From Candidatus Spongiisociaceae bacterium (lineage in GTDB: Bacteria; Actinomycetota; Acidimicrobiia; Spongiisociales; Spongiisociaceae), in NCBI GenBank assembly GCA_965262915.1, contig OZ253564.1, forward strand, positions 4,991,039-5,055,038: a stretch of 64,000 nucleotides of DNA, read 5' to 3'. How positions within the stretch are numbered: position 1 is the first letter of the stretch; every line of letters starts with the position of its first letter. Positions 1 to 64,000 of this stretch are shown here, piece after piece. A program made the position numbers and the translations under genes. The notes under the pieces are model-generated. The model saw only the letters and a list, made by a program, of their open reading frames with translations. It was not told where the DNA came from and ran no database searches.

Positions 1-83
1 ACCAACTGGCGTTGCCTGCGCCCGGCGGCCGTGTCGTGGCGGCGCATCGCCTCGTCGACGTAACTCTGCCAGGCCAGCGCTAG
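1..83 (-). pseudogene. 3' continuation of the fic gene, cut off by IS1182 (runs off the window)
   Basis: Joining at the duplicated CTAG (3111-3114 / 80-83) gives one frame: WIKAQHL-ALAWQSYVDEAMRRHDTAAGRRQRQL. Confidence 0.75.
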
Positions 84-1538
84 GAGACTGCTGATTTAAT
101 CGGTCCTGTTTGTTGGTGGGTTCGCGTTTTGGGTTTGTTAGGATTATTGTAGTGGTATGCAGGGTAGTGAACGTGGTGATCGTGAGTTTCTGGACGCGAT
201 GGAACTGTGCGGGGAGCTGGTTCCGGAGGATTCGGTGTACCAGTTTTTGGCTGAACACCGCCGGCGCTTGTTTCCCGCCGAGATGTTCTCCGATTTGTTC
301 GGTAGTGGACGGGGCCGTCCTTCAACACCGGGGTCGGTGGTAGCGACGGTGATGGTCCTCCAGGCGTTGGAGTGCCTCTCGGACCGGGAAGCGGTCCAGC
401 GGCTGCGTCGTGATATAGCGTGGAAAGCAGCAGCGGGTCTGTCGCTGACTGATGGGGGGTTCCACCCGACGGTGCTGACGCTGTGGCGTGCAAGGCTGCG
501 GGCCAGTGACCGACCTGAGCGTATCTTCGACGCGGTGCGCGAGGTGGTTTCCGCCTGTGGGGTGTTGGCGAACAAGGGTCGCCGGGCGCTGGACTCGACC
601 ATCCTGCACGACGCGGTTGTTACCCAGGACACGGTGACGATGATCTCATCGCAGATAAGGCGTTGCCGCCGTCTGATTCCCGAAGCGGCCGACCTGGTGC
701 TGGTGGCCCATGATTACGAGTCGAAGACCAAACCGTCCTGCGACTGGTCTGATCCCGACAGCCGCTCCGAGCTGGTGGATGGTTTGGTCACCGACGGTCT
801 AGCGGTGATCGAAGCAGTCAACAACGTCAAGTTGGATCCCGACCAGGCCGACGCGATAGGTCTGTTGGGAGTGGTGACGGGCCAGGATGTGGAACCGGAC
901 CCGGATAGGGAAGGCCGATGGCGGATAGCGCGGCGTGTGGCCAAGGACCGGACCATATCGACGGTGGATGCCGAAGCCAGGCATGGTCACAAGACCCGGA
1001 CCCGTAAACGGGACGGGTACAAGGCCCATGTGGCTACCGAACCCGTAACCGGGCTGGTCACCGCCGCGGTCCTAACAGCTGCCAACACCCCAGACGCCGA
1101 CAGTATCGGGGATCTCGTTGCCGAAGAACCCCCGGGTGCCGAAATCGTTGCGGATTCGGCGTACGCGTCCGGTGCGGCGCTCGAAACGTTCGACGATCTT
1201 GGTCACACCCCGGTGGTGAAACCCATCGTACGCAAACCCCACATCGAGGACGGGTTCCACCGCGACGACTTCTGTATCGACACCGGAGCCCGGACGGTGA
1301 CGTGTCCCGCCGGGCACACCGTCCGTATACGCCCCGGTGGTACCGCCCCGTTCGCGAAGCGGTGCAACGGCTGCCCCCTGCGGGCACGATGCACCACCTC
1401 GGAGCGTGGACGGACCATCGCAGTCGACCAACACCACGACCGTCGGGCGGCGAACAAAGCACGATGGGCCAAAGACAAAACCCGCAACACCTACCGGAAC
1501 TTGGAGTTGCCCCGCTTTTTTGGACACTTCGCGATTTG

Positions 1539-2394
1539 TTATCCACAGGGTGGTTGTGGGCTCCTTTCGTAGTCTACGGGTGAGTGGTATCCGATGGCTG
1601 AGTGCCGCCGGTGGGGGTTGTAGAAGCCTTCGATGTAGTCGAAGACGGCGGAGCGGGCCTGGTTCCGGGTGGCGGAGCTGGTCCGGTCCAGGAGTTCGGT
1701 CTCGAGGGTGGCGAAGAACGACTCGGCTACTGCGTTGTCGTAGGCGTCGCCTCGGCGTCCCATCGACACCGCGACGCCGGCCTGCTCGCAGCGGGCCCGG
1801 AACGCCCCCTTGAACCTGGTTTGGGAACCCCTATCAGAGTGGTGGATCACCCGGTCGGGTTTGCGCTGTGCGAGGGCCATGTCCAAAGCGTCGGTGACCA
1901 ACGGTGTGGTCAGGTCATTGCGCATGGACCAGCCCACTACCCGCCGGGACCAGACATCGATCACAGCAGCCAGGTACAGAAACCCCGCCTTGGTCGGTAT
2001 ATACGTGATGTCCGCAACCCAAAGGTGGTTTGGTCCAGTAGCGGTGAACTCTCTGCGTACCAGATCCGGTGCTGCCAGACGTTCGGGATTCTGCCTGGTA
2101 GTGGCCACTTTACGGCGGCGGTGAACCCCCTGGATGCGGGCTTGGCGCATGAGCCGGGCTACCCGCTTGCGACCCACAGCCACCCCTTCGGCTGCTAGCT
2201 CTGCGTGGATGCGGGGAGCCCCATAGGTGCCCCGAGATCGGCTGTGGATGTCCACAATCTGGTCCCGCAGTGCCCGATCAGCCTGCTCCCGGGCGGACGG
2301 AGGACGCCTCAGCCATGCGTAGTAGCCGCTGGCCGAGCACACCCAGGAGGCTGCACATGCGCCGCACGGAATGGGAGGCCTGGTTGGCTTTCAC
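1539..2394 (-). pseudogene. IS3 transposase OrfB (rve integrase core), apparent 1-nt insertion near 2338
   Basis: WVADITY, HSDRGSQ, DNAVAESFF, FYN..RRHSAIGY; the N-terminal LLGV and SASGYYAW segments lie in different frames. Confidence 0.8.
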
Positions 2395-2702
2395 GAACCC
2401 AAACGCCGCCTGGGGGTCGATCCGGTCTCCTCGGCGAACCAGGCCGCTGCTTTTGCCAGGATCTCCTTCTCCTCACGGAGGATCCGGTTCTCCCGCCGCA
2501 GCCGGCGCAGCTCCTCGCGTTCGGCAGTCGTTAGCCCTTCGCGGCGGCCCTCGTCAACATCGGCTTGGTTCACCCAATTGCGGATCGTCTGGTCAGACGG
2601 TTCGAACTCCCGGCTCAGTTCACCAGGCGTCCGACCCGCCCTGACCAGGCGGACCATCTCCGCCCGGAACTCAGCCGGGTACGGCGCTCTTGTCTTCGGC
2701 AT
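2391..2702 (-). CDS. IS3 transposase OrfA (HTH + leucine zipper)
   Basis: YPAEFRAEMV...TIRNWV...EELRRLRRENRILREEKEILAKAAAWFA. Confidence 0.9.
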   Translation of the reverse strand: MPKTRAPYPAEFRAEMVRLVRAGRTPGELSREFEPSDQTIRNWVNQADVDEGRREGLTTAEREELRRLRRENRILREEKEILAKAAAWFAEETGSTPRRRLGS

Positions 2703-3110
2703 TCTTCTGAACACTCCTATCTGGGAACAATCCCAAGTCTTAGAGTGTCCACGAAAGCGGGTCAACCTCAACTTGCGGCCGTCCGTGGAACGGACCATCG
2801 CCTGGCTCGCCCGCCGCAGAGCCAGACGTGTTCCCTACCGAGGAATCATCCCCAACCAGCAATGGCTCACCACCCCAACCGCAGCCATCAACCTACGACG
2901 CCTCATCAACCTCGGACTCGCCCACACAACCACCGGCTGGGTGCTCAACCCCGCCTAGAACCCCAAAGCCGGGACGCCACCCCCAAAGAACCCGGCCACC
3001 GAACCCACAAATACCCGTCCCAAACCCCCCCCAACCGACCCCACCACACCAAAACACGCCCCCCAACAGGCCAACACCCCCACCCCGACACCCCAATAAT
3101 CGGCAGGCTC

Positions 3111-4040
<930 letters not shown>

Positions 4041-4377
4041 ACATAGTAAGGGGTAATAGAGCTGTCAGACTAATTATACACAGGGTTTTGTCCCCTATAA
4101 TGTCCCTCGGTAACGGTGCCGTTGTCGGCCACTAGTCAACCGGGATACCACCGGACTCCGGCTAAGCAGAATGACCGGCGGGCACCCGGCGACGCATTAG
4201 GCGCCTGAGATCTGGTTCACAACGATTGTGCGTTGAGACGTGACAGGAAGAAGTCAGCTACTACTTGTCGTCACTGTAGCCGACAAGAGCACGCTAACAC
4301 ATGATCTATAGTGGACCAGTGCAACCCCCTAGGGGTAGGTAACGGTACTTGATTCAAAACCCGATCGCCTGTGGACC

Positions 4378-4623
4378 GTGGCCGAGGCCAAGGCGCATCT
4401 TTCCGAAATCCTGCGCCTTTCCGAAACAGAAGGACCCCAGCACATCGGTATCCGCCGACGCTTCGCCGTCGTACCTGCCGCAGCATGGTACGAGCAAACG
4501 GCGCCTCTCAAACCCCTCGGTCAGTGGCTCATCGAGAACGTCCCCCGAGGTGTAAACCTCGAGATCCCTGGTGATAGGCGATCGGCGCGAGAGATCCCCT
4601 TCACCGACAGCGAGCCCCGTTGA
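4378..4623 (+). CDS. Phd/YefM-family antitoxin (true start uncertain)
   Basis: WTVAEAKAHLSEIL...EGPQ.I motif; its stop overlaps the toxin start (TTGA). Confidence 0.7.
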   Translation: MAEAKAHLSEILRLSETEGPQHIGIRRRFAVVPAAAWYEQTAPLKPLGQWLIENVPRGVNLEIPGDRRSAREIPFTDSEPR

Positions 4624-5025
4624 CGAGGTTTCTCTTGGACACCTCTGTGGTGTCCAAACTGACGAAAGACACGCCAGACTAGCAGGTGATCGAGTTCCTG
4701 GCTACTCATGACGACTTGTGGTTGTCATCGATCATGATACATGAGCTGGAGTACGGCCTGCATCTGCTTCCAGCCGGACACCGGCGCGATCGGCTTACAG
4801 CCATGATATCGGGCATCGTCTCGGCATATGCGGACCGCATCCTGTCATTGGACAGGACCGGCACAGAGTGGGCCGCCCGCCTCCGGGCATATGCACGCCG
4901 GTCCGGATACTCCATCGACCTGGGTCATGTACTTATCGCCGGAATAGCTCGCGCCAATAATCTGGCGATCGCGACGCGTAATGTCTCTGATTTCCGAGCT
5001 TTGGGTGTCCTAATCATCGACCCTG
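4620..5025 (+). pseudogene. vapC: VapC/PIN toxin with an in-frame TAG at 4680-4682; 3' end abuts ISL3
   Basis: FLLDTSVVS...*QVIEF...HELEYG...LIAGIA...ATRNVSDF...IIDP. Confidence 0.8.
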
Positions 5026-5079
5026 CGCGGTTTCGTGGGGTAGGGCGTTTCTGTTGTCGGTGTGGGGGTCATGATGCTC

Positions 5080-6309
5080 CTATATTGTGCAAATCGGTTG
5101 TTGGGTGAGCCAGTGTTGGTATCGGGTAGCGAGCTGGTGGTTGTGGTCTCGGCCTAGCTCGAGTGCTGAGATGCGGCTGGGGTGGGTTCGGATAGCTCGG
5201 GCGGCCTCGGTGACGGTTATACCGGCTTGTCGGCGTTCGCTGCGTAGTTTCGCGCAGTTCGGGGTTGGTGGCGGGGTGGTGAGGATCCGGTAGATCTCGC
5301 GGGCGATGTGCCGTTTCAGGCATCGGATGATCTCGGTTCGTTTCTTGCCCTCCGCCTGGCGTCGGGTGACGTAGTCTTTGGTGGCGGCGTCGGTGCGCAT
5401 CCGGGTGGTGGCTATCCGCCAGAGTGCGCTGTTGGCTTGCCGGTTGCCGCCCCGGTTGAGACGGTGCCGAACTGTTCGGCCAGACGACGCTTGGACGGGG
5501 CTGGTGCCACACAGCGCAGCAAAGGATCGTTCCGATTTCATCCGCTTGGGGTTGTCGCCGGCGGCGACTAGCAGCGTGGCAGCTGTGTTGGGTCCGATAC
5601 CTTTGGTGGCCAACAACGCCGGGTTGGCCCTGGCGCAGAGGCGTTTGATCTCGGTGTCGTGTTCTGCGATCTCGGCGTTGAGTGTCTGGTAACGGCGGGC
5701 TAGACGACGGAGAGCCAGCTTGGCGTAGCTGACAGAGGACTCTCCGCTGGGTCGGAACCGGGCGCAGACCCGGACCTGTGCTTTGAGTTTCATATCGCTT
5801 AGCTGGGCTTTTAGCGGCTCTGGGGCACCAACCAACAGAGAATGGAACTGGTTGGCGGCCTGGGTTCGGGCCTTGACCGCCGAGCGCCGAACTACTGTCA
5901 GCATCCGTATCCACTCGACCGGCCCATCCCCGGACTTGGGAACCGCGGTTGCTTCACCACTGAGAGCAGCACGAGCGGCTGCCTCGGCGTCGACGTTGTC
6001 GTCTTTGCCCCGCTGGCGACGTAGTTGCCGGTTGGGACGGTTCACCTCCACCACGTCTATGCCGGCCCCGAGGAGATGACGGGAGAGACCGGCGCCGTAG
6101 CTGCCGGTCCCTTCCACCCCGACCCGGCTGATCCGACCCTGCGACTCCATCCAGGCCACCAGTTGCGCATAGCCGGCGGGATCGGCTCGGAACTGGGCGG
6201 ATCCCAGCAGGCGACCTGCGGTATCAACCACCGCCCCAACATGGGTATCCCGGTGTGTGTCCACCCCACCGACCACAACCGGCTCCTCGGCTCTATCTTG
6301 GTCTGTCAT
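5080..6309 (-). CDS. IS110 recombinase (DEDD RuvC-like + Tnp_20) with C-terminal XRE-like HTH
   Basis: GVDTH, GVEGTG, KDDNVDA, ASSG serine, GGNRQAN; tail LRSERRQAGITVTEAARAIRTHPSRISALELG. Confidence 0.92.
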   Translation of the reverse strand: MTDQDRAEEPVVVGGVDTHRDTHVGAVVDTAGRLLGSAQFRADPAGYAQLVAWMESQGRISRVGVEGTGSYGAGLSRHLLGAGIDVVEVNRPNRQLRRQRGKDDNVDAEAAARAALSGEATAVPKSGDGPVEWIRMLTVVRRSAVKARTQAANQFHSLLVGAPEPLKAQLSDMKLKAQVRVCARFRPSGESSVSYAKLALRRLARRYQTLNAEIAEHDTEIKRLCARANPALLATKGIGPNTAATLLVAAGDNPKRMKSERSFAALCGTSPVQASSGRTVRHRLNRGGNRQANSALWRIATTRMRTDAATKDYVTRRQAEGKKRTEIIRCLKRHIAREIYRILTTPPPTPNCAKLRSERRQAGITVTEAARAIRTHPSRISALELGRDHNHQLATRYQHWLTQQPICTI

Positions 6310-6344
6310 GTGCTCACCCTTTCGCTGGCTGACTACAATTCCAA

Positions 6345-6520
6345 GTCCCCTGAGCCGGGTAGAGCGGCGGACAGAACACTCAAGGCGCAAAAGTCGAAGC
6401 TCCTATTAGGTCACCCCGCTCCCCGGTTCAGGAGTCCCAGCGGGGGCCAGGTCGACAGATCATGACAAAGGCACCAAAGGCCAGTTACGAGGTGAGTCAG
6501 ACCCGCCCCCGCCGAAGACC
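6345..6520 (-). ncRNA. Putative IS110 bridge RNA
   Basis: Two stem-enclosed loops: target guides CCTCGTAAC (6484-6492) and GTCATG (6461-6466); donor guides ATAGGAGCTTC (6396-6406) and TGAGTG (6377-6382); transcript ends approximate. Confidence 0.85.
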
Positions 6521-6525
6521 CGACC

Positions 6526-6531
6526 ATTATG
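6526..6531 (-). promoter_or_regulatory. -10 box (CATAAT) of the IS110 circle-junction promoter; -35 TTGCAC lies at 5087-5092
   Basis: Joining the ends gives TTGCAC-17 bp-CATAAT pointing into the bridge RNA. Confidence 0.75.
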
Positions 6532-6533
6532 AG

Positions 6534-7725
6534 TGTTACGAGGATTCCTCGGGCGGCGTAGTTGTCGTAGTTGGTGAACCCGTGGGCGACGCGGCGTAGG
6601 ACTTGGAGGAGGTTGTTGGTTCCTTCGATGGGTCCGTTAGTGGCTCGTCTGCTGGTGTGGTAGGCCAGGATTTGTTCTCCCCAGGCGATGATGGTGTCCA
6701 CAACTTGGTGGTATTGGGGTATCTGTCCGGTGGCGTAGAGGTCGGCGAACCGTCCGAGCGCCTGGTTAGCTTGATCCGGGTTGTCGGCTTCATACAGTTG
6801 GTAGAGCTCTTGGAGAGCGTCCCACGCGGTTCGCAGGACGTGGATGAGCGTCGAAGAGCCGGTCGAGATACTTCTGGTGGGCTTCGGTGAGGTGATCGGC
6901 TCGGCGTAAGAGGGTAAAGCGGGCTCGGAACAGGTCCGGCTCGAACGTTGGGGGACGCAGCTGGGGGTCCCGGCGTTGTATCTCTCGTCGTACCAGGGTG
7001 AGGCCTTGGGTGAACCAGCGGACGACGTGGAACCGGTCGAGCACATGGCGAGCATCGGGCAGATACTGTGCGATGGCTGCCTGGTAGGAGCGGGACCCGT
7101 CGGAGACGACTATCTCCACCTGGCGGCACCACCAGGCTCCTTGGTCTCTGAAGAACCTGGCCAAAGACCCTTTCGTGCGACCTGGGATCATCGCCAGGAC
7201 CTTGCCGCTGTCACCACAGGCCACCACGGTCACATACCGATGCCGGCGCCGGATCGATGTTTCGTCGACCAACAGCACACGACACGGCCGGGCCCGGCGA
7301 CGCTGCGCCACCCGCTCCGAGTGAGCTCTCACCAACCCCATGATCCGATGCCATCCCACCCCATGATGGCGGCCCACCGCCCGAATCGACATCACCGTTG
7401 CGTCGGCGACTAGACGACGGGCGAAACGGCGGGTCAACCCGGCTTGGAACTCGGCATGGTCCTCAAGGTGACGCTCCCCACAGTTTCCACATTCGAACCG
7501 GCGGCGACGTCACACCAACGTTGTGCGGCGTCCACTCACCTCCAAATCCCGAACCCTCTTTACCCTTCGGTCCCACACCCTGTAGCAGCGGAACCCACAA
7601 TGGCGGCACCTCGACCACTCCCGGGCCGATTCGACTTCAACCTCAAGACGCTCAACAGAGTCGACCCCCACTCTCATCACGCGAACACCCGACAGGTGCA
7701 GCCGTACTTGCATAACATCAGACAT
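6534..7725 (-). pseudogene. ISL3 transposase (TGA at 7510-7512, frameshift near 6840, stop codon displaced by IS110)
   Basis: CRHCG...CGNCG zinc ribbon, VDETS, VSDG, DRFHVV, TNGPIEGTNN...HGFTN. Confidence 0.85.
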
Positions 7726-7831
7726 CGAGGCCTCTCCCTGGATTCGGCGTTTTGGCTATTCACCGATTCCAGCGAGGCCTCAACCCCATTCCAAGGATTT
7801 CAACCCACCCACCCCACAATTCCGCGCAGCC

Positions 7832-8055
7832 TCTACAAGACAGAACTCATCCGACAGAGGGGACCGTGGCGCAACCTCGACCAGGTCGAGTACGCCACAC
7901 TCGAGTATGTGGACTGGTTCAACCACCGGCGGCTCCTCGAACCCATAGGGCACATCCCACCAGCAGAGAAGGAGTCCAACTACCATCGCCAACAGAACCG
8001 AGTCCAGCTAGCTGGACTCAAATAAAACACTCTCCGGCAAAGCCGGTACGGTTCA
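7832..8055 (+). mobile_element. 3' remnant of a second IS3-family element
   Basis: LYKTELI..RGPW...YVDWFNHRRL..IGHIPPAE, then an IRR-like CTCTCCGGCAAAGCCGGTACGGTTCA. Confidence 0.8.
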
Positions 8056-8406
8056 GACCTCTAATAGAAACACGCACACAGTTTTGAGGGCTGGTTCGTG
8101 AGGTGGTTGACGGCAACCGCGCCCCGGGGGCAATCTCGATGGTTCATTCTACCGAAAGTCGCCAACAGCCCTCGGATGTATTGTCTCGTCCCCAGATGAG
8201 CATGTCTTCGAATACCCTCACCGACACTCGAATACCCTCACCGCTCTGCCCACCTGTTCTCGGTCGGTCCAATCAATGTTCTTTTCGTAGGTAGCGAACA
8301 AGCTCCGCCGCTGTCCGACCAAATCAAGACATAGCACGACCTGCGATACGGGGGTGGGCGGAGGGCACCAGCCACAGCGAACGCACCGCCAACGACCACC
8401 CTCCGC

Positions 8407-10176
8407 TCAAAAGGCCCATAGCCGGGGAATGAAGATGGTGGACAGGATGCAGAACAGGATGTTGAGGGGCACCCCGGCCCGCAGGAAGTCGACGTATCGG
8501 TATCCCCCCGGGTTGTAGATCATGGTGTTGGTCTGATATCCCACCGGCGTGGAGAACCCAGTTGAGGCCGCGAAGGTGATGGCCATCAGGAATGGTTTGG
8601 GGTCCACTCCGAGGTGACCCGCGGTGGAAATGGCTATAGGCGCCAGCAGCACCGCAGCCGCGGCGTTGCTCATGGTTTCGGTCATGATGGCCGCCAGTAG
8701 GTAGATAGCCGCCAGCACGGCCACCGGACCCATGTCGCCCACCAGCGACACCACCTGAGAAGCGAGGAAGCCCGCGGCCCCGCTGGTATGCATGGCGATA
8801 CCCAGGGGAAGCACTCCGGCCAAGAGGAATATGACCTGCCAATTGATGGAGCGGTATATGTCCTCCGGTTCCAGTATCCGGGTCATCACCAGGGCCACGC
8901 AACCGAGTACCGCGGTTACCGGAATCGGGACGACATCGAAAGCGGCCAGGCCCACGACCGCCAGGAGTATCCCGATAGCCAGAGGCGCTTTGTGGCGCAG
9001 GGTGCCGCCGGGCACCTCCCCGAGAACGATAAAGTCGGCATCCCGCCGTAGCTCCCGTATCTGCGTTCCGTGCGCCTGTATCAGCAGAGCGTCGCCCAGC
9101 CCGAGCCTGACCGAACCGAGCCGGTCGTTGATAGTCTTGCCCCGGCGCTGCATGGCCAGCACTAGCGCCTTGTAGCGGTTGCGGAAATCCACTTCCTTCA
9201 GAGTGTGCCCGATCAGGTCGGAACCAGGAGCCACCAGGGCCTCCACCAGACGCAAATCCTCACTCTGCAGCGTTTCGTCTCGGAGCTTGAAATCGGCATC
9301 TATCCGCAGACCCATAGTTCCCCGGAGCCGCATCAGGTCAGGCAGCGAGCCATGCACCAGAAGCACGTCGTCTGGTTGGAGAACTCTCCTGAGGGGCGCC
9401 CATCCCTCCTCCCCTGCGTTGAGCACCCCCAGCACCCTTATATCGTGGTCCTCGCCCAGTCTGCTCTCCAGCACCGATTTCCCCACCAAGGGGGACTTGT
9501 GGCGTATTCTCAGTTCGGTCACATATTCGCCGAGGTGGTAGCTAGTCGCTAGTTCATGAGGCTGGCGGTCAGGCAGCAACCAGCGGCCGAAGATCAGGAA
9601 ATAGGCCACTCCGGCAGCGAACAGGATCAGACCCATCCGGCTGAACTCGAACATGCTGAATTCCCCGTAGCCCGCCTCGGCGGAGATGGAACTCACCAAC
9701 AGGTTGGTGGAGGTGCCTATGAGCGTGCATACCCCTCCGAACTGGGAGGCGTAGGAGAGAGGGATCAGAAGTTTGGACGCGGCTATCTTCCGTCTGGTGG
9801 CCAGGATCGTCACCAGTGGTATGAACACCGCCACTGCGGCTGTGTTGTTCACGAAGGCCGACATCACCGTCACCGCCACCATGATCACGACCAGCGCGGC
9901 GAAATGGTTCCGGCTGTAGCGAACCATCATCCGGCCTACCACCGCGGTGGCCCCCGTTTTCTGCAGCCCGGCGCTGAGTACGAACATGGCAGCGACTGTC
10001 AGCGTGGCCGGGTTGCTGAACCCAGAGAACCCATCCTCGAGAGTTACCAAGCCGAGCGCCAGCAACACCCCGAGGCCCAGCATGGCCACTATGTCCAAGC
10101 GGTACTTCTCGGAGACGAACAGCACCACAATCCCAACGAGGATCGCGGTCACCAGCAGGCCGTCGACGGTCATCAC
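8407..10176 (-). CDS. SLC13/DASS-family permease with TrkA-C (RCK_C) domains
   Basis: Hydrophobic N- and C-terminal blocks, SAFVNNT, TLIGTSTNLL, TPVGYQTN motifs, central soluble RCK_C repeats. Confidence 0.9.
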   Translation of the reverse strand: MMTVDGLLVTAILVGIVVLFVSEKYRLDIVAMLGLGVLLALGLVTLEDGFSGFSNPATLTVAAMFVLSAGLQKTGATAVVGRMMVRYSRNHFAALVVIMVAVTVMSAFVNNTAAVAVFIPLVTILATRRKIAASKLLIPLSYASQFGGVCTLIGTSTNLLVSSISAEAGYGEFSMFEFSRMGLILFAAGVAYFLIFGRWLLPDRQPHELATSYHLGEYVTELRIRHKSPLVGKSVLESRLGEDHDIRVLGVLNAGEEGWAPLRRVLQPDDVLLVHGSLPDLMRLRGTMGLRIDADFKLRDETLQSEDLRLVEALVAPGSDLIGHTLKEVDFRNRYKALVLAMQRRGKTINDRLGSVRLGLGDALLIQAHGTQIRELRRDADFIVLGEVPGGTLRHKAPLAIGILLAVVGLAAFDVVPIPVTAVLGCVALVMTRILEPEDIYRSINWQVIFLLAGVLPLGIAMHTSGAAGFLASQVVSLVGDMGPVAVLAAIYLLAAIMTETMSNAAAAVLLAPIAISTAGHLGVDPKPFLMAITFAASTGFSTPVGYQTNTMIYNPGGYRYVDFLRAGVPLNILFCILSTIFIPRLWAF

Positions 10177-10475
10177 AGCGAGGGGTCAACGGGTTTCACG
10201 TCACCCACAGAGGGGAGACTCCCCCGCCCCTCAGGAAAGGCTTCCCTTGAGTGCCCGGAGTCCGCCAAACACCCGACATACTCGTCATATCTACTGGCGA
10301 CGCCTTCGACGATTTCGACCGCCTCGCATCTGGACAACCCTTCGCAGCGAAACGCCCCCACCGAAGCCTGTGGGTCGCATCTTCGACCTGCATACGAACT
10401 GATGGCGATCGCTGAAATTCCTCAGAGTCGATCATCGAAATTCCCCTTTACCTTGTTGGGGGGAGTCTGCTGAGT

Positions 10476-10995
10476 CTAGTGGCGATCTCCTTTCGGTCGG
10501 TGTTTGCGGGCCTGGGCTTGGTAGGAGCGGAGCCGGTAGTTGTCGCCTGTGATGGTGAACGCGACGCTTCGGTGGAGGAGCCGGTCCACATGGCAGCGGC
10601 GATGGTGGTGTCGGAGAAGATGTCTCCCCAGGACGCGACGTTGCGGTTGGTGGTCAGGATGACCGATCCTTGCTGGTAGCGGCGGGAGATGACCTGGAAC
10701 AGAGCAGCCGCGTATCGTGATGGCATTGGTAGGCAGCCGAGTTCGTCGATTATGAGCACGGCGGGGCCGGAGAAGAACCGCATGGTGGCTGCCCATCTGC
10801 CTTCGAGGGCGGCTTTGCGGCAGCGCGCTGCTAGCCACCCCTTGGAACTAACCGTCTAGGTCAGCGGCGGTTGTGTAGTAGACCCGGTGGCCGCCGTCGA
10901 CCGCGGCCCGGCCCAGGATGACCGCCAGCATGGTTTTTCCGACACCGGGCGGTCCGATGAACAGCACGTTGGTCGCGTCGGCCAGATAGCCGCCG
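10476..10995 (-). pseudogene. istB: IS21-family IstB helper ATPase fragments
   Basis: FIGPPGVGKTMLA Walker A, LIIDELG Walker B, ILTTN, DRLLH, G.NYR, split over several frames. Confidence 0.8.
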
Positions 10996-11133
10996 CATGC
11001 GAGTTCTCGTACGAGTTTTTCATTGATGCTGGGCTGAGGACTATGCCGTATGCTGGCGGGTGGAGGAAGGAAACTGCCTTTGACCTGGGATTATGAACAG
11101 TTCTGAAACAACGAGCGACCATCAGCAACAGTG

Positions 11134-11206
11134 TGGGCCCGGCGGGGATCGAACCCGCGACCTTCGGATTAAAAGTCCGCTGCTCTCCCGACTGAGCTAC
11201 GGGCCC
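11134..11206 (-). tRNA. tRNA-Lys(UUU), CCA not encoded
   Basis: GGGCCCG acceptor stem, TAGCTCAG D-arm, CTTTTAA anticodon loop, GGTTCGATCC T-loop. Confidence 0.95.
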
Positions 11207-11266
11207 GATTACCAGGGTAGCCGCCGGGTGGGCAACGGATTGGCTCCGGGGCGATAGGCTCGGCGG

Positions 11267-13075
11267 GTGATCGGCTACGGGTACTCTGGACTTCCTCCGG
11301 TGGGCGTGACGGACGATGCGTTCCTGGACGACTTGGTGGAAAGGGGCCATCAGGCGTTCGAGTTGGCCTTCACACGGGGGTTTCCCTGGAAGGAGAGGCG
11401 GTGCGCCCGCTTCGGACATCTGGCGGCCGAGAGGAGGATTCGGCTGTCGGTCCACGCCCCCTACTTCGCAGTTCTCACCGTGGCTGACGAAGACCGGGCT
11501 AAGCAGTGCCGGGCGGCCCTCGAGCACACCGTCAAGCTGGGAGCCGAACTCGACGCCCGGATCGTGGTCGCCCACCTGGGTGCGCGGCGGGGGGAGGAGC
11601 CCGGCGTCCTGCTCGACCGCATCCGGGAACACCTGGATTGGATCGGCGCCAAGGTGTCGGGCCTGGGAGTGGGCCTCGGCCTGGAGACGACCGGGCGCCT
11701 CTCCCACATGGGCAGCCTGGGGGATATCGCCCTGCTGGCCGCCGAGTTCCCTTTCGTGCGCCCGGTGGTCGACTGGGCTCATGTCCACGCCATCAGCCGG
11801 GGCGGTCTGGAATCTGCCGAGGCCTTCGCGGCGGTGCTCGGATTCCTGCGCGAGAACTTCCCCGGCTGGAAGATCGACCCCCTCCATACCCAGTTCAGCG
11901 ACGTCCTGTACGGCGAGATGGGTGAGATCCGGCATATTCGGTACGGAGACGGAACGCTACGGGTGGAACCCCTCATGGAGGCGGTCCGGGCAGCCGGAAT
12001 GCGCATGACGGTAATCTCGGAGTCCCGCGACACCCGCTCGCACGATGCCATTCACACCGGAATCCTCGACGCGCTCGCCGCCCCGGCGCCCGGCGGGCCG
12101 GATGGCCGGGAGGTGGCGAGCGGAGCGGTCGAGTTCCCGGTGGTTCCCAGGGCCAGGGAGATGGCCGACGGGTATCCCTTGACGGGCTACGAGCGGCCTC
12201 TGCGCCTCTCCAACCTCGACAAACAGTTCTTCCCCGACGGGTACACGAAGGGAGACCTGATCTCGTACTACGCGTCGGTGGCTCCACTTCTCCTCCCGCA
12301 TTTGGCGGACCGAGCAATAGTGATGGCCCGATTCCCGGACGGCTCGGAAGGGGGGTTCTTCTACGAGAAACAGGCTCCAGGTCATCAGCCCGACTGGATG
12401 CAGCTCGCCCCCCTCGAGTCGGCAGCCAGGGGCGGGATTATCGACTTCGTGACCGCCCTGAACGTGGAATCACTGATGTGGCTGGCCAACATGGGCTGCA
12501 TCGAAATCCACCCTTGGCTGTCGCGGCTCCAGCATCTCGACAGCGAGGACTTCGCCGTTTTCGATCTCGATCCTGCGGAAGGCGCGAGCTGGGAGCAGGT
12601 CGTGTCGGTGGCCAAGCTGCTCGGGGTGGCACTGGATCGTCTGGGACTGCGCGGCTATCCGAAGACCTCGGGTGCCAGCGGGATCCATGTCTACGTCCCC
12701 CTCGACCCGGTACACGGATACGGGAGGGTGCGTCGCGTCGTCGAACAGGTGGGTCGTCTCATGGCATCGGCCAATCCCGCAGACGTGACCATGGACCGCC
12801 ACATCCCCAACCGGAGGGGGAAGGTCTTTATCGACTCGGGACAGAACCGGGCGGGCGCCACGATCGCCTCGGTCTATTCGGTGCGCCCCCGACCCGGAGC
12901 GCCGGTGTCGACCCCGATCCGCTGGGAGGAACTGGATCAGGTCACTCCCGGGGATTTCACCATCGCCACCGTGTGGGACCGGATCTCCCGCTACGGCGAC
13001 CTGTTCGCTCCGGTTCTGGAAGGCGGTCAGGTTCTGGACCGGGCAGAAGATGCCCTGGGCTTCGGCAGGGACTAG
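11267..13075 (+). CDS. Fusion: endonuclease IV-like TIM barrel + LigD-type primase-polymerase domain
   Basis: N-half SVHAPY, AHLG, LETTG, DWAH, H.QFS, ISES; C-half LSNLDK, TKGDL..YY, FDLDP, KTSG..GIHVY, YSVRPRPGAPVSTP. Confidence 0.85.
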   Translation: MIGYGYSGLPPVGVTDDAFLDDLVERGHQAFELAFTRGFPWKERRCARFGHLAAERRIRLSVHAPYFAVLTVADEDRAKQCRAALEHTVKLGAELDARIVVAHLGARRGEEPGVLLDRIREHLDWIGAKVSGLGVGLGLETTGRLSHMGSLGDIALLAAEFPFVRPVVDWAHVHAISRGGLESAEAFAAVLGFLRENFPGWKIDPLHTQFSDVLYGEMGEIRHIRYGDGTLRVEPLMEAVRAAGMRMTVISESRDTRSHDAIHTGILDALAAPAPGGPDGREVASGAVEFPVVPRAREMADGYPLTGYERPLRLSNLDKQFFPDGYTKGDLISYYASVAPLLLPHLADRAIVMARFPDGSEGGFFYEKQAPGHQPDWMQLAPLESAARGGIIDFVTALNVESLMWLANMGCIEIHPWLSRLQHLDSEDFAVFDLDPAEGASWEQVVSVAKLLGVALDRLGLRGYPKTSGASGIHVYVPLDPVHGYGRVRRVVEQVGRLMASANPADVTMDRHIPNRRGKVFIDSGQNRAGATIASVYSVRPRPGAPVSTPIRWEELDQVTPGDFTIATVWDRISRYGDLFAPVLEGGQVLDRAEDALGFGRD

Positions 13076-13114
13076 CTCCGGGCCCTGTCCGAAGGTGCTG
13101 CCCCAGCGACTTGG

Positions 13115-13723
13115 CTAGCTGGGAGCCAGCCCGTTCCAGACGGTGTCGACTGTGTGTTCTATGCGCTCCCTTGACTCGGGAGCACCCAGAATGCGTCTCA
13201 TGAACATCGCCCCCACCATCGCCTGGACGGCGATCTCCAAGTCGGCATCCGGCCGTATCTCTCCCCGCTCCACGCCACGTTGAAGCACCATGACCGCCTC
13301 GTCCCTGCGGGGGTGTATCAGCCGTTCGCGGAATAGCTCCAAGAGTTCAGGGCTGCGGCGCTCCTCAACGAGTAGAGCACCGATCATGGCGATGCCCGGA
13401 CCGTTCTCGAGGGCATGCTGGTTCTGCAGGATCATCTCAACGATGTCGGTGCGTATGTCACCCGTGTCCGGGAGCTGGCCCAGATCGTCCCTCAGCGTGC
13501 CCACGGCGGCGGCCACCAGCTCTTCCTTGGACGAGTAGCGCCTGTAGATGGTGGTCTTTCCGACTCCGGCCTCGGACGCCACCCGCTCGATCGACATACC
13601 GGCATATCCCCGGTCCATGAGTAGCTTCAGAGTGGCTTGCAGGATGGCAACGTCGACCTCAGGGTCGCGAGGGCGACCGCGCTTGAGGTCTCTCGGTCTC
13701 GTAGTCTCGGTGGATCCTGTCAT
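13115..13723 (-). CDS. TetR/AcrR-family regulator
   Basis: RGRPRD...GYAGMSIERVASEAGVGKTTIYRRYSSKEEL. Confidence 0.92.
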   Translation of the reverse strand: MTGSTETTRPRDLKRGRPRDPEVDVAILQATLKLLMDRGYAGMSIERVASEAGVGKTTIYRRYSSKEELVAAAVGTLRDDLGQLPDTGDIRTDIVEMILQNQHALENGPGIAMIGALLVEERRSPELLELFRERLIHPRRDEAVMVLQRGVERGEIRPDADLEIAVQAMVGAMFMRRILGAPESRERIEHTVDTVWNGLAPS

Positions 13724-13773
13724 CGGGTCGCTTCTGCTAGAGCCCCTCGAGGGTTGGAGGTTGTGTCTTCACT

Positions 13774-15315
13774 TCAGGATTCCGCGTCCTCGCGCTCAGG
13801 AAGGTGGTGCGGCGGCATGAACTTGGCGATGAGCACCGCTCCGGTCAGCGCCACACCGGCGCTCACCAGCACCGCCAGACCGAGTGCATCCGTGAAAGCT
13901 GCCTTTGCCGCATCCGCCAACCGGATACCGGCCTCGGCCGGTATCGTGGATGCGATCTTGGATGCTGCACCTACCGAGTCACCAGCGGCACTCGCCGCCT
14001 CGGGCGGCAACCCGGCCACTGCCTCATCCATCCTACCGCTGTAGGCCGTGTTGATGACAGACCCGATCACAGCCACGCCGAAGGCCCCCGCCACCATCCG
14101 GGTGACGTCGTTCATCGCCGAGGCTATGCCGGCGTTGGCTTCCGGAACGGCTCCCATCACCGAATCGGTGGATGGCGCCATCACGGTGCCCATACTGAAC
14201 GCCATGAAGAAGAAGGTCAGGCCGACGATCCAGTAGTCGGTACCGGGATCCCAGAAGGTGATGGTAACGAGCACTACCGTCAGAACCCCTAGGCCCAGCG
14301 CCACTACTTTGTTGGTACCCAGCTTCCCGACCAATCGATGGCTTGTACCGGCTCCGGACGCCATGCCCAAGGCCATCGGCACCATTCTCACGCCGGCCTC
14401 CAAGGGCGTGTATCCCTGGACGAACTGGAGGAACTGCGTCATCCCGAAGATAATGCCGAACAAGGCGAAGAACCCGATGGAGATTCCGCCCGCTCCGGCG
14501 GAGAACCGTGGGTTCTTGAAGAACGACAGGTTGAGCATCGGGTGTTCAGTCCTGATCTCCCAATACCCGAAAGCCGCAACGAGCAGCGCCCCACCCACGA
14601 GACCGGCAATGACCAGCCCGTCGGCCCACCCTCGGACGGGCGCCTCGATGATCGAGTACACCAGGGTCGTTACGGCCGTTATCGACAGGACAGCGCCCGG
14701 AATGTCCAACGGTGCTGAGTTCGGGTCCCGACTCTCGGGGACGAGAACGAGTCCGGCCGCGAGGGCAAGCCCGATGATCGGAATGTTGACCCAGAACACG
14801 GAACCCCACCAGAAGTGCTCGAGAAGAAGACCCCCGGTGACGGGGCCGAGACCGATGCCCAATCCGGCGACCCCGGCCCATATCCCGATCGCTCTCCCGC
14901 GCTCCTCCCTGGGAAACACGTTGGTGAGGATCGACAGGGTGGACGGCATTATGAGCGCCCCTCCGATCCCCATCAGAGCTCGCGCGGCGATGAGCTGTGC
15001 GCTCGATCCCGCGTACGCCGCGAACAAACTCGACAGGCCGAACACCACCAGCCCGACCTGGAGAGCTCGCCTGCGCCCGAATCGGTCACCGAGCGAACCC
15101 ATCGTCAGCAACAGACCGGCGAACACAAGAATATATGCGTCGATCATCCACTGAAGCGACGTGGAAGTGGCGCTGAATTCCTGCTGAAGGGTGGGGATCG
15201 CTACGTTGAGGATGGTGTTGTCCAGGCCGATGATCAGCAAGCTCATCGACAGGACACCAAGAGTCCACCACCTCCTCCGATACACGGCCGACCCGGGAGA
15301 GCTTGAACTGGTCAT
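13774..15315 (-). CDS. MFS efflux transporter, DHA2 (14-TMS) type
   Basis: LDNTILNVAIP, GSLGDRFGRRR, ARALMGIGGA, W..VFWVNIP. Confidence 0.92.
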   Translation of the reverse strand: MTSSSSPGSAVYRRRWWTLGVLSMSLLIIGLDNTILNVAIPTLQQEFSATSTSLQWMIDAYILVFAGLLLTMGSLGDRFGRRRALQVGLVVFGLSSLFAAYAGSSAQLIAARALMGIGGALIMPSTLSILTNVFPREERGRAIGIWAGVAGLGIGLGPVTGGLLLEHFWWGSVFWVNIPIIGLALAAGLVLVPESRDPNSAPLDIPGAVLSITAVTTLVYSIIEAPVRGWADGLVIAGLVGGALLVAAFGYWEIRTEHPMLNLSFFKNPRFSAGAGGISIGFFALFGIIFGMTQFLQFVQGYTPLEAGVRMVPMALGMASGAGTSHRLVGKLGTNKVVALGLGVLTVVLVTITFWDPGTDYWIVGLTFFFMAFSMGTVMAPSTDSVMGAVPEANAGIASAMNDVTRMVAGAFGVAVIGSVINTAYSGRMDEAVAGLPPEAASAAGDSVGAASKIASTIPAEAGIRLADAAKAAFTDALGLAVLVSAGVALTGAVLIAKFMPPHHLPEREDAES

Positions 15316-15333
15316 AGCGTGACCCCTCATATA

Positions 15334-15383
15334 GAAACGATACGGTAGCGTTTCATTATTAGGGGAATAGGCCTGTTCGTCAA
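15334..15383 (-). promoter_or_regulatory. Putative MFS/tetR promoter with overlapping TetR operator
   Basis: TTGACG-17 bp-AATAAT followed at once by the 21-bp imperfect palindrome GAAACGATACGGTAGCGTTTC (15334-15354). Confidence 0.6.
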
Positions 15384-15446
15384 GTCCTCCGGTTGAGAAG
15401 CACCCAGACCGCCGAGACTCCTAACTTCTGAGTAGTTACTCCTAGA

Positions 15447-16196
15447 GTGGGGGCTGTGACAGATGGGCCTCTCACATACCGGGTCGAGGAATTGGCCACT
15501 GAGGCGGGTATAGGCGTCGATACCATCCGCTACTACCAGGGGATGGGGCTGTTGCCCCCTACGGATCGCGATGGCCGCGCGGTCGTCTACGGACCTGCAC
15601 ACCTCACCCGGCTGCGGACCATCCGGGCGCTGGCGGATGACGGATTCACGCTCGCGCAGATCAAGCGGCTCCTGGACGAGTCCGGACACCCGCTACTTGT
15701 CTCGCTAGCCGGAACGGTTGTCGGATTGACCAGAGCCGAACTGGCCGAGCGATCCGGACTGGCACCGCCATTGGTGGACATTGCGGTCTCGACCGGCCTC
15801 ATCGAACCGCTGGGCGGGGGTGGCGACGAGCGTTTCTCACCCGATGTGGCACCGATGCTGGCCGCCGGACTGTCACTGCTGGAAGCCGGTTTCCCGCTCG
15901 ACCGGCTTGCCGCTCTGGCTACCCGCCATGCAACCGGGGTGGAGAGCGTGGTCGACGAGGCGATCGACCTGTTCAAGGAACATGTACGATCCGGCCAGTC
16001 GGACAGCCCCGATGCCCTCGCCGGGTTGTTCCTGACATTGGTAACCCACGTGACCAGGCTTGTCGCTCAGCACTTCCATCACACCGTCGCAAGCCGAGTG
16101 AAAGAACGACTCGAAGGATCCGACGACGTGGCGCTGGTCGCAGCCCTCGAGAACGCCGGGAAGCAACAACTCGTCATCTCCACCGAATGGCGATGA
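15447..16196 (+). CDS. MerR-family regulator with a second HTH-like segment
   Basis: YRVEELATEAGIGVDTIRYYQGMGLL; GFTLAQIKRLL; LTRAELAERSGL. Confidence 0.85.
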   Translation: MGAVTDGPLTYRVEELATEAGIGVDTIRYYQGMGLLPPTDRDGRAVVYGPAHLTRLRTIRALADDGFTLAQIKRLLDESGHPLLVSLAGTVVGLTRAELAERSGLAPPLVDIAVSTGLIEPLGGGGDERFSPDVAPMLAAGLSLLEAGFPLDRLAALATRHATGVESVVDEAIDLFKEHVRSGQSDSPDALAGLFLTLVTHVTRLVAQHFHHTVASRVKERLEGSDDVALVAALENAGKQQLVISTEWR

Positions 16197-19100
16197 GCGA
16201 CAGGAGCCATCTGGAGAAACGGATCGCCCAGGCAGCTGCAAGGGCGGCGGTTTCAGGTAGGCCATCTGTGGTCACCGTGGCCGCCCGAGCGGATGGTGCC
16301 GACCCCTTAGCCGTAGCCTTGGGAAGCGACCCGCCATTCGCATACTGGGAGATGCCGGACCGTGGTTTCTCCTTTGCAGCACTCGGCGAAGCGCACCGGA
16401 TAGTTCCGGGGCGGGAGACCAACAGATTCAGAAGCGCCTCGGCGGCCCTGCGCGACCTGGTTACCCGGACCCACCAAGTGTCCCTGGACGGAGCAGAACG
16501 GACGCCGATGCTGGTGGGCGGCTTCTCGTTCCATCCGGAGGGCGGTTGGCCAGGGTTCCCGGCCGGCTGCCTTGCCTTGCCCGAATTGGCCCTCATCCAG
16601 CGCGACCGGGGCAGTGTGTGGGTGGCAGCGACCGAGATAACGGACGCGGATGATCCTGAAACCCGAGCGGACGCGCTGATCGAACGAATCGAGAAGGCCC
16701 GTACCAACCACATTCCACGAATCACTCCAAAGGTGTTCGACCGTCCTGAAGCCGGCAGCGTCGACCTCACCGACCCCGCTTTCCTGGACGTGGCGGCCGT
16801 AGCGATCCGCCAGGTTCGTAGCGGAACCCTCAGGAAGGTCGTCCTGGCTCGGCAGGTCGAGTTGGACCATCGTCCCGATCTCGGCCCGTTTCTGGCCGCG
16901 CTCCGCCAGATCCACCACACCTGCGCTGTCTTCGCCTTCGGCCGCGAGGGGGGCTCGGTCTTCTGCGGAGCAACGCCCGAACTTCTGGCCCGGGTCGACG
17001 GCGTCGGCGTATCCACGCTCGCCCTGGCCGGCACCGCTCCCCGGGGCAGCAGCCGTGCCGACGACGACCTGCTCGCCGACCGCCTCCGTAACGATCCCAA
17101 GGAACTGGAGGAACACGAATACGTGCACTCCGAGGTCTTGCGCCGGCTGGATGAAGAGGGCTTCGTCGTTGCGCCTCCTGCACCTACCGAGGTGATGAAA
17201 CTAGCCGGTATCCAGCATCTGGCCACTCGGGTCACCGCCATCGCCCCGGTCGGGACCAACGTCTTGGACGTGGTGGGAGCCCTGCACCCAACCCCTGCCG
17301 TGGCCGGCCTGCCAAGGGATCGCGCCGTGGAGTGGATCGAAGAGCAAGAGCCACTCGACCGAGGCTGGTACGCCGGACCGATCGGCTACTGCGATCTGGC
17401 CGGCAACGGTGAGTTCCATGTCGCCATACGTTCCTGCCTGATCGAAGGGGAGCGCACCCGGCTCTTCGCCGGCTCCGGCATCGTGGGAACCTCCTCGCCC
17501 GAGCGGGAACTGAAGGAGACCGACCTCAAGCTGGGCGCGATCCTACCGTCGTTGTTCGGGATGCAGGACCACCGCTGGCGTACGTATGCAACCGCCGACA
17601 CTCTGCTCGCTTCCCTCCGCTCGGGAGGGGTGGAAAGCGTCGTGATCTCACCCGGTTCCCGATCCACCCCTCTGGTCGTCGCCGCGGCGAGCGAGGGACC
17701 ACCCTCGCACGTAGTGCTCGACGAGCGGTCAGCCGGTTTCGTGGCGCTGGGAATGGCCAAGGCTTCCGGTAGGCCGGCGGCGCTGATCTGCACATCCGGC
17801 TCGGCCGCAGCCAACTACCTGCCGGCCGTCGTTGAAGCCGACCGGGCCCGCGTGCCACTCGTGGTGCTGACCGCCGATCGGCCACCCGGGTTTCTCGACA
17901 GGGACGCTCCCCAGACCATCGATCAGGTAGGACTCTACGGCTCCCATATCCGGGCGGCTGTCAACCTACCCGTCGCCCACGAATGCAACCCGCGCCAGGT
18001 GCTGCAGGAAGCGATCCGGGCAATCCGGGCCGCCGAGCCCCCCAATGCGGGCCCCGTCCACGTCAACGTCCCCTTCGCCAAACCCCTCGAGCCGCCCACC
18101 CTCCGCGAACTGCAGGTCGACCTACCGGTAACCGGGTCAGTACCGCGACCGACCGGTGGCGCGGGCGCAGCCTCGGTCGAGGCGTTGAGCAACTTCATCG
18201 GGAGGTCCGGGCGCGGGGTGATCGTGGTGGGACCGCGCAGCACTGACCCGGCCGAGCGGGAGGCTATCGCCGGGCTCGGTTCAGCATCGGCCTGGCCCAT
18301 CCTCGCCGACGGGATGTCCGGGTTAAGGGTCCTCGAACACCAGAACCTCCTCACGACGGGAGACCTCCTGCTGCGGGATACATCCTTCGTTGCGGCCCAC
18401 CGGCCGGACGCAGTGGTGCGGATCGGACCCACCCCGACCGGATCGACCACCCAGGGCTGGCTGGAGTCACTCGATGTTCCCGTTGCCGTGCTGGACCCGG
18501 ACTTCCGATGGTCAGTTCCCGGACCGGAACTGGTCCTGCGCGATCCTATAGGCCCGCTCCTCGAAGTGGTGTCACCCCGTCCCCTCGGACCCGGATGGTC
18601 GGCTTCGTGGCGTGCAGCCGAGGAGCGCGTACGCCGCCGTCGCGCGGTCGAGCGCTCCCAGCACGCCGATACCGAACTGGCTGTCACGGCTGCGGTGCTC
18701 GAGTCCGAGCCGGTGGTGTGGACTGCCTCCAGCATGCCGGTGCGGCACGTGGACGCGATGATGGAGCCGGGATGCGGCGCGCTGGTGCTCGGCAATCGGG
18801 GCGCGTGCGGGATCGACGGAACCATCGCCTCGGCAACCGGCGCTGCCCTGGCGCTCGGAAGGCGGGTGACCGCCCTGGTAGGCGACCTCGCCTTCCTCCA
18901 CGACGTCGGTTCGCTGGCCGCGGCCCGGAGACTTGAGGTGGATCTCTCGATAGTCGTACTGGACAACGGAGGAGGCGCCATCTTCGAAGCTCTCCCCTAC
19001 CTGCGATCCCTCCGCGAGGCGGGTGACGAGAAGGCCTACGCCAAGGGACGGGAACTGTTCGTCACCCCCCACAGCCAGGATCTAGTCGCCGTGGCGGCCG

Positions 19101-19357
19101 GATTCGGCGTGCCGGCCGAGCGGGTGCGTCCCGAAAAGCTACCCGCGGCGCTGGCCGGGGGGCATAGCCGGGCGGGCATCTGCGTCTTCGTCGTGGAGAC
19201 CGACCCGGCGGCCATGTTCGCGGCCTACGACCGTCTGGCCGGACGGTGGGACCGGCCTCGCCGACGGTCCGAAACCGCCGACCCGGCTCAGCCTTTGAAA
19301 CCGGCGATCAGGTCCTGTTTCAGGTCGGAAAGTTCGGGGCTGAGCGACACGTGGTAG
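16187..19357 (+). CDS. menD: MenF-MenD fusion (isochorismate synthase + SEPHCHC synthase)
   Basis: [31 protein letters not shown], then [36 protein letters not shown]. Confidence 0.9.
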
Positions 19358-20817
19358 GTGTGGGGATTGACCAGCCGCCGCACCCCGGGATCGAGCCTGG
19401 CCAGATCGGCGGCTCGCCGCGCCCGGGCGGCCTCGATATCCCCGACACCGTCGCGTATCCTTCCTCCGCGGTCCAGTACCTTCACCCGGAGGGACTCCAC
19501 TTCGGAGACCTGGAAGTGGGTGAGGGTTCTCGTCACATCCGGATGGCTGGGGTGCACCAGGCGGATGGGGCGATCGTCCGGGTGGTGGTCGTTGAGGGTG
19601 ACCATGTCGGCAGTGGCGGTACCTCGGCTGTCGTAGACCCTCCATAGGCGCTTGCGCCCCGGGTCCGGGACCTTGGCCGGGCTCTCCGAGATCTTGATCG
19701 CCGGAGCCCACTCGCCGTCGGAGGCCTCGATCGCCACCAGCTTGAACACCCCGCTGAGGCTCGGGTAGCCGTGGGATGTGGCCAGCCGGGTCCCCACCCC
19801 GTACACCAGCCGGTCGAGCAGCCGGCCGGCCTCGACGCCGTAGCGGGCGGCCTCCTCGGCGATCTGGTTGCGGATCTGCCAGATGGTCAACTCGTCCAGT
19901 TCCGAGGACAGGACAATCGACACGTCGGCGAAGCCGGCCTTGTCCAGCAGGGCCGCGGAACGGATGGCCAGATGCGCCAGGTCGCCGGAATCGAGCCGGA
20001 CCCCCACCGGCCGGTGTCCCCGGCGGCGCAGTTCCTCGAACACGGTGATGGCGTTGGGAATGCCCGACCCGAGGGTGTCGATGGTGTCGACCAGCAGCAG
20101 GCAGTCGTCGGGATAGACATCGGCGTAGGCGCGGAAGGCGTCCAGCTCGCTTCCGGAGTCCGCCATGAAGACCTGCACCATCGAATGGGCGTGCGTCCCC
20201 TTGGACGGGAACCCCAACTGGTGGGAGGCAGCGAAGTTCGAGGACCCGACCGCTCCGCCGATCAGGGAAGAGCGGGTCGCCACGGTGGCGGCCGCTCCCG
20301 GCGCCCGGCGCATACCGAACTCCATCACCGCGGCGCCCCCGGCCGCTTCCACCACCCGCGAGGTCTTGGTGGCGATCAGGGTGGCGTAGTTGAGCCGGTT
20401 GAGGAGGGGGGTTTCCAGCAGCTGGGCGACCGCCAGCGGCGCCTCGACGGTGAGGACCGGGGTGTTGGGATGGACCACCCTGCCCTCGGGCACCGCCCAG
20501 ATGGAGGCGTCCGCGAAGCCGTCCGATCGGGTAAGCCACTCGATGAACGGGTCTCCGAACAGCCGATCCCCGGTGCTGGTCCTGATGTCTCGGAGGGCCG
20601 ACCGCTCCTCCCTTCCGAACCAGGTCCGATCGATCCAGCCCAGCAAGGGTCCCAGCCCGGCCGTGATGCAGTAGCCGGCCTGGTGGCTCCCGTAATCGGG
20701 GTACGAGCGGAACAGGTAGTCGAACTGGGCTCGTCGTTCGTCCAGCCCGTACCGGTGGTAGAGCTGCGCCATCGTGAGCTGGTAATGGTCCGTGAAAAGG
20801 ATGCCCTCGGTGAGCAC
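19288..20817 (-). CDS. pncB: Nicotinate phosphoribosyltransferase
   Basis: [46 protein letters not shown]. Confidence 0.93.
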
Positions 20818-21062
20818 ACCCCAACGTTACCCGAGCTACCTCCCGTGACGGAAGCCGAATCATCGTTCCGCCCACGGAATCGATAGATCGGAGAATACCA
20901 TCTGCCAACCCTCCGAGGATCGACGACGCGGGACGACCCGCCCCCGGTTGAACCGCCCCCCGGTACAGGTCCGGAACCTCAACGGGTGCGCATATGTCCA
21001 CGGGTACGCATATGTATATTGGTGTATAGCGACCCTCCCGGGGTGCCACATGGGGTGATCGC

Positions 21063-22143
21063 ATGACCGGCATATGGACGGACACGGGCGATGGCTGGAA
21101 GTTGGGCTCCCCCCGGCCGTACGACGATGAAGCCACCCTGCATCGCCTCATTGCCGATTACCCGCAACTCCTGCCTCTGGCCGGCTCGTCCCGCCTGCGG
21201 GTCTTCGGCTCGGAGGTGCCGCTGGGCCCCGGATGCGCGGATATTCTGGCGGTGGAGTCCTTGGGACGCCCCACGATCATCGAGGTGAAGCTCTCCCGCA
21301 ATCGAGAGGCGCGCCGGGAGATCGTGGCGCAGGTACTCGCCTATGCCGCCTTTCTTCGAGGCTTCGACGTGGAAGGCCTGGAACGCGGTCCCCTGCGCAG
21401 CTCTCTCGTGAGGGCTGGGTACGGGTCCATCCTCGAGGCGGTGCAGGGCCAGGACCAGGAAGGTGCAGTGGACTCCGATTCCTTCGTGGCCTCGTTGCAG
21501 GAGTACTTGGATCGGGGCAGTTTCCGGCTGGTGCTCGTGCTGGACGAGGTTTCGGCCGAATTGGAGAGGGTCGTCGCCTACCTGGACGCCTTGACTCTTC
21601 AGGCCCTCACGATCGACCTGATAACTCTGAATGTTCTATGAGGTGAACAACGCAAGGATCGCCCTACCCCAACGTGTGTCGCCTGACCTCGACGCGGCTA
21701 TGCCCGTCCTGTCCTCCGGCGGGGCACGGTCATCCGGTTCCAAGGGCACCTTGTCCGATGGTACCGGCGCGTTTCGAGCCTCGATTGCGGAGACCACGGG
21801 CGAGATCCGGGCCATGTTCGACGATTTGATCCAGTGGGCAGAGCGCGTTGCCAAACTTCCCGGCGTACGCCTCTTCACGTACAAGGGAGTAGCCGAGCGA
21901 TACACCTTGCTGCCGAGAATCATGCCGGACAAGGCCGGCCTGGTGACCATCTGGAACGACAAGCAGAAACCCTACATCTCGGTGTGGCGCTCCGTGTTCG
22001 AGCGACATGCTCCTGACTCGATCGATGCCGTTGAAGCAACGATCGCGCCGCTGAAGCTCGCGCAGGGAAATACCATACACGAGATAACGCCCGGGTTTCT
22101 CGAAGCCGTGATGGCGACCTATCAGGAAGCCGACCGGCAATAG
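21063..22143 (+). pseudogene. PD-(D/E)XK nuclease-like protein (NucS C-terminal-like), frameshift near 21635
   Basis: E..L...ADILAV...PTIIEVK motif; removing one base joins LITLNV to YEVNNARIALPQRV. Confidence 0.6.
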
Positions 22144-22241
22144 GTCAGGCGGTAGTGCACGGCCGATCGGCTGGATGTCTTCCGAGCCGGGCGGGCCCCC
22201 GGCGTCCGGCTTCGGACCCGTCCGGTTAACCTCATCGGACC

Positions 22242-22829
22242 ATGAAGGGATACGACAACCAAACGGCTCTGGTAGTGGTGGATGTCCAGAACGACTTCGC
22301 CGATCCGTCCGGGAGCCTGTACGTGCAGGGTGGGGACACCGAGGTGGTCCCCGCTGTGAACCGGGAGATCGACGGGGCTGTGGCGGCGGGGGCGAGCATC
22401 TTCTACACGCAGGACTGGCACCCCGAGCGTACGCCCCACTTCGCCGTCGACGGCGGCATCTGGCCCGTTCACTGCGTGGGGGGATCGGCCGGGGCCGACT
22501 TCCATCCCGATCTGCGGGTCGAGGGGCCGAGCGTCCACAAGGGCGCCAACGGCGAGGACGGATACTCCGGGTTCACCATGAGGGACCCCGTTTCCGGAGA
22601 GACGATTCCCACTCCCCTGGCGTCGATGATCCGTGATGTCGCCTGCAAGCGGGTGGTCGTGGTCGGGCTCGCCCTCGACTACTGCGTGAAAGACACCGCC
22701 CTCGACTCTGCACGGGAAGGTTTCGAGACCACCGTCCTGCTGGGCGCCACCGCCGCTGTGAACCTATCGCCCGATGACGGCGAGAAGGCTATAGACGAAC
22801 TACGCCAGGCAGGTGTAACAATCAAGTGA
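22242..22829 (+). CDS. pncA: Nicotinamidase/pyrazinamidase
   Basis: VVDVQNDF, TQDWHP, WPVHCV, KG...DGYSGF, GLALDYCV. Confidence 0.92.
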   Translation: MKGYDNQTALVVVDVQNDFADPSGSLYVQGGDTEVVPAVNREIDGAVAAGASIFYTQDWHPERTPHFAVDGGIWPVHCVGGSAGADFHPDLRVEGPSVHKGANGEDGYSGFTMRDPVSGETIPTPLASMIRDVACKRVVVVGLALDYCVKDTALDSAREGFETTVLLGATAAVNLSPDDGEKAIDELRQAGVTIK

Positions 22830-23150
22830 GGCGCGGGGGACCATCCGTCCGCGCCGACCCAAAGCCATCGGAGCCCGACTCAGCACGGTTCGTCATCACA
22901 ACCGGTTCCACGGGTTGAGCACCTCAAGCCCTTCGAAGCGCCCGAAGCCGCCGGTATTGCGAGTGACAACCGCCATACCGTTGACAGCGTCACCTCCGGC
23001 CGGCCGGCCAGGCGTATGCCGGGATGTTGTGGCAGGCGGTCACCCCGCTCCCGTCAGCGGTGGAGCGGGGAACCGGTCGGACCGGCTGGAAACGGGCTAG
23101 GGTTACGTGTGAGCCAGGCACCAGGTCCGGCTTGAACAGAGAGAGAATTA

Positions 23151-23348
23151 ATGCAAGGAACGGTCAAGTTTTTCAATAGTGATAGGGGCTTCGGCTTCAT
23201 CTCCCGTGACGGAGGCGCCGATGTGTTCGTTCACTACTCCAACATCGTTGGAGAGGTCTACAGGTCCCTCGACGCGGGTCAGACGGTCGAATTCGACATC
23301 GGGCAAGGCCGTAAGGGCGATGAAGCCCAGAACGTCAGACGCGTCTGA
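23151..23348 (+). CDS. cspA: Cold-shock protein, copy 1
   Basis: GTVKFFN..RGFGFI, DVFVHYS. Confidence 0.95.
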
Positions 23349-23530
23349 CCGAACAGGCTCGGCGAAACGAGCGGGTGCGATGGAACTTCCCGATGACGTG
23401 GGGTTGTCCGGCTTCTCACAGGTCGGTGCCCGGCGGCGGTGGATCGGAGAACCGGTCGGACCGGCTGAAAAACGGGCTAGGGTTACGTGTGAGCCAGGCA
23501 CCAGGTCCGGCTTGAACAGAGAGAGAATTA

Positions 23531-23728
23531 ATGCAAGGAACGGTCAAGTTTTTCAATAGTGATAGGGGCTTCGGCTTCATCTCCCGTGACGGAGGCGCCG
23601 ATGTGTTCGTTCACTACTCCAACATCGTTGGAGAGGTCTACAGGTCCCTCGACGCGGGTCAGACGGTCGAATTCGACATCGGGCAAGGCCGTAAGGGCGA
23701 TGAAGCCCAGAACGTCAGACGCGTCTGA
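23531..23728 (+). CDS. cspA: Cold-shock protein, copy 2 (identical protein)
   Basis: Same 65-aa sequence as copy 1. Confidence 0.95.
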
Positions 23729-23990
23729 CCGAACAGGCTCGGCGAAACGAGTGGGAGCGGCCGCGACACGCGGCCGCTCTCTACGTTGACGGTCGCCGCC
23801 CGGAGGATCGCACGAGAACCTGTGGTATCCTCGGGTGCAATCCGGCCGGTAGGTCGGTTGGTGGGTTCGCAGACGGGTCTTGGTTTTTCCAGTCATCGTG
23901 GACCAAACCCGAAAGATGGCCCGACCTCATCACCCCTTTGAGGCGCCACCGAACCCCGTGAGTCGTCCGCGTGAAGCGGCAAGGAGACCA

Positions 23991-25313
23991 ATGACCCCCA
24001 CATTCGCCCAACTGGGCGTCCCCAAGTCCATAGGCCACGCCCTCGCTCGGCGTGGCATAACCCAACCATTCGAGATCCAAGCGGCCGCGATCGCCGACGC
24101 GATGAGGGGACGCGACGTTTGCGGTCGCGCTCCCACCGGATCGGGCAAGACGCTCGCCTTCGGGATTCCGCTCGTAGTGAATGCCGGACATGCCGAACCA
24201 CACAAGCCCAAGGCGCTGGTGCTGGCCCCGACCCGCGAGCTCGCCGAGCAGATCACAACCGAGCTTCGCTCCTTCTCGGGGAAAACACGGGTCGCGGTCG
24301 TCTACGGAGGCGTCGGATACGGCCCCCAGTTCAGCTCCTTCCGTCGTGGCGTTGACATACTGGTGGCGTGCCCCGGTCGCCTCGAAGACCTGATCCGTCA
24401 AGGCGCTGTCCACCTCTCTGCGGTGGAACGGGTCGTAATCGACGAGGCCGACCGTATGGCCGACATGGGGTTCATACCCGCGGTCCGACGCCTCCTCGAC
24501 CAAACAACCAGGAGACGGCAGACGATGCTGTTCTCCGCCACACTCGACGGCGCGGTCAGGTCACTCACCAACGACTACCAGCGCGATCCGGTGCGGCACG
24601 AAGTAGGCGCCACCACTCCCGATGTCATCGCTGCTGACCATTTGTTCTGGCACGTGACCAGGAGCGACCGGATCGGGGTCAGTGCCAGGGCCATCGACGC
24701 GGCAGGATCCACGATCGTCTTTTGCCGGACTCGGCATGGCTGTGATCGGGTGGCCAAGCAACTCGCTCGACGGGGCATCTCCACAGCCGCAATCCACGGT
24801 AGACGGAACCAGAACCAGCGCACCAGAGCACTGAATGACTTCGCCACCGGAAGGGTGCGAGCGTTGGTCGCGACCGACGTCGTCGCACGAGGCATCCATG
24901 TCGAAGACGTCCAGGCCATCATCCACTTCGACCTTCCCGCCGACCACAAGGCCTACCTCCACCGATCAGGCCGTACCGCCCGAGCCGGCAAGGGCGGCAT
25001 CGTGATCTCGCTCGTCCCGCCCGATCAAGTCAAAGAACTCCGACATATGACACGCCGCCTCGGCTTGCGGCAGCCCATCACCAACGTGGACCTCACCGCC
25101 ATCCCAACGCCCGGCCCCAAGACACGCCGTCCCGGACCCAGCAGGATGGGCGCCGGTTCGAACGGACGCCCCATGAACCCCCGGCGTCCACGCCGCACGT
25201 CAGGACGCCCGGCCAACAGGAGGCCGTCCCGGCACCGACCGAGCAGTAACAAACGGTCACCGTCCAACAGGCGCAACAGGCGCGTATCCACCAAGGCGAC
25301 CAACCGACGTTGA
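23991..25313 (+). CDS. DEAD-box RNA helicase
   Basis: Q motif, APTGSGKT, PTRELA, DEAD, SAT, ARGIHV, HRSGRTAR; basic tail. Confidence 0.95.
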   Translation: MTPTFAQLGVPKSIGHALARRGITQPFEIQAAAIADAMRGRDVCGRAPTGSGKTLAFGIPLVVNAGHAEPHKPKALVLAPTRELAEQITTELRSFSGKTRVAVVYGGVGYGPQFSSFRRGVDILVACPGRLEDLIRQGAVHLSAVERVVIDEADRMADMGFIPAVRRLLDQTTRRRQTMLFSATLDGAVRSLTNDYQRDPVRHEVGATTPDVIAADHLFWHVTRSDRIGVSARAIDAAGSTIVFCRTRHGCDRVAKQLARRGISTAAIHGRRNQNQRTRALNDFATGRVRALVATDVVARGIHVEDVQAIIHFDLPADHKAYLHRSGRTARAGKGGIVISLVPPDQVKELRHMTRRLGLRQPITNVDLTAIPTPGPKTRRPGPSRMGAGSNGRPMNPRRPRRTSGRPANRRPSRHRPSSNKRSPSNRRNRRVSTKATNRR

Positions 25314-25701
25314 GCGGGCGCGCGCAGGAATACCGACCGTAACCGGCCGGGTTCTCCCAGCCGGTTACGGCCAGGAGAACCCCTGGCCCCATCGCCAACC
25401 GATTGACCATGACAGACGACTTCTACCCAGGTCAGCGGCCTACCCCCAAACCTTCCAAGCCCGCCCATAGTGGCTCCTGCGCCTCCACCCTTCCCAACCG
25501 CAGGCGACCTCCGCGAAGTCTGCGCCCCTCGGATCTTCGACGACCTGGACCGTCGCTCGTGGTCAGGGGTGTTGTCGGATCAGCCGCCGGGCATCCGTCG
25601 GTACCAGCGAGGGCGATGGGACTTTCCTATTGGGTAGCACCCCCCGACTTCGGGGCGCTCGTTGGAGGTCGGAGTGAGAGCCGGCCTCCCCGTACTGTTC
25701 G

Positions 25702-26550
25702 TTATCCGAGGGGAGGTCCGGGTCGGGGACCGGTAGCTACGGGAAATCCGGCCGACGACCAGTCGGACCATGAGCCCGGGTAGAGTATCGCTTCCGGGAA
25801 CCCGGCCAGGTGCAGGGCCAGGATGTTGTGGCATGCGGTGACTCCGCTCCCACACGAGCTGACGATGGGCATCGAGGTATCGATTCCCAGATCGGTGAAG
25901 CGGGCTGCCAGCTGCTTCGGCGACTTGAACAGACCGTCCGATCCCAGGTTGCCGCCGGTGGGGGCCGAAATCGAGGTCGGAATGTGCCCCGCCGCCGCAT
26001 CGATCGGCTCGATTTCCCCGCGGTAGCGCTCCGGAGGGCGGGCGTCGATCACCTGGACGGATCCCAGCCGGGATCGCAGGGAGAGGCGATCGATGGTGGA
26101 GGTGCAGCCGCACCCGGCTTCGAACGTGGTGCCGGGCAGGTGTGGAACTGCCGTCGTGGTGGGGCCACCGGAGGCTGCCCATTCGTGGTAACCGCCGTCC
26201 ACCACGCTGACCCGGTGGTGCCCGACGCTGCGCAGCATCCACCACAGGCGGGCTGCGATAGCGCCGGAGCCTTGGTCGTACACCACCACATGATGCCGGT
26301 TGCCGATCCTGTGCCGGCCCAGCATGGCGCCGAAAGCGGCTCGTCTGGGAAGCGGATGCCGACCGGGTCCGGTGGTTGCGGACAGATCGTGATCCAGATC
26401 GAGGAACACGGCGCCGGGGATGTGGCCTTTCTCGTACCGGCGGTGACCCCCTCCGGGCTCCTCGATATACCACCGGGTGTCCACCACCCGGATACCGGGG
26501 TCGTCGAGGCTCCCGGCCAACCAGGCGCACGAGACGATCGGGCGGCTCAC
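25702..26550 (-). CDS. sseA: Tandem-rhodanese sulfurtransferase (SseA/MST-like)
   Basis: GHIPGA, DAR...RY.G, CGSGVTAC, LYPGSWSDW. Confidence 0.9.
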   Translation of the reverse strand: MSRPIVSCAWLAGSLDDPGIRVVDTRWYIEEPGGGHRRYEKGHIPGAVFLDLDHDLSATTGPGRHPLPRRAAFGAMLGRHRIGNRHHVVVYDQGSGAIAARLWWMLRSVGHHRVSVVDGGYHEWAASGGPTTTAVPHLPGTTFEAGCGCTSTIDRLSLRSRLGSVQVIDARPPERYRGEIEPIDAAAGHIPTSISAPTGGNLGSDGLFKSPKQLAARFTDLGIDTSMPIVSSCGSGVTACHNILALHLAGFPEAILYPGSWSDWSSAGFPVATGPRPGPPLG

Positions 26551-27065
26551 CCGCTCGACCCCGTGGGTCTCGGGCCGGGCCGGGGGGTGCTACGGACCGT
26601 CGATCCCACCGACGAGAGGGCGAAGGTCATCCGGATGATGACGTACCACGCCAGCACCAGAGGCTCCAGCGGGATCGGGAAGTGAGAGTGGAGATGCATC
26701 CTCCTGGTGGTCCACATGCGAAGCTCGGCGATCGCCGCGCCGGGTTGTCCCAGTGTCCAGCGCCCCTTGAATCCCGACCGGTTGGTCAGCTCGTATGAGA
26801 AGCGGATGCCGGACAGCTCCCATCGTCGCCCCCACGGATCGAGGCGCTCCGCCGAGACCAGGAGGCGATCGCCGTCCAGGACCCGGAGCCCGTCGGCGCC
26901 GTCCGGAATGATCATCCAGGTACTCCCGTCGGGCAGATCCACGCGTGCCGTCCGCCGGCGAGCCGGGATAGCCCGGGCGAGGGATCCGGCCGGGGAGTGG
27001 AACCGCCACACGGGGGACAAGCCCCGTCTGGAGATGGTGACGACCTCGGGCGCTTCCAGCGTCAT
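26547..27065 (-). CDS. Hypothetical protein
   Basis: Overlaps both neighbours by 4 nt, consistent with an operon. Confidence 0.6.
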   Translation of the reverse strand: MTLEAPEVVTISRRGLSPVWRFHSPAGSLARAIPARRRTARVDLPDGSTWMIIPDGADGLRVLDGDRLLVSAERLDPWGRRWELSGIRFSYELTNRSGFKGRWTLGQPGAAIAELRMWTTRRMHLHSHFPIPLEPLVLAWYVIIRMTFALSSVGSTVRSTPRPGPRPTGSSG

Positions 27066-27568
27066 TGCTCATCCTCCGTCCCCCACATCCGCCGGGCCCG
27101 GGCCGAGGCGCTCCCGGCAGTGTCACGCACCGTTGTGCCCACCGCATCGATCAGGGACCCGAAGGCGTGGTTGGCCCCGGTGCGTATCTCGGGGTCGTTG
27201 ACGGTCGTGACCCGTGGTCTGTCTGTGAAACGGCGGCGTGGTATGCGTCGGCAGCGGCGTGCCCCCCAAGGCCCACCGACGAAGGCGTACCCGCAGCGGT
27301 ACGTCGAGGAGGCGGAACGCAGCGAGAGGCGTCGATGGCAAGCAGAGCACGGCAAGTCGTTTTGTAGACAGACCACCAACGCTTGGCCCAGGCCTTGTGC
27401 GGCGGTCGCGAAGCCCGCCCAGGCTCGGCGGATCTCCTCTCTCGTGGCGCTGTCCCGGTCCTCGAGATCGTCGAACCCCGAGCGCAGCCGATCGCCCAGT
27501 TCCGTAAAGCCGGACGCTACCCGCCCCCAAGAACCTTCGGACCTGCTGTCGTCCCCGTCGTCGGCCAT
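27062..27568 (-). CDS. Hypothetical helical protein with an in-frame MITE insertion
   Basis: Amphipathic helices interrupted by a ~54-aa Cys/Arg-rich segment that coincides with the MITE. Confidence 0.55.
   Translation of the reverse strand: MADDGDDSRSEGSWGRVASGFTELGDRLRSGFDDLEDRDSATREEIRRAWAGFATAAQGLGQALVVCLQNDLPCSACHRRLSLRSASSTYRCGYAFVGGPWGARRCRRIPRRRFTDRPRVTTVNDPEIRTGANHAFGSLIDAVGTTVRDTAGSASARARRMWGTEDEQ
27214..27376. mobile_element. MITE family A, copy 1 (163 bp)
   Basis: IRs GTGGTCTGTCTGTGAAACG / revcomp GTGGTCTGTCTACAAAACG; homologous to 61827-61989. Confidence 0.8.
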
Positions 27569-27676
27569 GTGATTCTCCACTTGCTCGATACTACCTGCGA
27601 ACTCCCCACCGGTGAGCAGCGGATAGGCGGAGCGCGCTCGCCCCTGTAGTCATTCCGATGCGGCTGCCGGTCCTGG

Positions 27677-27774
27677 GAGAATGCCGAAAAACGGGCAAAT
27701 GGTTGGCCCGTCGTCCGCTGACGTGGCACTTTGTCATCGACCGTCGGGCCGCCGCGGGTTTTCTCAGTATTCTC
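27677..27774. mobile_element. MITE family B, copy 1 (98 bp)
   Basis: IRs GAGAATGCCGAAAAA / GAGAATACTGAGAAA, CTGG on both sides, internal GGCCCG..CGGGCC hairpin. Confidence 0.75.
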
Positions 27775-27869
27775 CTGGACCCCCAGGTCATCGCAGTCGC
27801 CTCTTCAACTGTCGCAGCCCGTGTCTCCCCAGGTGAGCACATGTCCGCGCACCCTCTAACATCGTTGAG

Positions 27870-28736
27870 GTGAACCTCCACCTGCTCGACGCCACCTACG
27901 AGCTCTTCCGCGCCTACTTCGGCTATCCCAAGCGGAAGGCTCCCGACGGAACGGAGGTGGGCGCCGTGTACGGCATCATCGAGACGACGCTGCGGCTGCT
28001 CAGGCAGGACGGCGTCACCCATCTGGCGGCGGCGACCGACGCGGTCGTCGAATCGTTCCGCAACGATCTGTTCGACGGCTACAAGACGGGGCAAGGCACT
28101 CCGCCGGACTTAATGGCCCAGTTCAGGCCGGCCGAAGAAGCACTCGAGACCATCGGCGTAACGGTGTGGGCGATGCATGAGTTCGAGGCGGACGACGCCC
28201 TGGCCGCCGCCGCCCTCCGGTGGGTCGACGAGGTGGACAAGGTGGTGATCCTCAGCCCTGACAAGGACCTTATGCAGTGTGTGATCGGTGACCGCGTCGT
28301 GACATACAACCGGCGCGCCCGCAAGCAGTATGACGAGGCAGGCGTGGTCGAGAAGTTCGGGGTTCTGCCCACGGCCATCCCCGACTACCTCGCCCTGGTG
28401 GGGGACAGCGCGGACGGCATACCGGGAATCGCCGGGTGGGGCGCCAAGTCGACCTCGACGGTCCTGGCCCGGTATGTCCGGATCGAGCGCATACCCCGGT
28501 CGCCCGGTAGCTGGGACGTGGCGGTGCGGGGTGCGGCGCGCCTGTCGGCCAATCTCGAGGCAGCCCGGACGGAGGCCCTCCTTTACCGGACGCTCACCAC
28601 CCTGCGCCGTGACGTGCCGCTGGACGAGTCGCTCGAGGGCCTCGAATGGAAAGGCGCCCACCGCTCCCGATTCGAGGCCCTCTGCGGACGGCTCGGCTTC
28701 CGGGGAATCCTCCAACCGCACCGCTGGGCGGAGTAG
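27870..28736 (+). CDS. 5'-3' exonuclease / flap endonuclease
   Basis: LLDAT, SFRNDLFDGYK, FEADD, SPDKDL, LVGDSADGIPGI.G.G.K. Confidence 0.92.
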   Translation: MNLHLLDATYELFRAYFGYPKRKAPDGTEVGAVYGIIETTLRLLRQDGVTHLAAATDAVVESFRNDLFDGYKTGQGTPPDLMAQFRPAEEALETIGVTVWAMHEFEADDALAAAALRWVDEVDKVVILSPDKDLMQCVIGDRVVTYNRRARKQYDEAGVVEKFGVLPTAIPDYLALVGDSADGIPGIAGWGAKSTSTVLARYVRIERIPRSPGSWDVAVRGAARLSANLEAARTEALLYRTLTTLRRDVPLDESLEGLEWKGAHRSRFEALCGRLGFRGILQPHRWAE

Positions 28737-29247
28737 ACCGATCGACTCGACCGCGCCCAAGGGCGAGACGCGGGAAGCTCACCTGGATACCTTGACGTAG
28801 GCCGGTTTTTCTGCTCTACTTCCGTTTACACAACGCGCTCATCCAGAGCGGTGGAGGGACAGGCCCTGCGAAGCCGCGGCAACCGTCAAGAGCGGTGCCA
28901 ATGCCTGATCGATGAGTCTGCCGAGGCGGATTCCCGCTCGCGGCGCTCGAGGAGCGCGTGAGAAGCGATAGGAGAACTGCCATATGTACGCCCGGCACCT
29001 ACCACCCGACTCTCTGCACGGGGACATGTCCTGTCCCGGCTCCCGGGTGCTCCACCCGGGCGGTTCCGCTAACCGCCCGTAGCGAACGCCACCACCCGGG
29101 AGGCACCGGCACCTTTCGGGGTGCGGCGTCCGATCCCCTCCGACCGGCAAGCAAACTGCCCCCTTGGGGAGCGAGAGCGGGACGAACGGGGATCAGACCA
29201 GATCAGACGATCCCAACCACAACCAGACATCAAAGGAGAGACAACCC

Positions 29248-29802
29248 ATGAGCAAAGGTGAGATCAACGGAGTCGACACGGCGCACCTGCTGTTCGCCCG
29301 GGGAGTGGTCGGAGACACGCCGGCCGCGGGCGAGTACACATGGAGGGCCTCGAACGAGTGGGTCCACGGAACGCACAGCAAGACGACGATCGGTGGCTAT
29401 TTCGGTCTGGGTGAAGAGCGCGACCACAAGGGAACTTACGAGTTCGAAGCAGACCATCCTCTGGAGTTCAACGCCGGGGACAACGCCGCCACTCCCGTCG
29501 AGATCGTGCTCGCCGGTTTGGCTAGCTGCCTGACCGCCGGTGTGGCTGCGGTGGCCGAGAACCGTGAGATCAGGCTGCGTTCGGTAAAGGCAACTCTGGA
29601 AGCCGACATGAACATCGGAGGCATCCTCGGAGCGGATCCCGAGGTCAGAAACGGGTTCAACGACGTACGCGTGAACTACGAGATCGATGCCGACGACACC
29701 AGCGAGTCGGATCTCGAAGCGCTGGTCGCCCAGTCGCAGAAGATTTCGGCGGTGTTCGACATCATGACCAACCCCACGAACGTGACGGTCTCGGTCAGCT
29801 GA
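29248..29802 (+). CDS. OsmC-family protein
   Basis: ADHP...D.A.TPVEIVLAGLASCLTAG; AAGGAG RBS upstream. Confidence 0.8.
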   Translation: MSKGEINGVDTAHLLFARGVVGDTPAAGEYTWRASNEWVHGTHSKTTIGGYFGLGEERDHKGTYEFEADHPLEFNAGDNAATPVEIVLAGLASCLTAGVAAVAENREIRLRSVKATLEADMNIGGILGADPEVRNGFNDVRVNYEIDADDTSESDLEALVAQSQKISAVFDIMTNPTNVTVSVS

Positions 29803-29818
29803 CAAGCGAGATAGAGCG

Positions 29819-31072
29819 GTGCGTACTACCACTGTCGTAATCGGCGCCGGGCATACCGGCCTGGCGACCAGCTACCTACTCTCCGAGCGTTCCATCGATC
29901 ACGTGGTCCTCGAGCGGGGGGAAGTAGCCAACACGTGGCGGACGGAGCGATGGGACTCGCTCCGTCTGCTCACGCCCAACTGGCAGACCACTTTGCCCGG
30001 CTTCGCATACGATGGGGACGATCCCGACGGTTTCATGACCATGACGGAGGTTGTGGATTTCATGGACCGCTACGCACGGGTGGTGGACCCACCTCTGCAT
30101 ACCCTCACCACGGTCACCTCCGTACGGAAGGACGGCGACGGCTACGAGGTGGTGACGGATCGCGGAGTTTGGTCGTGTCGATCGGTGGTGCTGGCAACCG
30201 GCGGGTTCAATCTGCCCAAGGTGCCTCCCATCGCCGCGGCCCTTCCGACCTCGGTCGATTCGGTGACCCCGCTCAACTACCGCCGCCCGTCGGATCTTCG
30301 GGAGGGCGGCGTGCTGGTGGTGGGAGTCTCGGCCACCGGTGTGCAGCTCGCCGACGAGATCCACCGTTCCGGGCGTCCGGTGACGGTATCGGTGGGCGAG
30401 CATGTACGCATGCCCCGGGTCTACCGCGGGAAGGACATCCGCTACTGGATGGATGTCACCGGCCTCTCCGACGAGCGCTACGACGAGGTGGACGACATCC
30501 TGAGGGCCCGCACCGTTCCCTCCCCGCAGCTGGTCGGGACACCGGAGCGGCTGACGCTCGACCTTAACGCCCTGACCGACCGAGGTGTGCACATGGTGGG
30601 CCGGCTGGCCGGGATCCGGAACGGGAAGGCCCAGCTATCGGGATCCCTCCACAACAAGTGCAACCGTTCCGACCTCAAGATGGGTCGGCTTCTCACCACC
30701 ATCGACGAGTGGGTCACCGAGAACGGCTTGGACGCCGGATTCGACCCTCCCCATCGCTTCGATCGGACCCGTGTCGAGAAGTCGCCACCCTTGGGTCTCG
30801 ATCTGGCGAACGGAACGATCAAGACCGTCGTCTGGGCCACCGGCTACCGGCCGGACTACTCGTGGCTGCACGTTCCGGTGCTCGACCACAAGGGCCGCCT
30901 CCGCCACGACGGAGGGATCATCACGGACTCGCCCGGGATGTACAGGATCGGATTGAACTTCCTCCGCCGGCGCAAGTCGAGCTTCATCCACGGCGCCGAG
31001 GACGACGCTGGTGACCTGGTCGACCATCTGGCTGCCCACCTGTCCGCCCGAGTACCGGTCAGGAGCGGATAG
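29819..31072 (+). CDS. FAD/NAD(P)-dependent oxidoreductase (flavin-containing monooxygenase-like)
   Basis: VIGAGHTG, RWDSL.L.TPNW, VVLATG, VWATGY. Confidence 0.85.
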   Translation: MRTTTVVIGAGHTGLATSYLLSERSIDHVVLERGEVANTWRTERWDSLRLLTPNWQTTLPGFAYDGDDPDGFMTMTEVVDFMDRYARVVDPPLHTLTTVTSVRKDGDGYEVVTDRGVWSCRSVVLATGGFNLPKVPPIAAALPTSVDSVTPLNYRRPSDLREGGVLVVGVSATGVQLADEIHRSGRPVTVSVGEHVRMPRVYRGKDIRYWMDVTGLSDERYDEVDDILRARTVPSPQLVGTPERLTLDLNALTDRGVHMVGRLAGIRNGKAQLSGSLHNKCNRSDLKMGRLLTTIDEWVTENGLDAGFDPPHRFDRTRVEKSPPLGLDLANGTIKTVVWATGYRPDYSWLHVPVLDHKGRLRHDGGIITDSPGMYRIGLNFLRRRKSSFIHGAEDDAGDLVDHLAAHLSARVPVRSG

Positions 31073-31182
31073 GCGGAAACCGAGCCCGCACCGATCCCGG
31101 TGGCGGGCCGCGGGCGTGATCGGCGTCGGTTCCCCCGCTCCTAGCCTGGACCGGAACCCGTCGGCGGCCCGTTGACTTCAGA

Positions 31183-32601
31183 TCACCCGGATGCCAGGTA
31201 TTCCCGTACGGAAGCGGCGGCTGCATTGGCGCCGCACATGCCGTGGACGCCGGGACCGGGTGGGGTGGCCGCCGAGCAAAGGTACACGCCCGGAAGGCCC
31301 GTCCGGTAAGGGTTCCCGAGCGGGCCGGGACGTCCGAGCAGCCGTCGGAGGGTCTGGGCACCGGTAGCGATATCCCCGCCCCTGTAGTTCGGGTTGTAGG
31401 CCTCCAGTGCGTGCGGCGTTGTTACATGGGAGGCCAGCACGATATCTCGGAACCCGGGTGCGAAGCGCTCGATCTGGGCCTCCACCCGGTCCTTCACCGA
31501 CCCCTCGAAGCCCGCCGGGACATGAGTGTACGTCCACAGGGTGTGCTTGCCGGCCGGGGCTCGCGTCGGATCGAAGAGGCTCTGCTGGCCGACGAGCACG
31601 AACGGTCGATCCGGCACCGCGCCCGCCTCCACGGCCCTGCCGGTAGCCACCACCTCCGAGTAGGTGCCGCCCAGGTGGACCACTCCGGCCCGGGCACACT
31701 CCCGGGCGGTCCAAGGGACCGGAGCGTCCAGCGCGTAGTCGATCTTGTAGGCGGCCGCGCCCTGCCGGTACCGGGCGAACCGGCGTCTGGTCGATGCCGG
31801 GACAACCCGCTCACCATAGATTTCGAGCAGGCCGGAAGGATGGGTATCGAACAGGACCACGCGGCTCGCTGGCAGGTCCCCCGGGCCCCGGACCCGGTGA
31901 TCCAGGCGCACCTCCCCGCCGAGGGACCCCAGATGGTCGGCAAGCGCGGTGGTGATCGCGGAGGACCCTCCCTCCACGAGCGGCCAACCGCCTACATGGG
32001 CCAAAGCGCCGAGCACGATCCCGACCGCGGCCGTCGCCGGGGCGTCCAAGCGGCGCATCCCGTGAGCGGCCAGACCAGCGAACAGCGCCTTGGTGGGCTG
32101 GGCGCGGAACCGCCCGGCGAACAAGGCAGCCGGGAGCGCCCAGGACGCCAGCCGCAGGGGCGGGAAGGGCCTTGCGGTGACCGGTTCCAGCACGGCAGGA
32201 GCCACGGCGGTCCAGTTTTCGACGATAGTCCCAACGGATTGCCGCCATCGGTCACCGTCCCGCCCGAGACGGTCGCAGGTGGAGTCGAGCGACCTCCACA
32301 GCGCGGCCGCGCTGCCATCTTCGAACGGATGTGCGACCTGGACCTCGGGAAGGATCCACCGGACACCGAGGCGCTGCATCGGGAGACGACCGAAGAAGGG
32401 CGAGGCTATGCCGAGCGGGTGGAAGGCCGAGCAGATGTCGTGGCGGAATCCCGGGAGGGTCAACTCCTCGGTACGAGTGCCCCCGCCGATGGTCTCACTC
32501 GCCTCGAGCACCACAACGCGGAATCCCTGCTCCGCGACTGCCACCGCCGCCGCCAGGCCGTTGGGTCCGGACCCGACAACGACGGCATCCCAACGGGCCA
32601 T
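31183..32601 (-). CDS. Phytoene-desaturase-like FAD oxidoreductase
   Basis: [39 protein letters not shown]. Confidence 0.85.
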
Positions 32602-32603
32602 CC

Positions 32604-33983
32604 TCAGTGGGCGGCCCCGTCCCCTGCCACCGATGGCTCACTGGTCTCCGGAACTGATCGGAGAACCAGGTAACCGAGGATCCCGGCGATGATCGAGCCC
32701 AAGAAGATGCCGATCTTGGCCAGGTCGATGGTCGCCTGGTCCGTGTACGCCAACTCGGCGATGAACAGAGCCACGGTGAAGCCCACCCCCGCCAGCATTC
32801 CGGTGCCCGTCATGTGCCGCCAGCCGACCCCTGAGGGCAGGCGGCCCCAACCCAGCTTGACCACCAGCCAGGCAAAACCCGTCACGCCCACCGTCTTACC
32901 GACCACCAAGCCGAGCGCCACGCCGAGCGCGACCCTCGAGGTGACCGAGTCGATCAGGTCTATCCCGGCAAGAGAGATTCCCGCATTGGCCAGGGCGAAT
33001 ATCGGAACGATGACGAAGGCGCTCCAGTCGTTGAGGAGATGCTGGATACGGGACACCGGCGCGATCGACTCCCTGGCCACGTCGGAGAGCAGCCGGGCCT
33101 CGTACTCGACCTTTTCCCGGAAGCGTGGCTCGGGGGAGGTGGTCGGGTAGATCTCGACGATGCGCCGGGCGGCACGGTCGAATTCCCGGGCCTCGTAGAG
33201 AGGACGGGAGGGGGTTATGAACCCGAGAATGACACCAGCGATGGTGGCGTGGACTCCTGATTCGAGGAACCCGAACCAAGCGATGATCGCCATCGGCACG
33301 TAGAAGATGTGTGAGCGGATGTTGACCTTCGTCGCCACCGCTATCACGACCAATGCTGCTATCCCGACAGCGAGGTATCCGAAGTTGAGATCCGACGTGT
33401 AGAAGAGGGCGATGACGATGATGGCGCCGATGTCGTCCGCGATGGCCACCGCCAGCAGGAACAACCGAACGCCGACCGGCGCCCGGGAGCCGACCAGCGC
33501 CAGCACACCGAGCGAGAACGCGATATCGGTCGCCATCGGAACTCCCCATCCCCGCAGGGACGCTGCGTCGCCGGCATTGAAGGCCACGTAGATGAGCGCC
33601 GGCAGGAGCATGCCTCCAAGAGCGGCCACCACCGGCAGAGCAGCCTTGCGCGGGTCGCGCAGCTCTCCCAGGACCAGTTCCCGCTTGATCTCCAGTCCCA
33701 CCACCAGAAAGAAGATCGCCATCAACCCGTCGTTGACCAGGTGTTTGAAGTCTTCGTACAAGTGGATCGGCCCGAGAGACAGGTCCAGATGGGAGTTGAG
33801 CCAGAAGTCCTGGTACGAGCTACCGAATGTCGGGAGGTTCGCCCAGAGCATGGCGACCACCGCAGCACCTACCAGGACGATCCCCGAGGCGGCCGACGTC
33901 TGAGTCAGGCGCAGGGCCGGGCGGACGAACGTCTTGGGTATGAACCTATCGGAAGCGATCCAATTCTTCTTCTCGGATGTCAC
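32604..33983 (-). CDS. nhaA: Na+/H+ antiporter NhaA
   Basis: [43 protein letters not shown]. Confidence 0.95.
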
Positions 33984-34078
33984 GGCGTAGCGAGACTAGC
34001 AACCCGGTACCGGTATCCTGGCCGGGTCGCACGGTTTCCGACTATCTGTTGGGACCTTCCCTGGTTAGCGTCCCCGGC

Positions 34079-34483
34079 ATGGCTGGACTGGTCAAGAGCA
34101 GAGCGCTGCGTATCGTGTTGATGGGACTCGGCCTGCTCTTCGTGGGGATCGGGTTCGTGGGAGCGTTCCTTCCGCTGGTTCCGACCACAGGCCCGGTGCT
34201 GCTGGCCGCTTTCCTCTTCTCGATCTCGTCGGTGCGCTTCGATCACTGGTTGACGAACCACCGCATCTTCGGTTCCATCGTGCGAGATTGGCGCGCCGGA
34301 CGGGGATTCACGATGCGGCTCAAGCTGGCCGCCATCGTCGCCATCGCGGCGACCTTCACAATCACGGTGGCATTCGCAATAGACAGTACGCTGGTCCGAG
34401 TGCTGCTGATCGGGCTCGCGGTCGGCTTGGTCGTCTACATCCTTCAGTTGCCTACCAAGCGACAGGTGCCAGGTGCCAGGTGA
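34079..34483 (+). CDS. YbaN/DUF454 membrane protein
   Basis: G..GAFLPLVPTT...LLAA..F..SS.RF..WL.NH..FG..V.DW. Confidence 0.85.
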   Translation: MAGLVKSRALRIVLMGLGLLFVGIGFVGAFLPLVPTTGPVLLAAFLFSISSVRFDHWLTNHRIFGSIVRDWRAGRGFTMRLKLAAIVAIAATFTITVAFAIDSTLVRVLLIGLAVGLVVYILQLPTKRQVPGAR

Positions 34484-34683
34484 CAGGTCTCAGGTGCTAG
34501 GTGACAGTCGTCAGGTGCCGGGTGCCAGGTGCCGGGTGTCAGAAGTGGTGGACCCCATTAGGTGCCAGGACCGACAAGTGACGACACAACTCAAAGACAC
34601 CGAGAACCCCTCAGTCCCACCAGCCACCACTGACACCTAGCACCTGAGACCTGACACCTGAGACCCGGCACCTGGCACCTGGC
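34463..34683. repeat. Inverted arrays of degenerate heptamers (CAGGTGC-like)
   Basis: Left arm about 34463-34541 (CAGGTGC/CAGGTGA/CAGGTCT); right arm about 34631-34683 is the complement. Confidence 0.85.
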
Positions 34684-37326
34684 CTAAAAGTGTGCTATTG
34701 CCTCGATGACGTTGAGCTTGGCGGCGCGCCGGGCGGGGAAGACGGCGAAGAGGATCCCCAGGATGCCGGTGGCCACCAGCCAGAACACCAGGCTTCCGAG
34801 AACGCCGGAGACCGACACCGAACTTGGCAGCCAGGGGACTACGAAGGTCGATAACCCGAGGTCCGCCAGCGCCCTTATCAGCGCCCAGCCGAAGAAGATC
34901 CCCAAGCCGATCCCCATGAGGGCGCCGAACACCGAGACGATGGACGCCTCGGACCGAACCATCCATCTGGTGGTCCTGCGGTCCAGGCCCACCGCCCGCA
35001 GGAGGCCGATCTCGCGGGTGCGTTCGAACACCGAGAGGGCCATGGTGTTGGTGACCCCCAGCATCCCGATCACGACGGCCAGGGCCAGCAGGGCCAGGAT
35101 GAAGTTGAGCAACCCGTTCAGCTGGCCCTCGGCCTCGCTCTGCAGATCATCGAAGGTCTGAACCGTCAGGTTGGGGAAGTCCGCCAGCAGCGGCTCGATG
35201 GCAGCCTTGAGTTCGTCCGCGGTGACGCCTTCCGCCGCCTTCACATCGACCTGGGAGTGCTGGTCTATGCCGTAAACCTCTATCCAGTCAGCCGCGGGGA
35301 TGGCGATGATCCCGGCCCATGCACGCCCTTCGACGATGCCCACCAGGGTGAAGGGACGCTCACCGGACTGCTCGAACTCGAGGACGAGGGTGTCGCCCAA
35401 CGCGAACCCGTTGTCCTCCGCGATCGCCGCCTCCACGATGAGCTCTCCGGACCCCGGACTGAGTGTTCCCTGGAAGTCATCGGGGGGTATGAAGTCGGCG
35501 AGGTTGGCCTCGGCGCCGGTGATGAAGGTCTCCAGGATGTTGACCTCGGTCTCACCGTGTGCGATCTCGGTTTCGGAGACGATCCTCCCCCAGCCTGCAT
35601 GGATCCGGGTCAGGTCGTCCACCTCGTCGAGTTGTCTCACCCGCTCCGCAATCTCCGATGTGAAACCCTGAGTCTGGACGGAGATCTGCCCGGCGCGCCG
35701 TACGATCACCTCCGCATCGACATCGTTGGCGAGCACGTCGTCGATCGTCCCTCGTATCGAGCCGGTGAGGGTGGAGGCCAGCGCAACAAGCGTGATGCTG
35801 ATCATCACCGCAGCGGCGGTAGCCGCCGTCCGGCGGGGGCTCCGCATGGCGTTCCGCCGGGCGAGCTTGCCGGAAGTACCCAGCAGCCGCTCCAGAACCA
35901 TTCCTAAGAGGTTGGTTATGGGCCGGGCCGCCAGCGGGCTGAGCACGAACATGGCGATGAAGATCACGCCGGTTCCCACTCCGACGTAGACGATCGGACT
36001 CGGCCCCGAGCCGGTGTCTCCGTTCAGGCCGAAGAAGAGAGCCGCCAGCCCCAGGGCCAGGATCAGCCCGCCCGCCAGGGTGCGCCTCAGGAATCCTGCC
36101 CGAGCCGGACCGGCGGCATCCTCCCTGAGAGCGGCCATCACCGAGACCTTCGAAGCGCGCCGGGCCGGAACCAGGGCGGCGATCAGGGTGATCACCACGC
36201 CCGCCGCCAAGCCGACGATCACGGTGCGGGGCTTGATCGATAACGTGGTGGTCGGCAGCTCGATCCCCACCGCCGGAAGTATCTGCTGCAGGCCGAAGGC
36301 GATCATCACCCCGAAACCAACACCGAGGAGGGCGCCTATCGCTCCGATGATCAGGGCCTCGAGGAGGACTATGCCCCGGACCTGGCGGGCCCCGGCCCCC
36401 AGAGCCCTCAGCAACGCCAACTCCCTGGTCCGCTGGGTCACCACGATCCGGAAGGTGTTGTAGATGAGGAAGGAACCGACGAACAGGGCCACCCATCCGA
36501 ACACCGATAGGAAGACGCTGAAGAAGGAGAGAGCGGACTGGATCTCCGCAGCCTCCTCCTCGGCCGCGTCCTGGCCCGACACCACGGTGGCATTGTCGGG
36601 CAATACGGCCTCGATACGGGGAATCACCTCGTCCACCGTGGCTCCCGGTGTGACCTGCACGGAACCTCCGGACAGCTTGCCGGGGCGCTGCAGGACCGCC
36701 TGGGCCGTGGGCAGGTCGAAGAAGACCCATTTGGTCCCCCCGAGGCTGCTGTCCTCGCCGAACACGGCGATCCCCGCCAAGGTCAACTCGAGGCGACCGA
36801 CCAGATCCGAGATCACCGTGACCCTGTCCCCGATCTCGAAACCGCCCAACTCGGCCGTACCGCGGTCCAGGGCCACCTGGTCCCTTCCTGCGGGGTAGGC
36901 GCCTTCGGAGATGGTGAAGCCACCCGTGTCGTCGTAGGTCGTGGTCCCGGTGGGCTCTGTGAGGTTGTTGACGAAAGTGGGCGGTCCTGGACCGCCGCTC
37001 AGCAACTCGCCCTCAGAGTCCAGGATCGTGACACCCATACCCTGTATGTAGGGAAAGGCCTGCTCGACCCCCTCGAGATCGTCGATCAACGCGAAGTCGG
37101 ACTCGTCGAGGTAGGTCCCCTCACCGAGGGCGAAGTCGGACTCGGTGCCGACCGCGATGTCGATCCCCGCATAGGCGTCGGCGAAGATCGCGTCGAAGGC
37201 CTTGCCGATGGTGTCGGTGAACACGTAGACCCCGCTGATCAGCCCGACGCCGAGGATGATCGCCAGGGCGGTGAGGAGCAGGCGGATCTTGTGGGCCCAC
37301 ACACCCTTGAGGGACACGCGGAGCAT
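34684..37326 (-). CDS. ABC transporter permease (double FtsX/MacB type)
   Basis: Two NT...V.(Q/E)RTRE..LLRA.G motifs. Confidence 0.92.
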   Translation of the reverse strand: MLRVSLKGVWAHKIRLLLTALAIILGVGLISGVYVFTDTIGKAFDAIFADAYAGIDIAVGTESDFALGEGTYLDESDFALIDDLEGVEQAFPYIQGMGVTILDSEGELLSGGPGPPTFVNNLTEPTGTTTYDDTGGFTISEGAYPAGRDQVALDRGTAELGGFEIGDRVTVISDLVGRLELTLAGIAVFGEDSSLGGTKWVFFDLPTAQAVLQRPGKLSGGSVQVTPGATVDEVIPRIEAVLPDNATVVSGQDAAEEEAAEIQSALSFFSVFLSVFGWVALFVGSFLIYNTFRIVVTQRTRELALLRALGAGARQVRGIVLLEALIIGAIGALLGVGFGVMIAFGLQQILPAVGIELPTTTLSIKPRTVIVGLAAGVVITLIAALVPARRASKVSVMAALREDAAGPARAGFLRRTLAGGLILALGLAALFFGLNGDTGSGPSPIVYVGVGTGVIFIAMFVLSPLAARPITNLLGMVLERLLGTSGKLARRNAMRSPRRTAATAAAVMISITLVALASTLTGSIRGTIDDVLANDVDAEVIVRRAGQISVQTQGFTSEIAERVRQLDEVDDLTRIHAGWGRIVSETEIAHGETEVNILETFITGAEANLADFIPPDDFQGTLSPGSGELIVEAAIAEDNGFALGDTLVLEFEQSGERPFTLVGIVEGRAWAGIIAIPAADWIEVYGIDQHSQVDVKAAEGVTADELKAAIEPLLADFPNLTVQTFDDLQSEAEGQLNGLLNFILALLALAVVIGMLGVTNTMALSVFERTREIGLLRAVGLDRRTTRWMVRSEASIVSVFGALMGIGLGIFFGWALIRALADLGLSTFVVPWLPSSVSVSGVLGSLVFWLVATGILGILFAVFPARRAAKLNVIEAIAHF

Positions 37327-38054
37327 CAGCGCTCCAGTTTCTTGATGCGGTCGAGGACCCTGTCGGAGGTGGGATCGACCATGGTGTCCACCACCCGTCC
37401 ATCGGCCAGGAACACGATCCGGTCGGCGTAGCTGGCCGCTACCGCATCGTGGGTCACCATGACGATCGTCTGGCCGTGTTTCCGCACCGCATCCTGCAGG
37501 AACTCGAGCAGTTCGGCACTGGCCGTCGAGTCGAGATTGCCGGTCGGCTCATCGGCGAAGATGATGTCGGGCCGGGACACCATCGCCCGGGCCGCCGCCA
37601 CGCGCTGCTGCTGTCCCCCCGACAGTTCGCTGGGACGGTGGCCGAGCCGGTCGGACATCCCGAGGGTCTCGACCACCTCGGTGAACCAGTCGGTGTCCGC
37701 CTTCCGGCCGGCCAGATCGAGGGGAAGGGTGATGTTCTCCCGAGCGGTCAGGGTAGGGACCAGGTTGAAGGCCTGGAATACGAAACCGATACGCTCTCGC
37801 CTGAGCTTGGTGAGTTCCTTGTCGCTCATGGTCGAGAGATCCTGGTCCCCGACATAGACGGTGCCCTCGGTCACATCGTCCAGTCCCGCCATGCAGTGCA
37901 TCAGCGTCGACTTGCCGGAACCGGACGGCCCCATGACCGCGGTGTACCGACCTCGATCGAAGGACACCGACAGCTCATCGAGGGCCGTGACCCTGGTGTC
38001 GCCCCATCCGTACACCTTGGTGACGCGTTCGGCCCGGGCCGCGGCGTGGTTCAT
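37326..38054 (-). CDS. ABC transporter ATP-binding protein (LolD/MacB-like)
   Basis: GPSGSGKST, LSGGQQQR, ADEPTGNLD. Confidence 0.95.
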   Translation of the reverse strand: MNHAAARAERVTKVYGWGDTRVTALDELSVSFDRGRYTAVMGPSGSGKSTLMHCMAGLDDVTEGTVYVGDQDLSTMSDKELTKLRRERIGFVFQAFNLVPTLTARENITLPLDLAGRKADTDWFTEVVETLGMSDRLGHRPSELSGGQQQRVAAARAMVSRPDIIFADEPTGNLDSTASAELLEFLQDAVRKHGQTIVMVTHDAVAASYADRIVFLADGRVVDTMVDPTSDRVLDRIKKLER

Positions 38055-38383
38055 AAGGAAATCCTTTCGGGAGAGTTCATTGCGTCAGCCCGCCCATCTC
38101 CCACGAGCTGCTACCGGCAACGGACCTACTGTCCATCATTTCAGATGGCGAGTCCATAGGGGATCACCCTTCCGATACCCTGATCCGCCCTGAGGCAGGA
38201 GGGGATACCCCCGAATCTGACGATAGTCAACTGCCGTTACTAGGCGAATACGGTCTCGTATCGCCCTCTCCGGCAATCGGGTCGGTCTCAGCTTCAGAGT
38301 CGGCGAATGGACGTCGAACCCGAGCCACGGCTTGACCGGTGGGTTCCGGCCCTCGGGCATGGCGGTTATCCTGCCCCCTCACG

Positions 38384-39043
38384 ATGCGCTTGGTGATCGC
38401 CCGTTGTTCTGTGGACTATCGAGGTCGTCTCACCGCGCATCTCCCGGCTGCCACCCGTCTGATCATGGTGAAAGCGGACGGCTGCGTGGCTATCCATGCC
38501 GACGGCGGAGCCTACAAACCGCTCAACTGGATGAACGCTCCCAACACACTGGTCGAGGAGGATGCCCGCTGGTTGGTAACCAACCCGAAAGGGGAGGAAC
38601 TCGACATACGTATCGAGGAGGTGATCTCGGATGCGCGGTTTGAGTTGGGTGTCGATCCCGGTCTCGAGAAGGACGGTGTGGAATCCCACCTGCAGGAGCT
38701 GCTGGCCGCCAAACCGCAGGTTCTCGAGGAAGGCCTCGAACTGGTCCGGCGCGAGTACCCCACCGACATCGGACCGGTGGACCTGTTGTGCCGGTCACCC
38801 GACGGGGACACCGTGGCTGTGGAGATAAAACGGAGGGGTGAGATGGACGGGGTGGAACAACTCACCCGCTATCTGGACCGCCTCAACAACGATTCCCGTC
38901 TGCACCCGTTGCGCGGGATCCTGGCCGCAGTGGCCATCGCCCCGCAGGCGAAGGTGCTGGCGGGTGCCCGGGGGATCCGCTGCGTAGAGATCGACTACGA
39001 GGAGTTGCGCGGCATCCCGTCCAACAATCTCCGACTCTTCTAG
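38384..39043 (+). CDS. nucS: Mismatch-specific endonuclease NucS/EndoMS
   Basis: [49 protein letters not shown]. Confidence 0.95.
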
Positions 39044-39057
39044 GAGGGTGGCCTCCC

Positions 39058-39522
39058 ATGTTCCAAGTGGTTCTCTACCGCCCGGAGATCCCTCCCAACA
39101 CCGGCAACATCATCCGGATGTGCGCCAACACCGGGGCCGCCCTCCACTTGATCCATCCCCTGGGATTCTCGATGGACGACGCCCGGCTCCGGAGAGCGGG
39201 ACTCGACTACCGGGAGTTCGCGGATGTCAGGGAGCACGCCGACTTCGACGCTTATCTGGAGGCGGGCCGGCCTGATCGGCTCTTCGCGCTCTCGGGTGCG
39301 GGAACCGGTTGGCACACCGAATGCATCTTCCGGGCGGGAGATGCCTTCCTGTTCGGTCCGGAAAGCGTGGGCCTCGGTGATCGGCTGCTGACCCATAGGG
39401 CGCTGACCGACGTTCTCCGGATACCGATGCTTCCCGATCGTCGAAGCCTCAACCTGGCGAACTCGGTAGCCATCGTCCTGTTCGAGGCTTGGCGCCAACT
39501 CGGATTCCGGGGAGGCGTGTGA
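39058..39522 (+). CDS. trmL: tRNA (cytidine34-2'-O)-methyltransferase
   Basis: PEIPPNTGNI.R.CA, LRRAGLDY, FGPES.GL, RSLNLANS. Confidence 0.95.
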   Translation: MFQVVLYRPEIPPNTGNIIRMCANTGAALHLIHPLGFSMDDARLRRAGLDYREFADVREHADFDAYLEAGRPDRLFALSGAGTGWHTECIFRAGDAFLFGPESVGLGDRLLTHRALTDVLRIPMLPDRRSLNLANSVAIVLFEAWRQLGFRGGV

Positions 39523-39537
39523 AGGATCCCGAACCGG

Positions 39538-40914
<1,377 letters not shown>

Positions 40915-40988
40915 TCACCGGTCTGGATCATCAGCCCACCTCCCGAAACCTATGCGCGAACCCGAGCAACCGCTTACCGGTCACGAGC

Positions 40989-41434
40989 CTACCCGTTGCG
41001 GCCCGGAGATCCGGGCCCGCCGGCAGCGCGCCAAAGGCGGACCGCATGCACCGAGAAGACGGCCGACAGCATGATCTCGATGTATGGCCAGACGGTCGAG
41101 CCGGTCAGATCGGGATACTCTCCCCACACCGCCCCGAACCAGTTGGTCACGAAGACCAGCACCAGCAGGACCGTCCCACACAACAACACGTTCGACCCCG
41201 GCGACCGGCGGGGTCAGCGGTGGCCTCGTCACCGTTTTCGTGCTGCTCCCGAACCGCGGTTACCAGGATCAGGACGAACCCGACCGCCCGGAGCCATTCG
41301 ATCACCCGCCAAGTGGTTGCTGCCGCGGCGATGGTGTTACCGGCCGCGTCGTACTCGTACGGCGGGAATACAGTGAAGTACACCGCGCCCCCGATTGCAA
41401 CCACGCCGAGGTTGAGACCCATCGCGCGCTTCAT
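40989..41434 (-). pseudogene. Small membrane protein, probably frameshifted near 41200
   Basis: Two overlapping ORFs, each with about two hydrophobic helices. Confidence 0.4.
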
Positions 41435-41672
41435 GTCCTTGCATAGACCTCAACCGGATGGGCGGTGCCGTCGAAGACCGGGCCGGGTCAACGTAAGCTC
41501 TGTTCGCGTCACCCGCGCCGAGGTTACCCGCCGACATGGCTCGATTGTCGCACCACTGGCACAACCGCAGATCCGTGTCGCTGGTGGACCAACCATCGGA
41601 CTTCTCAGGGCAGCCCCGTGAACGGCAAAGATCCCGAAGATTGCCGGGATGCCGGAGCACCGCTGATCGAGG

Positions 41673-41909
41673 TCATAGGGACGGGTCGATGACTTGGCCG
41701 ATTTCGTGCCGGACGGCATCCGGGTCGACGTGAGCCAGGTCGCGCCAGCGTGACAGCAGCGTTGCCGGGCTCGGTCCTCTACGGGGCAAGGGGCGAAGCT
41801 CCGCCACCGGTCGGCCGGACCGGGTCACCGTGTGGCCTTCTCCGGCTTGTACGCGATCAATGACCGCGCGCCCATGATCTCGGGGTTCCCGGATTGTGAC
41901 TTCGCCCAT
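41673..41909 (-). CDS. Phd/YefM-family antitoxin (no adjacent toxin recognised)
   Basis: VTIRE.R.HG..VIDRVQAGE..TVTRSGRPVAEL.P. Confidence 0.7.
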   Translation of the reverse strand: MGEVTIREPRDHGRAVIDRVQAGEGHTVTRSGRPVAELRPLPRRGPSPATLLSRWRDLAHVDPDAVRHEIGQVIDPSL

Positions 41910-42033
41910 GGGAATAGTGTCTCAGACGTGATGCACAACAGATCGGCGCGTTGGCCCGGGCCTGCGCCCTCGGCCGGCAGAGGTCCCTGGCCGTAAGGAC
42001 GGTACACTAGCGCCTTGTTAGGAGGGTTGGATC

Positions 42034-43266
42034 GTGCGACAAGGGCTTGAAGAAACATTCGTAGCGCCGGACACGGTGTTTCGTTTCGCGAGCCCCAGCC
42101 AGATCCTGTACGGCAGGGGCGCGGCGACCCGGTTCGCTGAGCCCTTCGGTCAGCTAGTCGGCGGGGCGCGTGATCGGGCGGTACTGGTCGTGACCGACGA
42201 GATACTGCTCGAAGTGGGAATCGCCGGGCCGGTCATCGACGCTCTCGCCGGAACGGGTATGCGCGTCGAGGTCTATGCACGCAAGCCCGAGGAGCCCACG
42301 GCGTCGGCGGTGAATGCTCTCGGGGAGCACACCGGCCGCCTCGACCCGGCGGGGGTCGTCGCCATCGGGGGAGGCGCCACCATGGACTCGGCCAAGAGCG
42401 CCCGGGTCCTTCACCAGTTCGGGGGCCGGATCGAGGACTACGAGGGGATCGGCATGGTTCCGGCACCGGCCACCATCCCCCTCGCCGCCATCGCCACCAC
42501 GTCCGGAACCGGATCGGAGACCGGCTACGCCGCCCTTTTCACCCATGAGGCCACCTCCACCAAGCGATTCGTGGGATCGCCCCACATGGTCCCGGACTTG
42601 GCGGTGGTCGATCCGGACCTCACCGCCTCGGTCCCTCCGGGTACCACCGCCCACACCGGGATCGACGCGCTCGCCCAGGCGATCGGGCCCTTCCTGTCGC
42701 CACTCCGGCACCCCGTCACCGACGTGCTGGCCCGTGAAGCGGTCCGGCTGCTCGGGGGCAACCTCCTCGACGTCTACCGGGACGGGAGCGACATGGCGGC
42801 CCGATCGGCGATGGCGTACGGAAGCCTGATGATGGGGCTGGCCATGAACAACGCCGAATGCATCGGCGAGCACTTCTTCGCCGAGATCGTCGGACCCCGG
42901 TACGCCATCCCGCACGGGGTCTCGGTGGGGATGTTCCTCCCCTACATCCTCCAGTTCAATCGGAATGTATCCGCTGCTCGCCTGGCCGCGCTGGCAGCGC
43001 TCTTCATCGACGATCCGGCGGAGGATGAGCAGGCAGCCATCGATCAGTTCGTCGGGTTCACCAACAGCCTTCTCGGTGAACTCAATCTACCTACCCTCAA
43101 GGACATCGGCGTGCGGTCCCGGCATCTGGACGAGCTCACCGACCACATATACGGGCACATCGGTATAGAACTCGACCTGAACCCCCGGCCGATGAACCGG
43201 GACGACTGCGCACGCATCCTTGGGGCCGCCTTCGATGAGATACCGGCCCTCGAAATGGCGGTGTGA
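42034..43266 (+). CDS. Iron-containing alcohol dehydrogenase family
   Basis: GGGATMDSAK, TTSGTGSE, VDPDLT, GIDAL, PHG. Confidence 0.9.
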   Translation: MRQGLEETFVAPDTVFRFASPSQILYGRGAATRFAEPFGQLVGGARDRAVLVVTDEILLEVGIAGPVIDALAGTGMRVEVYARKPEEPTASAVNALGEHTGRLDPAGVVAIGGGATMDSAKSARVLHQFGGRIEDYEGIGMVPAPATIPLAAIATTSGTGSETGYAALFTHEATSTKRFVGSPHMVPDLAVVDPDLTASVPPGTTAHTGIDALAQAIGPFLSPLRHPVTDVLAREAVRLLGGNLLDVYRDGSDMAARSAMAYGSLMMGLAMNNAECIGEHFFAEIVGPRYAIPHGVSVGMFLPYILQFNRNVSAARLAALAALFIDDPAEDEQAAIDQFVGFTNSLLGELNLPTLKDIGVRSRHLDELTDHIYGHIGIELDLNPRPMNRDDCARILGAAFDEIPALEMAV

Positions 43267-43291
43267 CCCGCCGAGATCCCCCGGCCCTCCC

Positions 43292-43689
43292 CTGGTGTCC
43301 CGAGTCTCTGGTTTCGCTGTGTTGCGGACCCGCATCGGCGCATGAGAGACACGCCGGCCCGCTCACAGAACCCCCGCCGGCCCGACCGTGCCGGTCACAA
43401 GAGGGTTGAGCGTGTCACACCCCCGTTGCATACTGGTAAGTAACCGTAAACACCACCGGTCCGTTTCCGGTACCGACCGGACCGAGGCAGGGATCATGTT
43501 GTCAAAGCCGTACCTCTCGGGGAGGGAGAAACGCGGTCGGAGCCGAGGAGGTGGCGGTTGGGGGAGGGCCCGCCGGTAGGGGTCCGGTCGGGTGTTTTTC
43601 GCGTTCTCGGTCACCTCGGGCCTGCCGGGCGGGTGGGAAGCACGGTTCATTCCGAATATCCGCAACGGATCCCCGAATCAGGGCACTAG
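43292..43689 (-). mobile_element. ~400-bp IR-bounded repeat, family C, copy 1
   Basis: Ends CTGGTGTCCCGAGTC / GAATCAGGGCACTAG; colinear with the reverse complement of 51344-51738. Confidence 0.75.
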
Positions 43690-43798
43690 GGGGGTGCTGA
43701 AAAGCGAATCTTGCTGGGTTCGCTGGTGGCAAACCATTTGGTCTGAGAGTTGTCGGCTACCGAGCGAACCCCTTTGTACGGGGTTTTTCGGCACCCTC
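43690..43798. mobile_element. 109-bp MITE with IS1182-like ends
   Basis: IRs GGGGGTGCTGAAAA / GAGGGTGCCGAAAA, CTAG/CTAC flanks, internal GGGTTCGCT..AGCGAACCC hairpin. Confidence 0.65.
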
Positions 43799-44587
43799 CT
43801 ACGCTCCGGCGGGGACCCCGACCCGGAACAACGCCTGCTGGATGGCCGGGTTGGTCCGGTCGAGCCTCCGGAGGGCCGCCCACATGGTGACCTGGTTGGC
43901 GGCAAGAACCGGCTTCCCCAGCTCTCGTTCCAGTTCGGAGATCAGCAGCAGGGTGGGGAGGTTGGTGCAGCTGAGAAACAGGGCGTCGGCATCGGCCGTG
44001 TCGGCCCGCCGGGCCAGCACCCGGATGGTGGCGGCGGAGACCTCCGAGATGTCCTGGCCGACTGCCAGATACGCAACCGACGGCACCTCCAACCCCGCCT
44101 CCTCGAGAAAGGACACCAGCCCTTTCGCCAGGTTCCGATCATGGGGGGTGGCGACCGCCAGGCTAGAGGCGCCGACCGCCTCGCTTGCCTCCAGCAGGGC
44201 ACCGCTGGTGGTAACGGCCTCGGAGCCGGTTGCCTTCGAGATCGTCTCCCTGAGCGAAAGCTCTCCTTCCATACCCCTCATGTAGCTGCCCGTGGTACAT
44301 CCGTACACCGTCACGGACGGGCGGGCGACCGCTATGGAAGCGGCGGCCTCCCGGACCACAACCTCATCGCTGACCTGTGCCACCAGGTCGGCGTCGATGA
44401 GGCCCTCCCGGGCAGGCGTTCGGGTCACATGGAGGCGGACACCGTCCGGCAGGTAGGCCCAGAGTTCGTCATCGAGAGCGAAGTCGAAAGGCACCACCAC
44501 CCCGATGCCTTGCGGCCACCGGTCGGGCGAGGCGGTCGCTTCGACCCGGACGTAGACGGTGTTGGGCGGGGGCACCTGTCGGGTCAC
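43799..44587 (-). CDS. Maleate isomerase / Asp-Glu racemase family (start uncertain)
   Basis: IGVVVPFDFALD.EL, YGCTTGS and LSCTNLP catalytic Cys, ANQVTMW. Confidence 0.85.
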   Translation of the reverse strand: MTRQVPPPNTVYVRVEATASPDRWPQGIGVVVPFDFALDDELWAYLPDGVRLHVTRTPAREGLIDADLVAQVSDEVVVREAAASIAVARPSVTVYGCTTGSYMRGMEGELSLRETISKATGSEAVTTSGALLEASEAVGASSLAVATPHDRNLAKGLVSFLEEAGLEVPSVAYLAVGQDISEVSAATIRVLARRADTADADALFLSCTNLPTLLLISELERELGKPVLAANQVTMWAALRRLDRTNPAIQQALFRVGVPAGA

Positions 44588-44799
44588 GGCAACTCTGCGT
44601 CGTAACGGGGTCCGCTGACCGGGTCGGGGGCGTACATCCGGGACACGTTTGCTACCTTTCTGATCCGACATACCCCACGGCGACTTTTCGACTGTCTGCG
44701 CCGCCGCGCGGTCACGTCCAACCATTCGAAGAGGTCCGGACGGCACAGTACTCGGGCCGGTAGGGACGCCATAAGTCCTCCTCGTAGACCTCACTCTAG

Positions 44800-44897
44800 G
44801 AGGGTGGTGCAAAACCCCTCACGGCCCGTCGACCGATGACATAATGCCTGTTCAGAGGAAGACGGGCCGTTGCTCCCCACCGTCTTGGACCACCCTC
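44800..44897. mobile_element. MITE family B, copy 2 (reverse orientation)
   Basis: CTAG before; IR GAGGGTGGT; internal GGCCCGTC..GACGGGCC. Confidence 0.7.
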
Positions 44898-44956
44898 CAA
44901 CGAGAGCTACCCGACTGCCCGGTACATAGCACAACCTCGGATCGCCGACCACCGGC

Positions 44957-45361
44957 TTGATAGACTCCGAACCGCCAAGACGAGAGGAGAACCCATTGGC
45001 GGGCACGACCGAGTTCTTGATCGTGGCGCCGATCCTTCCCGGGAAACTGGAGGCGTGGCGCCAAATGATGCGGGAGGTCACAGGACCCCGATATGAAGAC
45101 TGGGCCGACCACCACAAGAGGATGGGCGTTTCGCGCGAGGTAGTCTGGGAGCAACGGTTTCCCGACATGGACATTGCGATCGTCAGTATCGATGGGGTCG
45201 AACCGCAGCACATTCTCGAGAAGATGACCGCATCCGATCATCCTTTCGATATCTGGTTCAGGGACACGATCATCAGCGTCACCGGGTATCTGGAGACTGC
45301 CCCTGACGGGCTTCCACCACCCACCCTCGTAGGCAAGTTCGAAGCCGAGATACAACAATGA
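44957..45361 (+). CDS. Hypothetical protein
   Basis: Globular-looking ORF (PILPGKLEAW...E..W.Q...HPFD.WF) directly upstream of the enolase-family gene; start uncertain. Confidence 0.6.
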   Translation: MIDSEPPRREENPLAGTTEFLIVAPILPGKLEAWRQMMREVTGPRYEDWADHHKRMGVSREVVWEQRFPDMDIAIVSIDGVEPQHILEKMTASDHPFDIWFRDTIISVTGYLETAPDGLPPPTLVGKFEAEIQQ

Positions 45362-45392
45362 CGCTCTCGCCTCGTGTATCGGCCGCGGTCGT

Positions 45393-46556
45393 ATGAAGAT
45401 AACCAGGATCACGGCTATATCTCTTGGCTATACGAAGGTCGATCCGGAGATGTACCGTAGCTTCGCTCTCGTGAAGATCGATACTGACGCCGGCCATGTT
45501 GGATGGGGAGAAGCAAGCTCCTCCTATGGCCATTCGTATCCGACGGTCGTGCAGACCATCGTTGATGATGTGCTAGCCGACATGCTGCTCGGTAAGAACC
45601 CATTGGCAATCAGGGCACGGCTTGCTGAGATGCATCTATGGCTCGACGGGTATCTCGGATGGGACGGGGTATCGGCACAGGTAATCGGGGCCATCGAGAT
45701 CGCTCTATGGGACATCTTCGGAAAGGAGCACGATGTCTCGATTGCAGCAATACTCGGTGCCGGATTGGACAGTCTTCCTCTGTACGCTACCGGCACAACC
45801 TCCTTCGACGTAGACCTCGGCTGGCACGAGACATACTTCGATGACATTCTCGATGCCGGCATCAAAGGCATCAAGGTACGACTGGGAAACGATCCCGACC
45901 GAGATCTCGAACTCATTGCCCGGACGAGGCAAGTCATAGGCGATGACTGCAAGCTTATGGCCGATGGCTACTGGACATACACACTCCGTGAGGCGATTCG
46001 CTTGGCCCAAAACATGGAACCTTACAATGTGAACTTCTACGAGGAACCCATCCCTCAATATATGCTCGGGGGACTCGCCGAGCTTCGGGCCGCTTCTCCG
46101 ATACGAATCGCGGTTGGTGAGCGAGTTTTCTCTCTTGCCGGATTTCGAGATGTGATACATCATCGAGCAGCAGATATTCTCCAGCCCGATCCGACGGTTT
46201 GCGGGGGAATACTCGCATGCATGGAGGTGGCAGCGTTGGCGAAGGCACACGATCTAGCCGTGGTCCCTCACGTCGGAGGCCTGACTGCTGTAGGCGTAGC
46301 GGCAGGTCTTCACCTGGCTGCCGCCATCGAGCCGGAGCTGCTCGAGTACGACCCGGATCCGTATCAGCCGTTACGCGACGATTTGCTCGTTGATCCTATC
46401 TTCGGCATGGATCGTGTCGAGAACGGGCACATGGCGGTCCCGACCGGCCCCGGGTTGGGAATCACGATCGACGAATCGATATTGGAAGCCTACCCATACG
46501 AACGTGGAACCCTCTACCAGGAAGTGTATCCCGAGCACGGCGCAGGACGCTTGTAA
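45393..46556 (+). CDS. Mandelate racemase/muconate-lactonizing enzyme family
   Basis: TD.G.VGWGE, IALWDI.GK, K.R, LMAD, YEEP, GE, QPD..CGG, PH, P.GPGLG. Confidence 0.92.
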   Translation: MKITRITAISLGYTKVDPEMYRSFALVKIDTDAGHVGWGEASSSYGHSYPTVVQTIVDDVLADMLLGKNPLAIRARLAEMHLWLDGYLGWDGVSAQVIGAIEIALWDIFGKEHDVSIAAILGAGLDSLPLYATGTTSFDVDLGWHETYFDDILDAGIKGIKVRLGNDPDRDLELIARTRQVIGDDCKLMADGYWTYTLREAIRLAQNMEPYNVNFYEEPIPQYMLGGLAELRAASPIRIAVGERVFSLAGFRDVIHHRAADILQPDPTVCGGILACMEVAALAKAHDLAVVPHVGGLTAVGVAAGLHLAAAIEPELLEYDPDPYQPLRDDLLVDPIFGMDRVENGHMAVPTGPGLGITIDESILEAYPYERGTLYQEVYPEHGAGRL

Positions 46557-46673
46557 CCAACGGCCGCTCGACCGTTTGTAGTCAACTCCCTCAGCCGGAC
46601 CCTACTACCACCCTCGCCTACAACGTTGAAATCGCCTAAACACTCGGGTTCCTTTTCACAGCACGTCGCGGTG

Positions 46674-47636
46674 TTACATCGGCGAAAATGCGTCTTGTGC
46701 CTCCAGGGCGTCGAGTACAGCCAAGTAGGCCAGATCCCGCTTCCGGAGTACTTCGCGCTCCGACCGGCCGCCATAGTCGTAGAAGCCTCGGCCCGTCTTT
46801 GGCCCGTAGAAGCCTCGATCGACTACATCCTTGAGGTAGGGCGGGACTGCAAGCCCCATCTCCGTCGTTCCTTCGGCTATCAGGTCGAGTCCATTGAAGT
46901 CGAGACTTTGGAATAGCCCGACGAGCCCGAGCCGCACGCCCACACTGGTCTTCATGACGAAATCGATGTCCTCGATCGTCGCGGCACCGTCATCTATCAA
47001 TTCCTCCGCCGCAGCGCCCATCGCCATCATGATCTTGTTGGCGATAAAGCCAATCGCGAACCGCTTCATCACGAGCGGCCGCTTGCCCACTCGACGAAGT
47101 AGGCCGGCCGTCCACTCGAGCGCTTCGCTCGATGAGTCGGGTCCGCCGGCGACCTCCACGAGCGGGATTATGTACGGGGGCATGATCCAATGGGCACAAA
47201 CGAACCGCTCGGGTTTGGAGGCCGCCACCTGAGCGAATATGTCCAATGCGGAGGTGTTGCTCGCCAACACCACATCGGGGGCGGCAGCATCCTCGAATAC
47301 ATCGACGACAGCCTGCTTGGTGGAGATCCTTTCGTTCACCGCCTCCATCGCGAATTCAGCTCTTGCCGCGGCTTCCGCCAGCGATGTAGTCGGATGCAGC
47401 CGTCCCAGGACGGCAGGGATCTCGGTGGAGTCGAGACGGCCTGCATCGACCAGTATTCCCAGGTTGGACTCCACCAACTTGGGAACACGGGTGAGGGCGG
47501 CTTCGTCGAGATCAACGAGATCCACATCGATTCCGGCTTGTGCAAAGACTTGGGCAATCGAATGTCCCATCGTCCCGGCGCCCACCACGGTAATCCGCTG
47601 TACTTCATCCGGCACAGGTCGCATCACCTTCACCAT
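46674..47636 (-). CDS. 3-hydroxyacyl-CoA dehydrogenase family
   Basis: VGAGTMG, EAVNE, LASNTS, AHW..PP..IPLVE, GFIAN. Confidence 0.9.
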   Translation of the reverse strand: MVKVMRPVPDEVQRITVVGAGTMGHSIAQVFAQAGIDVDLVDLDEAALTRVPKLVESNLGILVDAGRLDSTEIPAVLGRLHPTTSLAEAAARAEFAMEAVNERISTKQAVVDVFEDAAAPDVVLASNTSALDIFAQVAASKPERFVCAHWIMPPYIIPLVEVAGGPDSSSEALEWTAGLLRRVGKRPLVMKRFAIGFIANKIMMAMGAAAEELIDDGAATIEDIDFVMKTSVGVRLGLVGLFQSLDFNGLDLIAEGTTEMGLAVPPYLKDVVDRGFYGPKTGRGFYDYGGRSEREVLRKRDLAYLAVLDALEAQDAFSPM

Positions 47637-47655
47637 AGCCGTGCATATCGTTTGG

Positions 47656-48429
47656 CTAGCCGACGAGGGTCTCCAAGTGGCCGTCTATGGGAATCACCGC
47701 CCCCGTGATGCCCGCACTCAGCGGGGAGCACAGGAACAGCACAAGGTTCGCGATCTCATCAGGCTCGATGAAGGTTCGAAGCGAAGCCTGCCTCTTCCAT
47801 TCGTCGGACACCTCCTCGAAAGGAACACCCCGTTGGTCGGCCAGATCGTGCATCACCCGGTCGAGCCGGGGACCCGCCACGCCTCCCGGACACACTGCAT
47901 TCACCCGGATCCCGTATGGCCCGAGTTCGGATGCCCAGGTCTTCGTCAGCCCGAGCACCCCCCATTTGGCGGCCGCGTACGGGCTTCGTAGCGGAGAGCC
48001 GTACAGTCCCGAGACAGATGACATGTTGACGATGCTTCCTGAACCCTCCCTCTTGAGAAGTGGCACCGCTGCCCGCGTGCTGAGAAAGGCGCCATCGAGG
48101 TTCCCACTCAGACATGCCCGCCAATCCTCGAACGAAAGTTCGTCGACCGGGATCGTAGGACCGCTCGGCCCGGCGTTGTTGACAAGGGCATCAAGCCCTC
48201 CGAGTCTCTCCACCGCATCGTCGAACAACCTCCCGACGTCCTCTTCCGATCCGACATCGGCCAAGGTAGCGGAGATATCGGGCGCTTCCTCCCGGGCTGC
48301 TGCCAAAGCCTCCGCATCGATGTCGCATATATGGACTCTGGCGCCTGCATCGACGAACCGCTCCGCTACCGTGCGACCGATCCCGCGTGCAGCTCCTGTT
48401 ATGACAACCCTCGAACCCGACAACCGCAT
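47656..48429 (-). CDS. SDR oxidoreductase
   Basis: TGAARGIG, NNAG, Y.AAK, IRVNAVCPG. Confidence 0.93.
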   Translation of the reverse strand: MRLSGSRVVITGAARGIGRTVAERFVDAGARVHICDIDAEALAAAREEAPDISATLADVGSEEDVGRLFDDAVERLGGLDALVNNAGPSGPTIPVDELSFEDWRACLSGNLDGAFLSTRAAVPLLKREGSGSIVNMSSVSGLYGSPLRSPYAAAKWGVLGLTKTWASELGPYGIRVNAVCPGGVAGPRLDRVMHDLADQRGVPFEEVSDEWKRQASLRTFIEPDEIANLVLFLCSPLSAGITGAVIPIDGHLETLVG

Positions 48430-48694
48430 CGTCCCATGACCTCCTATGACGTCGCCGACGAAGAATAATCCAACACCCTTCATCAACCGATGTAAGAGGT
48501 ACTTCCCCAGGTGAGCAGCTACCCGCGCATTCTCCTAAACAGACGATCCCGCCTGCCCACAACTCGCTTCACGCCGCGCCTCTCGTTGAAGCAAGGACTA
48601 TGCCGCCCCCGACCGCAACGCAGGGCGGCGGCGTCGCCACGGTGCGTCTGTACAATGGTTGGCGGACCGACTCATCGCACTTCGGGAGGCCTCG

Positions 48695-49600
48695 ATGATC
48701 AGCGTCGATTGTCATCTACATCTCGGCGTGACGCCGAGCCAGATACCGGAATGGTGGATAACAGAGATGTATCGACCATATGGGGGTGGGGCTGCAGACA
48801 CGTATGACGGGAAATGGATCGTCGACCTATTGGATCGTTCGGGCGTCGATGTCGGATTGGTCCAAGGCGGAGACATGCGGCGCATAACGTACCATCCGGA
48901 TTATCCGACCGAGCACGACGTGTTCGTCCCGAACGACTACACGGCAGAGCAGGTGGCCCTCTTCCCGGACAGACTAAGAGGAGTGGCGGTCATCGACCCG
49001 ATACGAGATGTACAAGCGGCGTTGGAAGAACTCGATCGGTGCGTCCACGAGTTGGATTTCCGTGCACTGAAACTGCTGGGATCGTACCTCCACTTCTCGC
49101 CGAACGACCGGGGGCTGGATCCTATCTATGAGAAGTGTATCGAGTTGGGCATACCTGCGCACTTCTTCACCGGGTGGACCCCGATACTCACTGCGAAGCT
49201 GGAACATGCCGATCCCGTACTACTGGACGAAGTAGGGCGTCGCTTCCGAGATCTCAAAGTAATTGTTGCGTTCGCCGACCCGTGGATCGATCAGTGCCTC
49301 CTGCTAGTGGCCAAGCATCCGAACTTCCACGCCGACATGTACCACTTTGCCGAGTTGGGGCCTGAGCCGTTGTTCGAGATACTGGACCGCTTTCGTTCCC
49401 TATCTGCCCTCGATCGGGTGCTGTACGGATCGAATAACAGCGACAAGGTACGAGTCGGCCGTGAAGAAGCCACCGTGCCGGATGTCTATTGCAGCGTGAA
49501 CCGAGTCGCTGAGGAGAGAGGAGCTGAGCCGTTTACCGACGAAGAAATGGCCGCCATCATGGGCGGTACTGCAGCGTATCTGTACGGGTTGGGAGGCTAG
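48695..49600 (+). CDS. Amidohydrolase_2 family, paralogue 1
   Basis: DCHLH, PND, LDPIYEKC, HPNF, LYGSN. Confidence 0.88.
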   Translation: MISVDCHLHLGVTPSQIPEWWITEMYRPYGGGAADTYDGKWIVDLLDRSGVDVGLVQGGDMRRITYHPDYPTEHDVFVPNDYTAEQVALFPDRLRGVAVIDPIRDVQAALEELDRCVHELDFRALKLLGSYLHFSPNDRGLDPIYEKCIELGIPAHFFTGWTPILTAKLEHADPVLLDEVGRRFRDLKVIVAFADPWIDQCLLLVAKHPNFHADMYHFAELGPEPLFEILDRFRSLSALDRVLYGSNNSDKVRVGREEATVPDVYCSVNRVAEERGAEPFTDEEMAAIMGGTAAYLYGLGG

Positions 49601-49604
49601 CCAA

Positions 49605-50477
49605 ATGATAACGATCGATTGTCACCTGCACGTTACAGAAGTACCGGAGCACGCCCCTGAGTGGTGGATACGAGAGATGTACGCACCCTGGGGAGGAGGA
49701 GTCGGTTCCGTCGATGGTTCTGCGATCGTCGAGCATCTGGACGCCACCGGATTCGACGTCGGGATGATTCAAGGTGGAGACATCCGACGCACGACCTACC
49801 ACCCTGATCACCCACACGATCGCCGCGTCCTCGTTCCGAACGACTACGTTGCCGGCCAAGTTGCCCTGTATGAGGGCCGGCTATACGGAGTCGCGGCAAT
49901 GGATCCCCTCCGAGACATCCCGGCGGCGGTACTCGAGTTGGAGAGGTGCGTCAAGGAACTGGACTTCCGGCTCCTCAAACTCGTCCCCACCTACCACCAC
50001 TACTCTCCGAAAGACCCGCAACTGGACCCGATCTACGAGAAGTGCCTCGAGTTGGACCTGCCGGTGATGATCCACATGGGATGGACCACCACCATCAATT
50101 CGGCCATGGAGTTTCAAGACCCGATCCAGTTGGATGAGGTAGGACGCCGGTACCGGGATCTCAAGGTGATCGTCGCGCACCTGGGATATCCGTGGGTGGA
50201 TGAAGGCATCGCCGTCGTAGCCAAGCATCCGAATTTCTATGCGGAGATGGCGGGTTGGACCGCCTGGGGACCGGATGTACTGGCCGGGGCATTCTGCAAG
50301 CTCAAGGAACTCGGCGCCATCGACCGCGTCGTGTATGGATCGGACAACACCGACGCCCGGGACCTGTATCGCGACGCCCGCCGGATTGCCCATAGCCGGG
50401 GGACCACGATTACCGATCAGGAAATGGCCGCCATCATGGGCGGTACGGCTGCGAGACTCTTCAATGTCAGCGCATAG
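49605..50477 (+). CDS. Amidohydrolase_2 family, paralogue 2 (canonical ligands)
   Basis: DCHLH, IHMG, AHLG.P, YGSD. Confidence 0.9.
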   Translation: MITIDCHLHVTEVPEHAPEWWIREMYAPWGGGVGSVDGSAIVEHLDATGFDVGMIQGGDIRRTTYHPDHPHDRRVLVPNDYVAGQVALYEGRLYGVAAMDPLRDIPAAVLELERCVKELDFRLLKLVPTYHHYSPKDPQLDPIYEKCLELDLPVMIHMGWTTTINSAMEFQDPIQLDEVGRRYRDLKVIVAHLGYPWVDEGIAVVAKHPNFYAEMAGWTAWGPDVLAGAFCKLKELGAIDRVVYGSDNTDARDLYRDARRIAHSRGTTITDQEMAAIMGGTAARLFNVSA

Positions 50478-50537
50478 CCGGAGAGCCACATCCGGCCGTT
50501 CGGGTGTCGGCTCAACGGAAGGACCGAGAAGCTGGAC

Positions 50538-51347
50538 ATGGCCGTCGCGGACCTGAGCAATCGAACAATCGACCAGTTGATATCGCTGGACGGAAGAACG
50601 GCGGTGATCACCGGTGCAGGTCAGGGTATCGGTTATGCAATCGCTCGACGGTTCGTCGAGGCCAGAGCCCATGTGCTAATCGCGGATCTGGACCGAGAAC
50701 GTGCCTCGGAGGCAGTCAAGAGCCTGACGAGTGACCTGGCGGTCGCGGCCCACGTAGATGTCACCGATCGACAATCGGTAGTCGCCCTGGCGGATCTCGC
50801 AGTCGCCGAGCTGGGCGGGATCGACATATGGGTGAACAACGCAGGTATCTACCCGGATGAGGCTCTGCTCGATGTCGACGACGATCAGTGGAATCGCGTT
50901 CTGGATGTCAATCTGCGAGGCACCTACATCGGTGCCCGAGAGGCAGCAACTCGAATGATCGCCCGGCAGCGGGGCGGCGTCATCATCAACATCTCGACAG
51001 CACCCGGGTACGTCCGCGAAGGCGCTCCACACTACGTCGCTTCGAAGCTGGGCGTCGTAGCTCTGACCAGGCGCATGGGAGCGGAACTTGGATCGCATGG
51101 TATCCGGGTCGTATCGCTTGCACCGACGGTGATCCTCACTCAAGGAATGGAGGAGTCAGCTGCCCTGGGCGGCTGGAGCCTCGACGACCTGGCCGAGGAG
51201 ATGAGCCGGGATCTGCCACTCGGCCGCGCCGGCGTCCCCGACGACGTAGCGCGGGTTGCCTTGTTCTGTGCATCTGACCTGGCGGGTTTCGTCACCGGAT
51301 GCGAGATCCGCGTTGACGGTGGGGACAAACTCGGCGGGCAAACCTAG
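50538..51347 (+). CDS. SDR oxidoreductase
   Basis: TGAGQGIG, NNAGI, YVASK. Confidence 0.92.
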   Translation: MAVADLSNRTIDQLISLDGRTAVITGAGQGIGYAIARRFVEARAHVLIADLDRERASEAVKSLTSDLAVAAHVDVTDRQSVVALADLAVAELGGIDIWVNNAGIYPDEALLDVDDDQWNRVLDVNLRGTYIGAREAATRMIARQRGGVIINISTAPGYVREGAPHYVASKLGVVALTRRMGAELGSHGIRVVSLAPTVILTQGMEESAALGGWSLDDLAEEMSRDLPLGRAGVPDDVARVALFCASDLAGFVTGCEIRVDGGDKLGGQT

Positions 51348-51738
51348 TGTCCTGAATCAGAAAATCGTTACAGATACCCGGAAGCGGGCTGAGCAACCCA
51401 CCCGCCCGATTCCCAATAACGAGAACGCCGAAAAACGCCCGAACGGACCACTTCCGTGGGCCCGCCCCCGCCGCCACCTCCATCGGTCCCCGACCGCGCT
51501 CCCCTCATCCCCCGGGAGGGTCGGCGCGAAGCATTGTGATCCCTGCCCCGGTCCGCTTGACGTCGGAAGCGAACCGGTGGTGTATACGGCTATCAAACAT
51601 ATACAACGTGGATGTGACAGGATCAACCCTTTCGTGGCAGCCGGTTACCTGGAGAGGGAGGACCGGGGTCCGGTCGGGGCCGTCGGCAGTCCGATGAAGC
51701 TGTATTCACCACAACGAACTTGAGATTCGGGACACTAG
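51344..51738 (+). mobile_element. ~400-bp IR-bounded repeat, family C, copy 2
   Basis: IRs CTAGTGTCCTGAATC / GATTCGGGACACTAG. Confidence 0.78.
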
Positions 51739-51832
51739 GAGAATGCTGAAAACGGGTGGTGGTTGGCCCGTCGTCGTGACCAGGCATTCTGTCACCGGCC
51801 GACGGGCCGACATGGGGGTTTTCACCCCTCTC
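51739..51832. mobile_element. MITE family B, copy 3
   Basis: GAGAATGCTGAAAA end, CTAG/CCAG flanks, GGCCCGTC..GACGGGCC hairpin. Confidence 0.75.
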
Positions 51833-51974
51833 CCAGCCGTACACGGAGAAAGCCTCTCGCCGAGGCGAGGATCGACGATAGGCGACACGTAATGACCGCC
51901 GCTCGATTGCCGCTACAGTGCCGAGCCATCCCCACCGGGAAGAGCCCGGACCCGGAACGATCAGGAGCACCCCA

Positions 51975-52877
51975 ATGGTTACCGTCGACTGCCACCAGTA
52001 CATCGGACTGACGCCGAGCCAGGTTTCGAAGTGGTGGATGGACGAGATGTACCTTCCCTACGGGGGCGAGGGAGTTTCCCGGTATGGCAAGGACATCGTC
52101 GACATGATCGACGAAGCCGGAATCGACATCGCAATCGTGCAAGGCGGAGACATCCGTCGCACCACCTCACACCCTGATCATCCCGGCGACAACAACGTGT
52201 ACATTCCGAACGAGTGGGTCGCCGAGGAGGTCGCCAAGAGCCCGGATCGGCTACGCGGTCAGGTGACATTAGATCCGTTACGCGATCCGCGAAAGGCCCT
52301 CGCCGAAACCGAACATTTCGTGACCGAGCACGGGTTCGTCGCCTTGGCACTCAAGACCGCATACCACGACCATGCCATCAACGACCGGCGGGTGTACCCC
52401 TTCTATGAAAAGTGCGTCGAACTCGATATTCCGGTAGATCTCTTCACCGGATGGACACCGATCATCAACGCGCCGCTCAAGTATTCGAATCCTATCCTGC
52501 TCGATGATGTGGGGAGGGAGATCCGAGATCTGAAGGTTGTTTTCTATCTGGCGTTTCCGTGGGTTGACGAAGGAATCGCGGTTGCCGCACGTCATCCCAA
52601 CTTCTATATGGATCTGGCGTGGTTCGGCGGTGGTAGCCCGGAGCAGTTATACGACGTACTACTGAAACTCAAGGACTTCGGTGCCATAAACAGGGCGCTT
52701 TACGGATCGGACGGCAACGACAAAGTCCGGATCGGGAAAAACACTGCGACAGTCCCTGAACTATACGCTGCCGTGAACGATGTCGCTGCACGGCGGGGTA
52801 CTGCCGAAATCACTGACGAAGAGCTAAATGCCATCATGGGCGGCACCGCCAACAAGCTCTACAAGCTTGGACGGTAG
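51975..52877 (+). CDS. Amidohydrolase_2 family, paralogue 3 (lacks HxH)
   Basis: DCHQY, DLFTG, YGSD; AGGAG RBS. Confidence 0.85.
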   Translation: MVTVDCHQYIGLTPSQVSKWWMDEMYLPYGGEGVSRYGKDIVDMIDEAGIDIAIVQGGDIRRTTSHPDHPGDNNVYIPNEWVAEEVAKSPDRLRGQVTLDPLRDPRKALAETEHFVTEHGFVALALKTAYHDHAINDRRVYPFYEKCVELDIPVDLFTGWTPIINAPLKYSNPILLDDVGREIRDLKVVFYLAFPWVDEGIAVAARHPNFYMDLAWFGGGSPEQLYDVLLKLKDFGAINRALYGSDGNDKVRIGKNTATVPELYAAVNDVAARRGTAEITDEELNAIMGGTANKLYKLGR

Positions 52878-52915
52878 AACTCAGCAGCCGGCGACGGTAT
52901 GCAATCGGCGGGGAG

Positions 52916-52942
52916 GCTGCCTCCTCATAGAGAGGAGGCAGC
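52916..52942. terminator. Hairpin between convergent genes
   Basis: GCTGCCTCCTC-5 nt-GAGGAGGCAGC perfect 11-bp stem; no U tract. Confidence 0.55.
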
Positions 52943-52967
52943 ACTCAAGCCAGCCGAAGGACTACAT

Positions 52968-54167
52968 CTAGCACTCCAGCAGTGAGGGTCCGCAGCCTGC
53001 ATACGCAGACTCGAGAATTGAGATGTCGTATACCGTCGCAGCGTCGGGAATCGATTCAAGCCCGGTTGCCGTTTGTACATAGCCGTTCTGAATGTTCTGG
53101 ATCTGGTCGAGATCGAACCAGAACAGACCCTTTTCTTCGGTAAGAAGGCTGGTCATCAAGGGGATCTGTGCCTCGTGGATCGGGAATTGGTCCTCGGGGA
53201 CCAAGCCGAGATCGACTCCGCCCCACGTGTTCATGACGAGGTCTATTGCGTGGGCAGGATCATTGAAGGCAGTCTCCCAGCCTCTGATGTTGGCGCGAAG
53301 GAACCCCACGACGGCCTCGCGGTTGTTATCCAGGAACTCCCTCGTCGTGAAGAAGAGGTCCTGGTAGGCGGGCAAACCCATCTCGCTGAACGTCCAACTG
53401 ACGTTACAGATCCCTTGAGCATTCAACGGGAGCGGATGGCTGTTCACCCAGATCAGCATGCCATCGACCGTTCCATCGACTACGGGCGACATGTCCCAGC
53501 CAGCCGGAACCAACTCGTACGTCCCGGGCTCCAGCCCGTTGGCGACGAGCAGCGCGTCGATCAGGAATCCGTCAGTAGTGCCACCTGCAATCTTCTTTCC
53601 GGCGATGTCGGCGGGCGAGTTGATCGGGTCGTCGCAGAGCGAGCCTATACCCGTCGGGTCGGATTGCATCCTGACGCCGAACACCACGTAGTCGGCACCC
53701 TCGGACATGGCCAGCGCGAGCGAGAACGGATCCGTGATCCCGATATCGGCAGCTCCTCCCGCGACCACTTGCGCGGAATTGGGCACGTTGGGACCACCGT
53801 GCTCGATCGAGACGATGAGGTTCTCCTCGTCGAAGAAGCCGTGCTCAACCGCCTCGTAGAGTCCCATGAAACCAGGATCGGCTATCCAGCTCAGCCTCAA
53901 TCGGATCTCGGTGGGTTCGGCAGGTGCGGCAGTCGTGGTCGTCGCCGCGGCTGTGGTCTCGGTCATCTCGGCAGTCGTCGTCGGGGCCGCGGCTGTGGTC
54001 CCGGTCGTCTCGGCCGGCGCCGCCGTCGTGGTCGTCGCAGCCGTCGGCGCGGACGTTGCCTGTGTGGTCGGCGTGTCGGCAGTGTCGCCGTCTCCGCAGG
54101 CGGAAGCCGCGAGCGCCAGGAGCGCAAGCACCGCCAGCCACCTGACCAGATTCCGATGGGTCATCAT
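52968..54167 (-). CDS. ABC substrate-binding lipoprotein, NMT1/THI5-like
   Basis: Lipobox ASAC, Thr/Ala linker, LSW......G.Y.A...GFF.EENL.V.I..GGP. Confidence 0.88.
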   Translation of the reverse strand: MMTHRNLVRWLAVLALLALAASACGDGDTADTPTTQATSAPTAATTTTAAPAETTGTTAAAPTTTAEMTETTAAATTTTAAPAEPTEIRLRLSWIADPGFMGLYEAVEHGFFDEENLIVSIEHGGPNVPNSAQVVAGGAADIGITDPFSLALAMSEGADYVVFGVRMQSDPTGIGSLCDDPINSPADIAGKKIAGGTTDGFLIDALLVANGLEPGTYELVPAGWDMSPVVDGTVDGMLIWVNSHPLPLNAQGICNVSWTFSEMGLPAYQDLFFTTREFLDNNREAVVGFLRANIRGWETAFNDPAHAIDLVMNTWGGVDLGLVPEDQFPIHEAQIPLMTSLLTEEKGLFWFDLDQIQNIQNGYVQTATGLESIPDAATVYDISILESAYAGCGPSLLEC

Positions 54168-54347
54168 CCGTCCCTCCTCAAGGTCGTCGAACCCGCACAT
54201 TCAAACACGGACGGGATCAATCATATCCCAGACGAAGGTGCGCTGAAATCCCCGGAAACGACGCCGACACGTCCCCGGTAAGGCAATCCCGTCTCGGCGA
54301 GGGTTGTCACCGGGTGAGGTACCTATGGATGCAAGCCCGGCACTCGG

Positions 54348-55190
54348 TCAAGTCCAGCGCTCGAGACCCCGCTCCTCAACCCGGCTGGCGACTGCGTAGG
54401 AAAGGATGGACAGAGCGACGATGACGATCGCCGCGCCCCAGGCGCGGTCGACATCGAACCGACTGAACGAGAGCGCGAACAGCCAGCCCAGGCCCCGGAC
54501 ACCGGTCAAGTACTCACCGATGACGGCCGCAACGAACGAGACTGCCGCGTTGAGTCGGAATGCTACGAGAAAGTTCGGCACTGCGGCCGGTACGGCGAGG
54601 TTCCGAAGCAGCGCCTTGCGCGGCGCACCGAGACTGCGGAAGACATCGAGCGAGCCCGGCGGCACGGCTCGCAAACCAGAAGTCACGAGGACGAACGTCG
54701 GGAACATCGACACCATGGCCGCTACGGCCAGAACCGTCATTGGTGAGTAACCCAGAACCCGAGCCATTATCGGGATGGTGGCGACGATGGGAGCGGAGTA
54801 GAACAGGATCATCGACGTCGTGAGAAGGCCCCGGAGTACGCGGGACAACCACACGGCGACGGCGGCGGCTACACCGATGGCGGTTCCGATCACCAGACCG
54901 GCTGCGGACTCTATGACGGTCCGCCAACCGAACGACCAGTATTCGGCCGGCGCCGACCAGATGTCCAGGGCCACGGCGGTCGGAGCCGGAATCACGAGCC
55001 TGTGCACTTCACCAAGGGTCACCCAGGCCTGCCAGACAGCAACCACGAGGACATAGGGCCATATGGCGACGAGGAGGCGTCGCGCCCATGAGAGACCGAT
55101 TGACAGTAGGGACTCCGGGGGAGCCGCTCGGAGGCTCGCCTCCGCAGACGGACTCTCCACCTTGGCTGACCCTTCATCGGCGTGTGGCAT
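54348..55190 (-). CDS. ABC permease (SsuC/TauC type)
   Basis: P.P..V, FP......GL, AVIGEY..G..GLG; TGATG coupling to the upstream gene. Confidence 0.88.
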   Translation of the reverse strand: MPHADEGSAKVESPSAEASLRAAPPESLLSIGLSWARRLLVAIWPYVLVVAVWQAWVTLGEVHRLVIPAPTAVALDIWSAPAEYWSFGWRTVIESAAGLVIGTAIGVAAAVAVWLSRVLRGLLTTSMILFYSAPIVATIPIMARVLGYSPMTVLAVAAMVSMFPTFVLVTSGLRAVPPGSLDVFRSLGAPRKALLRNLAVPAAVPNFLVAFRLNAAVSFVAAVIGEYLTGVRGLGWLFALSFSRFDVDRAWGAAIVIVALSILSYAVASRVEERGLERWT

Positions 55191-55957
55191 CAGCGGAAGC
55201 GGTCCTGTGCCGCCTTCTCCAGGGCGGCGAAGGATGTGAACAAGGCGATCGCGATCAACGAGGTGATAGTTGCGGCCGCCCACAGGCGATCTGCACGCAG
55301 GCTGCGCATCGAGGTGACGATCAGGGCGCCGAGCCCCGGACGCGACGAACCGAACCACTCGCCGAAGACCACTCCGAACATCGCCGCCGGCGCACCGAGT
55401 TTGGCTGCGTAGATCAGCGATGGAACGGCCACCGGCAACTGCAACCGCCGGAATCTTGCCCAGCGTGATGATCCCAGACTGGTGAGAAGGTCATGGTGAG
55501 ACTGCGACGCGAGGTAGAACCCCGAGCTGACAGCGATGAAGCTGGAGAAGAACACAGCCAGCAGCGCGAACGCGAACGGCACCGCGTCCTGTGATACGAC
55601 CATGACGAGAAGCGGACCGAGCGCGATCCACGGTATGGAGTTGACCAGCGCTGCCATCCTGCCGATACCGCGGTTCAGCGACGGTGCAAGCAAACCCAGC
55701 ACAGCAAGCACCAGCCCGAGCACTATCCCGGCAACAAACCCCTTACCCGCATCGACGGTGGTAGCCCGCGTCGCTCGCCCGAAGATGGGAAGGTTCTCGA
55801 GAAAGGACCGGACCACCACCGAAAGCGGCGGCCAGTTCCGTCCGACCAACTCGAGCCGGCCCACCAACTCCCAGACGCCCATCATGAGCACGACACCGAC
55901 CATGCCGAGGAACACCATGGAGGCTCGGGAAGCTTCTGTATCCGTGCTCGAAGACAT
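55190..55957 (-). CDS. ABC permease (SsuC/TauC type)
   Basis: PP.S.V, IP.IALGPL, G.S....F..L.LP.A.P, GEW.G...GLG. Confidence 0.88.
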   Translation of the reverse strand: MSSSTDTEASRASMVFLGMVGVVLMMGVWELVGRLELVGRNWPPLSVVVRSFLENLPIFGRATRATTVDAGKGFVAGIVLGLVLAVLGLLAPSLNRGIGRMAALVNSIPWIALGPLLVMVVSQDAVPFAFALLAVFFSSFIAVSSGFYLASQSHHDLLTSLGSSRWARFRRLQLPVAVPSLIYAAKLGAPAAMFGVVFGEWFGSSRPGLGALIVTSMRSLRADRLWAAATITSLIAIALFTSFAALEKAAQDRFR

Positions 55958-56210
55958 CAGTGGATCATGGCTCGACTACCCGCAAGGTCGATCCGGACCG
56001 TCGTACAACTACTTCGTTCGACTGCGACACGACACCTCTCCTCGCGCCTCCACCTGCCCACATTACGAGTGCATCCAGCCCGAGCCGCGCTGGTCGCAGC
56101 ACGATGCGCGACGCCCTCACGACCGTCTCGCATTTGATTTCGTCTAGCCGAACTTGGATTGTACTCTCCTGGGTACCCCGCCGTACCGCCGATGACACCC
56201 AGGAGAGTCC

Positions 56211-57113
56211 ATGGTCACGGTAGATTGCCATCTCCACCTCACCGAGGTGCCGGAGCAGGTTCCCCACTGGTGGATGAAGGAAATGTACCGGCCGTACGGC
56301 AGCGAGTACGGCTCCACCGACGGTGAGTGGATGGTCAATCTGCTCGATGCGTCGGGAATCGACATCGGGATGGTCCAGGGAAGCGACATCCGTCGCACGA
56401 CCAGTCACCCCGACCACCCCGACGAGTACGAGGTGTACGTGCCGAACGACTACACCGCCCGACAAGTTTCGCTCTACCCGGATCGACTGAAGGGAGTTGC
56501 CAGTATCGACCCGATGCGCAGCGTTCCCTGGGCACTTGAGGAACTGGAGCGGTGTGTGAAGGAATTGGACTTCCGGGCGCTCAAACTCCTTCCGAGCTAC
56601 CAGCTGTATTCCCCGAACGACCGTCGCCTCGACCCGATCTACGAGAAGGCTATAGAACTGGACATCCCCGTGCACTTCTTCACCGGGTGGACGCCGATCA
56701 TCAACGCATCATTGGATCTGGCCGATCCGTTCCTGCTCGATGATGTCGGACGACGCTTCCGTGATCTGAAAGTGATCGTGTACATCAATTGGCCGTGGGT
56801 GGACAAAGGGATATTGATGGTCGCGAAGCATCCCAACTTCCACGCCGATCTCTGTTACTTCGCCGGCGGGACACCCGAGCCTCTCCATGATGCACTTGCC
56901 ATGCTCAAGTCGTACGTGGCCGTCGATCGCGTTATGTACGGCTCGGACAACAGCGACAAAGTGCGTGTTGACAGAGACTTCGTAGCCGCACCGGAACTGT
57001 ATCAACGAGTCAACGACGTAGCGGGTCAGCGGGGGTCCGAGCTGTTCTCGGACGAAGAACTGGCCGGGATCATGGGTGGAAACGCCGCTCGTCTCTACAA
57101 GCTGGGCACCTGA
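56211..57113 (+). CDS. Amidohydrolase_2 family, paralogue 4
   Basis: DCHLH, HFFTG, YGSD; AGGAG RBS. Confidence 0.88.
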   Translation: MVTVDCHLHLTEVPEQVPHWWMKEMYRPYGSEYGSTDGEWMVNLLDASGIDIGMVQGSDIRRTTSHPDHPDEYEVYVPNDYTARQVSLYPDRLKGVASIDPMRSVPWALEELERCVKELDFRALKLLPSYQLYSPNDRRLDPIYEKAIELDIPVHFFTGWTPIINASLDLADPFLLDDVGRRFRDLKVIVYINWPWVDKGILMVAKHPNFHADLCYFAGGTPEPLHDALAMLKSYVAVDRVMYGSDNSDKVRVDRDFVAAPELYQRVNDVAGQRGSELFSDEELAGIMGGNAARLYKLGT

Positions 57114-57182
57114 CGGCAAAGCCTACCCCGGAACTGGCCGCGAGACGGCTATGTTGCGGCAACTCGGTCCTAGGAGTAGAAC

Positions 57183-58055
57183 ATGTTGTCTCAAGATCAG
57201 ATCGACTTCTACAACAAGTTTGGCTATCTCGCCGTAGCAGATGTCCTATCGCCGTACGAAATCGGAGAGTTGCGGCGTGTAACCGATGACCTGGTTGAGG
57301 TAGCTCGCTACTCGACCAGTAGCGATGAGGTATTCGATCTCGAACCCGGCCACACGATCGAGGATCCGCGGGTACGCCGCATCAAACGCCCGTCGCTTCG
57401 CCACGACATCTACATGTCGATGCTTCATCACGACGCCATTCTGGATATCGTCGCGCAGCTGATCGGCCCGTCGATCCGATTCACGGGCGAGAAGCTGAAC
57501 ATGAAGTCGGCAAGATTCGGCAGCGTCGTCGAATGGCATCAGGACTGGGCCTTCATGCCGCACACCAATGATGACCTTCTCGCGGTCGGTATCGCCATCG
57601 ACGACATGACGACGGAGAATGGTGCCTTGCTCGTGATACCCGGATCCCACCGGCAGCCGATCTATGACCACCACCAGGACGGCTTCTTCATCGGTGCGGT
57701 CGGCCGCAAGCAATTCGATTCCGAGGATTCGGTACAGATCGAGATCGCGGCCGGCGGTATTTCGATCCATCACATTCGCATGTTGCACGGATCCGCGCCT
57801 AACACCTCTGATCGGCCGCGGCGCATGATGTTCCTCGAGCTCGCAGCCGCAGACGCATGGCCGCTGTTCGGACTCGCGGATTGGGACACCTGGAGCACTT
57901 GGGACGAGTACAACGCCTGCTTGTTGCGAGGCGCACCCGTCACAGAGCCCCGAATGACGAGCATTCGGGTAAGGCTGCCCCACCCGGCTCGTCCGTGGCC
58001 GGGCTCGATCTATGCCCTGCAGTCAGACCTGTCGTCGTCTCCGTTCTCGGAGTAG
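57183..58055 (+). CDS. PhyH-family Fe(II)/2-oxoglutarate dioxygenase
   Basis: WHQD, ENG.L.VIPGSH, LHGSAPN.S..PR. Confidence 0.92.
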   Translation: MLSQDQIDFYNKFGYLAVADVLSPYEIGELRRVTDDLVEVARYSTSSDEVFDLEPGHTIEDPRVRRIKRPSLRHDIYMSMLHHDAILDIVAQLIGPSIRFTGEKLNMKSARFGSVVEWHQDWAFMPHTNDDLLAVGIAIDDMTTENGALLVIPGSHRQPIYDHHQDGFFIGAVGRKQFDSEDSVQIEIAAGGISIHHIRMLHGSAPNTSDRPRRMMFLELAAADAWPLFGLADWDTWSTWDEYNACLLRGAPVTEPRMTSIRVRLPHPARPWPGSIYALQSDLSSSPFSE

Positions 58056-58151
58056 ATGCCCGATGGATCCGGCTTCCGCACAGAGTGCCCACGAGCGCAA
58101 CAGGCGCGGTAGTTCGCCACTGCGGCGTCCGGTTCGCCGATAGTCACCGAG

Positions 58152-59585
58152 ATGTATCGCTCGGACGGACTCGATGCAATGCTGCGGCCCGAATCGATCG
58201 CGTTCGTCGGCGCATCCCGTGACAAGCCCGGCCGGAGTTGGGTTGACATGTTCGGACAACTGGTCGAGTACGGCTACCGCGGCCGCCTCTACCCGATCAA
58301 CCCGAAGGCCGACGTTATCCGTGGCTACAAGGCCTACGCCAGCCTCCTCGACCTTCCCGAGCAGGTCGACCTCGTGATAATCGGCCTCGCGGCCCCGGCG
58401 GTGCCATGGATTCTCCGCGACTGCGTCTCCACAGGGAATCGCAACGTTCACATCTTCTCGGCCGGGTTCGGCGAAACGGGCGAGGAGCGGGGCAGGACTC
58501 TGCAAGAGGAGATCACCAAGATCGCAATGGACGGGGGTCTACGGGTGATCGGTCCGAACAGCATGGGTATCTTCTCGCCCAAGCACAGGCTGGTCACCTG
58601 GGCCGGGGCACCCAAGGCCACCGGATCCGTAGGCATTCTCACTCAGAGTGGAGGCTTTGCCGACGCGATTATCGGATACGGCTCGCAGATCGGCCTCTCC
58701 TTCAGCGTCGTCGTCAACTATGGCACCGGACTGACGGTCGATGCCCCTGATCTCATCGAGTACCTGTCGGAGGATGCCGAAACAGACGCCATCGGCGTGT
58801 ATCTGGAGGGAGTCGCCGACGGGCGCCGCCTGCTGGAGGTTGTCGCCCGTACCACTCCGAGCAAGCCTGTCGTCATGGTCAAGCCAGGCTCCAGCCAGGC
58901 GGCTCGCCGGACGGCAGCCTCCCACACCGGGTCGCTGGCCGGCAATGACCGCATCTGGAAGGGCTTCTTCGCACAAAGCGGCGCCACTCGGGTCGGATCG
59001 GTCGAGGATATGGCGCATACCATCCACGCTCTGCAACGGCTCCCCAGACCGGCAGGCCGCCGAGTCGCCGTCCTCGGCACCGGGGGCGGCAGCAGCGTGG
59101 CGGCAGCCGAGGCATGCAACCAAGCCGGTCTCGAACTCCCGCCACTCTCCGCAGAATGCCGAACCGAGCTGCGGAGATCCATTCCTGCGGCCGGCAACAT
59201 CATCACGAATCCGATTGACGCACACGACGTCATGACCAACCCATCCCTCATGCCGACCGTGCTCGATGTCCTCACCAGCGAACCCTCCATCGACATGGTC
59301 GTTGTCTACTTCCACATCGACTGGATGTACGACGCGGGACCCGATCGCATCGCGGCCCTGTCGACCTTCCTCGCGGAGTCGGCTCGCAAGTACATGAACG
59401 GCAAACCGATCGTCGCAACGTGGCGGTCGTACCGTTCCGGCCTCGAATACGACGAAGCTATCCGAGAGATGCGCGAGGTGCTCCTCGGCGGAGACATCCC
59501 CCTATACCCGGATATGGATTCCGCGTCTCGAACCTTGGCTCGGCTGGCCGATTATTCAAGCCTCGCCGCGCGGGAGGCTCCGTGA
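58152..59585 (+). CDS. NDP-forming acyl-CoA synthetase, alpha-type (CoA-binding) subunit
   Basis: P.SIAFVGAS, SAGFGE, IGPNSMG, QSGG, YLEG, SHTGSLAG phospho-His. Confidence 0.9.
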   Translation: MYRSDGLDAMLRPESIAFVGASRDKPGRSWVDMFGQLVEYGYRGRLYPINPKADVIRGYKAYASLLDLPEQVDLVIIGLAAPAVPWILRDCVSTGNRNVHIFSAGFGETGEERGRTLQEEITKIAMDGGLRVIGPNSMGIFSPKHRLVTWAGAPKATGSVGILTQSGGFADAIIGYGSQIGLSFSVVVNYGTGLTVDAPDLIEYLSEDAETDAIGVYLEGVADGRRLLEVVARTTPSKPVVMVKPGSSQAARRTAASHTGSLAGNDRIWKGFFAQSGATRVGSVEDMAHTIHALQRLPRPAGRRVAVLGTGGGSSVAAAEACNQAGLELPPLSAECRTELRRSIPAAGNIITNPIDAHDVMTNPSLMPTVLDVLTSEPSIDMVVVYFHIDWMYDAGPDRIAALSTFLAESARKYMNGKPIVATWRSYRSGLEYDEAIREMREVLLGGDIPLYPDMDSASRTLARLADYSSLAAREAP

Positions 59586-60262
59586 TGGCGATCGTGAACG
59601 GCCTCTCGAGTGGAGCAGGCAAGCCGGGGTCACTGTCGGAGGACGAGAGCAGAAAGGTGCTGGAGGAGTACGGCATCCCCATGGCAGTGGCGGAACTCAC
59701 CACCACATCGCGGGAGGCCGTCGATGCTGCCGCCGAAATCGGCTATCCCGTAGTGTTGAAAGGATGTGGTGCCGGCTTGACCCACAAGTCGGAGGCCGGG
59801 ATTGTCAAGCTGAACCTCAGTACGAGCAGCGATGTCACATCTGCCTTTAGGGCCATCCAGACCGCAACCGGTGGAGTGTTGGACGGCGTCTTGGTTCAGG
59901 AGCAGGTTCACGGAGTGCGTGAACTCGTCGCCGGGATGATCCGAGATCCTCAATTCGGTCCGTGTGTGATGTTCGGGCTGGGCGGAATCCTCACCGAAGC
60001 CCTCGATGATGTCAGTTTCCGAATCGCTCCGGTCGAGCAACGAGATGCAATGGCGATGATGGACGAGATACGAGGTGCAGCAATCCTGGGCCCGATCCGT
60101 GGTATGGCAGCAGCCGACCGATCCGTGTTGTCCAAGACCTTGCTTGCCCTCGGGCGCATCGGTCTCGAACACGAGGAGATCGAGGCGATAGACATCAACC
60201 CCCTTCTATTGCAGGAGGATGGCACTCCTGTAGCAGTCGATGCCGCCATCTGGATCAGTTAG
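59585..60262 (+). CDS. NDP-forming acyl-CoA synthetase, beta (ATP-grasp) subunit
   Basis: GYPVVLK, HKSEAG.V, DPQFGP.VMFGLGG, DINPL; TGATG coupling. Confidence 0.9.
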   Translation: MAIVNGLSSGAGKPGSLSEDESRKVLEEYGIPMAVAELTTTSREAVDAAAEIGYPVVLKGCGAGLTHKSEAGIVKLNLSTSSDVTSAFRAIQTATGGVLDGVLVQEQVHGVRELVAGMIRDPQFGPCVMFGLGGILTEALDDVSFRIAPVEQRDAMAMMDEIRGAAILGPIRGMAAADRSVLSKTLLALGRIGLEHEEIEAIDINPLLLQEDGTPVAVDAAIWIS

Positions 60263-60286
60263 GAGGAACCTCGGGCAATCTTCCGG

Positions 60287-61189
60287 CTAGCCGTCGATCT
60301 TGTACAGGCGGGCCGCCGATCCGCCCAAGATCCGAGCCAAGTCATCATCCGAGAACGGATCAGCGCCTCGCTCCGAGGCGATCTCGTTGACACTTCGGTA
60401 TACATCCGGAAGAGTCGATTCCTCCCGACCCATACGCACCTTATCGCTATTGTTCGATCCGTAGAGTACGCGGTGGAGCGCAGATAGCGACCGGAATCTC
60501 TCCAATGCCTCATAGAGCGGCCCGGGGCCCATCTCTGAGAAGTGATACATGTCAGCGTAGAAGTTGGGATGTTTGGCAACCATGAGGATGCACTGGTGGA
60601 GCCATGGCACACCGAGCGCCACAATCACTTTGAGATCGCGGTAACGGCGCCCAACCTCGTCGATGAGGACCGGGTCTGCATGCTGCAGCTTCGCAGTTAT
60701 GGTTGGAGTCCAGCCGGTGAATATATGTACAGGGATGTCCAGTTCGATGCATCGCTCGTAAATCGGATCAAGCCTGCGATCGTTGGGCGAGTAGTGCTGG
60801 TACGACGCTACGAGCTTAAGTACTCGGAAGTCCAGTTCTTGAACGCAGCGGTCGAGTTCCTCTAGCGCGGCGGGGATATCCCGGATCGGGTCGATACATG
60901 CGACTCCCTTTAGACGATCCGGGAACAGTCCGACTTGCTCGGCGGTGTAATCGTTCGGAACGAACACATCATGCTCTTCTGGAAAGTCCGGATGCCAGGT
61001 GGTACGGCGGATGTCACCACCCTGGACCAGCCCGACATCGACGCCGGACCGGTTCAGCAAGTCGACCATCCAGGCGCCATCAGTCGATCCGAAAACACCT
61101 CCGTAGGGGCGATATATCTCCGTCATCCACCAGTCCGGGACTTGGCTGGGCGTCTCTGTCAGATGGAGATGGCAATCGATCGTGACCAT
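60287..61189 (-). CDS. Amidohydrolase_2 family, paralogue 5
   Basis: DCHLH, HIFTG, LYGSN; closest to paralogue 1. Confidence 0.88.
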   Translation of the reverse strand: MVTIDCHLHLTETPSQVPDWWMTEIYRPYGGVFGSTDGAWMVDLLNRSGVDVGLVQGGDIRRTTWHPDFPEEHDVFVPNDYTAEQVGLFPDRLKGVACIDPIRDIPAALEELDRCVQELDFRVLKLVASYQHYSPNDRRLDPIYERCIELDIPVHIFTGWTPTITAKLQHADPVLIDEVGRRYRDLKVIVALGVPWLHQCILMVAKHPNFYADMYHFSEMGPGPLYEALERFRSLSALHRVLYGSNNSDKVRMGREESTLPDVYRSVNEIASERGADPFSDDDLARILGGSAARLYKIDG

Positions 61190-61297
61190 CTGGTCTCCTT
61201 CTCCCGGTGTGCGGATCGCGATACATTCTACAGCCGGCCGGGCTCGATCCTGTCTTGGTCGCATAGATCCAGGAGCGTTCGTAGGTTCGGTGCCCTC

Positions 61298-61735
61298 CTA
61301 GACCTCTATGAACTCGAGCCAGTTTCCTTCCGGATCCTGGAAGTAGACAACCCCCCAATCGCCACCATCCGGTGTCTTTGCAAAGATCGGATCCGTCACA
61401 AACGAGACACCCTTAGCGGTGAGCGTCTCATGGGCCTTGCGTAGATCGTCGACGAGGAAGCAGACGTGCGTGGCGCCCAGTTTGTTGAGGGCCACATGGC
61501 CATCGCTCGAGAGAGGCTCGAAATACTGGATGAGCTCAAGTATATGGCCGTCGTCGCCGAGACCCAGAAATATCTCGACACGCTTCGCCCCCGGGATCCC
61601 GGCGTGATCACCATCGGGTCCCGCGTCCATGTCATAACGCTCCAAGACCACCAGGCCCAAGTCCTCGGTGTAGAACCGCAGCATCTCATCGACATCCCGT
61701 ACCACGATGCCCGAGTGGTTGAAGCTGGTGATCAT
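61298..61735 (-). CDS. VOC/glyoxalase-family protein
   Basis: FNHSGIVVRD, LELIQY, HVCFLVDD, DPEGNWLE. Confidence 0.9.
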   Translation of the reverse strand: MITSFNHSGIVVRDVDEMLRFYTEDLGLVVLERYDMDAGPDGDHAGIPGAKRVEIFLGLGDDGHILELIQYFEPLSSDGHVALNKLGATHVCFLVDDLRKAHETLTAKGVSFVTDPIFAKTPDGGDWGVVYFQDPEGNWLEFIEV

Positions 61736-61826
61736 TCCATGCCCTTCGATCGCGACGCCTCGACATCGACCGATGCCGGCTTGAATCCCGGTCTGCCCCG
61801 GGATCGCATGTGCTCGACGAACTCTA

Positions 61827-61989
61827 GTGGTCTGTCGGTGAAATGACGCTGTGGCATGGGGCGACAGCAGAGTTCCTCGCCAGGGCCGCCGAGCAACACC
61901 TATCCGCAGCAGAACGTCGAGGCAGCGGTACGCAGCGAGAGGCACCGCCGGCAGGCAGAGCACGGCGAGTTGTCCTGTAGCCAGACGAT
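61827..61989. mobile_element. MITE family A, copy 2 (163 bp, degenerate)
   Basis: Colinear with 27214-27376 (shared CCGCAGC, ACGTCGAGG, ACGCAGCGAGAGGC, GCAGAGCACGGC). Confidence 0.75.
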
Positions 61990-62010
61990 CGGCTCATCCC
62001 GAAGATCCCA

Positions 62011-62865
62011 TCACGCGTCCCTACGAGACCGTGGCCCGCCGGGTTCGGGCTGGAACGGACCATCGCGCGCGGCGAGAAACGCCCGGATGCCGCCCTGGCG
62101 ATATGCCTCGCCGAGGTGCCGGACCTCGGGCGAATCACCGGATGCATGCGCAATGGTTGCGAGGAACGCCATCACGTTGTGCGCGTTCCGAAGTCCCATT
62201 GCCTCCAAACCATAGGTCGTGATCGCCTTGTTGAGGCGGACCGAGTCCGCCGGCACCATAGCGATCCTTCGGGCGAGAGCGTAGGTACGATCCAGCAACT
62301 CGTCGTGCGGCACCACCTCGTTCACAACTCCTATACGAAGTGCCTCCGGGGCATCGAAGTGATCGCCGGTGAGCGTGTAGCGGTGAGCGTTCTTCCAGCC
62401 CGCCAACACCGCGAACAGGATCGAAGAACTCGATATCCCCCGAACCTCCGGCTGGCCGAATGTAGCCTCCTCGGAGGCTATGGTGATATCCGAGCACAGC
62501 GCGTACCAGAATCCTCCCCCCAGGCACCAGCCATTGACCGCGGCGATAACCGGTGTCGACAGTTCCATGACGTGCATGAAGCCTTCTGTACTTCTCCGGT
62601 TGATGTCGAGCCACCTGCGCAATACGGCTCCGGCGGTGGCGTCGTCCTCGAGGACGTCATCATCGAAGTCGTATCCCGCAGAGAAGGCACGTCCTGCTCC
62701 GGTCAAGACGATCACCCTCACGGCAGGATCGGCATCGGCCTCGTCAAGCGCCTGATGGAGCTCTCGCTCGAGCTGGTGCGACAGCGCATTCATCGCGTCA
62801 GGACGATTGAGAGTTATCGTTACCACCACATCGTCCTGGTTGAACAGGATGAACTCGTAATCCAT
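62011..62865 (-). CDS. Enoyl-CoA hydratase/isomerase family
   Basis: ITLNRP..MNAL, AFSAGYD, P.IAAVNG.C.GGG, FGQPE. Confidence 0.92.
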   Translation of the reverse strand: MDYEFILFNQDDVVVTITLNRPDAMNALSHQLERELHQALDEADADPAVRVIVLTGAGRAFSAGYDFDDDVLEDDATAGAVLRRWLDINRRSTEGFMHVMELSTPVIAAVNGWCLGGGFWYALCSDITIASEEATFGQPEVRGISSSSILFAVLAGWKNAHRYTLTGDHFDAPEALRIGVVNEVVPHDELLDRTYALARRIAMVPADSVRLNKAITTYGLEAMGLRNAHNVMAFLATIAHASGDSPEVRHLGEAYRQGGIRAFLAARDGPFQPEPGGPRSRRDA

Positions 62866-63308
62866 CTCGACGCCTCCCCATCCCGAGCCCGCGCTTGACA
62901 ATCCGCCTCCGCAATCCGGCAGTGACCTGAGGGCCGGCGGTGAACCGGCGCGGCCACCGTCGAAGACCGGCGACTGTTCGACGCAGGCAATATATCGCGA
63001 AAAGCCTTGGGAGAATGCGAACGATGACGGGTATTGCCGGCATGCCGCTCGCGATCGGGCAGCTTGCAATCGTGCGGTGGGCCTGTGGTGGGGAGCTCAG
63101 CGCTCCCCCAGGAGGACACACCGGTAGGAGAAGATCGAGTCGCCGTGTCGTCGTCCGCGGATGCCTCTCGTTCACAAACCCCCTGGTCATCGCCGCGACC
63201 CGGAAACCGTCGCAACCGCTATCCCCGCCGCCACCGCATACGCGCCCCCGTTCTGAGTACCGCGCACCTTCGGTTGTAAACTCGCCCGATCAGAGGAGGA
63301 GCAGAACG

Positions 63309-64000
63309 ATGTTGGAAGACTTGGGCGTCGAAGGATTCGTTGGGACACCGTTCCACAGCCGTAGTTCAGCGGCGGTCGAGACATCGTCGTGGTTCCCATG
63401 GCCGCCGTACATCGTGCCGGACGTATACACCGATTTCAATGAAGAACTGGCGGCGATGCGGACAGCAGCCACTCTGAACGAGATGTCCCCTCTCTCCAAG
63501 ACCCGCATCTCCGGCCCGGATGCGCCTCTGCTGGCGGATCGGATACTCACCCGCAACGCCGTCGGTCAGGAAGTCGGCCAGATCCTCTACTCACCGTGGT
63601 GCAACGAGGCGGGCAGGATGGTTGCCGATGGCCTTGTCTTCCGCTTCGGCGAGCATGAATACGTTTTCGTGGCCGGGCCTCAGAAACAATGGTTCGAGAT
63701 GAACGCCGGGGAGTTCGACGTGGAGATCGACGATATCAGCGCCTCGATCGGCATCCTCGCCCTGCAAGGACCCCTGTCGACCAAGGTACTGGAGGCTGCC
63801 ACCGGCCAGGATTGGTCCGATCTGAGGTTCTCGCGGATGAGGGAGACGTATATCGGTGGCGCCAGGGTGGACGTCAGCCGGCAGGGGTTCACAGGCGAGG
63901 TGGGTTACGAGTTGTGGGTGTCCCCAGAGGGAGCCGGCGTAATGTGGGACGTGCTGACCGAGGCAGGTCGGCGGTACGCCCTCCGCCCGGCCGGGGAGTA
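63309..64000 (+). CDS. GcvT-family aminomethyltransferase/demethylase (runs off the window; not in the ORF track)
   Basis: My translation: TPFHSR..., EMSPL.K.RISGPDA, YSPWCNE.G..VADG, LALQGP, SRQGFTGEVGYELW; GAGGAGG RBS. Confidence 0.88.
   Translation, partial: MLEDLGVEGFVGTPFHSRSSAAVETSSWFPWPPYIVPDVYTDFNEELAAMRTAATLNEMSPLSKTRISGPDAPLLADRILTRNAVGQEVGQILYSPWCNEAGRMVADGLVFRFGEHEYVFVAGPQKQWFEMNAGEFDVEIDDISASIGILALQGPLSTKVLEAATGQDWSDLRFSRMRETYIGGARVDVSRQGFTGEVGYELWVSPEGAGVMWDVLTEAGRRYALRPAGE

Follow-up and report, generated by a model that had tools for sequence, protein, structure and literature searches.

A stretch of 64,000 nucleotides of DNA from a Candidatus Spongiisociaceae bacterium (hereafter the window, with window positions marked w) contains at w5073-6534 what is very probably an intact insertion sequence of the IS110 group, the left non-coding end of which encodes a bridge (seek) RNA of approximately 178 nt with guides addressed to the end of an ISL3 transposase gene. 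The observation reported in an earlier note on this DNA is confirmed, and its interpretation is partly supported. Given that bridge/seek RNA-guided recombination by IS110 elements has been published since 2024, the RNA itself is not new. The locus is of interest as part of a natural experiment, in which seven sibling lineages in one 5-Mb genome combine a common scaffold with differing guides and occupy sites as spelled by those guides, mostly in ISL3. From a high-GC actinobacterial lineage they supply orthogonal guide/target pairs that are ready for use, and the element is an instance of an insertion sequence specialised on another, which may affect ISL3 mobility.

The ends of the element were set by alignment of 31 sibling copies, which yields (C)ACTCATA for the left end (LE) and TAGGAGCATC for the right end (RE); the latter is present with at most one mismatch at 30 of the 31 genome loci and is undetectable at one. 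Terminal inverted repeats are absent by direct reading (ACTCATA… against …GGAGCATC). The element occurs once in the genome, the second-best copy being no more than 80% identical in nucleotide sequence. Its recombinase combines an N-terminal DEDD RuvC-like domain (Pfam PF01548, DEDD_Tnp_IS110, residues 15-160, E 4.3e-24, with 85.5 bits where the cut-off is 29) with a C-terminal Tnp domain (PF02371, Transposase_20, E 3.6e-21), and the stop codon TAG of the gene falls within the left-donor sequence. Matches in the PDB are distant (IS621 8wt6, E 5.1e-11; ISCro4 9t56, E 3.3e-11). The HMMER alignment to ISCro4 places ...vqasSGrtv of the recombinase opposite ...ryeSGssv, and on our reading of Hiraizumi et al. 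(PMC11208158) this Ser-Gly pair would be the counterpart of S241-G242 of IS621. Upstream of the gene, 225 nt of the LE are non-coding (w6534-6310). For the ORF at w4686-5105, a PIN/VapC identity was considered and dropped, as this ORF matches no Pfam family.

The host transposase belongs to the ISL3 family (PF01610, DDE_Tnp_ISL3, E 3.2e-34; HTH_Tnp_ISL3, E 1.2e-05 and 25.1 bits, under the cut-off of 27.4). Its ORF carries one frameshift near w6837 (two frames by tblastn) and, in the ORF list, now continues into the IS110 element up to w6411. The ISL3 inverted repeats read directly as GGCTGCGCGG…GTGGGGTGGG / CCCTGCGCGG…GTGGGGTAGGG, and direct repeats flanking this ISL3 copy were not found. The ISL3 terminus matches the divergence point of another locus, and a loose contig end falls at the same position, 5021. 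On the minus strand the insertion point lies between the Thr-ACA codon and the TGA stop of the transposase; tblastn and translation agree on the frame CTC GTA ACA TGA, so that the target is, as the earlier note held, the last codons of the gene. The left junction, ...ATCCTCGTAAC|ACTCATAATGG, has its shared C at w6535, and the right junction, ...TATAGGAGCATC|ATGACCCCC, has it at w5073. The empty site that the note had reconstructed is real DNA: the 14-mer CCTCGTAACATGAC has two further exact occurrences in the genome (genome positions 544683 and 689325), both at unoccupied ISL3 3' ends.

Table 1. Positions in the window of the IS110-family element, its predicted bridge RNA and the ISL3 host
Feature	Positions	Strand	Remarks
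IS110-family element	5073-6534	minus	1,462 bp, shared C counted once at RE
IS110 recombinase gene	5080-6309	minus	409 aa, ORF intact
Right end / left donor ATAGGAGCATC	5073-5083	minus	
-35-like TTTGCA in RE	5088-5093	minus	spacer of 18 nt after end joining
-10 box CATAAT in LE	6526-6531	minus	
Predicted bridge RNA	6347-6524	minus	~178 nt, from just past the -10 box to just past the DBL closing stem; predicted ends
TBL closing stem, 5' arm GGCGGGGGC	6505-6513	minus	partner w6447-6439
LTG CCUCGUAAC (DNA CCTCGTAAC)	6484-6492	minus	9/9 identical to left flank w6543-6535
RTG GUCAUG + invariant A (DNA GTCATG(A))	6460-6466	minus	
TBL closing stem, 3' arm GCCCCCGCU	6439-6447	minus	fold and covariation
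DBL closing stem, 5' arm CCUGAACCGGGGAGCGG	6416-6432	minus	partner w6367-6349, MFE fold
LDG AUAGGAGCUUC (DNA ATAGGAGCTTC)	6396-6406	minus	10/11 against RE ATAGGAGCATC
RDG UGAGUG (DNA TGAGTG)	6377-6382	minus	6/6; 6375-6382 with two handshake-like bases UU
DBL closing stem, 3' arm CCGCUCUACCCGGCUCAGG	6349-6367	minus	fold and covariation
Target left half, positions 1-9 CCTCGTAAC	6535-6543	minus	within ISL3 codons L-V-T
Target right half ATGAC	5068-5072	minus	holds displaced ISL3 stop TGA, w5071-5069
Host ISL3, left part	6535-7831	minus	IRL near w7831; transposase from ATG w7725
Host ISL3, right tail with IRR (…CCCACGAAACCGCGCAGGG)	5021-5072	minus	terminus w5021

The span assigned to the bridge RNA rests on the fold together with the covariation of its stems and of guides with flanks. 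The MFE fold of w6332-6527 has a free energy of -87.2 kcal/mol (z = -2.69), equalled by 1 of 200 shuffles, and recovers the closing stems of both the target loop (TBL; GGCGGGGGC/GCCCCCGCU) and the donor-binding loop (DBL; CCUGA.CCGGGGAGCGG/CCGCUC..CCCGG.UCAGG). Over 16 sequences the TBL closing stem (helix 1) is 89.3% paired, with both-side changes at six pairs, and helices 3 and 4 of the DBL stem, where the alignment is imperfect, are 62.5% and 71.3% paired, with eight both-side pair changes. For all stems taken together, 79.8% of cells are paired, and sliding of the partners leaves no more than 51.8% paired; both-side changes occur at 14 stem pairs in total, and none of 500 shuffles matches the covariation score. 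A permissive scan of w4000-9000 with the covariance models of Rfam 15 returned no match at E<=1. In the raw alignment, RNAalifold pairs the CACTCA of the LE start with the RDG; as the predicted transcript begins past the -10 box, this pairing was not taken as RNA structure and is read as guide/donor complementarity.

Within the two loops, the RTG GUCAUG is complementary to target C9 plus ATGAC at six of six positions, and GUCAUGA to the TC plus ATGAC of the right junction at seven of seven, while the reverse complement of the RDG, AACACTCA, is the left junction itself (target positions 7-9 followed by ACTCA). All guide and junction strings that the earlier note quoted are found on the minus strand where it had put them. 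The IS621-type layout of target and donor loops that it proposed holds, including the strand logic by which the LTG is top-strand sense and the RTG a reverse complement, and the folding and covariation that it suggested as a check bear out both closing stems, the DBL stem less strongly than the TBL stem.

The proposed CA core did not stand. IS621 has its core at LTG positions 8-9 and top-strand cleavage after position 9 (PMC11208158). Read in that register, the target here has AC and the donor TC, two dinucleotides that are not identical and have only the C in common. CA (positions 9-10) is common to target and donor in this copy and not in its siblings, among which C alone is common. In a 16-copy family, position 10 differs between donor (C) and target (G); therefore, CA is a coincidence of this copy, and a CA core was rejected as a feature of the family. 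The core mismatch is a difference in one detail of the site. In this family, donor and target are unlike at positions 8 and 10 around the crossover, a point relevant to how cores and handshake guides operate.

At the motif level, joining of RE to LE in a circle creates a sigma-70-like site, TTTGCA-18-CATAAT, which is weak in this copy (9/12). A junction site of this kind was detected in six of eight lineages, this one included, and failed the threshold in two, whereas none of the eight has such a site in its integrated context. A promoter scan of the integrated locus (w5000-6800) likewise returned no sites, so the -10 box lacks a partner in the integrated state. Such silence is to be expected, since IS621 is likewise weakly expressed and inefficiently excised when integrated (PMC13626964). 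Among sequencing runs, 20 rows from 9 studies hold the stretch or part of it, 15 of them with at least half the words, and four (X18, X16, X2 and X5) were mapped. No contigs of the metatranscriptome X18 mapped to the stretch. X16, labelled as RNA only by a guess, has a contig of 220 nt that covers w6347-6524, the predicted span of the bridge RNA. X5, of unrecorded type, also breaks at 6347, and contigs cannot show RNA ends, so the X16 contig was given no weight. Neither RE-LE circle joints nor empty-site joints were found in the four runs.

The idea that the element is an RNA-guided parasite of ISL3 gains support from both empty targets lying at ISL3 3' ends, from a diverged relative in a second genome (G169; 81% amino acid identity) inserted at the same ISL3 codon, and from the fact that 22 of the 31 IS110 loci in this genome have an ISL3 hit no more than 100 nt away. 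Mapping of copies, by which the earlier note had proposed to check this idea, shows that IS110 loci do adjoin ISL3 and that the exact element is single-copy. In JGI metagenome contigs, no further copy was detected with exact patterns for either the left junction or the TBL carrying the guides of this copy. A contig from another study (X2 record 9) spans the same left junction. The element belongs to a clade of Acidimicrobiia IS110 elements whose predicted guides have been naturally re-aimed at several ISL3 sites, namely the inverted repeats, a left subterminal site and the stop codon.

The matches between the non-coding region (NCR) and the flanks are short, and one may ask whether they reflect chance or a terminal-repeat artefact devoid of any guiding role. 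For this copy alone the right-side match is weak evidence: in 20000 shuffles of the NCR with match positions unconstrained, a 7-nt complement to the right junction arose in 3844. A 9-nt identity to the left flank, however, arose in 64, and both matches jointly in only 12. The strongest support for the predicted guides comes from the sibling elements. In all of the eight lineages compared (seven in this 5-Mb genome and one in the second genome), the guides track their own flanks at fixed scaffold positions, agreeing at 14, 14, 14, 13, 14, 14, 14 and 12 of 14 positions, whereas the 56 cross-pairs score 6.0 of 14 on average and never above 10; one such sibling target address is CGCGAAAAC/CCCACG. 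Among the 26 genome copies with a readable TBL, the LTG matches at 9/9 in 23, at 8/9 in two and at 5/9 in one; the guides of the sibling copy at genome position 3664889 mismatch its own flanks (5/9 and 1/5). The donor side changes in concert, RE GTAGGAGC occurring with LDG GUAGGAGC in g642, g2009 and L022, and RE TAGAAGC with LDG UAGAAGC in L023. As the stems also covary, an origin of these matches by chance is extremely improbable.

The guides being taken as such, there are two other readings. The guide/flank matches could record one past insertion of an element that is now immobile, its 'bridge RNA' an unexpressed relic. This would fit the single copy in the genome, the two exact targets left unoccupied, the frameshift in the host ISL3, the integrated state devoid of a promoter-like site, and the absence of both joints from the four runs. 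The 409-aa ORF is nevertheless intact, with a dN/dS of 0.35 (dS 0.34) relative to the G169 element; the NCR, identical to that relative at 205 of 230 positions, is better kept than synonymous sites, and the guides are still perfect. Thus, a fossil element appears unlikely, although it deserves serious consideration; a single copy despite two perfect empty targets leaves current activity unproven. Alternatively, one ancient insertion could have produced an ISL3::IS110 composite that spread by means of the ISL3 transposase or by descent, in which case the association would be silent on ongoing RNA-guided choice of sites. The chromosomal flanks of the composite do differ between G000 and G169, its parts have diverged to a similar extent (ISL3 81.7% and IS110 85.8% nucleotide identity), both ISL3 inverted repeats stay in place, and the ISL3 ORF of G169 is intact. 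Against such passive spread, the two host ISL3s belong to different, non-sister sublineages (support 0.997 and 0.984), each with an unoccupied closest relative; a guide match of 9/9 plus 6/6 would be needless for a passenger; differently guided sibling lineages occupy different ISL3 sites; and in a single contig of X2 the RE continues into another ISL3 tail (loose end at 5071). We consider this explanation improbable.

Under the preferred reading of RNA-guided insertion, we propose a cycle by analogy with IS621, for which the anatomy, the covariation of stems and of guides with flanks, the junction promoter motif and the placement of targets only at ISL3 ends are taken from the sequence, and for which we infer that the RNA is transcribed, where it ends, where the strands are cleaved and that the element is now active. 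The element would first be excised as a circle, in which RE joined to LE would form a promoter, with the -35 from RE and the -10 from LE, that drives the bridge RNA and the recombinase. In the donor-binding loop, LDG and RDG would hold the RE-LE junction, and the DEDD/Ser recombinase would swap top strands directly after the shared C. As its 14-nt address is where the gene for the ISL3 transposase ends (…CTC GTA AC|A TGA), the element lands past the ORF and ahead of the right inverted repeat, in the same orientation, leaving both ISL3 repeats unbroken and the ISL3 ORF with a C-terminal extension.

The bridge RNA and recombinase of IS621 from E. coli have been described by Durrant et al. (2024; PMC11208160) and Hiraizumi et al. 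(2024; PMC11208158). With IS621 the present element shares the DEDD RuvC-like and Tnp domains, a bridge RNA that is encoded ahead of the recombinase gene, within the LE, an LTG of 9 nt, a promoter that forms anew where RE meets LE and the order of two internal loops, LTG-RTG then LDG-RDG, with left guides in top-strand sense and right guides as reverse complements; the predicted length of ~178 nt compares with 177 nt in IS621. Unlike in IS621, there is no Rfam hit here, and the proteins are only distant relatives (E 5.1e-11, Tnp domain), with 409 aa and a weak HTH-like C-terminal tail here against a 328-aa chain. The RTG has five non-core nucleotides instead of two, target and donor carry AC and TC at the core where IS621 has CT in both, and the target is the end of an ISL3 gene instead of a REP element. 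ISEc21 and other IS110-type seekRNA elements (Siddiquee et al., 2024; PMC11187229) are similar in having the NCR upstream of tnp, short stretches that match each target strand in the IS110-type order, and natural re-direction by swapped target-matching stretches between relatives; they differ in host phylum and target, and re-direction here extends over seven lineages plus one in a second genome. IS1111-type insertion sequences with DEDD transposases also have specific targets within the end of another mobile element, and siblings of the present element (g542 and the 16-copy family) likewise lie within ISL3 inverted repeats, as IS1111-type elements lie in the ends of Tn3-family transposons. 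However, the IS1111 type has the NCR downstream of tnp, subterminal inverted repeats and Tn3-family hosts, whereas the organization here is of the IS110 type with ISL3 hosts, and this copy targets the stop-codon region, not an inverted repeat.

A tentative extension, which we regard as possible although somewhat doubtful, is that this IS110 clade is a dedicated hyperparasite of ISL3-family insertion sequences whose guides have spread to four or more ISL3 addresses: in one ISL3 subfamily the inverted repeats, in a second a site 8 bp inside the right repeat (16 copies), and besides these a left subterminal site and the stop codon. If so, the stop-codon lineage would occupy a 'safe' site at which both ISL3 repeats and the ORF are kept, and could therefore also ride ISL3 transposition and read-through transcription, while the repeat-targeting lineages would split the ends of their hosts, probably disabling them. 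A description of this ISL3-specialised habit was not found in the literature searched, and the supplementary target tables of Durrant et al. may already list ISL3-type targets.

At another locus of the genome (4018494), which was left out of the counts, an ISL3 tail 100% identical to that of the host is joined to …GGAGCAT; it may be what is left of a second occupancy, or else a duplicated copy of the locus described here.

The reading frames at the junctions, together with guide-flank comparisons across sibling elements, support the earlier interpretation of this element as an IS110 whose bridge RNA is aimed at the stop codon of an ISL3 transposase, apart from its CA core and its activity; the observation itself is confirmed, with all strings quoted in the earlier note found in place. 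At the left junction the ISL3 frame reads CTC GTA ACA and runs into IS110. With the ISL3 gene on the left and the displaced TGA on the right, the insertion thus separates the last sense codon of ISL3 from its stop, in agreement with the claim that the guides are programmed for the last transposase codons. The two elements are co-oriented, and both ISL3 repeats are left intact.

Features of the nested IS110 and its ISL3 host, with examples of the 16-copy sibling family (w, window coordinate; G000:C1, the window's own genome)
Feature	Position	Strand	Basis
ISL3 transposase gene, left of IS110	starts w7725; one frameshift near w6837	minus	PF01610, E 3.2e-34
Left and right flanks of IS110	left …GGAATCCTCGTAAC; right ATGACCCCCACACC…	minus	direct reading
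Non-coding DNA, 225 nt, upstream of recombinase ORF	starts w6534 with ACTCATAATGG	minus	direct reading
IS110 recombinase ORF, 409 aa, intact	w6309-5080	minus	PF01548, E 4.3e-24; PF02371, E 3.6e-21 (Pfam)
Downstream end of IS110	…TATAGGAGCATC, w5073	minus	direct reading
Displaced ISL3 stop codon TGA, at start of right flank	w5071-5069	minus	direct reading
ISL3 right inverted repeat terminus, about 50 nt beyond TGA	w5021	minus	
16-copy family, examples	G000:C1 274376-275853, 678725-677250, 4978932-4977454		

No direct repeats surround the window's ISL3, which is bounded on one side by an rve_2 integrase fragment (w7444-8022, plus strand, E 2.7e-06) and on the other by a 140-aa ORF (w4686-5105, plus strand) that crosses the ISL3 tail, reaches the right end of IS110 and matched no Pfam family; hence the region has the look of a patchwork of IS fragments.

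With respect to chance, the studied copy alone makes a moderate case that its guides match its flanks: among 20000 shuffles of its non-coding region, 64 reproduced the 9-nt identity to the left flank, 3844 the 7-nt complement to the right junction, and 12 both jointly. The case from sibling elements is strong. The genome, a single 5.06-Mb contig whose relatives are Acidimicrobiia MAGs, holds 31 IS110 loci with 68-77% protein identity to the studied copy, itself single-copy. The siblings' non-coding ends have in common the scaffold GGGTCTGAC(C/T)CA-[9 nt]-TGGC…GCCTT-[variable]-GATCTGTCG…ATAGGAGC…TGAGTG, in which the 9-nt and variable stretches change from lineage to lineage. Scored over 14 positions (the 9-nt left target guide, LTG, plus five non-core bases of the right target guide, RTG), eight lineages, seven in the genome and one in a public MAG, match their own flanks at 14, 14, 14, 13, 14, 14, 14, and 12 positions, vs. 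a mean of 6.0 and a maximum of 10 in the 56 cross-pairings. In the 26 copies with a readable target loop (the 5' end is disrupted or truncated in the other five of the 31 loci), the LTG matches the flank at 9/9 positions in 23, 8/9 in two, and 5/9 in one. The donor side covaries as well: the right element end (RE) GTAGGAGC goes with the left donor guide (LDG) GUAGGAGC, and in one lineage RE TAGAAGC goes with LDG UAGAAGC. The mismatched sibling, of the 16-copy type (G000:C1:3663632-3665109, locus 3664889), has an LTG match of 5/9 and an RTG match of 1/5 to its own flanks, and may stem from insertion at an off-target or half-match site, or from rearrangement at a later stage.

Mapping of all copies, a check proposed in the earlier note, placed an ISL3 protein match within 100 nt of 22 of the 31 loci, and no ISL3 neighbor at that distance from the other nine. 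The 22 consist of the 16-copy family, five loci at ISL3-A ends, and the studied copy. The 16-copy family lies in constant orientation at 3' ends of a second ISL3 subfamily, which shares about 33% aa identity with the one in the window, and is placed 36-57 nt past the last aligned ISL3 residue; the family's target, split as ACTGAAATC and GA(T/A)GAGCC, is 8 bp inside the ISL3 terminus, and the unsplit 21-nt end of this host has one exact copy left in the genome (306090). The other five loci abut ISL3-A ends via RE. Four belong to the sibling lineage g542 and are located in or at ISL3 inverted repeats (split as CGCGAAAAC and GTGGG); the fifth (genome 2809550), a g2009-type copy, occupies the left subterminal site. 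Lineage g2009 targets such a left subterminal ISL3 site and is adjoined by an ISL3 DNA fragment. At G000:C1:541943-546193, two inverted g542 copies (LTG CGCGAAAAC) frame an intact ISL3, each being located in or at an inverted repeat of the latter; this ISL3 holds an exact empty target of the studied IS110.

The aim at ISL3 is supported by the empty 14-mer CCTCGTAACATGAC, which recurs exactly at two other genome sites, 544683 and 689325, both unoccupied 3' ends of uninterrupted ISL3 copies; with at most one mismatch it occurs at seven sites, whose flanks, judged by eye, are mostly ISL3-end-like. A comparison of 29 genomes from the taxonomic family located the left junction in the window's own genome, in G169 (exact), a genome of the same genus, and, with one mismatch, in the MAG G072. 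In G169, an IS110 that is 81% identical in amino acids and 85.8% in nucleotides to the studied copy sits at the same ISL3 codon, with LTG CCUUGUAAC matching at 8/9 positions and the right target at 4/5. Such a pair could descend from a single inherited composite or from two separate insertions. The G169 host has an intact ISL3 ORF and a chromosomal flank that differs from the window's. A tree of nine ISL3 copies does not place the two occupied hosts as sisters: the window's groups with an unoccupied copy at a support of 0.997, that of G169 with another unoccupied one at 0.984, which favors two insertions.

Thin additional support for ISL3 targeting, one contig per junction, comes from X2, a public sequencing run of another study, in which the window's left junction is spanned by one contig, while a second, at the loose end w5071, joins the IS110 RE to a different ISL3 tail. 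The latter tail is that of G000:C1:272725 (minus strand), where the ISL3 3' end reads CCTCGTAAC-ATC-ATGACCC; the additional three bases here, at the point of insertion, could mark either a second site of insertion or the footprint of an excision. At locus 4018494, a 52-nt ISL3 tail with 100% identity to that of the window is joined via …GGAGCAT to an inserted DNA end that follows, judged by eye, an IS3-type-like transposase 3' end. The same end, as a ~1.5 kb insertion, is found exactly at the LDG-coding TAGGAGC in three IS110 copies (near 3638543-3640028, 4420451-4421936, and upstream of 288880).

For IS621, a 9-nt LTG with the core CT at positions 8-9 is described (PMC11208160), with top-strand cleavage after position 9 (PMC11208158). 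In this register the studied LTG is CCTCGTA-AC and ends in the C that target and donor share; AC is the target core, which the two real empty sites also show, and TC the donor core (GGAGCA-TC). AC at the left junction and TC at the right are the sequences expected from top-strand products, although the exact cleavage sites are inferred. After the RTG comes an invariant GAU, which pairs with the invariant A-TC of the donor, and the two bases UU after the right donor guide (RDG) pair with target positions 7-8; the reverse complement of the extended RTG, ATCATGAC, thus equals the right junction and that of the extended RDG, AACACTCA, the left. This pairing resembles the handshake guides published for IS621 (PMC11208158). 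The CA of the earlier note (positions 9-10) is common to target and donor in the studied copy but not family-wide: at position 10 the 16-copy family has C on the donor side and G on the target side, which does not support CA as a family feature, and TC is common to both. Across the whole family C alone is common, with T instead in one lineage's LTG.

The proposed folding recovered both closing stems in the minimum-free-energy structure of w6332-6527 (-87.2 kcal/mol, z = -2.69). Counted on the studied copy's two-loop structure across 16 distinct sequences, 79.8% of cells are paired, vs. at most 51.8% with the 3' partners slid by 1-3 columns; 14 pairs changed on both sides, and none of 500 shuffles matched the covariation score. 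The target-loop stem is well supported, with 89.3% paired and six compensatory pairs; support is lower for the donor-loop stem (62.5% and 71.3%), in part because lineages align poorly between the loops. No Rfam 15 model matches. Integrated, the element has no sigma-70-like site in w5000-6800, whereas in silico RE-LE (left end) joining yields a junction-spanning site in 6/8 lineages, vs. 0/8 integrated contexts (TTTGCA-18-CATAAT, 9 of 12, in the studied copy); the same promoter arrangement across the RE-LE junction is described for IS621 (PMC11208160). The public sequencing runs searched yielded no evidence of an RNA or circle form of the element. Run X16, labelled RNA by a guess, has a 220-nt contig (depth 16.4; neighboring contig 4.2) that spans just the predicted bridge-RNA stretch w6347-6524; run X5, of unrecorded type, breaks at 6347 too, so the contig gives no evidence for an RNA end.

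The recombinase distantly matches the solved transposases of IS621 (E 5.1e-11) and ISCro4 (E 3.3e-11). Compared with the G169 relative, its dN/dS of 0.35 (dS 0.34) indicates purifying selection, and the non-coding region is identical at 205/230 positions, a conservation exceeding that of synonymous sites. Its C-terminal tail (residues about 354-388; w5083-6309, minus strand) matches HTH_31 and HTH_3 weakly (E 1e-4 and 1.6e-4), with neither match reaching its Pfam cut-off.

The element is an IS110-group member that, by analogy, would work like IS621 or ISEc21, from which it differs in a longer RTG, a core sharing C alone, a larger protein (409 aa vs. 328 aa in the solved IS621 chain) with a weak HTH-like tail, and a different target. 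Its mechanism class is already known, and the ISL3-specialized habit is a moderately interesting addition. Reportedly, IS4321/IS5075 on Tn21 repeats are a precedent for a DEDD-type IS whose target lies on a different mobile element; in the literature searched, supplementary tables aside, no IS110 or bridge-RNA targeting of ISL3 was found. Integrated IS621 is reported to show weak bridge-RNA expression and inefficient excision (PMC13626964).

Self-insertion apparently occurs in the nearest lineage of G072, which adjoins IS3-type-like transposase sequence (judged by eye) and whose LTG-coding DNA imitates the left half of the lineage's target: it seems to have inserted repeatedly into the LTG-coding DNA of resident copies. 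Half-match recombination, reported for IS621, may explain such self-insertions and the one mismatched sibling. At G072:C1:1562038-1562310 (also L003-L005, further sequences), six tandem repeats with a period of 51 nt each run from the LE start to the LTG end.

What the first reader, a model, noticed from the sequence alone, without database searches (positions are those of the whole stretch)
11267..13075. Endonuclease IV fused to a LigD-type primase-polymerase
Seen: one uninterrupted 602-aa ORF. The first ~270 aa carry EndoIV-type metal ligands (HAPY, H.G, E, D.AH, H, RH, E); after a Pro/Gly/Ala linker comes a complete AEP polymerase domain (DLD, SG..G.H, D..QN). No Ku or ligase gene is recognisable in this window. 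Known: LigD polymerase domains usually pair with ligase or phosphoesterase domains in NHEJ, and stand-alone mycobacterial Prim-PolC fills short gaps in excision repair. Inference: a single-chain nick-and-fill base-excision-repair enzyme (AP-site incision, then gap filling, possibly with NTPs). I do not recognise this as a characterised architecture.
Basis: partly seen in the sequence, partly recalled or inferred. Interest (0 to 1): 0.8.

Follow-up and report, generated by a model that had tools for sequence, protein, structure and literature searches.

The report
Endonuclease-IV-like nuclease fused to LigD polymerase
This is a real, widely conserved but apparently unstudied bacterial gene that joins a DNA-nicking/end-cleaning enzyme to a DNA-break-repair polymerase in one protein, which suggests the two steps of break repair are physically coupled in these bacteria.

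Summary
Window 11267-13075 (+) is one 602-aa gene: an AP_endonuc_2 TIM barrel (residues 1-271), then a LigD-type primase-polymerase (312-602).

It is not an assembly artefact. All 120 listed relatives carry both domains. 116 of 151 genomes of the same Acidimicrobiia order have the barrel, and 106 of 119 matches lie in frames of at least 589 aa. Four protein clusters and genome G490 carry the same two domains in the opposite order.

The polymerase is LigD/Prim-PolD type. It passes the ligD_pol model, lacks Prim-PolC's Loop 3 and falls outside the Prim-PolC clade. The genome has its own Prim-PolC next to a LigC-size ligase.

Ku lies elsewhere in the genome and accompanies the fusion in 104 of 116 genomes. 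One genus keeps the fusion with no Ku or ATP-dependent ligase found.

Best reading: a nuclease that makes or cleans a 3'-OH, coupled to a fill-in polymerase, mostly serving Ku-linked break repair. I found no paper describing it. It is a new variant of a known kind.

The parts
11267..13075 (+). Whole gene: 602 codons plus stop, GTG start; apparently monocistronic (divergent from the tRNA upstream, convergent with the TetR gene downstream)
   Evidence: full-length relatives
11267..12079 (+). Residues 1-271: endonuclease-IV-like TIM barrel (Pfam AP_endonuc_2) with conserved E32, H63, Y66, F67, H103, E140, D169, H172, H174, H207, D212, E220, H223, Y226, E252
12080..12199 (+). Residues 272-311: a Pro/Gly/Ala stretch followed by a partly conserved bridging segment with short strands; predicted as ordered, not as a floppy linker
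   Evidence: Full-length AF2 model: pTM 0.92, pLDDT 78-95 over this segment. S285 and P291 invariant in 51 aligned sequences
12200..13072 (+). Residues 312-602: LigD/Prim-PolD-type primase-polymerase with K319, K328, D433, D435, S468, G469, G472, H474, D523, Q526, N527; no Prim-PolC Loop 3
   Evidence: PF21686 full length. TIGR02778 scores 234.9 against a cut-off of 214.7. PDB sequence hits 5dmu 1e-50 and 2iru 2e-39. Fold TM 0.89-0.90 to LigD-type polymerases. Tree
11133..11206 (-). tRNA-Lys(UUU), divergent upstream neighbour; a conserved landmark of the locus, not a functional part
   Evidence: The same tRNA lies upstream of the fusion gene in 27 of 36 related loci scanned

Best explanation
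The gene encodes a two-activity DNA strand-break repair enzyme.

Proposed mechanism (inferred):
1. The N-terminal endonuclease-IV-like metal-dependent phosphodiesterase creates or cleans a 3'-OH. It would do this by incising at abasic sites and/or by removing 3'-blocking groups such as 3'-phosphate.
2. The C-terminal LigD-type primase-polymerase docks on the 5'-phosphate of the break or gap and extends that 3'-OH by a few nucleotides.
3. A separate ligase seals the nick.

Proposed role (inferred). In most host genomes the protein supplies the nuclease and polymerase parts of a split LigD-type system that works with Ku and a small stand-alone ATP-dependent ligase. The endonuclease-IV-like domain would stand where LigD's phosphoesterase domain usually stands. 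The protein can probably also act on nicks and short gaps without Ku.

What is shown here: the architecture, the folds, the conserved catalytic residues, the distribution across genomes and the co-occurrence with Ku. What is inferred: the substrates, the order of the steps and the partners.
For: Both domains look catalytically intact and are under selection.
- In 120 fused relatives E32, H63, F67, H103, E140, D169, H172, E220, H223, Y226 and E252 are invariant.
- In the 51-sequence alignment D433, D435, G469, G472, H474, D523, Q526, N527, K319 and K328 are invariant.

The N-domain resembles endonuclease IV.
- The family profile hits MJ1311 at E 9.5e-12 and Endo IV chains at 4e-8. MJ1311 is the protein listed as the M. 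jannaschii EndoIV homologue in PMC2770678 (passages read).

The polymerase is LigD type.
- It passes the curated ligD_pol model, whereas the genome's other polymerase does not (172 bits against a cut-off of 214.7).
- It is 37-43% identical to polymerase domains of canonical Ku-adjacent LigD genes. Prim-PolC is only 26-29% identical to those.
- In the tree it groups with those domains, away from Prim-PolC (100* branch).

The linkage of the two domains is selected.
- The same two domain families occur fused in the opposite order in P0246, P0385-P0387 and genome G490, with every key residue kept.
- AF2 models the whole protein as one body (pTM 0.92).

There is a link to Ku.
- Ku is present in 104 of 116 genomes with the fusion and in 18 of 35 without it.
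- 7 of those 18 Ku-positive genomes without the fusion carry a phosphoesterase-domain match; four that I fetched (G038, G110, G142, G202) have a LigD-type polymerase beside Ku.
- In G490, G013, G270 and G300 Ku is present and the fusion is the only LigD-family polymerase. In G490, G013, G270 and G624 Ku sits next to a small ATP ligase (open frames 329-365 aa).
- The window's own genome has Ku, no phosphoesterase domain and no ligase that meets the LigD-ligase model.

There is precedent for the pairing in the literature (passages read).
- In mycobacteria EndoIV co-purifies with LigC and was the best 3'-end processor before Prim-PolC gap filling (PMC5663958).
- In B. subtilis spores nfo and ligD deletions are not additive, and LigD fills AP sites already incised by an AP endonuclease (PMC4770248).
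Against: - No Ku or ligase gene lies within about 6 kb of the fusion in any of 80 related loci, so there is no operon support.
- 12 of 116 genomes with the fusion have no Ku match. Five of these are at least 90% complete. They include all three genomes of genus g17, where no Prim-PolC or ATP-dependent ligase was found either.
- 20 of 116 genomes with the fusion also have a phosphoesterase domain, so the fusion does not simply replace it.
- The Ku association is not corrected for shared ancestry.
- The N-domain fails NCBI's Nfo cut-offs. The recalled Asp229 position is Ile. His207 is Gln in 29 of 120 relatives.
- Sugar epimerases of the same fold score only 2-3 Z units lower.
- No activity has been measured.
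Confidence: 0.5

Rival explanations
1. A Ku-independent, single-chain excision-repair enzyme. The N-domain incises abasic sites, the polymerase fills the resulting one-to-few-nucleotide gap, and any ligase, including the NAD-dependent LigA, seals it. On this reading the co-occurrence with Ku only reflects shared ancestry or a shared lifestyle.
For: - Genus g17 (G078, G126, G315; 95-100% complete) keeps an intact 601-aa fusion with its catalytic residues. No Ku, Prim-PolC or ATP-dependent ligase was found in these genomes.
- No Ku or ligase lies near the gene in any of 80 loci.
- Y66 and F67 follow the first metal His, where the genome's own Nfo has Tyr-Leu (HAPYF against HAPYL).
- LigD-type polymerases fill short gaps at incised AP sites in vitro (PMC4770248).
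- EndoIV followed by a Prim-Pol and then a ligase has been reconstituted (PMC5663958).
Against: - The genome already has a canonical Nfo, a Prim-PolC orthologue and a LigC-size ligase for that pathway.
- The fused polymerase lacks Loop 3, which PMC7442782 describes as the element that adapts Prim-PolC to short gaps.
- Ku accompanies the fusion in 104 of 116 genomes.
- In several Ku-positive genomes the fusion is the only LigD-family polymerase.
- Neither domain is known to carry a 5'-dRP lyase; in B. subtilis LigD that activity sits in the ligase domain.
Confidence: 0.3
2. The N-domain is not a DNA nuclease. It would be either a structural platform or an enzyme acting on a non-DNA phosphodiester or sugar substrate, as many AP_endonuc_2 members do. 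The protein would then be simply a LigD-type polymerase with an accessory barrel.
For: - Pfam AP_endonuc_2 is a broad family.
- The NCBI Nfo models are not met, and there is a weak hit to the cobamide phosphodiesterase CbiR (E 0.016).
- Stand-alone relatives about 40% identical sit beside phosphoglucomutase-type and cytochrome c biogenesis genes, not repair genes.
- An Endo-IV-like archaeal protein, PF1383, was inactive on AP DNA (PMC2770678).
Against: - The conserved set is rich in His (H63, H103, H172, H174, H223, with H207 mostly His) plus E140, D169, E220 and E252. That is the Endo IV type of multi-metal site. It is not the single-metal site of four acidic and His residues that I recall for the epimerases.
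- PF1383 lacked exactly the His and Glu residues that are kept here.
- The best sequence matches in the PDB are Endo IV, its homologue MJ1311 and UvdE, all DNA enzymes or their homologues.
- Fusion to a DNA polymerase in both domain orders argues for a DNA substrate.
- The barrel of the swapped-order protein P0246 hits the Nfo model at E 5.8e-15.
Confidence: 0.1
3. The long frame is an artefact: two neighbouring genes joined by a sequencing or assembly error, or a decaying gene.
For: A few relatives are split or truncated. G322 has a frameshift in the N-domain, and G086 has a stand-alone polymerase nested within the fused clade. Thirteen of 119 matches lie in frames shorter than 589 aa; I checked only G322.
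Against: - All 120 listed relatives carry both domains in about 600 aa.
- All 55 matches in the class sample lie in frames of at least 601 aa, as do 106 of 119 matches in the order sample at 589 aa or more.
- Residues in both domains and in the bridge are invariant.
Confidence: 0.01

Closest known systems
Bacterial DNA ligase D (LigD: polymerase + phosphoesterase + ligase) and its split forms working with Ku
   Same: The C-domain meets NCBI's curated LigD polymerase-domain model and the full Pfam model. It keeps the catalytic Asp residues and the Lys residues aligned with the 5'-phosphate pocket. Its fold matches M. tuberculosis, P. aeruginosa and Methanocella LigD-type polymerases at TM 0.89-0.90. 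As in LigD, a polymerase is joined to an end-processing phosphodiesterase, and Ku is present in most host genomes.
   Different: There is no ligase domain and no phosphoesterase domain. The attached nuclease is a TIM barrel of the endonuclease IV type, which is unrelated in fold to the phosphoesterase domain. The gene is never next to Ku or a ligase in the 80 loci examined.
Endonuclease IV (Nfo/Apn1) and the archaeal EndoIV homologues (MJ1311; active PfuAPE PF0258)
   Different: Identity to solved Endo IV chains is only 15-18%. The NCBI Nfo models are not met (17.8 bits against 129.65; 24.1 against 244). The position aligned with the Asp of Endo IV's D-R-H motif is Ile, with an invariant Glu one residue earlier. 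There are extra invariant residues (E32, H174, D212, Y226). H207 is Gln in 29 of 120 relatives. The genome has a separate canonical Nfo.
Mycobacterial Prim-PolC / LigC / EndoIV excision-repair complex (PMC5663958, PMC7442782)
   Same: The same three activities occur in sequence: EndoIV-type 3'-end processing, Prim-Pol gap filling and ATP-ligase sealing. The Prim-Pol belongs to the same superfamily (32% identity to the genome's own Prim-PolC orthologue).
   Different: In mycobacteria the proteins are separate and are held together through LigC. The fused polymerase lacks Loop 3 and lies outside the Prim-PolC clade. The genome has its own Prim-PolC (E 8e-96 to 6sa0 over its full length) one gene away from a LigC-size ligase.
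B. subtilis Nfo plus LigD in spore DNA repair (PMC4770248)
   Same: An endonuclease IV and a LigD polymerase cooperate genetically and in vitro on abasic sites and desiccation damage.
   Different: These are two separate proteins, and that LigD carries its own ligase domain with dRP lyase activity. Here nuclease and polymerase form one chain without a ligase.

Membership tests
LigD polymerase domain (Prim-PolD / PolDom; PF21686, TIGR02778) | Full-length match to the family models above their curated cut-offs | tested here: met
   PF21686 positions 1-254 of 254, 286 bits against a cut-off of 27.4. TIGR02778 equivalog_domain 234.9 bits against 214.7. The genome's other polymerase scores 172 and fails.
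LigD polymerase domain (Prim-PolD / PolDom; PF21686, TIGR02778) | Catalytic acidic triad and nucleotide-binding motifs (DxD, SGxxGxH, D..QN) and the N-terminal Lys residues of the 5'-phosphate pocket | tested here: met
   D433, D435, G469, G472, H474, D523, Q526, N527, K319 and K328 are invariant in the 51-sequence alignment. They align with the same motifs in 5dmu and 5op0. The roles of these residues are recalled from the literature, not tested here.
LigD polymerase domain (Prim-PolD / PolDom; PF21686, TIGR02778) | Fusion to, or operon with, an ATP ligase and Ku | tested here: not met
   No ligase domain in the protein. No Ku or ligase within about 6 kb in 80 loci. Ku co-occurs only at genome level, in 104 of 116 genomes.
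Prim-PolC | C-terminal Loop 3 extension (residues 313-333 of M. smegmatis Prim-PolC; PMC7442782) | tested here: not met
   The protein ends 19 residues after the region aligned to chain residues 16-291 of 6sa0. The genome's stand-alone polymerase aligns to residues 2-343 of 6sa0. Target TM is 0.81-0.84 to Prim-PolC and 0.89-0.90 to LigD-type polymerases.
Prim-PolC | Orthology with characterised Prim-PolC and a neighbouring LigC gene | tested here: not met
   In the tree the Prim-PolC-like clade is separated by a 100* branch of length 2.18. No ligase lies near the fusion.
Endonuclease IV (Nfo; TIGR00587, NF002198) | Score above the curated family cut-offs | tested here: not met
   TIGR00587 17.8 bits against 129.65. 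NF002198 24.1 against 244.
Endonuclease IV (Nfo; TIGR00587, NF002198) | TIM-barrel fold closest to solved Endo IV structures | tested here: met
Endonuclease IV (Nfo; TIGR00587, NF002198) | Nine ligands of the three-metal site (E. coli H69, H109, E145, D179, H182, H216, D229, H231, E261; numbering recalled; 'nine residues' and E261 are named in PMC2770678) | tested here: inconclusive
   - H63, H103, E140, H207 and H223 align with Endo IV ligands.
- D169 and H172 form the same DxxH motif at the end of the same strand, but the sequence aligners shift it by two residues.
- E252 is within one residue of the last ligand.
- The Asp229 position is Ile221, with invariant E220 beside it.
- H207 is Gln in 29 of 120 relatives.
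- I could not superpose model coordinates, which the tools do not provide.
Endonuclease IV (Nfo; TIGR00587, NF002198) | AP endonuclease and 3'-diesterase activity | not testable with these tools
   Needs an enzyme assay.
Sugar isomerase/epimerase branch of AP_endonuc_2 | Single metal site of four residues (Glu, Asp, His, Glu; recalled) and a sugar-metabolism gene context | tested here: inconclusive

The most novel reading that the evidence does not exclude
The fusion is a self-contained 'clean-and-extend' repair machine. Its two active sites would be held in a fixed geometry, and it would define a previously unrecognised branch of bacterial strand-break repair in Actinomycetota. In this branch an endonuclease-IV-type nuclease, not the LigD phosphoesterase, prepares 3' ends for a LigD-type polymerase. 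The machine would plug into Ku plus a small ATP ligase for double-strand breaks, and would work alone with LigA on nicks and abasic sites. The pairing would have been selected strongly enough to arise in both domain orders.
Probability: 0.35. Interest if true: 0.75.

Novelty: new variant of a known kind. Interest (0 to 1): 0.64.

Why it matters
Cooperation between endonuclease IV and the LigD/LigC polymerases has so far been inferred from pull-downs, reconstitution and epistasis in mycobacteria and B. subtilis. A natural fusion of the two activities is independent genomic evidence that the coupling is real and selected. This fusion is conserved in about three quarters of the sampled genomes of an Acidimicrobiia order, occurs in other Actinomycetota classes, and exists in both domain orders.

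It also gives a single-polypeptide system in which end cleaning and fill-in synthesis can be studied together. It suggests that many bacteria annotated as lacking a complete LigD may still have a full end-processing toolkit. The current public names for these proteins ('non-homologous end-joining DNA ligase', 'bifunctional ... LigD', 'TIM barrel protein') are misleading, because the protein has no ligase domain.

Tried and rejected
- Ku binding. I ran complex prediction with a Ku dimer and the polymerase domain (residues 305-602), both given as alignments. The result was no answer (0.28 against a mark of 0.32) and the controls were not run. It counts neither for nor against binding.
- Operon context. 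I looked for Ku, a ligase or Prim-PolC within about 6 kb of the fusion in 80 related loci and found none. The genes between the tRNA and the fusion differ from locus to locus, so there is no conserved partner gene.
- Context of stand-alone relatives. In G598 and G622 the neighbours are a phosphoglucomutase-type gene, CcmF and an EamA transporter, which says nothing about repair.
- Window neighbours. These are transposase remnants, a CitMHS transporter, TetR, an MFS transporter and a MenF-MenD-like gene; none is repair-related.
- UvdE membership. I rejected it. There are only partial profile hits (E 6e-5 over 80 positions) and a poorer fold match (TM about 0.6).
- The minus-strand ORF 10856-11935. 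I rejected it because it overlaps a tRNA gene and has no family hit.
- Literature. Searches for the architecture found no description (passages). Sharda et al. [quoted passage not shown] I could not see that table, and it may list this domain.
- A first MAFFT run timed out and was repeated with faster settings.
Full report
**1. The observation**

Window 11267-13075 (+) is an uninterrupted frame of 602 codons that starts at GTG. A tRNA-Lys(UUU) gene lies on the minus strand at 11133-11206, 60 bases upstream. The 359-aa minus-strand ORF 10856-11935 overlaps both features and has no family hit, so it is spurious.

Pfam finds AP_endonuc_2 at residues 21-257 (E 7e-23) and the complete LigD_Prim-Pol model at 327-580 (E 3e-85). 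The window holds no Ku or ATP-dependent ligase. The genome is a single 5.06-Mb contig, and the window is its last 64 kb. It has Ku at 3.19 Mb, ATP-dependent ligases at 2.28 and 3.02 Mb, a second LigD-family polymerase at 3.02 Mb, and no LigD phosphoesterase domain.

**2. A real and conserved fusion**

- A search of 5.8 billion proteins scored 8000 candidates and found 2481 at E <= 0.001. All 120 listed (62-97% identity, 588-681 aa) carry both Pfam domains.
- Eighty loci in species-representative genomes encode it. Most record titles name Acidimicrobiia; the closest named ones (76-79% identity) are Candidatus Spongiisociaceae. A few bins carry other labels (L048, L050 and L052 Acidobacteriota; L066 Gammaproteobacteria).
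- In a sample of 301 genomes of the class, 55 have the N-domain. All 55 belong to the window's own order, and every match lies in an open frame of at least 601 aa.
- In a sample of 151 genomes of that order, 116 have it. Of 119 matches, 106 lie in frames of at least 589 aa. The other 13 are shorter, mostly in fragmented assemblies, and I examined only one of them: G322 has a frameshift.
- tRNA-Lys(UUU) lies upstream in 27 of 36 loci scanned. The locus therefore looks vertically inherited and not like mobile cargo.
- Outside the class, G624 has the same architecture, with the barrel about 43% and the polymerase about 49% identical.

**3. The same two domains in the opposite order**

I searched 1.84 billion representative proteins with the N-domain. 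This subfamily is small: 718 proteins at E <= 1e-3 and 19 at E <= 1e-30. The search turned up P0246, a 600-aa protein with the polymerase at residues 30-281 and the barrel at 347-581. Its polymerase is 42% and its barrel 37% identical to the window's protein.

Three more clusters (P0385-P0387) share this order at 97-99% coverage. The other 116 proteins listed in that search cover only 46-49% of P0246, which means they have the window's order. Genome G490 (1.5 Mb, 99% complete, another class of the phylum) also has the swapped order. All 15 barrel residues I tracked are kept in these four proteins. So are the polymerase residues, apart from minor changes: N for D318 in P0246, and Q for H474 in P0385-P0387. 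Two domain orders argue that the physical linkage itself is selected.

**4. The N-domain**

- Alignment. Aligned with 57 stand-alone relatives (32-76% identity), it shows invariant H63, H103, E140, D169, H172, H174, D212, E220 and H223, and nearly invariant H207 and E252.
- Conservation in fused relatives. Across 120 fused relatives E32, H63, F67, H103, E140, D169, H172, E220, H223, Y226 and E252 are invariant. H174 is kept in 119, Y66 in 115 (F in 5) and D212 in 116 (E in 4). H207 is His in 91 and Gln in 29.
- Sequence profile. The family hits MJ1311 (E 9.5e-12), then Endo IV chains (4e-8 to 1.5e-6), then UvdE (6e-5, partial). Kiyonari et al. 2009 (PMC2770678; passages read) list MJ1311 as the M. 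jannaschii EndoIV homologue. They show that an archaeal homologue only 13.5% identical to E. coli Nfo is an active AP endonuclease. A second homologue that lacks two His and the Glu261 equivalent is inactive.
- Ligand mapping. Alignments to Endo IV chains and to the genome's own Nfo put H63, H103, E140, H207 and H223 on Endo IV ligand positions. D169/H172 repeat the DxxH motif at the end of the same strand, although the aligners shift it by two residues. E252 falls within one residue of the last ligand. The Asp of Endo IV's D-R-H motif is Ile221 here, with invariant E220 next to it. The E. coli numbering of the nine ligands is recalled.
- Family models. The domain fails NCBI's Nfo models (17.8 bits against 129.65; 24.1 against 244). 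The genome has a canonical Nfo elsewhere (NF002198 382.6 bits against 244).

I therefore describe the domain as endonuclease-IV-like, a distinct small subfamily, and not as a member of Nfo.

**5. The polymerase domain**

- Family models. It passes NCBI's ligD_pol equivalog-domain model (234.9 bits against 214.7).
- Solved relatives. The closest by sequence are the Methanocella NHEJ polymerase (1e-50), M. smegmatis Prim-PolC (3e-48) and the M. tuberculosis LigD polymerase (2e-39). By fold it covers LigD-type polymerases better (target TM 0.89-0.90) than Prim-PolC (0.81-0.84).
- Loop 3. Brissett et al. 2020 (PMC7442782; passages read) define Prim-PolC by a C-terminal Loop 3 (residues 313-333) that adapts it to short gaps. 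The fused protein ends 19 residues after the core, so it has no Loop 3.
- The genome's own Prim-PolC. The stand-alone 333-aa polymerase matches 6sa0 at E 8e-96 over its whole length. It fails the ligD_pol cut-off. It lies one gene away from a 358-aa ATP ligase that meets NF006078 but not the LigD-ligase model. That protein is the genome's Prim-PolC orthologue, and it is only 32% identical to the fused polymerase.
- Comparison with canonical LigD. Polymerase domains of LigD genes that sit beside Ku in related genomes are 37-43% identical to the fused polymerase and 26-29% identical to Prim-PolC.
- Tree. I gathered 106 polymerase segments and used 52: every fourth fused locus and all the others. 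It was a quick IQ-TREE run with SH-aLRT support only. The Prim-PolC-like clade sits on a 100* branch of length 2.18. The fused clade (95*) groups with the Ku-adjacent LigD polymerases and with stand-alone polymerases of about 300 aa. G086's stand-alone polymerase is nested inside the fused clade, which suggests a secondary loss of the barrel.

**6. The whole protein**

A full-length AF2 model built from 51 sequences has pLDDT 92.6 and pTM 0.92. Residues 272-311 are modelled with confidence (pLDDT 78-95) and contain short strands. The protein is therefore predicted as one body, not as two beads on a floppy linker. I had no coordinates or error map, so I could not measure the relative position of the two active sites. 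No solved structure spans both domains (best query TM 0.47).

**7. Genomic associations**

I combined four searches of the same 151 genomes of the order (computed).

| | Ku present | Ku not found |
|---|---|---|
| Fusion present | 104 | 12 |
| Fusion not found | 18 | 17 |

- Ku accompanies the fusion in 90% of genomes and is present in 51% of genomes without it. The naive odds ratio is 8.2, but related genomes are not independent, so the p-value means little.
- Five of the 12 exceptions are at least 90% complete: G028, G078, G126, G315 and G366.
- Seven of the 18 Ku-positive genomes without the fusion have a phosphoesterase-domain match; four that I fetched (G038, G110, G142, G202) have a LigD-type polymerase beside Ku.
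- The phosphoesterase domain and the fusion coexist in 20 genomes.
- In G013, G270, G300 and G490 Ku is present and the fusion is the only LigD-family polymerase. Ku sits next to a small ATP ligase (open frames 329-365 aa) in G013, G270, G490 and G624.
- Against an obligate Ku link: in genus g17 (G078, G126, G315; 95-100% complete) I found no Ku, Prim-PolC or ATP ligase, yet it keeps an intact fusion. No Ku or ligase lies within about 6 kb of the fusion in any of 80 loci.
- These counts include genomes flagged as unpublished (G254, G302, G306, G528). G302 and G306 are both fusion-positive and Ku-positive, so leaving them out gives 102 in place of 104.

**8. Interpretation**

What is shown: a conserved, probably rigid fusion of an intact-looking Endo-IV-like metal phosphodiesterase with an intact-looking LigD-type polymerase, selected in both domain orders, and mostly found in genomes that have Ku.

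What is inferred: the nuclease supplies a clean 3'-OH, either by incising abasic sites or by removing 3'-blocking groups. The polymerase, anchored on the 5'-phosphate, then extends that end, and a separate ligase seals the nick.

Published work supports the pairing. In mycobacteria EndoIV co-purifies with LigC and was the best 3'-end processor before Prim-PolC gap filling and LigC1 ligation (PMC5663958; passages read). In B. subtilis spores the nfo and ligD deletions are not additive, and LigD fills AP sites already incised by an AP endonuclease (PMC4770248; passages read).

My odds are as follows.
- About 0.5: the main role is as the nuclease-plus-polymerase half of a split, Ku-linked LigD-type system.
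- About 0.1: the barrel is not a DNA nuclease.
- About 0.01: an artefact.

**9. Novelty**

Public records call these proteins 'non-homologous end-joining DNA ligase', 'bifunctional non-homologous end joining protein LigD', 'TIM barrel protein' or 'deoxyribonuclease-4'. None of these names describes the architecture, and the protein has no ligase domain.

Full-text searches found no paper describing it. The searches were for endonuclease IV with LigD, fusion and primase-polymerase; AP_endonuc_2 with LigD; bacterial NHEJ domain architecture; PolDom, TIM barrel and AP endonuclease; and Acidimicrobiia with NHEJ and LigD. Passages from a review of Prim-Pols, an Antarctic metagenome survey and an NHEJ survey do not mention it either. 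The survey's supplementary table of '20 additional domains' could not be read.

I rate the finding a new variant of a known kind: a LigD-family repair enzyme with a different nuclease module and no ligase.

Noticed in passing
window 5080-8025: A cluster of transposase remnants upstream of the locus: an IS110-type transposase ORF with an HTH tail (5080-6390, -), an ISL3 fragment (6411-7055, -) and an rve_2 integrase-core fragment (7444-8025, +).
   Followed up: no
window 16187-19357 (+): A 1056-aa ORF joins an isochorismate-synthase-like Chorismate_bind domain to MenD-like thiamine-pyrophosphate domains. It looks like a MenF-MenD fusion of the menaquinone pathway.
   Followed up: no
window 8407-10176 (-): A 589-aa CitMHS-type transporter with two inserted TrkA_C regulatory domains.
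   Followed up: no
window 11133-11206 (-) and loci L008-L079: tRNA-Lys(UUU) lies divergently upstream of the fusion gene in 27 of 36 related loci. It is usually 70-150 bases away, and sometimes an unrelated gene sits in between.
   Followed up: partly
G000 contig 1, 3022030-3025200 (loci L003, L005): The genome's Prim-PolC orthologue and its LigC-size ligase are convergently arranged. A 407-aa ferredoxin-reductase-like gene (FAD_binding_6, NAD_binding_1, Fer2) lies between them.
   Followed up: no
L103 (G086) and L106 (G322): G086 has a stand-alone 336-aa polymerase 53-56% identical to the fused polymerase and nested within the fused clade, with no barrel upstream. G322 carries a copy whose barrel is split by a frameshift.
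   Followed up: partly
genomes G078, G126, G315 (genus g17): In three nearly complete genomes I found no Ku, Prim-PolC or ATP-dependent ligase, yet all keep the fusion. They are natural test cases for a Ku-independent role.
   Followed up: partly
order-level sample: Many genomes of the order carry 3-5 LigD-family polymerases, including a distinct class of stand-alone proteins of about 300-305 aa. None of the 12 of this class that I fetched has Ku or a ligase within 5 kb.
   Followed up: partly
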